This document shows positions 1-64,000 of a stretch of DNA of 64,000 nucleotides, in pieces. The position numbers were made by a program, and so were the translations under genes. This DNA is from Macrostomum lignano (lineage: Eukaryota). The DNA is taken from assembly GCA_002269645.1 (NCBI GenBank), contig NIVC01000291.1:620001-684000 (forward strand), given 5' to 3'. The notes under the pieces were generated by a model. The model was not told the origin of the DNA, searched no databases, and saw only the letters and a program-made list of their open reading frames with translations. Each line of letters opens with the position of its first letter. Position 1 is the first letter of the stretch.

Positions 1-1342
1 TCCTTATTACTGTGTGGAATTTGTGCATCACCGATGCATTCACTGAGTTGCGAACAATCAAGTAACAGCTCCGGTAGAATTTGCACTTTTCATTTCCATC
101 ACCTTCGAGTACATGCACCTGAAAGCTGCCTGAAAATTTGTCTTTGTAGATGTTTTTGTCATGTATTTCATTATCCAATGCAATTGATAAAGTCGCTGAA
201 TATTGTATTGCAAAATTTATTTATAAATAAACGAAAAAGATAAAATAAAATAAATGCTATTATTGTGCATTCTATACACTCGTAAATGTACATGTATTAA
301 TGGAATAACTTTCAAAAACAACCAAAATGTGTGCAAAAAGAAGAGAACCCGCGCATATAAATATCTAAATCCGTATATAAATACCACTGCAACACTTCAG
401 GTATGCGCGCAAGAATCTCGCGCATAAGACGTACATGTACATGTACATAAACAGTTGTCCAAAGTCAAGGTTCCCGCGCTAGCAATAACTGCATAATTAA
501 AGAGTTTCAAGAGTCAATTTAAATATCGAGTTGCACCATGACAATTTACTCATTTAATATTTCATTTTCGTAACTTCAGTTACAACCCACTGAAAAAATT
601 GCTAGCGGGCCACTAGCGGGAGCCGCTTGCAGGCCGCTATCGGGCCGCCTTTCGGGGTGTCTCGAGCGCCGCTAGCGGCCCGCTTAAGTGGCCCGATAGC
701 GGCTGGCCGCTTGATTTCCACTTTTCCACCATATTACCGCCTAGTTGCCGATATTGCCAAGCGACGCATCCGAGAAAATCCAATTTACTATGCATTCGTG
801 AATTAAGTGTAAACATGTATTTTGTACTCCTATTAGAAATTATTGGATTGTTGACGCAATGCTATTTTTATTAAGTAAATAATTAACAAGGTCATGTTTT
901 ATGCATATCATATAAGATTAAACTCTTCTAGGTATGCCTCTAGCATTTACTTACATGTCGATACAAAACTCTGTTATTTAAATATGCATTTATTTATACA
1001 AGCTACACACGCAGGTAATTCAAATGATATAACAAAAGTTGCAGAACAAGAAACTTTGTGCAGAACAGTACGAATGGCTCAGCATAAGAATTTACCAAAA
1101 AACATGCACAAAAGTTAACAGACGGCTCGAAGTTCTACTTTTAAGGGAAAATAAAGAAACATTTTTCTTTAGATTAAACTAGCGCATTAACCCCCATGGG
1201 GGCATTTCAAATTCAAAATTCAAACAAATTGAAAGCATTAAAAAATTGTTTTTTGAATATTTGACCCACTGTCGGGAATAGGGAATCGCGAGCAAATTAG
1301 TATATAGAAAGATTTTCGCACGATAGGGACTTCAACTGAGAT

Positions 1343-3267
1343 CTACTTAAGACGAGTCAACGAGGGGAAGATGACAAACTCAGTTGACGTGGGAAAGCAT
1401 ATTGCTTTGTTGGATGGGAAACCAGTAACATGCTGTTTTGATTTAGCAAAATATCCTATTCCAAGCTAGACTGCGTGAAGGGTAAGGGAAATGTTACAGA
1501 TCCTTTCGAAAAATCAATTTAAAGCCTGAAACCGAACCATCCAAATGAATAGCATTGATCATAACAGGAGAACCGTTGACAATGGCAAAATTATCAGGCT
1601 TTGCAGTGGAGAAACAAAACTTACATTTTTTATCAACTCGCAAATTTAAACTTCGCAATTCAACAAGCTGGTTCATAGCATGCGACATTATACCTCTAGT
1701 GCATCTAATTCGACGTTTGAGCATTCAAGAAAATTTTCAAAAGGAAAGGCAGAAAAATTAGACAGGGGTCCATATTGTAGGACAAATTCGTAAGGATGGA
1801 GAAGCAAATGACTGTTATATGATACACAACGTTCATCAAAATTAGTGGGTAGACCGGCAACAAACAACTCCATACATCTATGTGCATGTGCATACAAGTC
1901 TGAATAGTTACTAGAAGAGAAAACGTAATAGGCAAAATGCAGAAGAAGAAACTGGTTAAAAAGTTACAGATAAAAATTTACCAAATAAAAAGGGACCAAA
2001 TTACAAAAGCATGGTACGAAACTCAACAGCTTTGTAATGAGACAGACTGGTATCGATACGTCTAACTTGGCGCTGAAATTCACTTGGTGTAAATGACCTA
2101 TACGTTGAAATCAAATCCGAAAGAGACATCAAACCCGGCAAGTTAGCTTAAACCCTTTGAATTGAGAAAAGAAAAAATGAAACAAACGCCGAGTGACACA
2201 AAGGCAAACGCAATGCTAGTTGACGCCGCTAGTTGATTATTTTCTTTCTGTTGTATGTAAAGTTCATCACTTCTGGAAGCACCAACAGAAGTAGAAAAAA
2301 CGACACGGTCAACGTGATAACGGCCTTTAGCCCGACAATAACCGCAGCCATTTTTTGCCGTGTGTCCAGAGATGCACTGAATATAAGCTCTGGCTGGGGC
2401 ATCACAGACAAAAAAAACTTGCCCAGCCTAACACGAATTCCCTCAACAATGATGCCTGTAAGGCGCAAATTTTTGAGCTCACGAACAAAGTCTGCCAAAT
2501 AAATGGCCACATCTGGTTTTTAAGAACTATAGTACAAAGCAACAGGAAATGGTGTCCGAATATCATTGAAGCAAACAAGTATTGGCCAAAAAGAAGCTGC
2601 AGAACTTTTTTAGACAGGCAGGCCATCAATATTAACTTTAAAGTTCACAACAAGATCAGCACCACTGGGCGGAATCAGTTTTTTATTCTTAATACAAAAC
2701 TCGATGTTGTCGCGAATACTTAATAGCAATACTGGCCAGAACCCATGTCTTTAATAAGCGAAGAAAATTTAGAATTTGCGTTTTGGAGAAGATGCAAAGT
2801 TGGAGGCAGATTTTGACAGGTACACATTCTATGCAGCAGATCAATCAGAAACTTTCTGGCAGCAACCGATAAATTAAACATTGTAAAAAAAACATAAGTT
2901 CATCAGCAAAGGTCAACTTGCAACTGTCATTTTCAACTTCGTCACCTTCATTGTCAACTGCAGACCCAGCCGCATCGTCTGATGGCGAGAAATAATCCAG
3001 ATCGGACTCATCAAACTGGACATCACCAAGGTTGTCGAGTCCCAAATCTTCATCCTCTAGACCGCTGTCGCTTTCAGTGTGTTGATTGTCATTACTAGTC
3101 ACCTCAGTATCCATTTGATGATTTGCATTGGCACTGTCAGCTTGCAATGGGTTAGGATCAGCTTCAACTGTTTTGAAACTTTCGAAAGTAGTTGAGGTGT
3201 CCCAAAGCAAAGAATGTAGCTGCCGATTGATGGCCTGGTTTGAGGATCAAGAATTACTCATTGGCAT
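1343..3267 (-). pseudogene. EnSpm/CACTA-type transposase pseudogene (stops and frameshifts)
   Basis: Manual minus-strand translation gives family motifs in order: NIDGLPV*KSSAASFWPIL, FVCDAPARAYIQCISGHTAKNGCGYC, HCVCLCVTRRL, PSEFQRQVRRID..HYKAVEFRTMLL*FGP and VSYNSHLLLH...YGPLSNFSAFPFENFL (ORF 1688-1897). Several in-frame stops and frameshifts. Confidence 0.85.
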
Positions 3268-3770
3268 GAATTTTAAGAGTAATTTATTCTCATTTTTATA
3301 GGTTTTGCATAAGAAAAACAAGTAAACAAACTAGCACCTTGACACATTTGTACTGGTAGATGCAAACATTTGCTTCTAACTGCTATACGAGATAGATATA
3401 AATCCTATATCTTAAAAAAGTTTACACTACAATTAAGCTAACCAATTAATATTAAAGCAAACAAAATCAAATAATTTTAACACTGAAACTTAAAAAGAAC
3501 ACATAATGCAATACAATATATTATAGCACAACAAAGAACATGTATGCAATTTTAGTATGCAATTTATATTAATCAAAAATAAATTTATAAATTATGAAAT
3601 TTACTAATAATATTTTCACAAATTATAAACCTTATAAAAACTATAAATTTTAAGTTGTATAAAAATAATAGACAAACTTAGTAAGGCTTGCTTAGCCTAG
3701 AGGTAGATTTAGGAGGGCAAAAGGATAGCAACCCCTTTTTGCTATGGCTAAACTTGTATATAAGGAGGAA

Positions 3771-4189
3771 GGCGCATGACCAAGACCGCCACATACCAAG
3801 ACCGCCACAGCTCTTACTGACTATTGGAATTGAGGGGAAGCTACCAATCTTTCAGCATTGCTATTGGTTATGATGAGTTGTGGAGTTAGATGAGGAGGAA
3901 GTGTCCTAAGATTGGTCACTAATAAGATGAATAAGTGGCCCAAAATGATTGCAAGTCAACCAGGGCAATTTTAACAATTTAAATTAAATGAAAAAAACAA
4001 GGAACCTGGCTCACCACCTACCTGGCCAGGCTGGCCTGCTCACCAGTTCCCCTCTCGTGGCCTTGTCTTGCTGGCTCTCCCCATCTCACCCCTCCTCAGC
4101 ACCATCCAATAACATGGCAAGCCAAATTCCTCCCTCTTAGCTCCCCCAAGTGTGGCGGTCTTGGTGTGTGGCGGTCTTGGTCCTACACC
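3771..4189. mobile_element. MITE (Mutator-like, 419 bp) nested in the EnSpm element
   Basis: About 38-bp inverted termini GG(C/T)G(C/T)A(T/G)GACCAAGACCGCCACA(T/C)ACCAAGACCGCCAC. Exact 8-bp direct repeat AGGAGGAA at 3763-3770 and 4190-4197. Superfamily assignment is inferred from the GG termini and TSD length. Confidence 0.75.
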
Positions 4190-6184
4190 AGGAGGAATAC
4201 TACAATAGGCTAGGCCTATTCAAAGCTTATTTTGGGCCAATCTAGGTGGGACCACTCTCTACGTTAAAAATCCTAGACCTACTACTAGCTTAGTCTATTT
4301 ATTATTAAGATAGGCTTAGACTTAGTCTTAGCATAGGCCTAGCAAGTGACATTGGCCTATGTAATTTATACAATTATAGGCCTAGCTTTATTATTAAAGC
4401 AAAACAATCATTTAATATAAATGCTGTTAATATGCCAAAAAATAAAATCTTTGCTAAGGCTTAGTTAACTTAACACTTGTTAGGGGCAAAGCAGGCCTAC
4501 CTAAATAATCTTAAAATAGTAGGCCTAGCACTAGGCCTAGCGACTAATAATAGAAAACTCTAAAAATATTTTGGCTTAGCCTTTAGGCCTATTAACACTT
4601 TAAATATCCTTTATTCTCCTGGAAATAGCATCAATAGCAATATAACATCTAGTGAATATAGACTCTTGATTCAATTCAATAAGCAACCGGAAATTATTCA
4701 ACCAGTTTAAAACACGAAAGCTAGATAAGATAGAGTTAAAATTATGCAAAACAAAGTAAAAACAGTACATCAAGCCAAGGAAACCAGAAAAATCAAAACT
4801 GTCCTTAGGTTTGGCGATAACAACAATAATAAAATACTTCAAAACCGAAAGGATTTAAATATACTAGGGCAATGCTGCGCTATCTTCTTAATACTGCAGT
4901 GCAGTACGTGCCGAGACCCTTCAAGAAAACGCTTGCAGAAATGTTTTTTAAAGTCCCGCAAAAATTCTGATCAGATTGACCATCTTTAAGACTCGATTAA
5001 CAAAATAAACAATATTTTTTTGAAAGCTACAGTTTATTTACTTATAAAATTAGGTTTTCTGTTTTTAAATGAAGTGCACAATTAAATAATTTAATAACAA
5101 GACAAAAAACTCAGTTGTATGAGTTCATGGTCGGCTTGCTGGCGGCAAATTTTAGTTGCCACCATTTCGCCGCTATTAAGTAAAATCGTATTTACAGCGC
5201 TTAAACCCCAAAAAAATATGTTTTAACAATTTTTTGGTTTCTTTTCGACAAATTTTAGGGGCTTTTTTATTTTTTTGTCCGCCGCTACTATGCCACCATA
5301 CAGATAGCGGCTCACTAGTGGCACGCTAGCGGCTTTTTCAGTGGGAAGTGTACATGCATGCAGTCATTATAATGCCTAATTAAAGAAAAAAAAATAATTT
5401 GCATTCACATGCCCATGTACATGTAATAACAGGAGTAGTACAGCTGTGCTTAGATTTGTATTCGTGTACGTGCGTTTGAAATAAATCAGGTTAATTTTGA
5501 GCAAATTTGATATGTTCTGAGATATAATTGACACAAATGAGTTTCAGTAAAATGAATTTGTAACTGGAGCCAAACAACCATAGTATATTAGGTGCGTCTA
5601 CAACTATGAATGACATTGCACGCAGAAGGCAAGGTTTCGCTTCTATTGTCAATCGGTCTGAAGTTTTCCTCATTTCCTACATCATATTGCATGATCATTA
5701 AGTTCGCCATATAAAATGTTTTATTGATTGTCCAATATTTAAAATGTTTAAAATGAATGATCCAATAACTTTCAAACTCAGTTTATATCAAACAGTTGCG
5801 ATTGAAGTATTTTTAAATATTTCCAAAAATAAACTTTAATCTGTCAAATACTTTTTACAGTATTATATAATTTTTACTATCATTCTTATCACCCAGTCCG
5901 CCCTTTTCCGGTTTTAGTACTTGTAACAATAATATAAGTATAACAAATAAATATTAAAATATATAATTTCTTACGACTAAAATCTATTATCTACTCTAAA
6001 GCCTTACAAAATAAAGCTATTCATTGCAAAATTCATTTAATAATTTTTTCTATTAGCTGATAAAGCATAGTAACACTATTTATACAAATTTTTGCATATT
6101 TAGTTTGCACAAATATTTGTATTTTTTGCTGGCAGCTTCGTTTTTCATATGATCGCTTTAGAACGTACAATATAAATATTATTC

Positions 6185-7379
6185 ATGGCCACATATGGTG
6201 ATCCTCATTTCGATGGATTTCCAAGCATTCACAGACACAGAGTTCGAGAAGGGTGGCGAACAGATGATTTGACTAGAGACTCGTTAAACTTTCAGAATCG
6301 CAGCTTGTCAGATGTAAGTAAATGTTGCGATTTTGAGTCGCATCACACCATTTAAGACTCACGATAGTAACAATTTACAACGCTTTGTATTTTTATGACA
6401 CATTTTAGTATTTTTCAAAGATTGAATGTATAGTTAGAGTTATATATAGAGATATTAAAAGCCATAAAGTGATGCTAACACAAAGCATGTAGTTAATTGT
6501 CTTATTTAGAAAGCAGTCTTAATTTTTCCTAGTTTGCTTTTAGGAAATGTAAGGTCCTTGTGTATTCATTATGCTATTTTATTGACAGTTTGAAGTTTGG
6601 ACTGTCAACTGTACATATACACTTGACGTGACTTAGTATGAAGAAGTTAGAGTTAAATAAAATCACAATGCTGCTTTAAAAAATTCTAAATAGTATAAAA
6701 CGTATAAAACGTGTATTCCTCCACTTTTAAACCTGCTTCTCAAGCTGTAATTTTCAATAATATGATGTCACTGCATGCTTTACTACAAGCTATTTAAGAA
6801 ATGGATAACATGACAAACAAAATGCATGAGCAATAAGCTAATTTACTGCAACTTCCTTTCACTAACCCCAATGCCTATTGATTCACAACCTATAAGCAAA
6901 AGAAAATTGAGTAGAAAGCCTTTTCTACTTTTGTCAATTAACAAATTGTGCAGTTTTGAGTTTATTTATGAAATAATGAAATATGGAGTAACTCATTAAA
7001 TATATTCATAGATATGTACATGTCATATCTATATGTCAAGAACATATGTCAAGAATGACATATGTATATGTCAAGTATTCATAAACGATGAAAACAGTCT
7101 TAAGGTATACAGATATAAATCAAATAAAATGAGTACCTTATTCTCAAGTGATGTACAGCAGTCTGAAGAACTCAAAGCAGGCAAGATCATTCTACAAGTA
7201 TAAACTTTTACTAATGCAATTTTTATTAAGAAAATGCTATAATAATTTCTTTTTTACCAGCTCCAAGAACAAGTTCGATTGCACAAGGAAGAGCTGCGAC
7301 GCAAGGATGATCTTATCCGTGAACTGCAAAGGTAAGTGACTTGCAGCCTGTTACTCTTTGGATTGATTGGCAGACAAGC

Positions 7380-7422
<43 letters not shown>

Positions 7423-7443
7423 CAGACAGACAGACAGACAAGA

Positions 7444-7480
<37 letters not shown>

Positions 7481-7483
7481 GGC

Positions 7484-7524
<41 letters not shown>

Positions 7525-9069
7525 CACAGACAGACAGACAGGCAGACAGACAGACAGACAGACAGACAAGCAGACAGACAGACAGACAGACAGGCAGACA
7601 GACAGAGACAGACAGACAGACCAGACGGACAGGCAGGCAGACACGCAGAAGTCCAACTCCCCGCCGCAGCATGGACGCGGTCTGCCAGGACCACGAGCGC
7701 CATTATTCATCAGTGGCAGCGGCGGCCAGCCAGCCAGCGGCCAACGCCTGTCCGACGGCCCGGTCTGACCTCGCGGCCATGCAGACCCGGCTGGACAACC
7801 TCATTGGCCGGCTGCGGGATCGGGACCTTCAGCTGGATGCGGCCAGCGAGACTATCCGTGACCTGCGTTCCCAGCTGGCGCAGCTGAAGAGCAGTCAGGA
7901 GACGCAGTCGGAGGACGCGCGCAAGCGCGCAGAATTTCCGCTACGCGTCAGGCGCGCACTGGCTACGACCTCCGTCCTGGCCGAGGACCTGGACGGCCTC
8001 GTGAACAAAGTTTCGGAGCTGGTGAAGGAAAATGTGGACATGAAAGCGCAGATTCACACGCTGACGGATCAACAGGTGAGATTCTTCGATAGCCAAGTTT
8101 AGTGCACGTGGACTGGCGCAGCCCCCCCCCCTGTAGAGCAGGCCGCTGTGCATCCTGTGTGAGCGCACGTGCTCAGGCGTCAGCGGGAATGGGCAGGGCT
8201 TTTGGTGTTCTCTCGGGCTGCGTTTATTCGATACATATCGGCGATTTATCCCCCCCCTCCCGCCAATCCCAGGCCACAATGGAGCTGGCGGCTGCGGCCA
8301 ACAAGCAGACGATCGAGCGGCTGCTGGCCGAGGTGAACAAGGAGTACCGCGCCGCCTTCCAGCTGGGCTTCACCGAGGCCGAGTTCAAGACCGAGACGGA
8401 CAAGCTCAAGGAGGAGAATGAGCAGCTGACTAAGAAGGCCGAGCTGCTGGAGATTCAGCTCAATGCGGAGAAGGCAACGGTAATAGAAATGCTCGAGTCT
8501 TCATGAGCTCTTGAGCACAGTCGGGAGCTCATAGCAGTCACTTCTCAAACCCCAAAACCCCTGCGCAGGTGGAGACGGTGAAGGCGGACCTGAGCGAGAA
8601 GGAGGCGCAGCTCTCCAAGCTGGACTGCGAGAAGCGCGAGGCGGCGCACAGCTCCGAGACCCTCGGCAAGCAGCTGGCGGGCTTCGTGGACTCGCTGGCC
8701 ACCATGCTGGGCACTGCGTACAACCGGGTGCCTTCGACCGAAGAGGCCGTCAGGGAGAAGGTGCGCCAGCTGTTGGCCGACATCCGCAACCACTCGGCCG
8801 CCATGGCTGGCCTGGAGGAGCGCGTGAAGACGGTGACGGGCCAGCTGGGGCAGCAGCTAGAGGCCAACAGGAAACGCGAGGAGCGCGGAGTGGCTGCTGA
8901 GGGCGAAGCCAAGGAGCTGCGGGACAAACTGCGGGCGGTGGAGGCCCAACTGGCAGCTGGGGACGTCATCAGGGAGAGCCTGCGAGGGGATAAGGTGAGA
9001 GGATGGGGCAGGCAGGCAGGCAGACAGAGAGACAGGCAGGCAGACAGACAGTCAGAGAGACAGACAGGC

Positions 9070-9138
<69 letters not shown>

Positions 9139-9153
9139 GGCAGTCAAGCAGGC

Positions 9154-9198
<45 letters not shown>

Positions 9199-9213
9199 GG
9201 CAGTCAAGCAGGC

Positions 9214-9250
<37 letters not shown>

Positions 9251-9273
9251 GGCAGGCAGGCAGGCAGGCAGGC

Positions 9274-9322
<49 letters not shown>

Positions 9323-9334
9323 GGCAGGCAAGGC

Positions 9335-9365
<31 letters not shown>

Positions 9366-9416
9366 GACAGACAGACAGACAGACAGGCAGACATACAGAC
9401 AGACAGACAGACAGGC

Positions 9417-9457
<41 letters not shown>

Positions 9458-11098
9458 GGTAGACAGACAGGCACGTACGCCCCCCCCCTGCCAGGACCGG
9501 CTCTACCAGTACCTGAAGCGGCTGGGCCAGGCTCTGAGCATGGAGGCCTCAGCCATTGACGTGGCCTACGACGTGCTCGGCGAAGGCCTGGTGGAGCGGG
9601 CCGAGCAGCTGGTTCGGCAGGGCGGCGGCTGCTGCGGCTGCGACAACGGCGGTGGCCTCCGCAGGCGAGTGGACTCGCTGAAAGAGCAGCTGGAGTCCAA
9701 GGACCTTCACCTGGAGCTCATGCGCCGCCGGCTTGCCCAGCTGGACGGCAGCGGCGCCGCCGCGCCCTCCGGCGGAGTCGCCGACTTGGAGCGGGAGAGG
9801 GCGCGGCAGGCGGAGCGGCGGCTGGAGAAGGCGCACCGGATGCTGGAGGATGCCAGGTGAGCGGCCAGCCCATGGGATGGGAACGTGAACGTGATCGTGT
9901 CTAAACTGTGAACAGAAGTGTCTAACTGTGAACAGAAGTGTCTAACTGTTAACAGAAGTGTTTAACTGTGAACAGAAGTTTCTAACTGTGAACAGAAGTG
10001 TCTAACAGTGAACGGAGTGTCTAACTGTGAACAGAAGTGTCTAACTGTGAACAGAAGTGTCTAACTATTACCAGAAGTGTTTAACTGTGAACAGAAGTGT
10101 CTAACTGTGAACAGAAGTGTCTAACTGTGAACAGAAGTGTCTAACTGTGAACAGAAGTGTCTAACTGTTACCAGAAGTGTTTAACTGTGAACAGAAGTGT
10201 CTAACTGTGAACAGAAGTGTCTAACTGTGAACAGAAGTGTCCAACTGTGAACGGAGTGTCTAACAATGTTTAACAAATGAATTTGGTATCGATAGCAGGT
10301 GAAAGAATGCTATTCTACATGTAGCAGGTGAATTACAGCAGGAGGGGCCAAACAGGTGAACCTTGCAGTGTCTAAAAAGTAATTGACCTCATAATTGAAC
10401 GCTGTAAAACGGATGCAGATAGAAGCAGGACTCAATCAATCCGAACCCCCCCCCCGAAAATCGGCAGGCGCGAAGCGGACGATCTGCGCGCCCAGCTGAG
10501 CGGCTTCGGCGAGCTGCGCGCGGCCGCCAGCCGGCAGGACCGGGACCTCGAGCAGCTGGAGGCGGCGCTGGACAAACTGGAGCGGGTGCGCCAGAAGCAG
10601 GCCCAGCGCATCGCCAGCCTGAAGACGCAGCTGGCCGAATGCAGGCGCGACTCGGACGAGAGCCTTCGCTGCCTGTCCGAGGAGCTGCGGGTGGCCCGCC
10701 AGGAGCTGGACGAGGCCGTGGCCAGGGAGCGCCGGCTGGCGGAGCTCCGGGCGTCGGTGTCGCGCCTCGTGCTGGCGGCCGGAGACTCCGGCGACGATGC
10801 GAGCATCTTGGCCAGGCTGCAGCAGCTGCTGTGGCACAGGCAGCAGCAGCCGCAGCCTCCGCTTCATCATCAGCAGCCGCAGTTTCAGCAGCACTACGGC
10901 AGCCAGCAGCTGCACTGCAGCACCGCTGGAGCCTGGGGAGACTGTCAGAGGTCCTGCGGCTGCGGAGGCGGCGGCTGCTGCGACGGCGGTGGCGGAGGCT
11001 GCGACTGCGACTGCGGAGCTCGGCGCGGTCGGGGCAGCAAGCGGCGCCACGGCGGGGCGCGCAGCGCTTCCTGTGGTCCTGAATACCGGCGCTACTAA
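6185..11098 (+). CDS. CCDC170: Coiled-coil domain-containing protein 170-like, 7 coding exons, 743 aa
   Basis: join(6185..6313,7261..7331,7670..8075,8273..8479,8569..8994,9495..9856,10468..11098) = 2232 nt. All introns are GT-AG with consistent phases. Long heptad-rich protein. Segments [12 protein letters not shown] and [22 protein letters not shown] resemble CCDC170 (recognised from memory, not from a search). Confidence 0.75.
7370..7645. repeat. (GACA)n microsatellite, CCDC170 intron 2
   Basis: Visible tandem ACAG run with GCAG variants. It is the source of the QTDR and LSVC ORFs. Confidence 0.95.
9005..9472. repeat. (GACA)n microsatellite, CCDC170 intron 5
   Basis: Visible tandem ACAG/GCAG run between the donor at 8995 and the acceptor at 9494. 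Confidence 0.95.
9903..10262. repeat. 20-bp minisatellite (AACTGTGAACAGAAGTGTCT)n, CCDC170 intron 6
   Basis: About 18 visible tandem copies. Confidence 0.95.
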
Positions 11099-12371
11099 TT
11101 ATTAAATTGCATTCTACTAGCAAGAGTAGCCGTTGTTTTGAAGGCCGATTTGAAGTAGAAAACTTCCGAGCTACAGATATTCCATCTTCTGTGGCTTCCA
11201 TCAAAGTGTAAGGAAGATTTACACCTAGCTTCAGAGCCGATTGCTTGGGCAGTCTATGATGCCTATTGGATCCATGCAAGTTTTGGCCATAGACAACTGC
11301 GCGTATCATTTTCACGCTTACACTAGCGAGGTCACTTCAAACCCGTGCAGTGCAGTTGTCTATGGCCAAAGCTCACTTAGAGCCCATAGTGTCATAGACA
11401 CGTACTTAACAATGTTGTGCACTCCACGCCTTACTACTTAGTCTGACAAAAGCGATATGGTTCAGCAGCAGAGGTCCTTATCAGATGTCGGTAAATCGAT
11501 TAGAAATTTTAGACAAAGTCAAGCTGCAGCTCTCAGCACTCAATAGTTATGCCTGGCCGCTGACCCACTGCACCTGCAAGATGCTGTATTTATCCGCTAT
11601 ACACATATATATATATATTATTTTGACATATTATTCTTGTATTTTTCTGTTTACTTGGACAAATTTGACCATGATTTTTAAATTCTCTTATGCGCTGTTG
11701 ACTTTACTACTATATTATTATATTTGACGCCTGGCCACTGACGGAACAATCAATGTTTATTTCTAAACGTTATTTTAAAAGTACATCAGGTACCGTAGGC
11801 GCACTCGGACACTTGTATACTAGTATGCCGGCAAGTGGAGTTAACCAGATGCACTGGAACCCAAAGCAAGAAATGATCTCTTTAACTGTCCATGTCAAGT
11901 CCATGCTTAATGCTTTATACCTGTAAGCCGCATTCTTCAGGAATTTCGTATCGTGTATCCTTTTCTTATTTTCCCACCCCCTCGGCTCATAAGCCGCAAT
12001 TGATAAAAGCGTACACTGATATAATAATATACTCTATATATGCCAGCTAGTAGGCCCAGTCGGGTTGTTCGAGTTCTGTTGAAAAATGACAAATAACTCT
12101 TAAAAATCACATTCGATTAAAAATGTTTTTTCTGTTAAATTTAGATTTCACAGTCTCCTGGTCTGTTGGCATCGCTGTGTGATCTGCTCAGCGTTCAGAG
12201 ACACAAAAACAGGCGGAGGGCGCGCACAGAAATTGAAGTCACTAAAGCGGGGGGACGGTCTCGGTCCTGGCGAAGATGCACATTCTGATATCGGAGTTAA
12301 CAGCCCCCCCCCCGAGTTCTCAGCCACCAACTCAATGATTTCCCATAATGTCGGGCGCCGTGCGAACCGCT

Positions 12372-15300
12372 TCAAATCTTCTGGAAGGCCGCCACGTCCA
12401 CGGACTGGACCAGATCCTCGAACTTGGTGATCTCCTCCTCCAGGAAGTCGGTGCCGACTTTGTCGTCCTCGACAACACAGCCGATCTGCAGCTTCTTGAT
12501 GCCGTAGCCTACCGGCACCAGCTTGCTGGCGCCCCACAGCAGCCCGTCGGTTGCGATGCTGCGGACGCAGCGCTCCATCTCAGCCATGTCAGTCTCGTCA
12601 TCCCACGGCTTCACGTCCAGCACGATGCTGCTCTTGGCCACCAGGGCCGGCTTCTTCGACTGCGGGCGGCGGGGTGGTGGTGACTTTAGTCTCAGCCTGA
12701 GGGCTCTAGTCTCAGCCTTGTGACTTTAGTCTCAGCCTGAGGGCTCTAGTCTCAGTCTGGTGTCTCTAGTCTCAGCCTTGTGACTTTAGTCTCAGCCTGA
12801 GGGCTCTAGTCTCAGACTGGTGGCTCTAGTCTCAACCTGAGGGCTCTAGTCTCAGCCTGAGGGCTCTAGTCTCAGCCTGAGGGCTCTAGTCTCAGCCTGA
12901 GGGCTCTAGTCTCAGCCTGAGGGCTCTAGTCTCAGCCTTGTGACTTTAGTCTCAGCCTGAGGGCTCTAGTCTCAGCCTGAAGGCTCTAGTCTCAGTCTGG
13001 TGTCTCTAATCTCATACTGGTGGCTCTAGTCTCAGCTTGAGGGCTCTAGTCTTAGCCTGATGGCTCTAGTCTCAGCCTGAGGGCTCTAGTCTCAGCCTGA
13101 GGGCTCTAGTCTCAGCCTGAGGGCTCTAGTCTCAGCCTGATGGCTTTAGTCTCAGTCTCAGCAGGTCCAGTCTGGCACTCAAATTAACAAACGGTTGTCT
13201 CGAACTGCAAGCCCCACAGCATGCACTCAATGGCGAAGCTAAGCCTCACCTTTTTCTCCTGGTAGGCCTGCAGCCGTTCCTGCTTGATCCGCTCGGCCTC
13301 GGCGTCCGCCTCCTCGTCGTCGGAACCAAACAGGTCCACGTCGTCGTCGTCGCCACCGTTCTTCTGCTTGGCGGCTGCTGGCGGGGCGGCGGGTTTGGCC
13401 GGGCCGCCGGCGGAGAGGGCGGCGAACTTTTTCTCCAGCTCAGCGATGCGGCTGGTCAAGCAGTCCACGGCTGGCGGGGGCGGCGTGGGTGGGCAAAGCT
13501 GCGGCTGGCTCAGACATCACATGGAATTAGTATTGCTATAGAGACTGAGGGAACGGGGGAAGGGAGAAGCAGCGGAGGCCTGAGGGAACGGGGGAAGGGA
13601 GAAGCAGCGGAGGCCTGAGGGAACGGGGGAAGGGAGAAGCAGCGGAGGCCTGAGGGAACGGGGGAAGGGAGAAGCAGCGGAGGCCTGAGGGAACGGGGGA
13701 AGGGAGAAGCAGCGGAGGCCTGAGGAAACGGGGAAAGGCAAAGCATACAATAACCGAAGAAGTCACAAAACCGAACTCACTCTTCAGCAGGTTCTTGTTG
13801 TCCGCCTCCAGCTTGGCAATTCGAGCATCGTCTCCGGAGGCGCTCTGGCACAGACAGGGAAAGTCATCATTAAGCAATGATTGCAGAATTTCTACACAAC
13901 TGATTGCAGGCGGCTACTGTAAGTAGGGCACAACGCAAAGTTTACTAGAAGTCATTTAATATTACATACAAGTGCAAGCAGGCATAGGAAACAATAGGAA
14001 AATTCTATCAATAAGTAAAATATAATAGTAGTATAAATAAAGCATTCTAAAAATAAATAGTTATACCACAAACACAAGACACGTTGTTGCAAAGACAGCA
14101 CGAAAGTAAAGTACACGATTAAATAGAAAAAAATATAAGGTACGGTCTTAACACCGCAGCCCACAGAGAATGCAAGCTGATTGAATTAAGAATATTTTCA
14201 CAAATTCCACTTAGTATTGGGCTATTGATGAGTACGAGCTAACAATACAATGGGCCTTTCGATCAGCTGAGTGACCCAAACTGACCCCGAATGACCCTAG
14301 GTCTACCGAGCAGCTGGGTGACCCGAACTGACCCGAATGACCCTAGGTCTACCGAGCAGCTGGGTGTCCCAAGCCTATTATTCAGTCCCAAGATGACCTG
14401 AATGACCCCAGGACAATTACACAGCCCAAAAATGAGACCCTGTGCCCCCCCTCCCCCCGCAGAAGGGTCGAGAGTCGAGACGCTAGGTTAAATGAATCCA
14501 ACACAAGGCACTCCACAACACGTTAATAAGGCTGTGCGCTGCACTTTTTGTTTTGTAAGAGCCGGTAGACTGGCTTGACAAAAATTATCTTAAACAATGA
14601 ACATCACAACGGTACAAACTGAAGTAAGATTATTATTTCCGAAAATGGCGAAAAACCAGATTTAAGGTATGCGAGAGACGCTGCTGGTTTTTGTGAGGAG
14701 TGATAATTAAAGTGAAATGCAGTGCAAAATGCTATTGGTATTGAGGAGGTAAATTATGGCACGTCAATGCAAAGCTGCTAGGGCCGTGGGGCAGAGGGTA
14801 GAGGACTGAAGGACCGAAGGCGCAGGCAGCTGAAGGACTGAGGGTGGAGGGAGCTGAAGGGCTGAGGGTGGAGGGAGCTGAAGGACTGAGGGTGGAGGGA
14901 GCTGAAGGGCTGAGGGTGGAGGGAGCTGAAGGGCTGAGGGTGGAGGGAGCTGAAGGGCTGAGGGTGGAGGGAGCTGAAGGGCTGAGGGTGGAGGGAGCTG
15001 AAGGACTGAGGGTGGAGGGAGCTGAAGGGCTGAGGGTGGAGGGAGCTGAAGGGCTGAGGGTGGAGGGAGCTGAAGGGCTGAGGGTGGAGGGAGCTGAAGG
15101 ACTGAGGGTGGAGGGAGCTGAAGGGCTGAGGGTGGAGGGAGCTGAAGGGCTGAGGGTGGAGGGAGCTGAAGGGCTGAGGGTGGAGGGAGCTGAAGGACTG
15201 AGGGTGGAGGGAGCTGAAGGGCTGAGGGTGGAGGGAGCTGAAGGACTGAGGGTGGAGGGAGCTGAAGGGCTGAGGGTGGAGGGAGCTGAAGGGCTGAGGG

Positions 15301-16666
15301 TGGAGGGAGCTGAAGGACTGAGGGTGGAGGGAGCTGAAGGGCTGAGGGTGGAGGGAGCTGAAGGACTGAGGGTGGAGGGAGCTGAAGGGCTGAGGGTGGA
15401 GGGAGCAGAGGGGTTAAGGGTGGAGGGAGCTGAAGGGCTGAGGGTGGAGGGAGCTGAAGGGCTGAGGGTGGAGGGAGCTGAAGGGCTGAGGGTGGAGGGA
15501 GCTGAAGGGCTGAGGGTGGAGGGAGCTGAAGGACTCAAGAACCGGATTTACCTATCAATCAAGGACTAGAAACTACAATTCAACCAGAGAGAAATCGTGC
15601 ATGCAGAATACATTCTTAGTGATAGGAAAACAGGTGACCCCAGAACCCAGAATGGTAACAATAAACGCGGGACAGCAGCCACTGACTCAATGCACACTTG
15701 TAGGCGAATTAAGGCGCTCTCGGAGCAAAGTGCAAGCTGTACTTACAGCAATGGCCAGGCTCTCTGTAATTTTCTGCCTGGCCTTTGCCACCTCCGCACT
15801 GAGGGCGGATTTTGGTTTACCATCAGCCTAGGGGGTCGGGGAGGGCGATTGAGATGGCGGCTAGGAGCGTCGGTTGGCAATGAAACACGGACAGCCACGG
15901 CAGGCCTCATACAGCCAAATTTATGGCACTACTGCTGGTCAGCGAGATGTGCCGCTTCTGGCTTTAATTGTATTGCAAGTTAAAATTCCACAATCTGAAG
16001 CAGATCCCAGAGGGTGACAGCGGCCCAGCAACTCAGGATCTGGGAGGCTGGCCCAGCAACTGAGGATCTGGGAGGCTGGCCCAGCAACTGAGGATCTGGG
16101 AGGCTGGCCCAGCAACTGAGGATCTGAGAGGCTGGCCCAGCAACTGAGGATCAGGGAGGCTGGCCCAGCAACTGAGGATCTGGGAGGCTGGCCCAGCAAC
16201 TGAGGATCTGGGAGGCTGGCCCAGCAACTGAGGATCTGGGAGGCTGGCCCAGCAACTGAGGATCTGGGAGGCTGGCCCAGCAACTGAGGATCTGGGAGGC
16301 TGGCCCAGCAACTGAGGATCTGGGAGGCTGGCCCAGCAACTGAGGATCTGGGAGGCTGGCGCTGTGGCGGTGGCCCACAAAGCCTAACCTAGTATCTTTT
16401 GAAAAGTTTTTTATCCTCTATATTTGACTCATTGCACAAGTGATTAAGAAACAGGGCAAGCCGATTGAATTCATATTTGCCAGCTATCGAATCAAAATCA
16501 CAAAGAAGCCCAAATGCAAGTTGAGCAACCCACAAGACAGCGCGAGACTCACAGAGCCGGCATCGGTCAGTTTGACTCCGCACAAGTACTTGATGTACTC
16601 CTGCTCGTCGCGGCTGGCATTGGGGAACTGCGCCCGCGGCTCATTGGGAAAGGAGATGGCAGACAT
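12372..16666 (-). CDS. EEF1D: Translation elongation factor 1-delta/beta (eEF1B guanine exchange subunit), 4 exons, 228 aa
   Basis: complement(join(16553..16666,13781..13844,13250..13470,12372..12659)) = 687 nt, GT-AG introns, phases consistent. Contains [14 protein letters not shown] and [24 protein letters not shown]...[58 protein letters not shown] leucine-zipper-like segment ([28 protein letters not shown]) favours the delta type. Exon 1 is the least certain. Confidence 0.88.
12683..13157. repeat. 20-bp minisatellite (GAGGGCTCTAGTCTCAGCCT)n, EF1 intron 3
   Basis: Visible tandem copies with variants. Confidence 0.95.
13543..13735. repeat. 35-bp minisatellite, EF1 intron 2
   Basis: About 5 copies of GAACGGGGGAAGGGAGAAGCAGCGGAGGCCTGAGG. 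Confidence 0.95.
14828..15534. repeat. 24-bp minisatellite (GAGGGTGGAGGGAGCTGAAGGGCT)n, EF1 intron 1
   Basis: About 29 copies. It produces the spurious EGAEGLRV and PSAPSTLS ORFs. Confidence 0.95.
16022..16358. repeat. 28-bp minisatellite (GGCCCAGCAACTGAGGATCTGGGAGGCT)n, EF1 intron 1
   Basis: About 12 copies. Confidence 0.95.
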
Positions 16667-18659
16667 TGCAGCGCTTTGGTTAATTAGAAATCTCTGAGCA
16701 AATCTGACGATGAGTTGCAACTGCTGGACAGCTCAAACAGCATGCAATGCAGGATTACCAAAGTAAAAATATTAAAATTGTAAAAAAATACATGCTATGT
16801 TATTTTCAATGTCAATTCTGCAAACTAATGTCACAGCTATCAGCTAATGAAAACTATGATGAATAAGTACTTCAAACTCAATATATAACTAGCCTAGCAT
16901 GATGAAAACAAATTTTACAATGAATGGTGACAATGAACCCTAATGCTATGTAACCCTAATTTAAAATATAAAAATTAAGGTAAATTGAGGAATTTAACTC
17001 TTATTTATACCACCAGGGTTTAGCACAACAAACAAGATGGGATTTTTTAAATGATTCTATTAAGTTGATATATATTTTTGTCTTTTTAAAGATACTCTAT
17101 AGTCTTCATAGAAGCCTTATAGGCTATTCTAATGTAAATTCGGTTAGACGAGGTTCCTTGCAATGATAATAGTGTAATGTCTGCAACAGAGTTAAGTTCT
17201 AAGAGCATTGGTAGAAGCATTTAGTTTGCTTCTATTAATCTACAGAGGCCTTATTATAGGTCACTTAAGCAAAACAACTATTTATTAATTTCAATGTTCA
17301 ATGGTAGCAAAAAAGTGTCAATGTGTTTTTTACATTAATAACAAAATATTTTTATACAAAGAGCACACTCTTTAATCAATAGCATTGTCATTTAATTAGG
17401 CCTAGTACCTTTCTTTTTAAAGACCTATTGCTATAGTCTAGGGTATACTTGTTTAAATATATAATTATAATTAGAATCTTTATATTCTTACTAGTAATGA
17501 TATTCTTACTTATTATTATAGCTCTTATACCAACTATATGATTCTTTTATGAGGCCAGAAGTTTTATATATTTATGTTAAAAATTTAATTCTAGTATAAA
17601 TATTATAGTCTCTAGAATTCAGGACTTAAACAATGCTGTCTGCAATAATGGTCATTGGCTGCAATAGGAGAGGGGAGAGAGGAGAGAAAAAGAGGGCAAA
17701 GAAATGAAAGAAAAAAGAAGAAAGGGAAAAGAAGAGAGGAAAGAGAATAGTCAAAAAGGCTATTAAAATAAATAGAGCATTATTGGCATAGAACTGACAT
17801 TATATAAATTACTTTACTATGCCTTAAGCCATATAAAACATAAAACATACATAGAAATAAGATATTTAAAAATAAAAATTTAAAGATTAACAAAAATTAT
17901 AATCTATAGACTAGGTAGGCCTATAGAACAATCTTCTTAATTGTCTAATTAACTTGTCTTAGGATTGTTTAAATTCTTAGTTGGTTAAAAACTTTTCTAC
18001 TTTGACTAAATTTTAATTGGCTTAGGCCTAGCACATTTATGATTTAGTTGCATTCATTCATTGATATAAGTTCATGCTAGCCATTGCTAGGCTTATTTTT
18101 TGTCTAAGTTTTGATTTTGACAATGACTTTTTGAGATTTATTCTCATAATGCAAATTGCACCATTTCTATAATACTTTATATTCTTTTAGTATATTTTGC
18201 TATAATTACAACTAAAAACTATTATTTCTTAGAAAATACGAGTACTAATTTTCAAATGTCCACTAAAATATTTTTGTTTTAATGTTGTGATACAAAATAA
18301 TACTTTGCAAATAAATTTGCTTTAAATAGACTGCTCAACTAATATAAATAGGCCTAGAAGCCTTGAGTAGGCCAAGGGAGGCAACTTGCTAACTTGCAAA
18401 GATCTACAAACCTGAAAACTTGCAAGCAAAATTTATTACTCATTAAATATATAACAATTTTTCAATTTGGCTTATTTATTTATTAAGAATTAAAAGCCTC
18501 AACCTGGGAGAATTAAGATCCATCAGAAAGTGAAAATTACCTTAAGCTCAAAGGGGGAGTCAGAGCAATAGATCACCTTAGGACAGTAGGTTGTCTCAGA
18601 CTCAGAGCAATAAAACATCTATCTCAGAGCAGTAAATTGCCTAATAGCAAAAGGGCAAT

Positions 18660-18938
18660 GGCTAGAGTTCCGGCACCGGAACCCATTTTCTAATGGCTAT
18701 GGATCTGGCAGTGGTATTCCAATAGTGCAATTTATGGGTATAATATAGCAGAAACATTTTACTTTTTTAACAGGTTGTTGATATTGGGATTTTGCTCAAG
18801 ATAAGATCAAAACGAAACGATGAGATTCAAAACAAGATACTTCTAATGTTCAAAGACTTCATTAGTAGATAACTGCCTGCAGAAGACTGCCGGATCCATA
18901 GCCATTAGAAGACAGGTTCCGGTGTCGGAACTCTAGCC
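18660..18938. mobile_element. MITE, 279 bp, long imperfect terminal inverted repeats
   Basis: GGCTAGAGTTCCGGCACCGGAACC...CTAATGGCTATGGATC at the left mirrors GATCCATAGCCATTAG...GGTTCCGGTGTCGGAACTCTAGCC at the right. AT flanks both sides. Confidence 0.7.
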
Positions 18939-20908
18939 ATTACCTAGCAAAAGATTGCCTCAGAGCAATAGATCACCTTAGAGTAGTAAAACACCTTAGG
19001 GCAGTAAATTGCCTCCCTCAGGGCAGTAGGGCCTATAACATTTAGAAGTCATGACCCTTTGATACTAGGAATGCCCAAGACTAAGAGAATAAAATGGTTG
19101 ATAGTCATTTTGTCTGCTGCCAGTTTGTTTGCCACTTTTTTTGCAAAAATACAATTTAGTCATTTTGTCTACTAACAAAATATTAAACATGACATTAGCA
19201 TTTATGTGTATATATATTTTAATTTTATTTGAAAAATCATTTTTTGAAATTGGCAACTGGCATAAGGAAAATTAAGTTGCCAGATTGGCCTCTGATGCCA
19301 AAAACATCCAGTTGCCAATGAGATTTTCAAGGGGCCAAAAAACCCCATAGGCTATGGCCCAAAAAACCCAGACTGTAGGCCCCTAGCAATCAATAGTCTG
19401 ATGCATGAGGAGGCCTAGCATAGCAGAATGCATTAGGCCTAATGCAATGCCAGTAGGATTACACAAATTTCAAAATAGATAAAATGCTATTCAGTCCTAA
19501 CCTAACTGCTAGAGGTAGTTTATTGCGTAAAAATTTTTGACTAGGCTAGGCCTAGTTATAGTAGACCTACTGCCTTAGTTTTCATCATAAATAAGTCTTA
19601 AGTCTTAGGCCCCCCGCCCCGGCCCTACTAGTCTTACTCTTAATGTCAACTCCCAAGTCTCATTAGTTTTAAAACTTCGTAAATTTTTGGTAGGCCTACA
19701 GGTTCGTGGAAATAACTGCTAGAGAATAAAAGTTTTGAAATTATGAAGCAGTATTTAAACCAAAATGGACTATGCAAGGCAAGGCGCGCCATATAAGATC
19801 GCCGGCTGCATATGTGCGCGTGCGCCCCACGAAATACAAAAAATTACCAAGGACGACTTAAGTCGTCCTTGAAAATTACGTGTAAACATCTTTTTAAAAC
19901 AAAGTTTACTTTACTTTACTGCATTTCAAGCTGGACAAGTTTCCTAATTATTTTATTTCATTATAATTTTTTACTTTGTATTTGATTGTACAGTTTAAAG
20001 CCTTACTAATTACTTAGACAAAATACGGCCGGTATCGTACCGTTATTTGTACAATAACTGGCTTGCGTGGCCAATTGATAAAAATTAGCCAATATGTTAA
20101 AATATTTAAGAAGTTAATACTGCTTTAATTAACTGAATTAGACCATACTTTATCGTCCTATTTGTGCGTTAAACGAACACATATTTTTATCTGCTTTAAC
20201 CCCCAAAATGCATGATAGCTAAGCAATAAAAAACTATTTGTTTTTGCTTCAGTAAATCAGTAAATATTACCAAAAAGCTACTTTTCCCCAAATTAACAAG
20301 ACTGCAACAGAATTACTTTTAGGTAAGCAAGGAAGTAAACTTAGATGTAGGCATTGTTACTTAATTGTTACCAATTTATAATTCGCTTAGTTAACTAATT
20401 AATGTATAGTGCACGTAGTAATTTCCGCATCAACAGCAAGGGACAAATTCAGAGCTAAATGCTGTCTGCAAACTGCAAACTGCAGCCTAGTCAGAAAAGC
20501 TGTCTGTAAGTTTAGCTACACCAGAACACTGGGAAATACAGAATACAGGTATTGCTGCAACGAGATGTATGGGATGGGAACGGAACGACTCGTGGGTGAC
20601 TATCCTATGGCTTGAACATAAAAAAGAGCAAGTCGTTTATAACTTTAATACATAATGCAGTGACAGAAGGATAAAACTAAGATATAGATGGTTTGGACGG
20701 GTACCAATTTACTAACGCATCTGTTTATAACAAGCCTGTTGAAACTAGCGATTGCGACAGACCGGACAGCTTGATGAACGCATGGACTTGTTAAATTTGG
20801 TAATAAATACAGAGAAACGGACACAAACAAATCGACTAAGTAAAAGCCTATGCTTTTAGTCGGTTATATAAAACCAACTTCGAGATCGTCAAGCTCGGAG
20901 CCTATCAT

Positions 20909-23900
20909 CTACCACCGGTTGCTTCGCCATCCGCCACCGCCGCCACCGCGACGGCTTCGCATCCCGCCGCCACCGCCGCCAAATCGGTCCCGCGCCCTCC
21001 GATCAGAGCTCCGCTGATCCCCCGCAAAGCGTCGGCGGGCTCCGCCGCGATCCTCTTCCTCGTCGTCGCTGACTTCGCCGCGCCGCTTGCCGAGCCGGTC
21101 GGCGCCGGAGGCGGCCAACTGGCGCCAAGACAGACAGGAGACGGCCAGCTCAGCCCGGTAGGAGGGCGGCGATCTGGACAGGTCGCGAGCCAGCAGGGCG
21201 ATGTTCTCGGCGGTGGCCAGGGCGACCTCGCGAAGGCGGGCGGGGTCTGCGATCGGCGGCTCAGCAGCTTTGGGTTCCTCAGCTTTTTCCGCCTTCTCGG
21301 CGTCGTCGCTCGCATCCGGCTGAGTCGATGGGGCGGCATCTTCAACGGCTGCAGCAGGGGTGGGGACGGCGTCCTCCGCACGTGGTGGAGCTCGAACTGC
21401 TGACCGCAGCGATCGCAGGTACACTTGGTTGGCTCTGAGTTTGGTTTGGCGAAGTAACGAGATGAAGACATGCAGTAAAATTTAGGACAAATAAGGCTGA
21501 ATAATTAGTGAGAATCAAGATTGCGAGGTCAAGTTGAGGATCTCAGAAAGATTGAGGATTTGAGATAGGACTCTTAGCAGTGATGCAGACTGAAACAGAA
21601 GCCTCACTGGCTCAGATAGCCGATCCGCTTGGCAAAGTCGGCCAGTCGGTCGGACAGGCGGTCAGGAAGTCCGAGTTGGTCTTGGCCAGGCGGTGGAAGG
21701 CGAACAACAGGCACTCGATCTGAGAGAAGTTCAGCTCGGGCTCGCCGACTGCTGGCGCAATCTCGCCCTCCTCCGGCACCTTGTCAGTCTCGGCCTGCTC
21801 GTTATCGTTTGACGAAGTCGCCATTGGCGTTGGCGGCGGCGTCGGCGGCAGCGGCAGGCGGTCGAGCAGGCGGTCAAGCAGTGCCGAAAGCTGCTTGTCA
21901 GTGACCGCGAATGAGGAGCCTGACAGGTGAAATGAGAGCTAATTAGCACTGAACACTGATCCCAATACAGCCATTACTGATCCCAAATCCTCACCGGCAG
22001 CAGAGCTCAGTTCCGCCAGGCGACGCAGCAGGCCGAGGCGGGGCGAGTCGGCCAGGCCAGGCCCGGAAGCCGAGTCGTCCACCAGGTCGATGCTGGGCAC
22101 CACCCGGTCCAGGTAGTACACCAGCAGAGCCTTGGCGCTGACGTTGCGCTGTACAAGGAAATGGGTGTGTGACTGAGTTGGGAAGGGTTGCATCAGGCTG
22201 ATATCAATGGAAAAGAGGAACAACACACCAGTGTTACATGTAAAGACAGCCAGAGATAGGTAAGGACGTACATACTCTTGAAAAAATATGGGACAGATAA
22301 ACAAGTGTCGAGTTTCTAAGACACCGGTAGAAACATTGAAGACCAAAATAAAAACACCGGATAAGGGGTGACGAGCTTACCTGTTTTCCCTGGAATACGC
22401 AGGAGCGCAGGAAAAAATCCAGTAAAGAGAAAGACAGTGAAATGGAAATACACAGGAAAATATAAGGTAAAGACGCAGGGAATGACAAGTGAAGACACAG
22501 GAAATGACACAAGTGAAGACACAGGAAATGACACAAGTGAAGACACAGGAAATTACAAGTGAAGACACAGGAAATGACAAGTGAAAACGCAGAAAATGAC
22601 ACAAGTGAAGACACAGGAAATTACAAGTGAAGACACAGGAAATGACAAGTGAAAACGCAGAAAATGACACAAGTGAAGACACAGGAAATGACACAAGTGA
22701 AGACACAGGAAATGACACAAGTGAAGACACAGGAAATGACAAGTGAAAACGCAGAAAATGACACAAGTGAAGACACAGGAAATGACACAAGTGAAGACAC
22801 AGGAAATGACACAAGTGAAGACACAGAAATGAGAAGTGAAGACACAGGAAATGACACAAGTGAAGACACAGGAAATGACAAATGAAGACACAGAAAATGA
22901 CACAAGTGAAGACACAGAAATGAGAAGTGAAGACACAGAAATGAGAAGTGAAGACACAGGAAATGACACAAGTGAAGACACAGGAAATGACACACAAGTG
23001 AAGACACAGGAAATGACACAAGTGAAGACACAGGAAATGACACAAGTGAAGACACAGGAAATGACACAAGTGAAGACACAGGAAATGACACAAGTGAAGA
23101 CACAGGAAATGACACAAGTGAAGACACAGAAATGAGAAGTGAAGACACAGGAAATGACACAAGTGAAGACACAGGAAATGACACAAGTGAAGACAGGAAA
23201 TGACAAGTGAAGACACAGGAAATGACACACAAGTGAAGACACAGGAAATGACACAAGTGAAGACACAGGAAATGACACAAGTGAAGACACAGGAAATGAC
23301 ACAAGTGAAGACACAGGAAATGACACAAGTGAAGACACAGAAATGAGAAGTGAAGACACAGGAAATGACACAAGTGAAGACACAGGAAATGACACACAAG
23401 TGAAGACACAGGAAATGACACAAGTGAAGACACAGGAAATGACACAAGTGAAGACACAGGAAATGACACACAAGTGAAGACACAGGAAATGACACAAGTG
23501 AAGACACAGGAAATGACACAAGTGAAGACACAGGAAATGACACAAGTGAAGACACAGAAATGAGAAGTGAAGACACAGGAAATGACACAAGTGAAGACAC
23601 AGGAAATGACACAAGTGAAGACAGGAAATGACAAGTGAAGACACAGGTAAAACACAGAATATAATGTGATACATGTGGAAACACGGATAAAATAGTGTGA
23701 ACAAGCAGGAAAAACAGGAACCCCAAAGTCATGGGTGGATGCGCACCCCCATATGCTTGGCAGCCATCCTGGCGCATTCGCTCAGGCGGGCCACATCGGC
23801 TGGGCTGGCCGGATCAAAGGGGGCCGCCAGGTCGGCCTGCTGGCAGACGGCGTCAACCAGGCGCTGCCGGCCCGCTGCTCCGCGCATGCAGCCAAGCCGG

Positions 23901-26900
23901 CCAGCAGGTTGACGGCCGTGGTGAACTCGTCCTCGCTCACGTCGTACAGCAGCTCATCGATCAGCAGGCGAGACAGCAGCTCCTCCTGTGGCGGCGTCAG
24001 CGCCAGGTGTGCCAACTTGGCGGTTAGAAAGCGCAGCGCTCTCTCCCGGGTCAGGTCGGAGGCCTCCTCGTGAGTCAGCTGGTTGAACAGCCCGGTGAGG
24101 GCCTCGGCCGGGTGTCCAGTCAAAGTCTGCGACAGAGCGTTGTTCACCAGGGGCTGCTCCTGGCGAGTTTTTCAGCGGGGTTGGGGATTTGGAAGATGTT
24201 GCAGCTGCTCCCAGCCCTGGATTCTGCATTAACTGCTGCTCCCAGCCCTGGATTCTGCATTAACTGCTGCTTCCAGCCCTGGATTCTGCATCAACTGCTG
24301 CTCCCAGCCCTGGATTCTGCATCAACTGCTGCTCCCAGCCCTGGATTCTGCATCAACTGCTGCTCCCAGCCCTGGATTCTGCATCAACTGCTGCTCCAAT
24401 CGCTGGATTCTGCATCAACTGCTGCTCCCAGCCCTGGATGCTGCATCAACCGCTGCTCCCAGCCCTGGATTCTGCATTAACTGATGCTCCCAGCCCTGGA
24501 TTCTGCATTAACTGCTGCTCCCAGCCCTGAGTTATGCATCAACCGCTGTTCCCAGGCTGGACTCTGCATCAACCGCTGCATTGATCAGCAACAGAAACTC
24601 AAACCAACCTGTGGATCGTCAGATTGCAGCATCTGGACGAGCAGGTCAGTAACCTTTGCAACGTACACTGGCACATCCTTGCACAGCTTAGGCAAGTCAC
24701 TAATCGCCTGCTTCCGAACATTCAAGTCGTCATCCTCAACAAGGTCAACCATGGCTTCGAATGCTGCCGGCTGGTCCTCCGGAAAGTCCTTGAACAGCCG
24801 GCCGACAAACTGGGAAGCGAGTCGCTTCGATCGGGAATCGGCGCTCTGACTGCGTGGAAGCTCCAAGATCTTCCTGAACAGGGCCGCGTTTTGCTGGCGC
24901 AGTGATTGGATGGAGTATTGAGTTTAATAGGGTGTCAGCATCATGCATGAGAGCACCTAGGCATGCCCAGCTAGTGCTGTTTCGGGTACCCAAACCAAAT
25001 TCCAAATTTCGGGTAATTTCATTAATTTTTTAGATCAAACCCAACATGGAACCCAAATTTCCATGGATGGAAAATGGGGAATATTTGGGTATGGTAAACC
25101 TACACCTAATCAATATCATATATTTTTAAGCATATATTAAACTTTTTTCTCAACTTCCTTACAAATACAGACAGCATTCAACAAAATTAAAGTGATAATA
25201 AGCAGGCCTTTTGTATTTCATTAAAAACTTTAGTTCCAATTTGTCTCATCTCAATACCCAATGAACTGAACTCGTTTTTTCCTTAATCCTTATTCTCATA
25301 AGACCTCCATCCATGGAGGCAGTTCAAGGCTATATTCATACTGCCATTGATCTGGTTCCAGTGTTAGCAAAGAAACAAATTTGAATGATTCAAGACCAAC
25401 CCCAATTTCAACTTCAATTTCAACCTAACTATATATAGCTTAAAGCCAACCAGCCAGGCATAGGGAAGGAGGGGTTTTAAGGTAGGGAGATTATTCATGG
25501 CGATTGAAATTATCAATCTAAACTTGGATTAAAGCATACAGACCTTTTCAAGATTAGGTGCATAAATTTGGTAATAGTCTAATTTGGTAACAGCCACTTT
25601 GGTAATAGCCATTTCAGTAACAGCCACTTTGGTAATAGCCATTTCAGTAACAGCCACCTTGGTAATAGCCATTTCAGTAACAGCCACTTTGATAACAAGT
25701 GAAAATAATGATATGTATTGATTGATATGCTCAAAAAGATTTTGCAAGCCAACTTTAAAGAAATAATGATGAAAAATAATTAAGACATTTTCTTGCAAAC
25801 TTCAAGATTTGGGTTGAAGCAGAAAATTATAGGCCTATGTATTTTAATCTAGATATATTTTTATTTTAATTTTTGGATGCGCCAAATGTATATACAAGCT
25901 AATACATCCTGTTGATGAAATATTGTGTATATTAGAATCTTTGAATTAGCAACTTCATTTATAGAAACAACTTTTTTATTTGTTTATATTATAATTACTT
26001 ACTTAAAATTTCCAATTTTCAACTTACATAATTTTCCTTGCCACCATGAAATTTTTAATAAATTTTATGCATAATTCCATAAATTTAAACAAATTATATT
26101 TTTATTTAGCTAGAAAATTGAACCAAACTTGGCAATAAAGTAGTTGAAATGAAATATTTATTATTAAACTAATTGTTGCCAAAGTCTTTTACCATAAAGA
26201 TATAGCATTAGTGTGCAGGGCCCCTCCCAATTCTTTTACAAAATTTATAATTGTATAACTCATTTTGAATGCATGCCGAATCTAGGAAAACATATTTGTT
26301 ATAATACATGTATTTTTTATAATATTTTATGCAAACTAATTTTTGTTTAAACTAGCAAAAATTTTTAGTATAAATAGAAGTGTTTTTGGCAGAGGAGAGG
26401 CCAACCTCGCACATTGCAGTTCCTTAAGAAAGAAAGCCAGTATTGAATAATAAGAGTTCTGAGTAAATGTTATTAAAGTATTGGAAAATTGTTTTCCAAG
26501 TTATTCATTTGCATAAGTAAAAGTGAAGTAGGTCAAAGCATATACAGTATATACTACTTAGAAGTAGAAGTAGTAAGAGACTACAAAGTAGATCCTAAAT
26601 CAATACATGTAAGAATAACTGGAGGCTGTGACCCTCTGATCTCAGTCATGTCCAGGACTGAAAATATATACAATATATACCAGTAAGCCAATATACCTCT
26701 CAGACCAAATTACTAGTAGAATGCAACTAGAATAAGAGTAAATGCTACCAGAAATACAAAAGAATGATACTCATAAGGGCTAGATAGTATTCTAAGAATA
26801 GTTCACAGATCAAATACTCTGACTTATACTTAGAATAAATACTCAGACTAATTCTAAGAAACATTTCTCAGAGTTACTTTAAGATTTTAAACTCATAATT

Positions 26901-29900
26901 TATCATACATGCGCAACTTTGGGATTCACTCGGCCGTTTCTATTGGCAACACACGCATGTAAGTCGCTATTGGACAGAACAGTAGTCACGTGACTGCTCT
27001 CAGCCAATAGCGACTTACATGCGTGTGTTGCCAATAGAAACGGCCGGGTGAATCCCAAGGTTGCGCCCAAGCATGTAATTTATTAATAGAATAGTCTTGG
27101 TGGCAGCTACCAATATTAAGACATTTATAAAGATAGAAGTTAAGCCCTATTATAACTTGGTGGCATTGGTAGAATAGCTAAGAGGGAAGCAAGACCCCTG
27201 TTACAACTTTGGTGACTCAGCAGTGGGATAATTTCAATGAAAGCAATCATGCCTATTATAACTTTGGTTGCAGCAGTAGAATAGTTACAGGGTGAGAACT
27301 AGTATACCTACGATATTAGTAGTTGTAAATCTGTTTTATTACCAAAATGGCTGTTACTGAAGCAGCTGTTACCAAAGTAGCTATTACTAAAGTCAATGGT
27401 CATTTTCAGTGATGGGCATAGCGGGCGCTAAATTTGAAATTTGCTATAGTGCCGCTACGATTTTTGAAATTCACTAATATTGCTAAATTGAATTTTGACT
27501 TAGCGTACGCTATAAAAGCGCTGCTACATTTCGTTCAAATTCGCTAAAAATTGAAATTCGCTAAATTTTAGGCAACAAATTTTCTTTTACATTGTTTTTT
27601 AGGGTTTTCAGTCTTCTAAACAATTTTGTTTTACTGATTTTAATTTTTAAAGTCTTTTTTTAACGTACGTAACGTAATGACAGTATTTAGAATTTACAAT
27701 CAAGTCATGTATACTGTACTCACTGATACTGTCATACTGATACTGATAGGGATAGAAATAAAATAAATTGATATTCAGTCATACTCATACATGCGCAACC
27801 TCCAAAATTCGGTCGGCCATGCGACTTAGTTTTAACAAAAATGCGACATAGTTTTTGGCCAAAAACGCAACTTACAAGTAAAAAAACCCTAAAGCAAAAT
27901 TAACGCAACTTTGGGTAAACGGCAGAAGTAACTATGACTGTCTTATTGAGCTAAAGTGCCTCATCAGCAACTTAGTACTACTATGGGTATTTTTTTGGGT
28001 GGGAATTTTTGCAACTTCCTTGGTTGGCCACCAAATCAGTCGGCTGGATCGGCCGACTTGGCCGACTGTTGCGCATGTATGGTCATACTCATAGTCATAG
28101 GACTCATAGATAGATCATAGACTGATGCTGATGCCTGATAGACGATAGTGATGACTGATGATTGATGAGTGATGAGTCTAACTTTTCTTTTTTGTTTTTG
28201 TTACTTGTCTCGTTTTTGCTGCTGTTGTTCTTGCTGTTTGTTTTTTGTCTGAATAATTATTTTATCTCCTAAATAAATCTTTAAATGTTTATTTTATTAT
28301 TCAATTTATTCAATTGATTCAATTGCAAGTGTCGTAATTACAATACAATTCTGTAAATCAGCAATTCAATCAATTCCGATAGTAGAATTTAAATAGTCAC
28401 GTCAATTACCAACACTGACTGCCAACTGGCGACAGTGACCGACTTGGCGACTGGCAGTGGCAACTTACTAAGTAAAGTTACTAAACTTACTATGGTACTA
28501 TTGTCTGTTAGTGTTAGTGTTAACTGTACCGGTTACCTTACCTTATCCTTTGGCTTTGTGCCATATAAGTACAACAAATTACTTTTTTCAATTTGACAAA
28601 TTTTTGACTAATTTGCGTTTTATTTTATTAAATGTAAAGTAAAATCTTTCTAATATTTATACTGCTCAAACTAAACAAAAGAAATGGTAAAAATGAATCT
28701 TTTTTTCATGTTTTTAGGAAATTTTGAATTTTAGTGAATTTCATATTTAGCGGCGCTAAATTCGCTAATTTTGAAACTAAAATAGTGGCCGCTACATAGC
28801 AGCGCAAACTTTTTTTAAAAATTTGATAGCGGAAATGCTATATAGCCATACATGCGCAACCTTGGGAATCACCCGGCCGTTTCTATTGGCAACACACACA
28901 TGTAAGTCGCTATTGGCTGAGAGCAGTCACATGACTACTATTCCGTCCAATAGCGACTTACATGTGTGTGTTGCCAATAGAAACGGCCGAGTGAATCCCA
29001 AGGTTGCGCCCAAGCATGTATATAGTGGCGCTACAAAAATATTTAGCGGTGCCTATCACTGGTCATTTTTTGTTACTATAGAAGTGGCAGTTACCAAAGT
29101 GGCTATTACCAAAATGGATTATATTTATAAATTCTGGATCTAGGATTTGAAAGATGTTAAGATGACCTAACTAAAAGGTCAATAGCCAACTACTGGGTAT
29201 ATATCAAGTCACTGGTCAGATTGTCATATTCCATTTCATCATATTGGATAACAAAGTGACCAGAAGCAAAGTAGCTTGAGAAAAAATATGACGAAGTGAC
29301 CAAATATTTACTTATGCTAAATACTTTGTCATCAACCAATCAATCTGTGTGTGATTCAAGTTAGTGTAAACTATTTTTGTTTAATAACTATAAGCTGTGG
29401 CAAGCAGAACCAATCGATTGACAGGTTTTATCAATTGAGATGACAAAATGACTGGGATCATTAGGATTCCAAGTAAATATGAGGGGTGTCCAAAAAGTAG
29501 TGATACTTTTAACCGTAGCTCTCATTCTATACCTTCCTGTGATTTAAAATTTTATGAACTGATAGCGGAAAGTCTCTTCTACAGACTGCTTTTTGAATAT
29601 TTAAAATTGATACTAGAGAACAAAAGTTATACCCACGAAAGTAACAGTACCTGTACCATAGAGTTACAAATTATATCGAAATTTATAATAGTTGACTTCT
29701 GCACTCATTCATTAAGAAGGCATCGATAAATGTCTTGTTTAAGCAATACCAAAGCCCAATTGCAAAATGATGCTCACTGTGACTGACTGAAATTTATCTA
29801 TGGACAGGATCAAGCGCAGAAAAATAAAGCAATAAATGCATTATTTTACTTGCAAACAGAGGAGCTTGCATTTTGCGATTCGTTCATGATTTCATTGCCC

Positions 29901-32900
29901 ATACTTGACAACACACATGAATGTGCACTCAGTTGTTGCTCAGCAAAGTACCATCTTCACTCTTTGGGGCGCTGGCCATGGTGCCTCAGAAATTCATGCA
30001 AAAAGTTGCTTTGTGCACGGATCCTCTGCGGTCAGCAAAATGACAGTTTATTGATAGATGGAGCAGTTCAGCGAGGGAAGGACTGACTTGGCAGATCAGC
30101 ATTGGACAGGGCGGCCATACATTCACCGACCTGATGTACTAGCGGACTCCATTCTGGATCTTCTTGACCATTAGAGAGATCGCTGACAGGTTGGACAAGC
30201 CGAAATCAACAATTCATTGAAGCTTACTCGCATGGATCTCGTGAAGCTCAGCCTATAATTTGTGTAACTCTATGGTACAGGTACTGTTACTTTCGTGGGT
30301 ATAACTTTTGTTCTCTAGTATCAATTTTAAAAATTTAAAAAGCAGTCTGTAGAAGAGATTTTCCACTATCAGTTCATAAAATTTTAAATCACAGGAAGGT
30401 ATAGAATGAGAGCTACGGTTAAAAGTATCACTACTTTTTGGACACCCCTCGTATGTTTGATTGCCACAATAATTCACTTGAAGTTGGAACTAATATGATT
30501 GGTAGATGACAAAATGACTCTCTTCAGGTAGTGCATGTTAATTAAGATGACAAAGTGACCATAGTCGAAGTGAGCACCCTAGACACCCAGATGACAAAAT
30601 GGCAGATGACAAAATGACTAAGAACCATATATCATGCTTAAGTGCAACTTAAGGATTCACACAGCCATTTATATTGGCAACACACACATGTAAGTCGCTA
30701 TTGGCTGAGAGCAGTCACGTGACTACTATTCCGTCCAATAGCGACTTACATGTGTGTGTTGCCAATAGAAACGGCCGAGTGAATCCCAAGGTTGCGCCCA
30801 AGCATGTATATAGTGGCGCTACAAAAATATTTAGCGGTGCCTATCACTGGTCATTTTTTGTTACTATAGAAGTGGCAGTTACCAAAGTGGCTATTACCAA
30901 AATGGATTATATTTATAAATTCTGGATCTAGGATTTGAAAGATGTTAAGATGACCTAACTAAAAGGTCAATAGCCAACTACTGGGTATATATCAAGTCAC
31001 TGGTCAGATTGTCATATTCCATTTCATCATATTGGATAACAAAGTGACCAGAAGCAAAGTAGCTTGAGAAAAAATATGACGAAGTGACCAAATATTTACT
31101 TATGCTAAATACTTTGTCATCAACCAATCAATCTGTGTGTGATTCAAGTTAGTGTAAACTATTTTTGTTTAATAACTATAAGCTGTGGCAAGCAGAACCA
31201 ATCGATTGACAGGTTTTATCAATTGAGATGACAAAATGACTGGGATCATTAGGATTCCAAGTAAATATGAGGGGTGTCCAAAAAGTAGTGATACTTTTAA
31301 CCGTAGCTCTCATTCTATACCTTCCTGTGATTTAAAATTTTATGAACTGATAGCGGAAAGTCTCTTCTACAGACTGCTTTTTGAATATTTAAAATTGATA
31401 CTAGAGAACAAAAGTTATACCCACGAAAGTAACAGTACCTGTACCATAGAGTTACAAATTATATCGAAATTTATAATAGTTGACTTCTGCACTCATTCAT
31501 TAAGAAGGCATCGATAAATGTCTTGTTTAAGCAATACCAAAGCCCAATTGCAAAATGATGCTCACTGTGACTGACTGAAATTTATCTATGGACAGGATCA
31601 AGCGCAGAAAAATAAAGCAATAAATGCATTATTTTACTTGCAAACAGAGGAGCTTGCATTTTGCGATTCGTTCATGATTTCATTGCCCATACTTGACAAC
31701 ACACATGAATGTGCACTCAGTTGTTGCTCAGCAAAGTACCATCTTCACTCTTTGGGGCGCTGGCCATGGTGCCTCAGAAATTCATGCAAAAAGTTGCTTT
31801 GTGCACGGATCCTCTGCGGTCAGCAAAATGACAGTTTATTGATAGATGGAGCAGTTCAGCGAGGGAAGGACTGACTTGGCAGATCAGCATTGGACAGGGC
31901 GGCCATACATTCACCGACCTGATGTACTAGCGGACTCCATTCTGGATCTTCTTGACCATTAGAGAGATCGCTGACAGGTTGGACAAGCCGAAATCAACAA
32001 TTCATTGAAGCTTACTCGCATGGATCTCGTGAAGCTCAGCCTATAATTTGTGTAACTCTATGGTACAGGTACTGTTACTTTCGTGGGTATAACTTTTGTT
32101 CTCTAGTATCAATTTTAAAAATTTAAAAAGCAGTCTGTAGAAGAGATTTTCCACTATCAGTTCATAAAATTTTAAATCACAGGAAGGTATAGAATGAGAG
32201 CTACGGTTAAAAGTATCACTACTTTTTGGACACCCCTCGTATGTTTGATTGCCACAATAATTCACTTGAAGTTGGAACTAATATGATTGGTAGATGACAA
32301 AATGACTCTCTTCAGGTAGTGCATGTTAATTAAGATGACAAAGTGACCATAGTCGAAGTGAGCACCCTAGACACCCAGATGACAAAATGGCAGATGACAA
32401 AATGACTAAGAACCATATATCATGCTTAAGTGCAACTTAAGGATTCACACAGCCATTTATATTGGCAACACACACATGTAAGTCGCTATTGGACAAAATA
32501 GTAATCATATGACTATTCTCAGCCAATAGCCTAGCAACTTACATGTATGTGTTGCCAATAGAAATGGCCAAGTGATTCCCAAGGTTGCGCATGTATGGTA
32601 GTAAATGAGGAGTTTTAAGTTTAAGATTTTTTATTTTATAGGGACTGATTTTTTAATAACCTAAACTTGAATAGAGGCATTGAGACCCATTCAATATTAG
32701 ATTAATTCTAACCCATATTATATAAATCGTGAATTAAAAACCAGTCTAGGGCCTATCAAAGCTCTTAATCACAAAAACTTTCATATAGCATTGCCATTGC
32801 ATACCAAGGGTGGAAAGCATCTCAAAAAAACAAATAACATGTTTTGCTCAGAACATAAAAAATTAAATGTATACATGATATATGCATACAAAACTTCATT

Positions 32901-33066
32901 AAACATAGGCCTAACCTCAGTAACCTGTGCTGGTCAATACTGAATTCTAACTTAAACTTAAACTGTTGTCACTTACCTCTGCATTATCACTGTTCTTCTT
33001 GTTCTCTGAAATTTTAGTCATTATATTGTAGAGTTCTTTTAAAACTTCATCAGCATCTGTTTCCAT
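20909..33066 (-). CDS. API5: Apoptosis inhibitor 5 (API5/AAC11) homolog, 6 exons, about 593 aa, with two apparent 1-nt deletions
   Basis: complement(join(32977..33066,24609..24893,23747..24159,21995..22148,21608..21919,20909..21434)). API5 motifs: KRLASQFVGRLFKDFP, DLVEDDDLNVRKQAISDLP, LVNNAL, RERALRFL, GRQRLVDAVCQQADL, EPELNFSQIECLLFAFHRL, QVYLRSLR and DLSRSPPSY. The frame must shift by one base near 23870-23885 and near 21648-21658. Confidence 0.9.
22482..23648. repeat. About 24-bp minisatellite (GAAGACACAGGAAATGACACAAGT)n, API5 intron 3
   Basis: About 48 copies, with 22- and 26-bp variants. Confidence 0.95.
24203..24545. repeat. About 31-bp minisatellite (CTGCTCCCAGCCCTGGATTCTGCATCAACTG)n, API5 intron 2
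   Basis: About 11 degenerate copies. Confidence 0.9.
25580..25695. repeat. 30-bp tandem repeat (TAACAGCCACTTTGGTAATAGCCATTTCAG)n
   Basis: About 3.5 copies. The reverse-complement motif recurs at about 27335-27395 and 29075-29115, suggesting subterminal repeats of an older TE. Confidence 0.8.
26904..27075. mobile_element. 172-bp palindromic hAT-like MITE
   Basis: Starts CATACATGCGCAAC and ends GTTGCGCCCAAGCATG. Almost fully self-complementary. Exact 8-bp TSD TAATTTAT (26896-26903, 27076-27083). Confidence 0.85.
27786..28081. mobile_element. 296-bp hAT-like MITE nested in the hAT element
   Basis: Perfect 14-bp TIR CATACATGCGCAAC/GTTGCGCATGTATG. Exact 8-bp TSD GTCATACT (27778-27785, 28082-28089). 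Confidence 0.85.
28847..29018. mobile_element. 172-bp palindromic MITE, second copy
   Basis: Same termini and length as 26904-27075. TSD TATATAGC/TATATAGT (one mismatch). Confidence 0.85.
29480..30451 (+). mobile_element. Internally deleted Tc1/mariner element, copy 1
   Basis: About 200-bp inverted termini beginning (C/T)GAGGGGTGTCCAAAAAG, flanked by TA (29478-29479, 30452-30453). Internal remnants read EQFSEGRTDLADQHWTGRP and IADRLDKPKSTIH, resembling the mariner N-terminal HTH region. Confidence 0.8.
30633..30806. mobile_element. Chimeric palindromic MITE at the duplication junction
   Basis: The left arm matches the 32421 copy (CATGCTTAAGTGCAACTTAAGG...). The centre and right arm match the 28847 copy. 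Confidence 0.8.
31268..32239 (+). mobile_element. Internally deleted Tc1/mariner element, copy 2 (duplicated)
   Basis: Same sequence as 29480-30451, shifted by 1788 bp. Confidence 0.8.
32421..32597. mobile_element. Diverged palindromic MITE, termini in opposite orientation
   Basis: Starts CATGCTTAAGTGCAAC and ends GTTGCGCATGTATG. More diverged, no clear TSD. Confidence 0.7.
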
Positions 33067-36001
33067 TTTGGAAATTTGAGGCACTTCACTTGATTTAAAA
33101 CTTTAAATAGCTACACGGTTTAGATTTGTTATATATCAATGTGTAGATCTTGCTTGAATGGAAATTTTATACGGACAATATTGACATTTCAGTGAGTGAT
33201 TCACCACAGTTTGGATTGTTAAGAAGAAAAGTTAAGAGATGTTTGAAAGTTCAACGGCCAATGAGCACGGTTTTAAAAAGGTGCGCCTGATATATTTTAC
33301 GCCGGGAAGAACAAAAAACGACTTCGATGATGCTAGTGGGGTATGGATGTTACATAAAGCAAACTTGTACTTTTGATATTATTAATCTTCATCCGATACT
33401 TTGCACTATATCTTAGCATTTATTTTAACATCAAGTCAGTCCGGCTTGGTAAAAAAATTAAAATTAATATTTCATTTTCAAATTAAATTGCTTGTATTTA
33501 CTTGCATCAGTCAGAACAGGAACTTTTTGCTATTGTTTTTAGCAGATCGTCTTGTTGCCGTTGGAACGATCAACGTCGGGCAAAAAGAAATATTTCAGTT
33601 TGCTTCTTTTTCGTGGATTTTAGCTTCTTACATCCAAGAGTTTTAATTCTTACTATTCTCAATGTAGGCGCTGTTGTTCACCACCACTGCCATCTACATG
33701 TACTCCAAAAAATCAATTCACTATAAAAGCTACGATAATGAGAAGAGATCTTGCAGAGCTGCTGCGCGAGAACGCGACATAAAACGTCGTTGCAGGCTTA
33801 TAATCAGATATGGAATATGGTACTCCTACTACATGTACATCATGATATGTAACATGTACATGTATGGCATGTGTGTCTCTTGACTGCGCGCTTATTGATG
33901 GAATGGTAGTTGCATGAGACACTGAGTCTAATACCTATAGAAGCTAGCGCCGTGAGACAAGTGGTCATTGTCTGCAGTTGCGCCAATAGGCGTCTTTGAT
34001 CAGTGCACTGCTCAAATGCTCTTTACGCATACATTGCATGTGCTCGTTACTACATGTAATCTTGATTGATCAAACGCAGTAAAATATTGTAAACATGGTT
34101 TTGGGTATTTGTCAGCAGCTATTTTATTCCCGAAAATGCTCGATTCCAAAGGGATCATGACAAATATAAACTTGCATATCTGTTTGTAATATAAATGACA
34201 GCTTAATGACAGCTATTGCACAAAAATAGCCGAAATGTACATCTAGCCGAGATGAAGCTGTGAGCCATATTTTCTTCAGAGACCTTCATAAAGACTCTAA
34301 GCGATATTAAGAAGTTACACGGCCAAAGAACTATGTAATTATTCATCAAAATCCTTAACGCAAAAACCCGGCATTATTCTTGCTCAGTCTCATTTTAAAG
34401 CCACAAATAATGAGTTTTCCAACTGCACTTTGTACGTTACACTATGCACATTTTGCGGCCTAATTTCATTTAGCAAGAGCTCGCAGTTCCTTGGCATTAC
34501 CTTGAATATCTGCAGTAGTGCGAGCTTCGAGTGTGCAGGGGCGTGCGCGATGCACGGGAATGGAAATGCATGTACTGATCGAGTACACTGTAGATGTGTT
34601 GTACTTCAGTATTGAACTAATTCTCCTTAAACTGGCTGTATGTCATGTACACTGTCGAAAACAGAGTTTAATCTTTTGATAACCACCTCAAAATTTCACA
34701 GGCTCGAAATCACCAAATACTCCCGAGCCAACCATTTCCACAGCTCAAAACTTCTTCATTTCGGCCATGTTGTGACGTTGTCAGTTTAAGGTGGTCCCGA
34801 AAAGGGCCGTTGGACTGCTGTTCTCCATAGTCATTCAACCCTTCAGTTTCACCGTTTCAACTAAACTTTTCCATTCGTTTATTGCGACGTTTACTTGTAG
34901 TAGTGCCCAACGATTTTGTGGCAATTTCTAATTCACTGTATATTTTGCTATCCTCTCTCGCGACCGTATAAAATTGGCACGATCGATAATTTTAAGTTCT
35001 CTCGCCAGCCAATGAAATCACTCGTGCTCGCGCTACCCCCCTCTGCGCTCTTTTATTAAACCCCCCGCCTGGCGGCAGCACTCCTCACTCCCTGCTTGTC
35101 CCTGTTCTTGTGTTCTGTGTTCTCTCTCCCTAGGCTTGTCCTCCGTCCGGTCTGGCTTGCCTAGCCTTGTTCCTTGTTTCCTTCCCTGCTGCCTCTTAGC
35201 TGTCTTATCTGTTTGTCTGGCTGCCTCGAGCCTCCTTATTTCTCACCACGGCCCCTCTGTCTGGGCCAGCCTGCTCACACACTTGCTTGACTGTCTCACG
35301 CCACGACCGACGCCAAACTCGCCACTACGTTTCACTGCCTTCACTGTGCTCATAGCCACTGCTCACGTCACGTCACCATTGTGTCATTCGCCTGCCACTT
35401 GACTTCATATCCAAATTATATTCAACCCATTGTTGCAGCCGCCAGTGCCCAGAAGGCTATAGTCTGTTTATTGCCAGTAACAACCAAACTTAATACTGAT
35501 ATTAACAATAAAGACAACTACGGCAGTTCCTGCCTTTATCGCCAAGTGCTCCGCTACAAAATCCGCTTTACAAGAATTGACTTCAACTTATTTTGGGACT
35601 AAAACGGCCCTTTTAAGGGTCATCGCATAGCTGGCCGCTACGCCAATAACGTGACAATGTCAAATTCCGAACTATGAGAGGAACCCGACCATGCAAGTCC
35701 TGGGCTCGCCCAAAACTATATTGTATTTTCAATGCTTTATAGGACATTGCACGCTTACATTTTCAGTTTATCTCATCCTGCAAAGGCAAAAATGCACTGC
35801 TCGATCACTCTCGCTAAAGGCTTCCCGGCTTGCCAATAGCATGCAGTCCGTTGTCTGCCTCTCATGACTTGCGTGACTGGCTTACAACTTATATTATTGT
35901 GTTGCTGGTGTTGCATAGCAGTCCAGATGAGTTCAACGCTGCGAGTCCGTGGTACTCAAATTTTATCAATTTAGCCAAGTCTCGACCAGCAATTAACTAT
36001 A

Positions 36002-36400
36002 AGACTGGTCCAGCCATTAGTTAAGTCTGGTCCAGCCATTAGTTAAGTCTGGTCCAGCCATTAGTTAAGTCTGGTCCAGCCATTAGTTAAGTCTGGTCCA
36101 GCCATTAGTTAAGTCTGGTCCAGCCATTAGTTAAGTCTGGTTCAACCATTAGTTAAGTCTGGTCCAGCCATTAGTTAAGTCTGGTTCAACAATTAGTTAA
36201 GTCTGGTTCAGCCATTATAGTTAAGTCTGGTTCAATCATTAGTTAAGTCTGGTCCAGCCATTAGTTAAGTCTGGTCCAGCAATTAGTTAAGTCTGGTCCA
36301 GCAATTAGTTAAGTCTGGTCCAGCAATTAGTTAAGTCTGGTCCAGCCATTAGTTAAGTCTGGTCCAGCCATTAGTTAAGTCTGGTCCAGCCATTAGCTGA
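36002..36400. repeat. 22-bp minisatellite (AAGTCTGGTCCAGCCATTAGTT)n upstream of NPF
   Basis: About 18 visible copies. Confidence 0.95.
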
Positions 36401-36514
36401 GTCTGGTGTAGCAATGGCGTCGCAATGTCGCAAACAGCTTCCAGATTGGAAAATTAAGGAAGCGAGCGAGGCTGAAAATGCTTTTCCCGTTATTAAATAT
36501 TTAACGAGAATTTC

Positions 36515-36558
36515 CGATTGGCTGCGCACAAGCGCGGGGAAGTGCACAGGTATTTAAA
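36515..36558 (+). promoter_or_regulatory. Candidate NPF core promoter: inverted CCAAT box and TATA-like TATTTAAA
   Basis: GATTGG near 36515 and TATTTAAA at 36551-36558, about 110 bp upstream of the ATG at 36667. Motif match and spacing only. Confidence 0.4.
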
Positions 36559-36666
36559 GCTGGTGCAACCCGTTACCGCCGCTGCAGCCCTCCAAACTAC
36601 AGCCCCGCAACAGAGATTCGGAAGTCCGGAACCTTCTCTCCTAATTCGTTAAGAACCTTCTGAGCA

Positions 36667-37437
36667 ATGTCGGCATTGACAACCGGTTCCAGGGCCCTCA
36701 TCCTGCTGGGACTCGTGCACCTGCTGGTGCTGCTGCAGGCCTCGGGCGGTGGGGCCAGCCCGGCCTGGGACAAACGCGAGCAGCTGAGCGACCCGAGCGA
36801 CCGCGTGCAGAAGCCGGCCCGCGGGAGCTGGAGTTCAAGGAATACCTGAAGAACCTGCGCAGCTACATGAGCCTCATCGCTCGGCCCAGGTGAGCCACTG
36901 GTTTGTGCGGAAATTTAAGATGTTACTTTGAGTTGAAGTGCAGGGCTGGTTGAGTAATCTAGAGGTGAATTGGATGTGTCTTGATAGCAGCGCTCTTGAT
37001 GCTTAGGGTGCTGCTTTGGCCAGTTGAAGCAGGGAAGAAAGCTCTGCGGCCCTGGTCTTTGAGGGGTGTACATGGAAATGTAGCAGTAGGTTCCCCGGCC
37101 CTAAAACTCTCATTTTACCCATGAGTTGGCAGGGAGATATTTACGGCTGAGTCAGCTAGAAAGAGGATATTTGAGAAAAGGATTGAGACAAAAAACCAGA
37201 TACGACCAGACGCGCTCGTCAGAAGCTGCACCAGAAACAATAGCAGACTCTGCTGCTTTGCCTGTGCTCAGCACAGCATTCAGCCTCCGCCTCTGTAGCT
37301 TGACGCCTCAGTGGCGGTGTGGGCGGGAAGAGCTGGAGAACTCGAATGCCCCGAGCTATGGGTGATCCCGAGATCCTCAGCAACAATCTCGCACCGCTGC
37401 AATTTGCAGGTTCGGCAAGCGGTCCGACACGCCGTGA
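36667..37437 (+). CDS. npf: Neuropeptide F / neuropeptide Y-like precursor, 2 coding exons, with one apparent 1-nt deletion
   Basis: join(36667..36889,37410..37437). Signal peptide (RALILLGLVHLLVLLQA), then, after a one-base shift, ELEFKEYLKNLRSYMSLIARPR|F-GKR-SDTP*. There is a phase-2 intron inside the Arg codon of RF (AG|gtgagc...ttgcag|G), Tyr at positions 10 and 17 from the amidated end, and a GKR amidation/cleavage site. Confidence 0.88.
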
Positions 37438-37617
37438 CGCGGGCGGCCTGCTGAGAGCGTCGGCTCGTTTTGTTTGAACGCATCGAAGCACAGAAGTGGA
37501 AATACACCCGCTAGTGATGCAGCCAACTGACTGGCTTGGCAAATCCTCAGCTTCCAGCTTTTTAACTATTGTCTATTCTTGGCGTGTCAAGAGGCTGGGA
37601 AAATGTTTGTTCTATGA

Positions 37618-38184
37618 AACAACAGGCAGTGATGCAAAACAACAGGCAGTGATGCAAAACAACAGGCAGTGATGCAAATCAACAGGCAGTGATGCAAAAC
37701 AACAGGCAGTGATGCAAAACAACAGGCAGTGATGCAAAACAACAGGCAGTGATGCAAAACAACAGGCAGTGATGCAAAACAACAGGCAGTGATGCAAAAC
37801 AACAGGCAGTGATGCAAATCAACAGGCAGTGATGCAAAACAACAGGCAGTGATGCAAAACAACAGGCAGTGATGCAAAACAACAGGCAGTGATGCAAAAC
37901 AACAGGCAGTGATGCAAAACAACAGGCAGTGATGCAAAACAACAGGCAGTGATGCAAAACAACAGGCAGTGATGCAAAACAACAGGCAGTTTTGCAAAAC
38001 AACAGGCAGTGATGCAAAACAACAGGCAGTGATGCAAAACAACAGGCAGTGATGCAAAACAACAGGCAGTTATGCAAAACAACAGGCAGTTATGCAAAAC
38101 AACAGGCAGTGATGCAAAACAACAGGCAGTTATGCAAAACAACAGGCAGTTATGCAAAACAACAGGCAGTGATGCAAAACAACA
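37618..38184. repeat. 20-bp minisatellite (AACAGGCAGTGATGCAAAAC)n
   Basis: About 28 copies. Confidence 0.95.
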
Positions 38185-38348
38185 AACAGCTTGGGAATCC
38201 GGGGAATCCTATCAAGTGTGTCGAGTTTTGATTGGAATTCTCTCTTAGAATATATTGGGTTAACCTGAGCAGTCTTTCTTTGTAACGAAAGCTTCGAGAC
38301 CAAGTCTTCTGGGGATTCCACGAGTGGTCCGCGCAGCTTCCTGCCGGC

Positions 38349-38645
38349 TCAAGGCGAGTTGTGCAGGAGAGCTGCCTCTTCCGCCTCGCCAATGGCTCCA
38401 GGCTCCAGTTCCATGGGCTCCTCCCGGATGGTCTCCATGGTCGAGGGCGGGGCCGCGACCTGGGCGGCATTCTCGCTCTCGGCCCGGTTTTCCGGGGGGG
38501 GCAGTGTTTACACTGGGCTGGGGGTTGCTGCGGTTGTTGGCCAGTTGGCCAAAAAGGGAGGAAGCTGCCCAGCGGCAGACAGCAACCCAGGGCGAGGGCG
38601 AGGGCGAGGGAAGCTGCTGACAATAGTGCGACGCCTAACACCAAA
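38349..38645 (-). other. Possible terminal exon of an unknown single-pass membrane protein
   Basis: GC-rich segment after the acceptor ccgctag. It reads LVLGVALLSAASLALALALGCC... and, if one C is added in the C8 run near 38494-38501, continues PPPENRAESENAAQ...EEAALLHNSP*. No family recognised. Confidence 0.3.
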
Positions 38646-39176
38646 CTAGCGGATCACTACAAGACACTTTCATTTGATGAAAACGAAGCTTTTCGCAATT
38701 AGAGCTCGTATGTGAAACTCTTATTAAACTTCCCGTAAATTACCGGGCAGTTAATGTCATTTTCTGCCCGCTAATTTGCGGACATAAAATATGATATACC
38801 AATATTGATGGGCTGCAGAGGGCAGACACGAGCTATAACGCCGAGGCGCGTGTTTATTTCTAAGGGCTTACACACGATATCACGGTAGGCTACTTATCAT
38901 TTTGCTTTGTAACTCATTATACATCCAGCTGCATGGTTGCTCCGGCTGGGGGAGGTTAGCTCAGACTCTAATGTTTTGCCTTGGTTGTGTTAGAGCTATT
39001 CGGGGAGTTCAAGTTTCCAGTCGGATCGCAAGTTCACCCCTCTGTCGCCAGATTCGGGTGCACCCGATGCTCCTCCACGCCGGCGGCCTCCGGCCCAGAC
39101 ATTGCACCCGCTTATTAATCCTATCCGCCTGGCTGCCTTCGCGCATCAACCGCCTCGCTCAGCTCGCCACCTCGCC

Positions 39177-39409
<233 letters not shown>

Positions 39410-42400
39410 GAGCTATAGCAAAATTGTTCTGAACTTTGATTTATCAATACTCAGGCAGTTGCTTGCAAAATGTCACTGCAGATGATAACTCTGTTGATGT
39501 GTTAGGAAAGCAAAAAGAGTCTTATTTACTCCTTCTGCGTTTGTTACCAGTACACATGTAATTTTGAAACGAAAAAACAAATGTTTTTCGTTTACCGTTA
39601 TTGTGCAATGTTTCCATACTTAGGTTCAATGTCTGATACTAACTTCTTATGGCCAATGTATGACTGTAAAGATCACTTCCCTTTGTTAAAATCTTCTAAT
39701 CAATATTTGAGTGCTTCTGACAGCTACTGAGCTACTAGTATATTGCACACACGCTCAAGCTTTTGACTCGGTGGTGCCAATGCAGTCACGATGATACGCT
39801 CGTATCTACGTACCTTAAACTCTGCATAACCATAAGGTTAGCGTTCCTGCCTAACTGTAGTATATTTTAAGCGGAAAAGCAGTGGGTCATGTTATTTTCA
39901 TCCGTCTGTGGTGCAGCAAACAATATCAAGAGGTGCTCACCATCTCCTGCGTAAATGTCACTTTAAAACATTTCTTTTTTTCACTTTCTGCATTGGCGTT
40001 TGCCTCTCTTGCGCTAAACTTAATGTGGAAAACTGAAGAGGCACTGTCAGCTCCGACACAGACCGAGCACTGTTGGAAGACACCAGAGTGAGATTGCACC
40101 ATCTTGGACCACCATGCACTTGCCTGTTGCCACCCAGAAGGCATTGCACATCGAGTTTCCTGTCAGCGAACTCCTCCAAGCGCTGTTTCAAGCTGGCCAG
40201 GTGTCGGAATCGATGGATGGTGAGCTCCATGCCGGGCAGATCGGGCCGATGATCCTCGCCAGACTTGAAACACTTTCGAATACTGATTGTCCGTGTGTCT
40301 GGTACCAGGCTGATGCGATAACCATATGAACGCCATCATAAATATTTGTCATTTAAAAAAAATGGCATGAAGCATAGCGAGCGCAAGGTGCTGTGTTTAT
40401 AAAGGTGATGGGTTTCGACCTTTCAGGCCCCTTGTGAGGATGCCTTCGGGCCTCAGGCCTCAGAAATAAATCAATTAGAGTCCTGGCCCCCCACTCCTGT
40501 CAGATGGTCAGCCCCATGGTAGCTTGATCGTGTGGCGAGCAGTCTAGGTCCTATAGCTAAGAGAGGGACAGCGAGAGACAAGCAGGGAGAATTTTGAAGG
40601 TAGAAATTAGCTAATCCGCAGACTAAACTAACTCGCTGCCACCAGCCCGTGCGTCCTGGCTCACCACACCGGGACTCTCGAAATCGGGCTTCCGACTAGA
40701 AGGGGCTTTGCACTTACCTGCCAACTAGTGTCTTTTTGCTGTCAATCTCGAAGTCATAGCCGATGATAAGGGACACTGCTGGGACTAGATCGCGTTGGCC
40801 ATGCAGGTACAGAGGGGACTTGTGCAGGGGATTCTTGCAGTGGCGAGTCTATGGGGTAGCTACATGTACTATTACATTGCTAAATACGAAGATATGTACT
40901 TTTGGCCTTCAACGCGCCAACTAGCCTCTCATAGCGCTGATGATAGACTAACTCGAACTTCAGAGACCGCATGATTCATTACCCGAGCCGCTTGGCTAAC
41001 CTAGAGTGCACAAAGTACATCTCTGGCGCCGATTCTGCACTTCTGGCAGTTTTGCTCACTAGTTTGATAGATTGATCGACTGAGAACCGCCTTGCCATTG
41101 GTCCACTGCGAGTAGCGCCTACTAGCTTAGCTACTCATCTGAGCCATCGGCGAACAAAGAAATAAAACCGATAAAAATAACTGTTAGATTTAACCTTCTC
41201 CTTAGATCACTTCACACTTCAGATTGAATTGGAGTTTAGACTACTAGCAGTATTATTGAATGATTTCTGCCTCAGCAACAGCACTACTGAACAAAATGAG
41301 CAAAAGTGTGCGCCTAATCCAGCTACTGAAACAGGGGACAGATAGGGAATCACCCGACCAAGCAAGTCTAGGTAGCCTCTCACCCAACCAATCAGAAACT
41401 CAACAGCCGGAGACCAGGAAATCCACAGTGACCGAATCGGCTCGATGCTTCGCAGCTGTAGACTCGGGATGATGCTGACACAATCTTCGCTGATAGCTGC
41501 AGGTGGTGATCTTCGCTTGATGTTCGCTGCTGACGACCGGGGGATTCGTCCTTGATGATGATGGGGGGAAGTCGCAATCCGGGGATCAAGAAACGACGGT
41601 CGCGCTCCGGGAACCAGAAGTTGCGTGCTGGGCCCGAGCAAGAGTGAGAGCTCCGGGCACCAGGTCCGGAAAGTTGGGGTCCGAGCGGGCCAAAAACTTC
41701 GGTTTAAATAGCCGCCAACTGGACCGCAGTTTGTTATAATGGAACACGTCGATTCTGATTGGCTGAGCCGTTTTGTTAAAATGAGCGCCGAATTTTCTGA
41801 TTGGCTAAGCTTGTTGCTACCCAGAATCACGTGACCGAGAGATCCTATCAGTTCCCACAGGGTCGTAAAAAGATGACAGGTGCGGCCATAAATCACTCAA
41901 AATCGCAACAAAATGATTTATGACTTTTCGCGTAGGATTGACAGAAATTAATGAAAAAATATACATTAGAAAGCTCTTATTAAATAGAAAGTGAAGATAA
42001 TGAAGAGAAATTGCTAATCGCTAATCCCAAAGTACTTTTAGGGGTAAAACGCATAGCTGTCAAAGCTGTCACACGCTTGAGTGAACACGAACAATAGGCT
42101 TTGACCTCATAAATCTTGATGGCCTGTCAAAATGATGAGAAAAAAGCTACCGCCCGCATCCTCTCAGACCATCTGGCGCCCGCCTCAACACTGAGTGAGG
42201 CGCAGGTGGCTGTCAGACCAGCTTCGAAAGCGATGATTTATGACCCCAAAAGCTATGCCTATGTTATTATGACTACTAGTATGGCCAGACATTATATCTA
42301 GTATTGATTCTATGACTATCCGCAGAAAAAGGATAAAAATGCCCCTTGCCCACTGTTAGTAGGCAAGTAAGTTTAGAGCCCATGTGCTAGCGCGGGATTT

Positions 42401-42712
42401 GGGAAAAAGTGCGTCCTCATCAAAGGGTCCTGGACCCCTTCTGACGCTGGGTGTTTTGACCAAACAAATCCCAGTACTGGGACCACCAGGGGCCCCTCGA
42501 CCAGTAGAATCCCTCCCTCGCATTGCTAGGAAATTCCGAGGAAATTACTTCTAAATGCTTTCTCGACCAATAATATCTCTTCCACTCGGAAACTCCAAGC
42601 AATCGGACCCTTTGCTGAAACGGGCCCTTTTGATCAATCACATCGTTCTTGAAACGCATGAGTAGAGGACACTTAACCAATGGACACTCAACCACATCCA
42701 GGGGGCTCCCCA

Positions 42713-42820
42713 TCGCTGATTGGCTCCTCCTTGCTGATTGGCTCCTCCTCGCTGATTGGCTCCTCCTCGCTGATTGGCTCCTCCTCGCTGATTGGCTCCT
42801 CCTCGCTGATTGGCTCCTGG
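42713..42820. repeat. 18-bp tandem repeat (GCTGATTGGCTCCTCCTC) x6
   Basis: Six visible copies directly upstream of the gypsy pol remnant. Confidence 0.9.
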
Positions 42821-43990
42821 ACGTGGACGTGCACCAGACTGTACCATTTTCCTACTACTATTCAGACTTGAGGGCTGTAGCCCGGTTGGTTCAGGCGGGT
42901 TGGCCAAGTAACTTTCGGAACATTTGCCACTCTGTCCGTCAGTATTGGAGTTTCAAGGAGGACTTGACCAACAATGATGGCGTGCTGATGAAGTTGGATC
43001 GCGTTATTGTTCCAGCATCGTTGCGGCAGAAGATTCTGCCAATTTTATACCACGGTCATGCTGGCGCGGGCAATACGGAGGCTTCAAATTCTGTACTGGC
43101 TAGGCATGTCAGAGGGCATTAAGAACTTCGTGAAGCACTGCGGCGCATGTCAGACGTTTCAGCCGGCCAACCCAAAGGAACCGCTGTTGAACCATCAGAT
43201 TCCGAATGCACCATGGACCAAGGTTGGTTGTGATCTGCTGGACTTCAATGGCGACAAGTGGCTAGTCGTTACCAGCTGCTATTACAGCAACTGGATCGAA
43301 CAAATTAGGTCAACAGTCTGGAGCTGACCTGGTGATTGCTCGAATTAAGTCAATGTTCGCCAGGTTCGGTATCGTCGAAGAGCTGGTCAGTGACAATGGG
43401 CCCCCATTCAGCTCGTTTAAGTTTCAAGAGTTTGCTGCACAGTTTGGTTTCGTGCACACGCGCTCGTCACCCGGATACCCGCAGTCCAACGGAATGGCTG
43501 AGAAGGCAGTCAAGGTGGCAAAGAACATCCTGAGGAAAGCCAATCGGTCCGAAATTGCGCTAATGGAATATCGAGCTTCGCCAATTAGCGGTACGAGCAC
43601 CAGCCCCAGCGAGCTCATGTTCGAGCTCATGTTCGGTCGGTTGATTCGGACGAAGCTGCCAGCGGGTGAGGAGGCACTGCTCAAAGACTAAACAACCGGA
43701 TTCTCCAAAGCCCCGCTGCAGGCTGCTCAAAAACGGCACTACGACCAGCAAGCCCGACCGCTCTCAACACTGAATCGGGGAGATGCAGTTTGTTTTCGGC
43801 ACGGTTTCAGATGGGAGCCAGCTGTTGTGACGCAAGCTGACCCGGAGCGCCGCACCTATCAACTGCTGACTCAAAGCGACAGGGAGCTGATTCGCAATCG
43901 CCGGGAGCTGTGATCAGTGCCGTCGCAGCAGTCCACTGCTGAAGCCGAAGACGTCCAACTGGCGGCCCAAGCGGCTCTGGCCGGCGATGA
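42821..43990 (+). mobile_element. Ty3/gypsy LTR-retrotransposon pol remnant (integrase), frameshifted
   Basis: ORFs 42649-43122, 43007-43327 and 43332-43691 give an HHCC zinc finger (HGHAG...CGAC), PWTKVGCDLLDF, VSDNGPPFSS and SSPGYPQSNGMAEKAV (DDE), and ALMEYRASP...SPSELMFGR. No LTR pair was identified. Confidence 0.9.
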
Positions 43991-46465
43991 GTTGGCGGCA
44001 TCAGATCTTGCGGAGCCTGAAGAGCCACTGCGCCGCTCTGTCAGGGCCACAAATTAGGGCATTCCGCCTCTCCGGTACAGACATGACGTGTGAGTAATGC
44101 GGACGGTGAACTTTGTTTGTTTTCAAGGACTGTTACATGGATTTTCAAAGCAAAGATTAGGTTTAATCCGCTGACTTGGTTGCTGAGAAAAAGATTCAAA
44201 ATGTTTTGTACTCCTTGTTGAAATACACCATTTTACCCTCGATTTTGAACAAGGAGTACTTTGAAACCGACAAACTCCTCTTCAATATTGACACTATGGT
44301 CGGGCACTCGAAATCTAAAATCAATATTGACAGATCAAGCTTCAATTTAGAAAAACTCTAGTTCAATTTGATAATGCACTTTTAGTCAACTTCTCCTGGG
44401 AGAATTCGCGATAACAAAGTAATCCAATGAAAGCCTGAACAGGGGAAAGTTATCTGTGCGAAATCAGCTCATTCTGACTTTGCTTTTGGGATCTACAAGT
44501 ATTGATAAAATTTATTTTTCTCCATCCTTTTACACGCACAGACTCAAATAGCCTGACTGGTCGGGCCGCAAAGTCCGATTCTATTTTGACAGAGTTGCTT
44601 CATAGCTGACACTCTATGGTTTGTGTACCCCAAAAGTCTGTTTCATTTTTGACAAACTCCTTCATTTTTGAAGAACAAAAAACTTTTTGAGTGTTCGCAA
44701 ATGCCTTAATGTGCGAATAATGCAATGTTTCGAAAGCGATAATTCGTTACAGCAATTGATTTTAATTCCGCTCTGTGTTTCTTTTTTAGAGAGAGAGAGA
44801 GAGAGATGTCAGCGATAATTCGTTAAATACTCGTTAAATTCGTTAACTTCGTGAATTTCATACAATAAAAATACTTGTAATTGTATTGTATTGTTTTCTC
44901 ACCTGCATCTCAATCATGTACGTTGCTATTGCTATCGAATGCTCAGCAACCCTCGCCCCTCTCTTGACTGATGCATACTTATTATATGATTTATGATACT
45001 TTTGAAAAATACAGTTTTTCTTTCGGTCGCACGTTCATCACAGTCCTGACGGGTTGCGGAGAGCGCGGTGGCTGCCCCGGCTGAAAGAAGTCGCAAAGAA
45101 TTAACCCAAGCACAGAAGGCACAGAAGTGACAGCCGTTGCAGAATTACTCAGCGATGCCACTCATTCGCAACAGACGGCCAGTAACTAATTACAATAAAT
45201 CTTCACAGCTAGATGGTTTGTCAGTTTTTATTCCACAATTCCAAGCCTGTCGCGCAGCACAGAGAAAGAGAAGGCAGAGGCCGAGGCACCGCGTGGGCGT
45301 GAATAAATAAGCATGCGGAGTGCAGCGGGGGCCGCTGACCGGCGCACAGGAGAGAGTGGGACGCGCGAATGTCGATAAAGAATGGCATTGTGCAGGCATG
45401 GGTTTGGAGCTGGAGTGCGGGGCAAAACAAACAGAAACTAGATGTGTTATTAGGCGTACAGGGTTGGCTTTGGTATGGTTCCAGTGCTAATGCTCAGCAA
45501 ATTTTAAATATTGTGTACTGTAACATAAAAACCGCAGGAATTCGCTCTAACAGTAAGAAATCATAGTCAAAAGGTAAGGAAGGAAAAAGCTAAAACAGCA
45601 ATGGTCCTGGAGCATGGAGCTGGTTCACTATGCATTCAGAGGTGCCTGCAAAATCCAATTTACCAATGCAACCATTTCTCTATTGAATTGAGGATTTTGC
45701 CTGCGCATGTACAGATCGCTGTGTTCGCAGCGCTACACACGCATTTCGACACCCCAAAAACAAATTGAACTGAACGCGCAGTGTAGAAAAAGTGGCAAAG
45801 TCGCAGAAAAGCATGCTGGCTTGGTGAGAATGCGTTAAAGCGGGCAAACCGCTCAGGTCGCAGGTGGAAAGCAAGCGGCTCCTCCGGCGAGCGCTGACAA
45901 AAGGCCTACACACAGACAGTTGGGTAAAAAGCGCAAAAAAGCAGTTATTTGGAGTGGAAAAATAATATGAAATAGTAACTAAGCTGTCAGCTTTTGACAC
46001 TTGATCAAGCAAGCAGGGGAGTCAGTTTCAAGGCTCTGCAAGGGCTGAAAGCAGGTTAAGGGTGTGACAGCATCGCTTCAGACTCTTCGAAGCGGCCAAA
46101 GCGGCGGGAGATGAAAATGAAATTCTTCTTTCAAGTGACTTTTCCTAAAGCTTTCCGTATCGATTTTTTAGAGGAACCTTTCCCGTTACTTTCGGCCACA
46201 CAATCTCCTCTGGGGCTTGGAAAAATATAGTGCTGTCTATGACGCCACCCAGTCAATGCGGTAGTCCTATGTTTCTCGGGGGAATCCCCTGGCTTCTAAA
46301 AATAGAATTCGAAATCGGCTATTTTCAACAGGTCTAATTGAGACCCAAGACGCGTGATTTATGTCTCTGTCAATGCCATCCGATAGCTCCGCCTGTTTCT
46401 CGGGGGTAGTCCAGACATCAAAGAGGCTCATCTCCCCATCAAGCGCCTCTTTGATTCCTTCGAAT

Positions 46466-49400
46466 TCAGCTGGATGGCTTGTTGAAGTTGCCAAATGCCA
46501 CCGCAGCGTCCGCTGCGCAGCCGAGGGCGTCCCGCAGTTTCGGCGGCGCGTTGCGCAGCAGCACAGAGGACGGGTCGGCCGTCATGGCTGGTAGGAGCGA
46601 CTGGCGGACGCTGCTGCGCACAGCGTGGCGCAGTTTGAGCAGACTGCTCAAGTAGGTCGAGTCCCGTCTAGTCTGGGCGACGCACCCGCTGCAGCAGTGG
46701 ACCTTCAGCACTTCGATCAGCTTGTGCTGCAGGCTGTACAGCTGGCCGCTGTCATCCAGAATGAGCCGCTCTGCGGTGTGGTGCAGTTCAGACGGGCTGC
46801 ATGTCTTGAGCATCGAAATATGGAGTTTGGCTATGGGGGTTTCACTAAGGGGAAAGGATGCTGAAGCGCGTGGATTGGTGTTGGTGGCGGATGGGAGTTT
46901 TGGGAGGATCTGGGGGGCGGATGAGATTATTGGGAGGATCTGGGGGGCGGATGAGATTGTTGGGAGGATCTGGGGGGCGGATGAGATTGTTGGGAGGATC
47001 TGGGGGGCGGATGAGATTGTTGGGAGGATCTGGGGGGCGGATGAGATTATTGGGAGGATCTGGGGGCGGATGAGATTATTGGGAGGATCTGAAGGGGCGA
47101 ATTGGAGTTTGGGAGGATCTGGAGGATCGGAGGGAGTTTTGGGAGGATCTGGAAGGGCGGGTGGGATAATTGGGAGAATCTGAATGGATTATTGGGAGGA
47201 TCTGAATGGATTATTGGGAGAATCTGAATGGATTATTGGGAGGATCTGAAGGAAGTTTTGGGAGGATCTGGAAGGGCGGGTGGGATTATTGGGAGGATCT
47301 GGAGGAAGTTTTGGGAGGATCTGAAAGGAGTTTGGGAGGATCTGGAAGAGCGGGTGGGATTATTGGGAGGATCTGGAGGGAGCTTTGGGTGGATCTGGAG
47401 GAAGTTTTGGGAGGATCTGGAGGGAGCTTTGGGTGGATCTGGAGGAAGTTTTGGGAGGATCTGGAGGGAGCTTTGGGTGGATCTGGAGGAAAATTTTGGG
47501 AGGATCTGGAGGGAGCTTTGGGTGGATCTGGAGGAAAATTTTGGGAGGATCTGGAGGAAAATTTTGGGAGGATCTGGAGGCACACGGGAGGCAGATGGGA
47601 GCATGACTGAGCGCCCATCTGACAGCGCTGACCAATACCTCTGATTCACTGCAGACTTTCAGTTGCAGACAGAGGATTTTGCTCTTCATCTATACTACTA
47701 TTGGGATTTTTTCCTCCCTTATTCCTCACTGTTTACGGAGAGGATATACTGTAATTAGAAACGAAGTACTGGGAGCGCAGCGGAAAGAAAAAAGAGGTGC
47801 TGGCGCATGAGTAACGGGCCCGGGCTGCAGGCCCAGTCAGGCCAGCCCTCCGCCGGCAAATTCCTAAAGTCGCTCTGCAGCTGCGAGCTTTTTATCAAAC
47901 ATCCCGGCAAATGTATGAACGCGTGGCCTCGAATATTTGAGAGGTATTTTCGGGGCGGGGATTCCGAATGAGGAATCTCTCTGAAATTGCGTGCGATGCA
48001 ACTGGCGCATGAACCGCTGCGACCAGCCCTTAGTGTGGTGTGACAAAGCAAACTACCACATCAACAGCCAGTCTACCGTGGACAGGCAGACTACAGTGAA
48101 CAGACAGACAACAGTGAACAGGCAGACTACAGTGAACAGGCAGACAACAGTGAACAGGCAGACTACAGTGAACAGGCAGACTGCAGTGAACAGACAAAAC
48201 TACAGTGAACAGGCAGACTACCACTTGAACAGACAAAACTACAGTGAACAGGCAGACTACCACTTGAACAGACAAAACTACAGTGAACAGGCAGACTACA
48301 GTGAACAGACAGACTACAGTGAACAGGCAGTCTACCGTGAACAGGCAGACTACAGTGAACAGGCAGTCTACCGTGAACAGGCAGACTGCAGTGAACAGAC
48401 AAGACTACAGTGAACAGGCAGACTACAGTGAACAGGCAGACTACCACTTGAACAGACAAAACTACCTTGAGCAGTTACGTGGCCGTGAACATACAGGTGA
48501 CAGTGAACAGATAGGTGATCGTGAACAGTCAGGTGACAGTGAACAATGAGGTGACCGTGAACAAGCAGCGGACTGTGAACATACAGGTGACTGTCTCTCT
48601 CACCTTCCTGCGGGTTGAAGAACAGCAACAGGCTGGCTGCCAGGCCCCCGAACGCCTGCTTGTCGTCTCGAATGACAGTCGCCATCAGGCTGCTCAAGCC
48701 TCGCAGCGACTCCAACCAGTCTAGCAGGCGCAGCGAGCTCAGTTTCCATGGCAACAGGGGATAGCCACTGTCCAGCACGAATTCTTGATCTGACAGCTGC
48801 GTAGCTCTGAGGTTTTAAATAAAATGCAACTGCATGTTCTGAACGGATCTTTCAAATCTGACAGATTACGGGAAGGTGCCCGTGCACCCGTTGAAGGCTT
48901 ATGGGATGAGAACCATGTGAATGAAAGGGACTGCAGCCCTCTCAGCCCTCCCCTTCCTCACCTGTACGCCGCCCTGGCAACCACCACATCCAGGCCGTGG
49001 CAGACAATCAGGGCGGACTGGTCGGCCAGCGGCAGGTCGCCGAAGCCGGGCACCTGGCCGGCGAACTGCTCGGCTACGTCGAGACTCGCCGCCAGCGCCG
49101 AGCCGAACTCCGCGGCCAGCAAGTCGCAGCCGAGGCCGCTGCCGCTGGCGTCAGGCTGCGCCGACAGCAGCAGCACGGGCTCGCAGCTGAGGTTGGCGCT
49201 GCTGATCACGCAGAGCATCGTCGCCGTCATCGCCGTCTGGGAGTTCGCCGACGAGATGGCGGCGCCGTTTTGCAGTGGTGGTCCGGCAGTTGAACCTGCC
49301 GCTGAGACAGCCGTCGTAGCCACCACAGCCGCCGCTGCAGCCGCTGTGGTTGCCATGGCTGCGACGCCGCTTGTCGAGGCGGCTGACGACGCTCCATTGC

Positions 49401-52083
49401 CGGCGCAGTTGACCGACACGTCGGTAGTCGGCGTCGCGTAGCCCGGCGGTGTCGCCTTGGATGACAGGCGGCCGCGGCGGCCTTTGAGGCTGTCCGAGCG
49501 GACAACTGGGGGGATTTCGAGAGTTGTTGGTTTGAGTAGTGGGTCATGTTTGAAACTGGTGGTTTGAGTAGTGGGTCATGTTTGAAACTGGTGGTTTGAG
49601 TAGTGGGTCAGGGTTGGGACTGGTGGTTTGAGTAGTGGGTCAGGGTTGGGACTGGTGGTTTGAGTAGTGGGTCAGGGTTGGGACTGGTGGTTTGAGTAGT
49701 GGGTCAGGTTTGGGACTGGTGATTTGAGTAGTGGGTCAGGGTTGGGACTAGTGGTTTGAGTAGTGGGTCATGTTTGGGACTGTTGGTTTGAGTAGTAGGT
49801 CAGGGTTGGGACTGGTGATTTGAGTAGTGGGTCAGGGTTGGGACTGGTGATTTGAGTAGTGGGTCAGGGTTGGGACTGGTGATTTGAGTAGTGGGTCAGG
49901 GTCGGGACTGGTGGGTTGAGTAGTGGGTCAGGTTTGGGACTGGTGATTTGAGTAGTGGGTCAGGACTTTTAGTGGTGGTGAGTCGGTCAGAGATGTGACT
50001 GACGCTTTGAGTAGTTTGGTGGATTAATTGCACTGGTGACTGATGATTTAGCTGGCAGGTTGTGAACCACCTTGATAACCTACGAGCACTGCTCACTCAC
50101 CCTCTTTGACCATTCCAACTTTCAGGCACTTGCGAAAGCGGCAATACTGGCAACGGTTTCTCCGTTTTTTATCGATTACGCAATCGTTGTTGTGCTGGCA
50201 GGTGTACTGAGCGTTCTTCTGGATTGTTCGCTGCAAATGCGATTAGGGAAATTCGGTGAGGGTAGGGCAGCTAGAAAAAATATTTGGCTGCACACATTCC
50301 GTGGTCCACAAAACACTTCACGTCACCACACCACACTATGGGGGGCAAGAGTTGCCCCGAGGCAAACGCGTCTGATACTCTCTGGGTTCGATTCATCGCG
50401 CAGCCACATTAATTTTGCGATTCCACACGAAAAATTTGTGATTCACACCAATTCCTGACGATTCACCAATGCCTGACGATTCACAAATGCCTGACGATTC
50501 ACCAATGCCTGACGATTCACCAATGCCTGACGATTCACCAATGCCTGACGATTCACCAATGCCTGACGATTCACCAATGCCTGACGATTCACCAATGCCT
50601 GACGATTCACCAATGCCTGACGATTCACCAATGCCTGACGATTCACCAATGCCTGCCGATTCACCAATGCCTGACGATTCACCAATGCCTGACGATTCAC
50701 CAATGCCTGACGATTCACCAATGCCTGACGATTCACCAATGCCTGACGATTCACCAATGCCTGACGATTCACCAATGCCTGACGATTCACCAATGCCTGA
50801 CGATTCACCAATGCCTGACGATTCACCAATGCCTGACGATTCACCAATGCCTGACGATTCACCAATGCCTGACGATTCACCAATGCCTGACGATTCACCA
50901 ATGCCTGACGATTCACCAATGCCTGACGATTCACCAATGCCTGACGATTCACCAATGCCTGACGATTCACCAATGCCTGACGATTCACCAATGCCTGACG
51001 ATTCACCAATGCCTGACGATTCACCAATGCCTGACGATTCACCAATGCCTGACGATTCACCAATGCCTGACGATTCACCAATGCCTGACGATTCACCAAT
51101 GCCTGACGATTCACCAATGCCTGACGATTCACCAATGCCTGACGATTCACCAATGCCTGACGATTCACCAATGCCTGACGATTCACCAATGCCTGACGAT
51201 TCACCAATGCCTGACGATTCACCAATGCCTGACGATTCACCAATGCCTGACGATTCACCAATGCCTGACGATTCACCAATGCCTGACGATTCACCAATGC
51301 CTGACGATTGTCTTCTGATTCACACCAATGCCTGAGGATTGTCTTCTGATTCACACCAATGCCTGAGGATTGTCTTCTGATTCACACCAATGCCTGAGGA
51401 TTGTCTTCTGATTCACACCAATGCCTGAGGATTGTCTTCTGATTCACACCAATGCCTGAGGATTGTCTTCTGATTCACACCAATGCCTGAGGATTGTCTT
51501 CTGATTCACACCAATGCCTGAGGATTGTCTTCTGATTCACACCAATGCCTGAGGATTGTCTTCTGATTCACACCAATGCCTGAGGATTCACCAATGCCTG
51601 ACGATCCCTGTTAAGGCACGATGTCGCCGAATGCGTTGTGCCAGGGTTCCCGCAGCCCTCCTTGTTTACACCAAGCCCCGCCATGCCGCACTACGGGAAA
51701 ACACGACCAGTTTTACCTTGAAGAATCCTTTGCAGCCCTCGCAGGTGCGCACGCCGTAGTGCTGGCAGGAGGCGTGGTCCCCGCACACCAGACACGCCAG
51801 GCCTTTCGAAGCGGCCTCGTCAGCGGACGATGATTCCAGGGTGTCGGCCGGCGAGCTGCGCCCGGAGCCTGCGGCTGCTGCCACAGCAGCGGAGGCCAGC
51901 GGCGCCAGGACCGGCTGCGCAGGCGAGGTGGCTGCCTCGCTGAACGCTGCTGATCGCGACTGCAGCCCTGTGAGGCTCGTCACAGGCGGCAGGGTGAAGC
52001 CGGGCAGCGGCTGGGGGTAGCTACTGAAGTCCAGCTGCGACTGCTGGCAGACAAACCTTGGCTGCTGCTCTTGTGACTGTTGT

Positions 52084-52115
<32 letters not shown>

Positions 52116-54379
52116 TTGCATGGCGAACTCCGATATGTGGCTGTGGGAGAGACAGAATTGGGTCGCAACTGACGGCTTCTCCTCCATCAGCGCATCCGTT
52201 GGCTCCATCTTCAGCAGCAGTGAAGATGAGGACTGCTGCAGCTGCAGCGGCTGATGCTGCAGTTCGGCGTCTCCGAAGCCAAGGAGCAGCTGGTTCTGGT
52301 GCTGATGGCTGTCGCATGTAGTTGACGACAGAAGGACGTCGCTAGGACTGTGCTGGTGCTGCTGAAGGTGTTGCTGATGCTGCTGGTGTTGCTGATGCTG
52401 CTGGTGCTGCTGATACTGCTGGTGCTGATTTTCGTCGTGGATCAGCGACTGCTGCCTGCGCATCAGCAGTAGCTGCTGCTGGCTGTCGTTAGCACCAAAG
52501 AACAATCCGTTATACGAAGTCAGAAGCGGCTGAAGATGCTGAGGATGCTGAGGATGCTGAAACTGCTGGAACTGCTGCTGCTGCTGCTGCTGCTGGGCCA
52601 GAACTCCGGCTGGAGGAAATGCGAAGGCCGACTCGACGCTCGAGGCGAAGTCGAAATCGGCCAAAGCGCCGTCCACCGCGTGCAGCGGTGATGGAGCCGG
52701 TGGAGACTGGCGGAGCTGGAACTGAGGCAGGGGTCAGGGTGAGAGAATGGCAGAGCTGAAACTGAGGCAGGGGTCATGGCGGAGCTGGAACTGAGGCAGG
52801 GGTCAGGGTGAGAGACTGGCGGAGCTGGAACTGAGGCAGGGGTCATGGCGAGAGACTGGCAGAGCTGGAACTGAGGCAGGGGTCAGGGTGAGAGACTGGC
52901 GGAGCTGGAACTGAGGCAGGGGTCAGGGTGAGAGAATGGCAGAGCTGAAACTGAGGCAGGGGTCATGGCGGAGCTGGAACTGAGGCAGGGGTCAGGGTGA
53001 GAGACTGGCAGAGCTGGAACTGAGGCAGGGGTCATGGCGAGAGACTGGCAGAGCTGGAACTGAGGCAGGGGTCATGGCGGAGCTGGAACTGAGGCAGGGG
53101 TCAGGGTGAGAGACTGGCGGAGCTGGAACTGAGGCAGGGGTCAGGGTGAGAGACTGGCAGAGCTGGAACTGAGGCAGGGGTCAGGGTGAGAGACTGGCAG
53201 AGCTGGAACTGAGGCAGGGGTCAGGGTGAGAGACTGGCGGAGCTGGAACTGAGGCAGGGGTCAGGGTGAGAGACTGGCAGAGCTGGAACTGAGGCAGGGG
53301 TCATGGCGAGAGACTGGCGGAGCTGGAACTGAGGCAGGGGTCATGGCGAGAGACTGGCAGAGCTGGAACTGAGGCAGGGGTCAGGGTGAGAGACTGGCGG
53401 AGCTGGAACTGAGACAGGGGTCAGGGTGAGAGACTGGCGGAGCTGGAACTGAGGCAGGGGTCAGGGTGAGAGACTGGCAGAGCTGGAACTGAGGCAGGGG
53501 TCATGGCGAGAGACTGGCAGAGCTGGAACTGAGGCAGGGGTCATGGCGAGAGACTGGCAGAGCTGGAACTGAGGCAGGGGTCAGGGTGAGAGACTGGCAG
53601 AGCTGGAACTGAGGCAGGGGTCAGGGTGAGAGACTGGCAGAGCTGGAACTGAGGCAGGGGTCAGGGTGAGAGACTGGCAGAGCTGGAACTGAGGCAGGGG
53701 TCAGGGTGAGAGACTGGCGGAGCTGGAACTGAGGCAGGGGTCAGGGTGAGAGACTGGCAGAGCTGGAACTGAGGCAGGGGTCATGGCGAGAGACTGGCGG
53801 AGCTGGAACTGAGGCAGGGGTCATGGCGAGAGACTGGCAGAGCTGGAACTGAGGCAGGGGTCAGGGTGAGAGACTGGCGGAGCTGGAACTGAGACAGGGG
53901 TCAGGGTGAGAGACTGGCAGAGCTGGAACTGAGGCAGGGGTCAGGGTGAGAGACTGGCGGAGCTGGAACTGAGGCAGGGGTCAGGGTGAGAGACTGGCGG
54001 AGCTGGAACTGAGGCAGGGGTCAGGGACCTGAGCTAGACCCCTGAGCTAGAGACAATGCAAGGTGAGAAGCACTGAAAGGCTGAGAAACAGTTTTGACAT
54101 AAATTTCCAGAAGTCCGACAAGCTGACAGATGCTCAGAGCCTCACCTGGTCGTGCAGCAGCATTTCCTGTTGTGCCCGGAACTGCCTCGCCTCTTCGTGG
54201 AAAGAGAGCCGAGCCGGAGATGCTGGCAGGCGGGTGCCAGTTAGATCAACCGCCAGCGAGAGGCAGAGAGAGCGGAGTTGGGCGCGCGCCTGTTGCGTCG
54301 AGGGATTCGCAGGGAAGGCGGGGACCCGGGATGATGCAGAAGAAGCCACAAAGCCTCGGCAGCTGGGGCAGGGAGGCAT
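46466..54379 (-). CDS. NR4A: NR4A-subfamily orphan nuclear receptor (Nur77/Nurr1/Hr38-like), 6 exons, about 801 aa
   Basis: complement(join(54146..54379,51717..52706,50101..50230,48962..49505,48604..48806,46466..46770)) = 2406 nt, phases consistent. DBD: [26 protein letters not shown]|[43 protein letters not shown]|[17 protein letters not shown]: [19 protein letters not shown]...RAAYR and [12 protein letters not shown]...YLSSLL. The first exon and start codon are tentative. Confidence 0.9.
46888..47580. repeat. Degenerate about 30-bp minisatellite (core TGGGAGGATCTGG), NR4A last intron
   Basis: Visible tandem copies with drifting unit sequence. Confidence 0.9.
48070..48595. repeat. 18-bp minisatellite (AGTGAACAGGCAGACTAC)n, NR4A last intron
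   Basis: Visible tandem copies with 31-bp variants. Confidence 0.9.
49527..49965. repeat. 32-bp minisatellite (GGTTTGAGTAGTGGGTCAGGGTTGGGACTGGT)n, NR4A intron
   Basis: About 14 copies. Confidence 0.95.
50453..51600. repeat. 18-bp minisatellite (GCCTGACGATTCACCAAT)n, about 47 copies, followed by a related 31-bp unit, about 9 copies
   Basis: Visible arrays in the NR4A intron between the two zinc-finger exons. Confidence 0.95.
52700..54026. repeat. 40-bp minisatellite (CTGGCAGAGCTGGAACTGAGGCAGGGGTCAGGGTGAGAGA)n, NR4A intron
   Basis: About 33 copies abutting the acceptor at 52707. Confidence 0.95.
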
Positions 54380-54949
54380 CGGCCGGTGATTGGGGGAGCG
54401 AGGCCACTTCCCCTCCAGCCGACGGTTCGCAAATCCGGCAAGCTCCCCCCCCCGGTTATTCCAGGCCTCCGAGGGCGCAGGGGGCCGGCGACAAGGTCGT
54501 GTGTGTATTGGAGCATCTCTAGGAGAATCTTAAGAATTCGGGCCGCTGCAACTGTGCGGATTTCGGGTCCGATCCCAACCGGGAATTCCTCCCGATGTTC
54601 CTTCCTTGATGCCGTCTTAGGTGGGAAAAAGATTTTTGGAGCCAGGAAGCAGTGAGGGGAAGCAGCGGTGTTCTGCTCGCTCTGGTTCGGGTGAAGCGCC
54701 TGGCCCGCAGACCATAAAGTGGGCAATTTGTTTCAAGCCTGCAGCCATTGCGCACATTCGCTCAGCTGTAGCGAGCGCGCAGTCTTGATTGATATTCCCC
54801 CTGCAGGGCGGCTGCATCTCTGCGGGATCTCTGCTGTGTTCAGGGCGGACTCCAGAAAAGTTTACTTCAATGCTGAATGTTGAGATGAAAAATGAAAATT
54901 TAGCTTCGCTTAGCTTAGCTTCAGAAAGGTAAGAATTCCAATTAAAAAA

Positions 54950-54951
<2 letters not shown>

Positions 54952-55015
<64 letters not shown>
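54952..55015. repeat. (GACA)n microsatellite
   Basis: About 15 units. Confidence 0.95.
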
Positions 55016-55016
<1 letters not shown>

Positions 55017-56483
55017 CTAGACACTAGGACACTCAAACAGTCTTTCCGCTTCACTAAGCAAGGACATATGTATGGGACGTGGGAAGCGGTCAGAACGCGG
55101 GGGCAACCAGTAATTCTTGCCCACCCTCGCAGCAAAACAGATTTAAAGAACGCAGGAAAACGCAGGAGGAAGGGGGCATCTCCAGCGCCGAGGCAGATTT
55201 ACAGAGCGGAGATGCCGAGAGAACGAAGTTGCAAAAAACACGAAATGGAAGAAGGCAGGGCAAAGCGAATCCAGCTGTCAGGCTCGGGCCAGACTCCCCT
55301 CTCATAAGTTGTAGCACCTGACAGGCAATAAGGCGGGACACGGGCGAGTATCGATAGCTTCATTGCCGCGTGCTGCGCAGGCCAATGAATGGGAGGGAGA
55401 GCGCCGGTGCTGGGAGATATCGAGATTACCAGCGGACGCTCCCAGCCCGGGGATTTCGGTGCGGCCATTCTGGCCCGGCTCGAACACGTGTGCTGCCGCC
55501 ACCGCTGCTGCATGAATGGGGCTGGCAGGGCAGGCACTCGCAACAAACACACAGCGATGACAGCATGCAGTTTTCGGGGTGAAACACTGCGAGAGCCTCC
55601 CTCCCCAAGTTCCATCCCGCGAGCCTGCAGGGATTCGGGAATATATAGTTCGACATCAGCAAATGCAAACGGCAACTGGTGCCCGCAGTCTGTGATTCCC
55701 ATTGCCCCATCCCCCCGCATTTCCAGGCTCCTGCAGCCCGTCAGGTCAGCCGCACCATGGCACTCTCCCACCCTCTCAGGCGGGGGCCAGGCAAGAATCT
55801 CTGAATGCTGCAAGTTTCACTTTCTCCGGACAACTATACACTTTTACGGGCTTGCAGCCTCCTAACCTCTCTCCATTCTGACTCCCAATGCGGTTCCTGC
55901 ACTGCAGACTGGGGGATTTCGCAGCGATAGGGATTGACTGTGGTGGAGGCGCTTGAGAGTTTAGACGCTCTGATATACAACTTTATATTGCACTGCTTGG
56001 TTCGGCAGGGTTCAATTGGCGACTACGCGGTGCTGACAGGCAACGAGACGAACGGAGAGCTGAACAGCTCCGCCATCGGCAGCGCTGGCACGGGACGAGC
56101 GATTAATAAAAGTAGGGCAGACGAAGCTGAGACCCACAGAGGGATCCTGGCTACCTCGTAACAAGTTTTAAGCCGAGACTGATGCATGTGTTATAAACAA
56201 AAAGGCGGGGGGGGGGGGCAGCAGCTCAGCGGTAAACACGTTTGACTCTCTGGTTCGATTCACACTAATGAGGACCAACCTCCAAGGCGCAGAGAGTGTA
56301 CATGCCAGGGCTGCTGTACACCCTGTGTGAGCGTGTGCCTGATCGTGCCTGCGCACAGTATCCACACGGTCGTATATGCTTAGGAGTCAGCGAAATGACC
56401 CGTCTAACCTTTTTCTGTATGCTCACAGCTCTCCTGCAAATGTCTATTTATTTATTAAAGTTGTGAAAACGCTACGTGAGTTG

Positions 56484-56641
56484 CTGAGTCCTGTACCCTT
56501 GTGGATCTGTCAGTTTGCTGAGTCCTGTACCCCGGTGGGTCTGTCAGTTTGCTGAGTCCTGTACCCTTGTGGATCTGTCAGTTTGCTGAGTCCTGTACCC
56601 CGGTGGGTCTGTCAGTTTGCTGAGTCCTGTACCCCGGTGGG
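56484..56641. repeat. 34-bp satellite, left arm (interrupted by the LINE)
   Basis: Units TCTGTCAGTTTGCTGAGTCCTGTACCC(TTGTGGA/CGGTGGG). The same array resumes at 62388. Confidence 0.95.
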
Positions 56642-57111
56642 CACGCGAAGGTGTATTCAGCACGCCAGTGAAGTATGAGACAGACCAGGCCTATGGGCTA
56701 CGGTCTGCGATGCTTCACGCCTGCCCCTATCTTCAGCAGGTCAAGGCTGGAGAGGGAGGTCTGCACCCGCTATTTGCCGCTGGCAGCCGCAGACCCCCCC
56801 CCTCACGCTGTTTCACAAGTCGACCCAGGGTACTCGTCCCCGCGTGTGTTCAAGGCAGACCCTAGGGCTGCTGGACAGACTGGGCTCCGACGCTGGCGAC
56901 CCATCCAGTGGCTTCGGCCGAACTTGGGTATGCGGGTCTGGCTTGCCAGCCTGCAGGCCGTGGTACTGCTTAACGTACCCCCTAATGCCTAAGGTGTTTG
57001 ACCGTGCCGATGGGCTGGAAGGCCGGGGGGTTGTCCGGTCGCTAGCGGTCCCTTTCTTTTTCTTCTTTCCTCTTTTTTTGTGACTCAGCTCACTCCTTCC
57101 CGCTTTCAGCT

Positions 57112-58570
57112 ATGGCGTCATCCGCCTCTTTAACCCCGCTGAAGCCGGGGCCCCGGCAACTCCGGCCGGTGACTCTGGCACCAGCGCCGCCCCACCGGGG
57201 GCAGATAGGCTTGCCGCCGGCTCGGCCGGTGACATGCCCGCACGCGCAACCGGGCCCTCCGCTGAGGCCCGACGCACCCGCAACCAACGCCGCAACGAGC
57301 GGCGACGGCGACTACGGGGTACTGCGGGCCGGCCACTGGCGGAGGGGAACCTAGGGAGGGCGAGGCTGCTGTTGGGCCGAAAGGAACCACAGCAACCCCT
57401 GCCCCAGGATACAACCCCCGCTGGTGAGCCACCCAGTATACCTGCTACAAGCGCGGCTGGGCCTTCGGGAACCGCCGCCACCAACTACGCCTCAAAGGTC
57501 AAGCTCCAACCGGCGGTCATCGTCTTCGGGGAAGAGCAGGACCTCACGGCCGACGAGCTCGACAGTGCCTGGCGCACCATCGATGCTGCGCTCATCGACC
57601 AGCTCCTGGCGGGCCGCCCTGTGAGCGTGGTCAAGTCTGCCAAGACCGACGGCTGCATCTTCATCTGGTGCAGCTCGGAGGAGAGCAGCCGCAATCTACG
57701 CGAGCTTCTGCCAAAGCTGAACTGGCCCAAGAAGCTCGGCAAGCTCGTCTTCGCCAGCGAGGGCGAACGACAAAGACCCAGCGCTTTCGCGTCTGGATCC
57801 CGGCCGGCAGTGCCATTAAGTCCGGAGATCAGCTTAGGCAAATATTGCTAAAGCTGCACCCCGACCTTGAGGTCAACGGGCTCCTTCACCACGCCACTTC
57901 CCGCAAGGAGAAGGGGGCTACGGTGATCCTAGGGCTCTCTGATGACTGGGCTAAGCGCTTGCCGCCTAAGTCCACAAATCATATTGGTCTGACTCAGCTG
58001 ACCATCCTCCGTTGCGAGGAGCGGAAAGCTGATGAAGCCAAGAATGCCAAGGCTTCCGAAACCGGAACTGGGGCCCAGGCTCCTCCGGCAAAGAAGCCGA
58101 GGCAAACGGCCGATCCTATGCCCGGTAAGGCAGTTCGCGCTGCTGAAACCGGAAATCGCAATCGCAGACCCGCCAGAGCACCCGGAGGTCCGGCCTGATC
58201 CAGCGCGCGCTGGACCAGGCCAAAACCTTCGTGCGCATCGTGAGCGGGCCCGCGCTTCTCGCGCTCCACCCCAACAGCCAGAAGGCCAGACTCTAAGCGG
58301 GGAGGCTCCGACCGACTGGTTCGAGTCTGTGACTCACCAGGAGGCTGGCGCCACCCGCATCGACCTGACCGACGAGGCAGAGGGGACGGGCAGTGACAGC
58401 ACCGAAGCACGCAGGGAGGCGACGGTAACGTCCACGCTGGGCTCACGTCCGCGGAGGACTCCACAGCCACCCTAACTGCTGAGGACGCTGAAACTCCCAT
58501 GGAGGTCTGCGGGTCACCCACCACTGAAAAGGAGGAGGATGACCTGCTCAACGATTCCCCAACTGCGTGA
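57112..58570 (+). CDS. Retrotransposon ORF1 (gag-like), about 5 apparent one-base frameshifts
   Basis: Protein-like text passes successively through ORF 57112, ORF 57234 (VKLQPAVIVF...FIWCSSEES), ORF 57668 (QRFRVWIP...GATVILGL), GLIQRALDQAKTFVRIV, ORF 58032 and PMEVCGSP...SPTA*TAA. Each step is a -1 shift. Confidence 0.6.
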
Positions 58571-58572
58571 TA

Positions 58573-61500
58573 ATGATCAGCAACCAGGGAATCCATTGCC
58601 TGCAGATTAATCTGCAGCACTGCGTCGCAGCCTCGGTCAACCTATGCGTTACGCCGAGCTCGACAAGCCGGGGCTCATCCTCGTCCAGGAACCCTGGACT
58701 CTCAGAGGTAAGCCTCAAAACGCCCCTGCTGGCTACAATTGTTTTTATACTTACCCTCGCGAGGCCAACCAGCCTCCCAGAGCTTGCATCTTTGCGAGCA
58801 AAACGCTCAGTGCGTGGCTCAGATCGGACCTGTCCAACAGGGACATCTGCGTCATCCAATCCGAGGACCTTCTTCCTGGGAAGACCACCCTCATTGCCTC
58901 GGTTTACCTACCAGGCGATGCTGCGGTCGTCCCCAGAGCCCTCGCTACGCTGGTAGAGCTCTGCTCTGCCAAAAACTACGAGCTCATGGTTGCCGGCGAC
59001 ATCAACGCCCACCACACTCACTGGGGCAGCACTGGCATTAATCAGAGAGGCGAAGACCTCCTAGCCTACGTTGCCTCTACGACCCTCGAGTTCTGCAACT
59101 CTGGGTCCACCCCTACCTTTGACAACGGACGGTGGTCGGAGGTGATCGACGCTACGCTCGCAACGCCCAGACTCTACCAGAGTATTGGGGCGTGGCGGGT
59201 GCTTCCAGTGTCCTCACTCTCGGATCACAAGTTCATCTCCTTCAACCTAATGGCCGCGCGTAGCGCAACTCGTGTTACGTGGAGACGGAACGCCAGAAAT
59301 ACTGATTGGGAAACCTTCGGGCTCGCCCTGAAGGAATTCCATCGGTCTCCTGGCCAACCATCCACGATCACGTCGTGCCGAGAGGCGGATGAGTGCGCGA
59401 CTGTTTTGACAGAGACGCTAACCGCCGCCTTTGAGGCGTCCTGCCCTTTAAAAGCCTATAAAGGGAAAAAATCGGCGCCGTGGTGGAATCCCGAGCTCGG
59501 CAACCTCCGTCGCAGGGCTAAGAGACTCCACCGCAGAGCAACTAAAACTAAGAGCCCTGCAGACCAAACCGCCTATCATGAAGCAATCCATGAGTTTAAA
59601 AGGCAGGTTAGGAATGCAAAGGCTCAAAAATGGCGACAATACTGTGAGGAGCTAGAGGGCTCACGCCCCACCTCCAGAGTTGTGAAAGCGCTCACGCTGG
59701 ACAAAATGTCTAAGCTCTCCTCGGTCAAACGCACCGACGGTACGTCCACGGACAACCCAGGAGAAACGCTTGATGTAATGCTCACTGCGTTTTTCCCCAA
59801 CGAGCCAGCTAACCAGACCACTCCGGATCACTCGGAGGGAGGTCACGCGCTGGCTGCCTCTATCATCACGGAGGACCGCATTGTGAGAGCGGCAAATTCC
59901 TTCAAGCCTTTCAAAGCCCCAGGACCCGACGGCATTGTACCGGCCCTCCTAAGAGAGGCGGTTAAATGCCCAGGCTTCCTGCGCAAACTTTGCAGCCTTC
60001 TTCGGGCATGCATCACGCTTGGTTATGTCCCACAGGCATGGACCGAGGCAAAGGTGATCTTTATCCCTAAGCCAGGCCGCCCGGACTACCATTCTATCAA
60101 ATCCTTCAGACCGATCAGCTTGACCTCCTCCCTGGTCAAGCTGATGGAGAGACTGGTGCTTTGGCGCCTTCTCTCTGTTGAGCTGAAGAACAAACCTCTC
60201 AGCGAGAACCAGCACGCTTTTCGGGCGGGTCGCTCCACTGAAAGCGCGCTGCACGTCCTGGTCGATAAACTCGAGAAGGCCGTGCTTGGTAATGGCTTTG
60301 CTCTGGGGATCTTCCTGGACATCATTGGCGCCTTCGATAACGTCCTCTTTGAGGCGTTCCGAAGAGCTCTTTGTGAGAGGCAAACGCACTCACATCTCAC
60401 CAGATGGATCATGTACATGATCAGCCATCGCACGGCCACCGCCAGTCTGCTGGGCTACCAGAGGACGGTCCCCGTCTGCAAAGGTAGCCCGCAAGGTGGG
60501 GTGCTGTCTCCAGTTCTCTGGAATATGGTCATCGATGAGCTCCTCCGGGATGTTCGGCCTGACCCCATTCTGAAAGTTGGATATGCGGACGATGTCACCG
60601 CGGTGGCATCTGGTCCGTCCCCTGATACCCTCAGGGACCTTCTTCAGAACTTTATCTACGCCGCTGAGCAATGGGCGGACCGCTGTGGTTTAAGGCTCTC
60701 TGAGACTAAGACCGCAGCGATCATGTTCACCAGCAGGACCAAGTGGCAGATTCGGCCGCTCACGCTTTACGGAAGGGAAATCCCCTTCTGCAAGCAGACT
60801 AAATGTCTGGGTATTACCCTGGATCACAGGCTGAACTGGTCACCCCACGTTCAAACAAAAGCCAAAAAGGCCTTCGCAGTCCTCGCGCAATTGCGCAGGG
60901 CTGTCGGCACCACCTGGGGGCTCACCCCCAAGCGCCTCTGGTGGATCTACACTGCAATGGTTAGGCCCGCTATCTCGTATGGCGGCTTGATCTGGGCTAG
61001 CGCCCTGCAGATAAAGACCTGTCTAGAGGCTCTCAGGAGAGCGCAAGGGCGCGCTTGTCGCACGATCATGAGCGCCCCTCCGTCTGCTCCTTACGATGGC
61101 CTCAACGCCTTCCTCAACATTCCTCCGCTGGACATCTTTGTCCGCAGGGAAGCGGCTAAGACTGCCCGCCGTCTAGCTGACGCTGGCATTCGAATCCAGC
61201 CCCATAGGGCCATGGCTAAGCGCAAGCTTCTGCCCCACGCTGACCTCTGCCTCAAGGACTTGAGAGACAGCGGCGGGCTCCACGTCCTGTCTGACGGCGA
61301 ACCCCGCACTCTCAACCTCTTTCAGCGCTACAAGGTCACCATCCCCTCTAGGGATGCTGCCAATGACCACTGGAATTTCCAGGAGGTCCATTGCTACACG
61401 GACGGATCCATCAAAGACGGTCGCGCCGGCTTTGGGGTCTGCATCATCATCAACGGCCGCGTAATTGCCACGCATGCCCAGCACACTGGTAGACTCTCCA

Positions 61501-62276
61501 CAGTCTTCCAGAACGAAGTCCTTGCCATCAGCTCTTGCGCTGCAGAGCTGAACGTCAAGGTTACGAGAGGAAAGACTATTGTCATCCACTCCGACAGCCA
61601 AGCGGCCTTACAGGCCCTTTGCCACACCACAACGAACTCCCGGACAGTCGCCGACTGCGCCCGGCAGCTCAACCTCCTGGCCAGAAGCAATACTGTCAGG
61701 CTGAAGTGGATCCCAGGGCACGCAGGGTTTCCGGGGAACGAGCTGGCAGACACCCTCGCCAAGAGGGGCGGCTCTGGCTCTTTCTTCGGCCCTGCCCCCC
61801 TGGTCCCTATGCCCTTGACAGTCATCAATCGTCAGATCGACGACTGGGCTGACTCCCTCCACAGGGACAGATGGGCGGGCACCCAAAACTGCCGGCAATC
61901 TCGTGCCGCGGTTCCTTGCCCGTCTCACAGGCTCAGAAACATCCTTCTGAACCAGAATCGGAAGGATATTCGAGCCCTTGTCATGACCCTTACCGGCCAT
62001 GGCTACCTCGCCAGGCACTGCTTCCTCCGAGGCGACCTCGAGAGCGAAATTTGCCCCTTCTGCGAGTGCGACAATGAAGATGCTCAGCATTTTGTCTGTC
62101 ACTGCCCTTTCTTTAACAGAGACCGGCTACGCTACCTCGGGCCGAACCCGTCCATTGACGAGGTCTGCCAGCCCGACAGCATCCCACGGCTCATCCAGTT
62201 CCTTCGGGCGACTAGACGAGCCAGTTTCTTCCCAACGGAAGATCACGCTGCAGGACGGACCGGCGGACCACCCTGA
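58573..62276 (+). CDS. Retrotransposon ORF2: AP endonuclease, reverse transcriptase, RNase H, CCHC
   Basis: ATG at 58573 (MISNQGIHCLQINLQHC), a one-base shift near 58640-58646, then the open 1210-codon frame. Motifs: LVQEPW, GDINAHH, SDH, KAPGPDGI, FRPISLTS, PQGGVLSP, YADD, YTDGS, HSDSQAAL, WIPGHAGFPGNELAD and CPFC..EDAQHFVCHC. Confidence 0.93.
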
Positions 62277-62387
62277 CCGGCCCCACGCCTCTGCCTGTCT
62301 GCGGGCCTTCAGGGGCTAGCGGAATGGGCGACCCTCGCTTCCCCGCTGTGTCTACGGACCACCCTGCAGCTAAGTCAAGTAAGTCAA

Positions 62388-63310
62388 GTACCCCGGTGGG
62401 TCTGTCAGTTTGCTGAGTCCTGTAACCCTTGTGGATCTGTCAGTTTGCTGAGTCCTGTACCCCGGTGGGTCTGTCAGTTTGCTGAGTCCTGTACCCTTGT
62501 GGATCTGTCAGTTGCTGAGTCCTGTACCCTTGTGGATCTGTCAGTTGCTGGGTCCTGTACCCTTGTGGATCTGTCAGTTGCTGAGTCCTGTACCCTTGTG
62601 GATCTGTCAGTTGCTGAGTCCTGTACCCTTATGGATCTGTCAGTTGCTGAGTCCTGCACCCTTGTGGATCTGTCAGTTGCTGAGTCCTGTACCCTTGTGG
62701 ATCTGTCAGTTGCTGAGTCCTGCACCCCAGTGGATCTGTCAGTTGCTGAGTCCTGTACCCTTGTGGATCTGTCAGTTGCTGAGTCCTGCACCCCAGTGGA
62801 TCTGTCAGTTGCTGAGTCCTGCACCCCAGTGGATCTGTCAGTTGCTGAGTCCTGTACCCTTGTGGATCTGTCAGTTGCTGAGTCCTGCACCCCAGTGGAT
62901 CTGTCAGTTGCTGAGTCCTGCACCCCAGTGGATCTGTCAGTTGCTGAGTCCTGTACCCTTGTGGATCTGTCAGTTGCTGAGTCCTGCACCCCAGTGGATC
63001 TGTCAGTTGCTGAGTCCTGCACCCCAGTGGATCTGTCAGTTGCTGAGTCCTGTACCCTTGTGGATCTGTCAGTTGCTGAGTCCTGCACCCCAGTGGATCT
63101 GTCAGTTGCTGAGTCCTGCACCCCAGTGGATCTGTCAGTTGCTGAGTCCTGTACCCTTGTGGATCTGTCAGTTGCTGAGTCCTGCACCCCAGTGGATCTG
63201 TCAGTTGCTGAGTCCTGCACCCCAGTGGATCTGTCAGTTGCTGAGTCCTGCACCCCAGTGGATCTGTCAGTTGCTGAGTCCTGCACCCCAGTGGATCCGT
63301 CAGTTGCTGG
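62388..63310. repeat. 33/34-bp satellite, right arm
   Basis: About 27 copies of GATCTGTCAGTTGCTGAGTCCTG(T/C)ACCC(TT/CA)GTG. Confidence 0.97.
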
Positions 63311-64000
63311 GCAATCGGTATTGGCATGGAGAACTGCTTGGCACGCGAAGAAAATTAGCAGGCTGGAAACCTCTGAACCAGGCGGGTGGAGGCGGCAGTG
63401 CTGCAGTCAGTAATTGCTGCAGCGAAGACTTCCTCTAAGCGGCTTCGCATCTCCCCATTTCTTCGCATCCATGCCGAGCCTGCGGCACTCAGTCAGGCCC
63501 GCTGCGCATCCGAGGCTCTCCCTTCATTATTGCTTTTTTGCGAAGGCTTGTGCAAGAAATCATTTTGTTTCTTGGCTTTCTTCTAACCTCCGCCGGGCAA
63601 TCTTTCTCTTCTGGAAATAATAATTGATGACTCAGTCGCGGCTTCAATTATTGCTGCGCGGCAGTGCGCTGGGCCGTTGTATTTTTCTTTGCGAAAGCGG
63701 CCATTTCTGGCGCAGTGGTACAGCCGCGCTCGTAGCCGTGAGTGCAGTTGTAATTCTGATTGAATCTGCAACTTGTAAGCGGCATGGACCAATGCCGTCA
63801 CGGGTTCTTCGTGTCTTCACTGGGCTCTGTTCTCGTTAGGGATCTTTGGTCTCAGTTTATAGTCTGCTGATCTAAATTTGACTGGGTCTGGGTGCGCTTG
63901 AACTGTGGATTGGAAATTTCTAGGACAGAAGCGACACTATGTCCTAGAAGCTGCACTAAGCGACTCAGCTTTGCAAAGTACTCTGTCTCCAGTGTCTCGT

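What the first reader, a model, noticed from the sequence alone, without database searches (positions are those of the whole stretch)
36667..37437. Hidden NPF/NPY neuropeptide gene invisible to the ORF track
Seen: a signal peptide, the core EYLKNLRSYMSLIARPRF-GKR, and an intron splitting the penultimate Arg codon. Known: the C-terminal RxRF-amide, Tyr at -10 and -17 and this phase-2 intron are hallmarks of NPY/NPF genes, and flatworm NPF/NPY peptides include regulators of reproduction. The ending is ARPRF rather than the more usual GRPRF. The location of the missing base gives two possible mature peptides: KR-cleaved EQLSDPSDRVQKPARxELEF... (39 aa), or ...AAERPERPRAEAGPRELEF... Automated annotation would probably miss or truncate this gene.
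Basis: partly seen in the sequence, partly recalled or inferred. Interest (0 to 1): 0.7.

Follow-up and report, generated by a model that had tools for sequence, protein, structure and literature searches.

The report
Flatworm neuropeptide F gene, frameshifted copy
This is a real two-exon neuropeptide F/Y gene of the flatworm Macrostomum lignano, but it is already in UniProt; the copy here lacks one G that an intact sister copy has, so the find is ordinary.

Summary
At 36667-37437 (+) there is a two-exon NPY/NPF-type prepropeptide gene. It has a signal peptide, a KR site, the core ...EYLKNLRSYMSLIARPR|F-GKR-SDTP, and a 520-nt GT..AG intron after the second base of the penultimate Arg codon. 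The window is Macrostomum lignano DNA. The gene is not new. UniProt A0A1I8JDA1 ('Pancreatic hormone', 83 aa) is an intact, 98%-identical sister copy. A0A1I8GYL4 is exactly this copy read in the wrong frame without a signal peptide. A paralogue (NPF-2, three homeologous copies) is annotated in GenBank with the same intron. The intact copy reads ...VQKPGPRELEF..., so the window has GG at 36816-36817 where GGG is needed. The mature peptide is therefore EQLSDPSDRVQKPGPRELEFKEYLKNLRSYMSLIARPRF-amide (39 aa). ARPRF is common in arthropod and rotifer NPFs. I could not decide whether the missing G is a real lesion in this homeolog (about 55%) or an assembly error (about 40%), because no reads were available. 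Interest is low: a known kind, already in a database, uncharacterised in this species.

The parts
36448..36463 (+). Upstream block GGAAAATTAAGGAAGC, conserved with the NPF-2 paralogue (putative promoter element)
   Evidence: Window/L001 alignment. Also conserved in all three NPF-2 homeologs. The function is inferred.
36510..36533 (+). Conserved block ATTTCCGATTGGCTGCGCACAAGC containing an inverted CCAAT box (ATTGG)
   Evidence: The function is inferred.
36551..36558 (+). TATA-like TATTTAAA about 110 nt upstream of the ATG; the transcription start is inferred near 36590-36600
   Evidence: The paralogue has TTTTAAAT at the same place. The partial GenBank model of NPF-2 g3 starts about 40 nt downstream of it.
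36667..36889 (+). Coding exon 1. It holds the start codon, the signal peptide (about aa 1-29), the spacer SPAWD, KR (36772-36777), and the mature peptide from E38 (36778) to the first two bases of the penultimate Arg codon.
   Evidence: tblastn of A0A1I8JDA1: aa 1-50 map to 36667-36816 at 98% identity, and aa 44-75 map to 36783-36890 in the other frame. AF2 predicts a helix at 3-25 and a hydrophobic core is present.
36816..36817 (+). Frame break: GG where the intact copy must have GGG (ccg-GGc-ccg = P-G-P). One base is missing relative to A0A1I8JDA1.
   Evidence: P0001 reads VQKPGPRELEF. The Pro codon ends at 36816 and the Gly codon of frame B starts at 36816, so one base would have to be read twice. 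An intron cannot produce this. GC3 switches frame here.
36890..37409 (+). Intron, 520 nt, GT..AG, phase 2, inside the penultimate Arg codon (AG|G)
   Evidence: The same junction is used in UniProt models P0001 and P0003 and in the GenBank models of the paralogue.
36977..36999 (+). Intronic 23-mer TGTCTTGATAGCAGCGCTCTTGA, identical in NPF-2 g2. The core GATAGCAGCGCTCTTGA is present in all copies. Possible regulatory element.
   Evidence: The rest of the intron is only about 54% identical. The function is unknown.
37410..37437 (+). Coding exon 2: third base of Arg, Phe (37411-37413), Gly amide donor (37414-37416), KR (37417-37422), SDTP, and the stop codon (37435-37437)
37438..37600 (+). Presumed 3' UTR, with blocks conserved with the paralogue (e.g. 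CTGACTGGCT). No canonical AATAAA was seen.
   Evidence: The extent is inferred.

Best explanation
The locus is one homeologous copy of the Macrostomum lignano NPF-1 gene, a typical NPY/NPF-type prepropeptide gene.

From an intact copy the pathway would be as follows (all steps inferred):
1. The signal peptide is removed.
2. A prohormone convertase cuts after K36-R37 and after the C-terminal G-K-R.
3. A carboxypeptidase trims the basic residues.
4. The Gly is used for amidation. The product is EQLSDPSDRVQKPGPRELEFKEYLKNLRSYMSLIARPRF-NH2 (39 aa, monoisotopic mass 4691.48).
5. The peptide acts on an NPY/NPF-type G-protein-coupled receptor.

Shown here: the gene anatomy, its family features, an intact 98%-identical sister copy, a paralogue with the same structure, and a one-base deficit in the window copy in a G run at 36816-36817.

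As assembled, the window copy would yield only the signal peptide plus a 23-residue non-NPF tail. I lean (about 55%) to this being a genuine, recent, homeolog-specific 1-bp deletion in a neopolyploid genome that keeps an intact copy. The confidence value given here (0.9) is for the gene identity and anatomy. The real-versus-artefact question is split among the rivals.
For: - Organism and prior annotation. The only close hits among 5.8 billion protein clusters are M. lignano proteins named 'Pancreatic hormone'.
- Intact sister copy. P0001 maps across the break.
- Mis-framed model. P0003 equals frame B of this window from 36654.
- Family signal. Pfam Hormone_3 gives E = 4.5e-6. The best PDB sequence match is Moniezia expansa neuropeptide F, 1K8V; it aligns PSDxV from frame A and the C-terminal core from frame B.
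- Intron. The intron in the penultimate Arg codon is the family's gene hallmark (10.1101/712687; PMC2953531). It is used here and in the paralogue.
- Helix. AF2 predicts a helix at 52-71 with pLDDT about 77-86.
- Genome background. Three subgenomes with about 2% SNP divergence explain the multiple copies (PMC10733133). NPF-2 has three homeologs that differ by SNPs and indels.
- No other decay. The ATG, signal peptide, dibasic sites, splice sites, stop codon and promoter blocks are intact.
Against: - Pfam Hormone_3 scores are just below the gathering cut-off: 27.0-28.6 bits against 28.7.
- The PDB match has E = 0.086.
- No polyproline fold was modelled with confidence.
- There is no transcript, peptide or receptor evidence for this species in what I could search.
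- Against a real lesion: the break is a homopolymer-length difference, which is the classic long-read consensus error, and nothing else in the gene has decayed. Both public assemblies were built from the same PacBio reads (PMC5730564).
Confidence: 0.9

Rival explanations
1. Assembly artefact. The animal's genome has GGG at 36816-36817, and this copy is a fully functional NPF-1 gene. The consensus merely under-called a G in a GC-rich run.
For: - The break is a one-base homopolymer-length difference flanked by CCC.
- The rest of the gene is flawless, and GC3 stays at or above 0.9 on both sides in the proper frames.
- Only one amino-acid difference (H18Y) separates it from the intact copy.
- The assemblies derive from PacBio CLR reads of a repeat-rich neopolyploid in which short-read polishing is hampered by multi-mapping (PMC5730564; PMC10733133).
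- A G-run length difference is also seen among NPF-2 homeologs.
Against: - The run is short (2 versus 3 G).
- A 3.6-kb LINE ORF in the same window is uninterrupted, so the local indel error rate is not high.
- The same frameshift is present in a public UniProt model (P0003). I could not establish whether that model comes from the same assembly as the window.
Confidence: 0.4
2. Old pseudogene or chance resemblance. The NPF-like reading is a decayed relic or a coincidence, with no functional relative.
For: Only the frame break itself.
Against: - The pattern is expected 0.08 times by chance and occurs once, exactly here.
- There is 98% identity to an intact protein.
- The paralogue is conserved in its promoter, splice sites and an intron element.
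- No second lesion is present.
Confidence: 0.02
3. The frame is bridged biologically. Possible routes are an upstream exon spliced into frame B, ribosomal frameshifting, or RNA editing, so the assembled sequence still makes NPF.
For: Frame B is open from 36645. A public model (P0003) reads it that way.
Against: - Frame B has no start codon and no signal peptide.
- The frame-A signal peptide is conserved nearly base for base with the paralogue.
- The intact copy joins frame A to frame B with one extra base, which splicing cannot imitate.
- No slippery-site logic is evident.
Confidence: 0.03

Closest known systems
UniProt A0A1I8JDA1 (M. lignano, 'Pancreatic hormone', 83 aa)
   Same: Same gene family member (NPF-1). 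It is 98% identical over aa 1-50 and identical from residue 51 to the stop. It uses the same exon junction.
   Different: It is intact: it reads KPGPRELEF, which requires one more G. It has Tyr18 instead of His18, so it is a different genomic copy.
UniProt A0A1I8GYL4 (M. lignano, 87 aa)
   Same: Exactly the frame-B translation of this window from 36654, spliced 36889/37410.
   Different: It is a mis-framed, N-terminally open model with no Met and no signal peptide.
M. lignano NPF-2: BOX15_Mlig021284g1/g2/g3 (PAA59922.1, PAA87384.1, PAA94719.1)
   Same: Same two-exon structure, same phase-2 intron, same promoter blocks and intronic element, IARPRFGKR-xDTP ending, and a nearly identical signal peptide.
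   Different: It has a shorter predicted peptide of 31 aa (EQQPPLEKPSWIKEYLQNLRGYMTLIARPRF) and a divergent N-terminal half. All three copies are intact.
Moniezia expansa neuropeptide F (PDB 1K8V), the founding NPF
   Same: A peptide of about 39 residues with a PSDxV motif, an aromatic residue at 10 and Tyr at 17 from the C-terminus, and RPRF at the end. The gene has the intron in the penultimate Arg codon (10.1101/712687).
   Different: It has GRPRF rather than ARPRF and YF rather than YM. The sequence match is marginal (E = 0.086).
Schmidtea mediterranea npy family (npy-1 to npy-11, especially npy-8)
   Same: Flatworm NPY/NPF genes with the same intron architecture. npy-8 is needed for sexual maturation (PMC2953531).
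   Different: Planarian precursors carry a longer C-flanking peptide (NPY-8B, 15-16 aa). The M. lignano precursors end four residues after GKR. No function has been tested in M. lignano.
Arthropod and rotifer long NPFs
   Same: Identical IARPRFGKRS ending in Adineta and crustacean-like transcripts. QAARPRF-amide occurs in an insect (PMC3127401).
   Different: The N-terminal halves differ and the C-flanking peptides are long.
Vertebrate NPY/PYY/PP
   Same: The Pfam Hormone_3 family, a C-terminal amphipathic helix, RxR[FY]-amide, and the same intron position.
   Different: They have a C-terminal Tyr, an RQRY ending and a well-defined PP-fold. They are 36 aa long and lie directly after the signal peptide.

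Membership tests
NPY/NPF neuropeptide family | C-terminal R-x-R-[FY] followed by Gly (amide donor) and a dibasic site | tested here: met
   RPRF-G-KR is read across the 36889/37410 junction. The same is seen in P0001 and P0002.
NPY/NPF neuropeptide family | [quoted passage not shown] | tested here: met
   AG|GT...AG|G. The junction is used by public models and by the paralogue. The feature is defined in 10.1101/712687 and PMC2953531.
NPY/NPF neuropeptide family | Spacing of aromatic and hydrophobic residues: [FY]x3[LIVM]x2Yx3[LIVMFY]xRxR[FY] (the PROSITE-type signature, recalled from memory) | tested here: met
   YLKNLRSYMSLIARPR(F) is the single hit in the six-frame translation. The mean in shuffles was 0.08.
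NPY/NPF neuropeptide family | Score at or above Pfam PF00159 (Hormone_3) gathering threshold | tested here: inconclusive
   Scores are 27.0 bits (P0001 and the composite), 23.9 (NPF-2) and 28.6 (P0003), against a cut-off of 28.7, with E from 1e-6 to 4e-5. These fall just short. The precomputed Pfam field lists PF00159.24 for P0001 and P0003.
NPY/NPF neuropeptide family | N-terminal signal peptide and a single long (about 36-40 aa) peptide per precursor | tested here: met
   There is a hydrophobic core at aa 10-23 and an AF2 helix at 3-25. One 39-aa peptide lies between KR and GKR in the intact copy. In the window copy this holds only if the missing G is supplied.
NPY/NPF neuropeptide family | PP-fold: an N-terminal polyproline stretch packed on a C-terminal alpha-helix | tested here: inconclusive
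   The helix at 52-71 is predicted with pLDDT about 77-86, but the Pro-containing N-terminal part (DPSDRVQKPGP) has pLDDT below 50.
NPY/NPF neuropeptide family | Amidated mature peptide that activates an NPY/NPF-type GPCR | not testable with these tools
   This needs peptidomics and receptor assays.
Short NPF (sNPF) / FMRFamide-like peptides | Short (about 8-12 aa) peptides, usually several copies per precursor, without the NPY-type intron | tested here: not met
   This is a single long peptide with the NPY-type intron. Multi-copy precursors such as P0142 and P0143 look different.
Expressed, intact gene (this copy) | Uninterrupted reading frame from ATG to stop across the splice | tested here: not met
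   Frame A stops at 36847-36849. The core is in frame B. One base is missing at 36816-36817 relative to P0001.

The most novel reading that the evidence does not exclude
The missing G is genuine. This would then be a very young, homeolog-specific knockout of a neuropeptide gene in a neopolyploid flatworm, caught before any other decay: an example of the first step of gene fractionation after whole-genome duplication. Alternatively the broken copy could still secrete a new 23-residue peptide, EQLSDPSDRVQKPARGSWSSRNT, from the retained signal peptide and KR site.
Probability: 0.5. Interest if true: 0.25.

Novelty: already known. Interest (0 to 1): 0.15.

Why it matters
It matters little beyond housekeeping.

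- It shows that the M. lignano NPF-1 locus is mis-modelled in one public protein set (A0A1I8GYL4). No GenBank protein for it turned up in the database searched.
- It fixes the predicted mature peptide as a 39-mer with a KPGPRELEF centre. It also flags a second peptide, NPF-2 (31-mer).

Both peptides are ready-made candidates for RNAi, in situ hybridisation and peptidomics in a transgenic-tractable, sexually reproducing flatworm. There one could test whether the planarian NPY-8 role in sexual maturation is general. If the frameshift is real, it is a small data point on homeolog loss in a neopolyploid.

Tried and rejected
- **Fetching the DNA of the intact copy or of this contig.** Exact-product look-ups failed for P0001, P0003, the 60-aa frame-A ORF, the LINE ORF and a 465-aa ORF. 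I could therefore not compare homeologous NPF-1 loci or tell which assembly the window comes from.
- **Third protein search.** I spent it on the nuclear-receptor ORF at 51666-52673(-), hoping to reach neighbouring M. lignano loci. It returned only generic DNA-binding-domain hits (NR4A-like) and no M. lignano protein.
- **Exhaustive HMMER scan.** A scan of 1.84 billion representatives with P0001 added only two multi-copy RPRF-amide precursors of unknown origin.
- **dN/dS between NPF-1 and NPF-2.** There were too few sites to say anything: dN 0.11, dS 0.13 overall; 0.07 and 0.18 in the core.
- **AF2 for a PP-fold.** Only the helix is confident. I did not run a fold search on a single helix.
- **Rfam.** No RNA family was found in the window.
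- **Bacterial promoter and terminator scan.** Irrelevant for a eukaryote.
- **Literature.** McVeigh et al. 2009 is the likeliest place for a published M. lignano NPF, but it is not held. No paper in the searchable library contains LIARPRF or links Macrostomum with NPF/NPY experimentally.
- **Rejected readings.** A tiny intron bridging the frames is rejected because the intact protein needs a base to be read twice. Chance resemblance is also rejected.

Full report
**What is in the sequence**

- An ATG at 36667 opens a 60-codon frame: MSALTTGSRALILLGLVHLLVLLQASGGGASPAWDKREQLSDPSDRVQKPARGSWSSRNT*. It has a classic n-h-c signal-peptide layout and a KR site.
- A second frame, offset by +2, reads ...AEAGPRELEFKEYLKNLRSYMSLIARPR up to 36889.
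- A donor cccag|gtgagc follows at 36889/36890. An acceptor tttgcag|g lies at 37409/37410.
- Exon 2 is g-ttc-ggc-aag-cgg-tcc-gac-acg-ccg-tga. It completes Arg-Phe-Gly-Lys-Arg-Ser-Asp-Thr-Pro-stop at 37437.
- The intron is 520 nt and sits after the second base of the penultimate Arg codon. Tyr lies 10 and 17 residues from the terminal Phe.
- Third-position GC is 0.87-1.0 in the ATG frame up to about 36815. After that it is 0.93 in the other frame. Codon bias therefore places a frame switch at about 36816 on its own evidence.
- The NPY-type spacing pattern occurs once in the six-frame translation of the 64 kb, exactly here. The mean in shuffles was 0.08.
- A mechanical ORF list shows only the 60-aa piece.

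**Whose gene it is, and whether it is hidden**

A search of 5.8 billion protein clusters with the joined reading returned three proteins, all from Macrostomum lignano.

- **A0A1I8JDA1** (83 aa, 'Pancreatic hormone'). It reads MSALTTGSRALILLGLVYLL...VQKPGPRELEFKEYLKNLRSYMSLIARPRFGKRSDTP. It is intact and differs from the window by H18Y and at the break.
- **A0A1I8GYL4** (87 aa). It is letter for letter the window's second frame from 36654, spliced at 36889/37410. In other words, it is this copy (or an identical one) annotated in the wrong frame, with no Met and no signal peptide.
- **A paralogue of 80 aa**, which I call NPF-2. It is present as three near-identical GenBank proteins, BOX15_Mlig021284g1, g2 and g3.

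The family is therefore already recorded for this species. What automated annotation got wrong is this particular copy. No GenBank-sourced protein corresponds to NPF-1 in any form, although all three NPF-2 copies are annotated.

**Where the base is missing**

tblastn puts residues 1-50 of the intact protein on 36667-36816 at 98% identity. It puts the rest on the other frame and on exon 2.

The Pro codon of ...K-P ends at 36816, and the Gly codon of G-P-R-E-L in the other frame starts at 36816. The intact protein therefore needs that G twice. The window has ccGGccc where the intact copy must have ccGGGccc.

Splicing can only skip bases, so the intact protein cannot be an annotation trick on this sequence. 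It comes from another genomic copy, as the H18Y difference also indicates.

The mature peptide of an intact copy is EQLSDPSDRVQKPGPRELEFKEYLKNLRSYMSLIARPRF-amide, 39 residues. The second option is the mis-framed reading.

**Corroboration from the paralogue**

I fetched the three NPF-2 loci from assembly GCA_002269645.1.

- They have the same two-exon layout, the same donor context (CCCAG|GTGAGCCACTG) and the same split Arg codon.
- They have the same tiny second exon, ending four residues after GKR.
- Between NPF-1 and NPF-2 the signal-peptide DNA is almost identical. The N-terminal part of the peptide has diverged, and the C-terminal core is conserved.
- The introns are only about 54% identical, except for a 23-mer (36977-36999) that is identical to NPF-2 g2.
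- Upstream, three blocks are conserved: GGAAATTAAGGAAGC, an inverted CCAAT box within ATTGGCTGCGCA, and a TATA-like box. The partial GenBank model of NPF-2 g3 starts about 40 nt downstream of the TATA-like box.

These are the marks of a family of real, regulated genes.

**Family membership**

[quoted passage not shown] It is described for human NPY and Moniezia expansa NPF (10.1101/712687) and for ten planarian npy genes (PMC2953531). It is met here.
- RPRF-GKR and the Tyr spacing are met.
- Pfam Hormone_3 matches at E about 1e-6 to 4e-5. The scores are 23.9-28.6 bits against a gathering cut-off of 28.7, so they fall just short.
- The best solved-structure sequence match is M. expansa neuropeptide F (1K8V, E = 0.086). 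That alignment joins PSDRV from the first frame to the core from the second frame, which again supports the frame-joined reading.
- AF2 on a 14-sequence alignment predicts the C-terminal helix at residues 52-71 with pLDDT about 77-86. It gives no confident polyproline packing.
- ARPRF is not odd. IARPRFGKR is invariant in the Adineta (rotifer) and crustacean-like precursors found by the profile search, and QAARPRF-amide is a known insect NPF fragment.
- One small peculiarity: M. lignano precursors have only SDTP or PDTP after GKR, so there is no C-flanking peptide.

**Is the frameshift real?**

The DV1 line of M. lignano carries three subgenomes (S, L1, L2) about 2% apart (PMC10733133). This explains the triplicated NPF-2 and the two NPF-1 forms.

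Both public assemblies were built from the same PacBio reads. Mlig_3_7 was additionally polished with Illumina and RNA-seq data (PMC5730564).

For an artefact:
- The lesion is a homopolymer-length difference.
- The gene is otherwise perfect.

For a real lesion:
- The run is short.
- A 3.6-kb LINE ORF in the same window is uninterrupted.
- Indels between homeologs are common. Three indel differences occur in 1.1 kb among the NPF-2 copies, one of them in a G run.
- Redundancy after genome duplication permits the loss of one copy.

I could not retrieve reads, the intact locus or the window's contig. I put a real, recent homeolog-specific deletion at about 55%, an assembly error at about 40%, and anything else at about 5%.

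**How it works (inferred)**

An intact copy would be processed as follows:
1. The signal peptide is cleaved.
2. A prohormone convertase cuts at KR and at GKR.
3. The basic residues are trimmed.
4. The Gly is used for amidation.
5. The resulting NPF-amide signals through an NPY/NPF-type receptor.

In planarians one family member, npy-8, is needed to reach and keep sexual maturity (PMC2953531). A cognate receptor, NPYR-1, has been characterised (cited in PMC6114109, and in 10.1101/712687). Whether NPF-1 or NPF-2 does this in M. lignano is untested. I found no paper in the searchable library on M. lignano NPF. The likeliest source, McVeigh et al. 2009, is not held.

**Verdict**

This is a correct and careful reading of a real gene, but the gene is of a well-known kind and is already in a public protein database for this species. 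The useful residue is threefold: a corrected model for this copy, the exact predicted peptide, and an open question about one base that read mapping would settle.

Noticed in passing
window 35977-36407 and 37617-38184; also 39177-39409: The NPF gene is boxed in by two satellite arrays. A 22-mer x19 (AAGTCTGGTCCAGCCATTAGTT) ends about 40 nt before the first conserved promoter block. A 20-mer x28 (AAACAACAGGCAGTGATGCA) starts about 180 nt after the stop. An (AGT)x78 array lies further on. The paralogue locus L001 has no such arrays.
   Followed up: partly
window 36977-36999; L001 5300-5322: The intronic 23-mer TGTCTTGATAGCAGCGCTCTTGA is identical between NPF-1 and NPF-2 g2, although the introns are otherwise about 54% identical. 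NPF-2 g1 and g3 keep the core GATAGCAGCGCTCTTGA. It may be a regulatory element.
   Followed up: partly
window 58644-62276 (+): An uninterrupted 1210-aa ORF of a non-LTR retrotransposon with endonuclease, reverse transcriptase and RNase H domains. It looks like a young, possibly active copy.
   Followed up: partly
window 51666-52676 (-): The ORF ends with the first half of a nuclear-receptor C4 zinc finger (Pfam zf-C4, positions 2-28 of 70), so it is probably an exon of a nuclear-receptor gene. The nearest database hits are NR4A-type DNA-binding domains. No M. lignano protein was recovered.
   Followed up: partly
window 43007-43691 (+): Two adjacent ORFs carry retroviral-type integrase pieces (Integrase_H2C2 and rve). 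This is a fragment of an LTR retroelement.
   Followed up: no
window 29448-29729 and 31236-31517: Two identical 93-aa ORFs lie 1788 nt apart, which implies a direct duplication of at least a few hundred bases in the AT-rich part of the window.
   Followed up: no
L001/L002/L003 (NPF-2 homeologs), alignment A4: The three homeologs differ by about 2% SNPs, a G-run length difference (8 to 10 G) just upstream of the TATA-like box, a 7-bp duplication in the 5' UTR and a 5-bp indel cluster in the intron. Their coding sequences have two amino-acid changes (V21L, R62H), one silent change and no indel.
   Followed up: yes
proteins P0142, P0143: Precursors of unknown organisms carry three tandem NPF-like units, each ending in RPRFGKR. 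This multi-copy layout differs from canonical single-copy NPF precursors.
   Followed up: no
window 1-64000: Composition is strongly patchy: GC is 33-41% in 1-8 kb, 16-20 kb and 26-34 kb, against 52-62% in 8-16 kb and 46-64 kb. Many long 'ORFs' in the GC-rich parts are low-complexity repeat translations.
   Followed up: no
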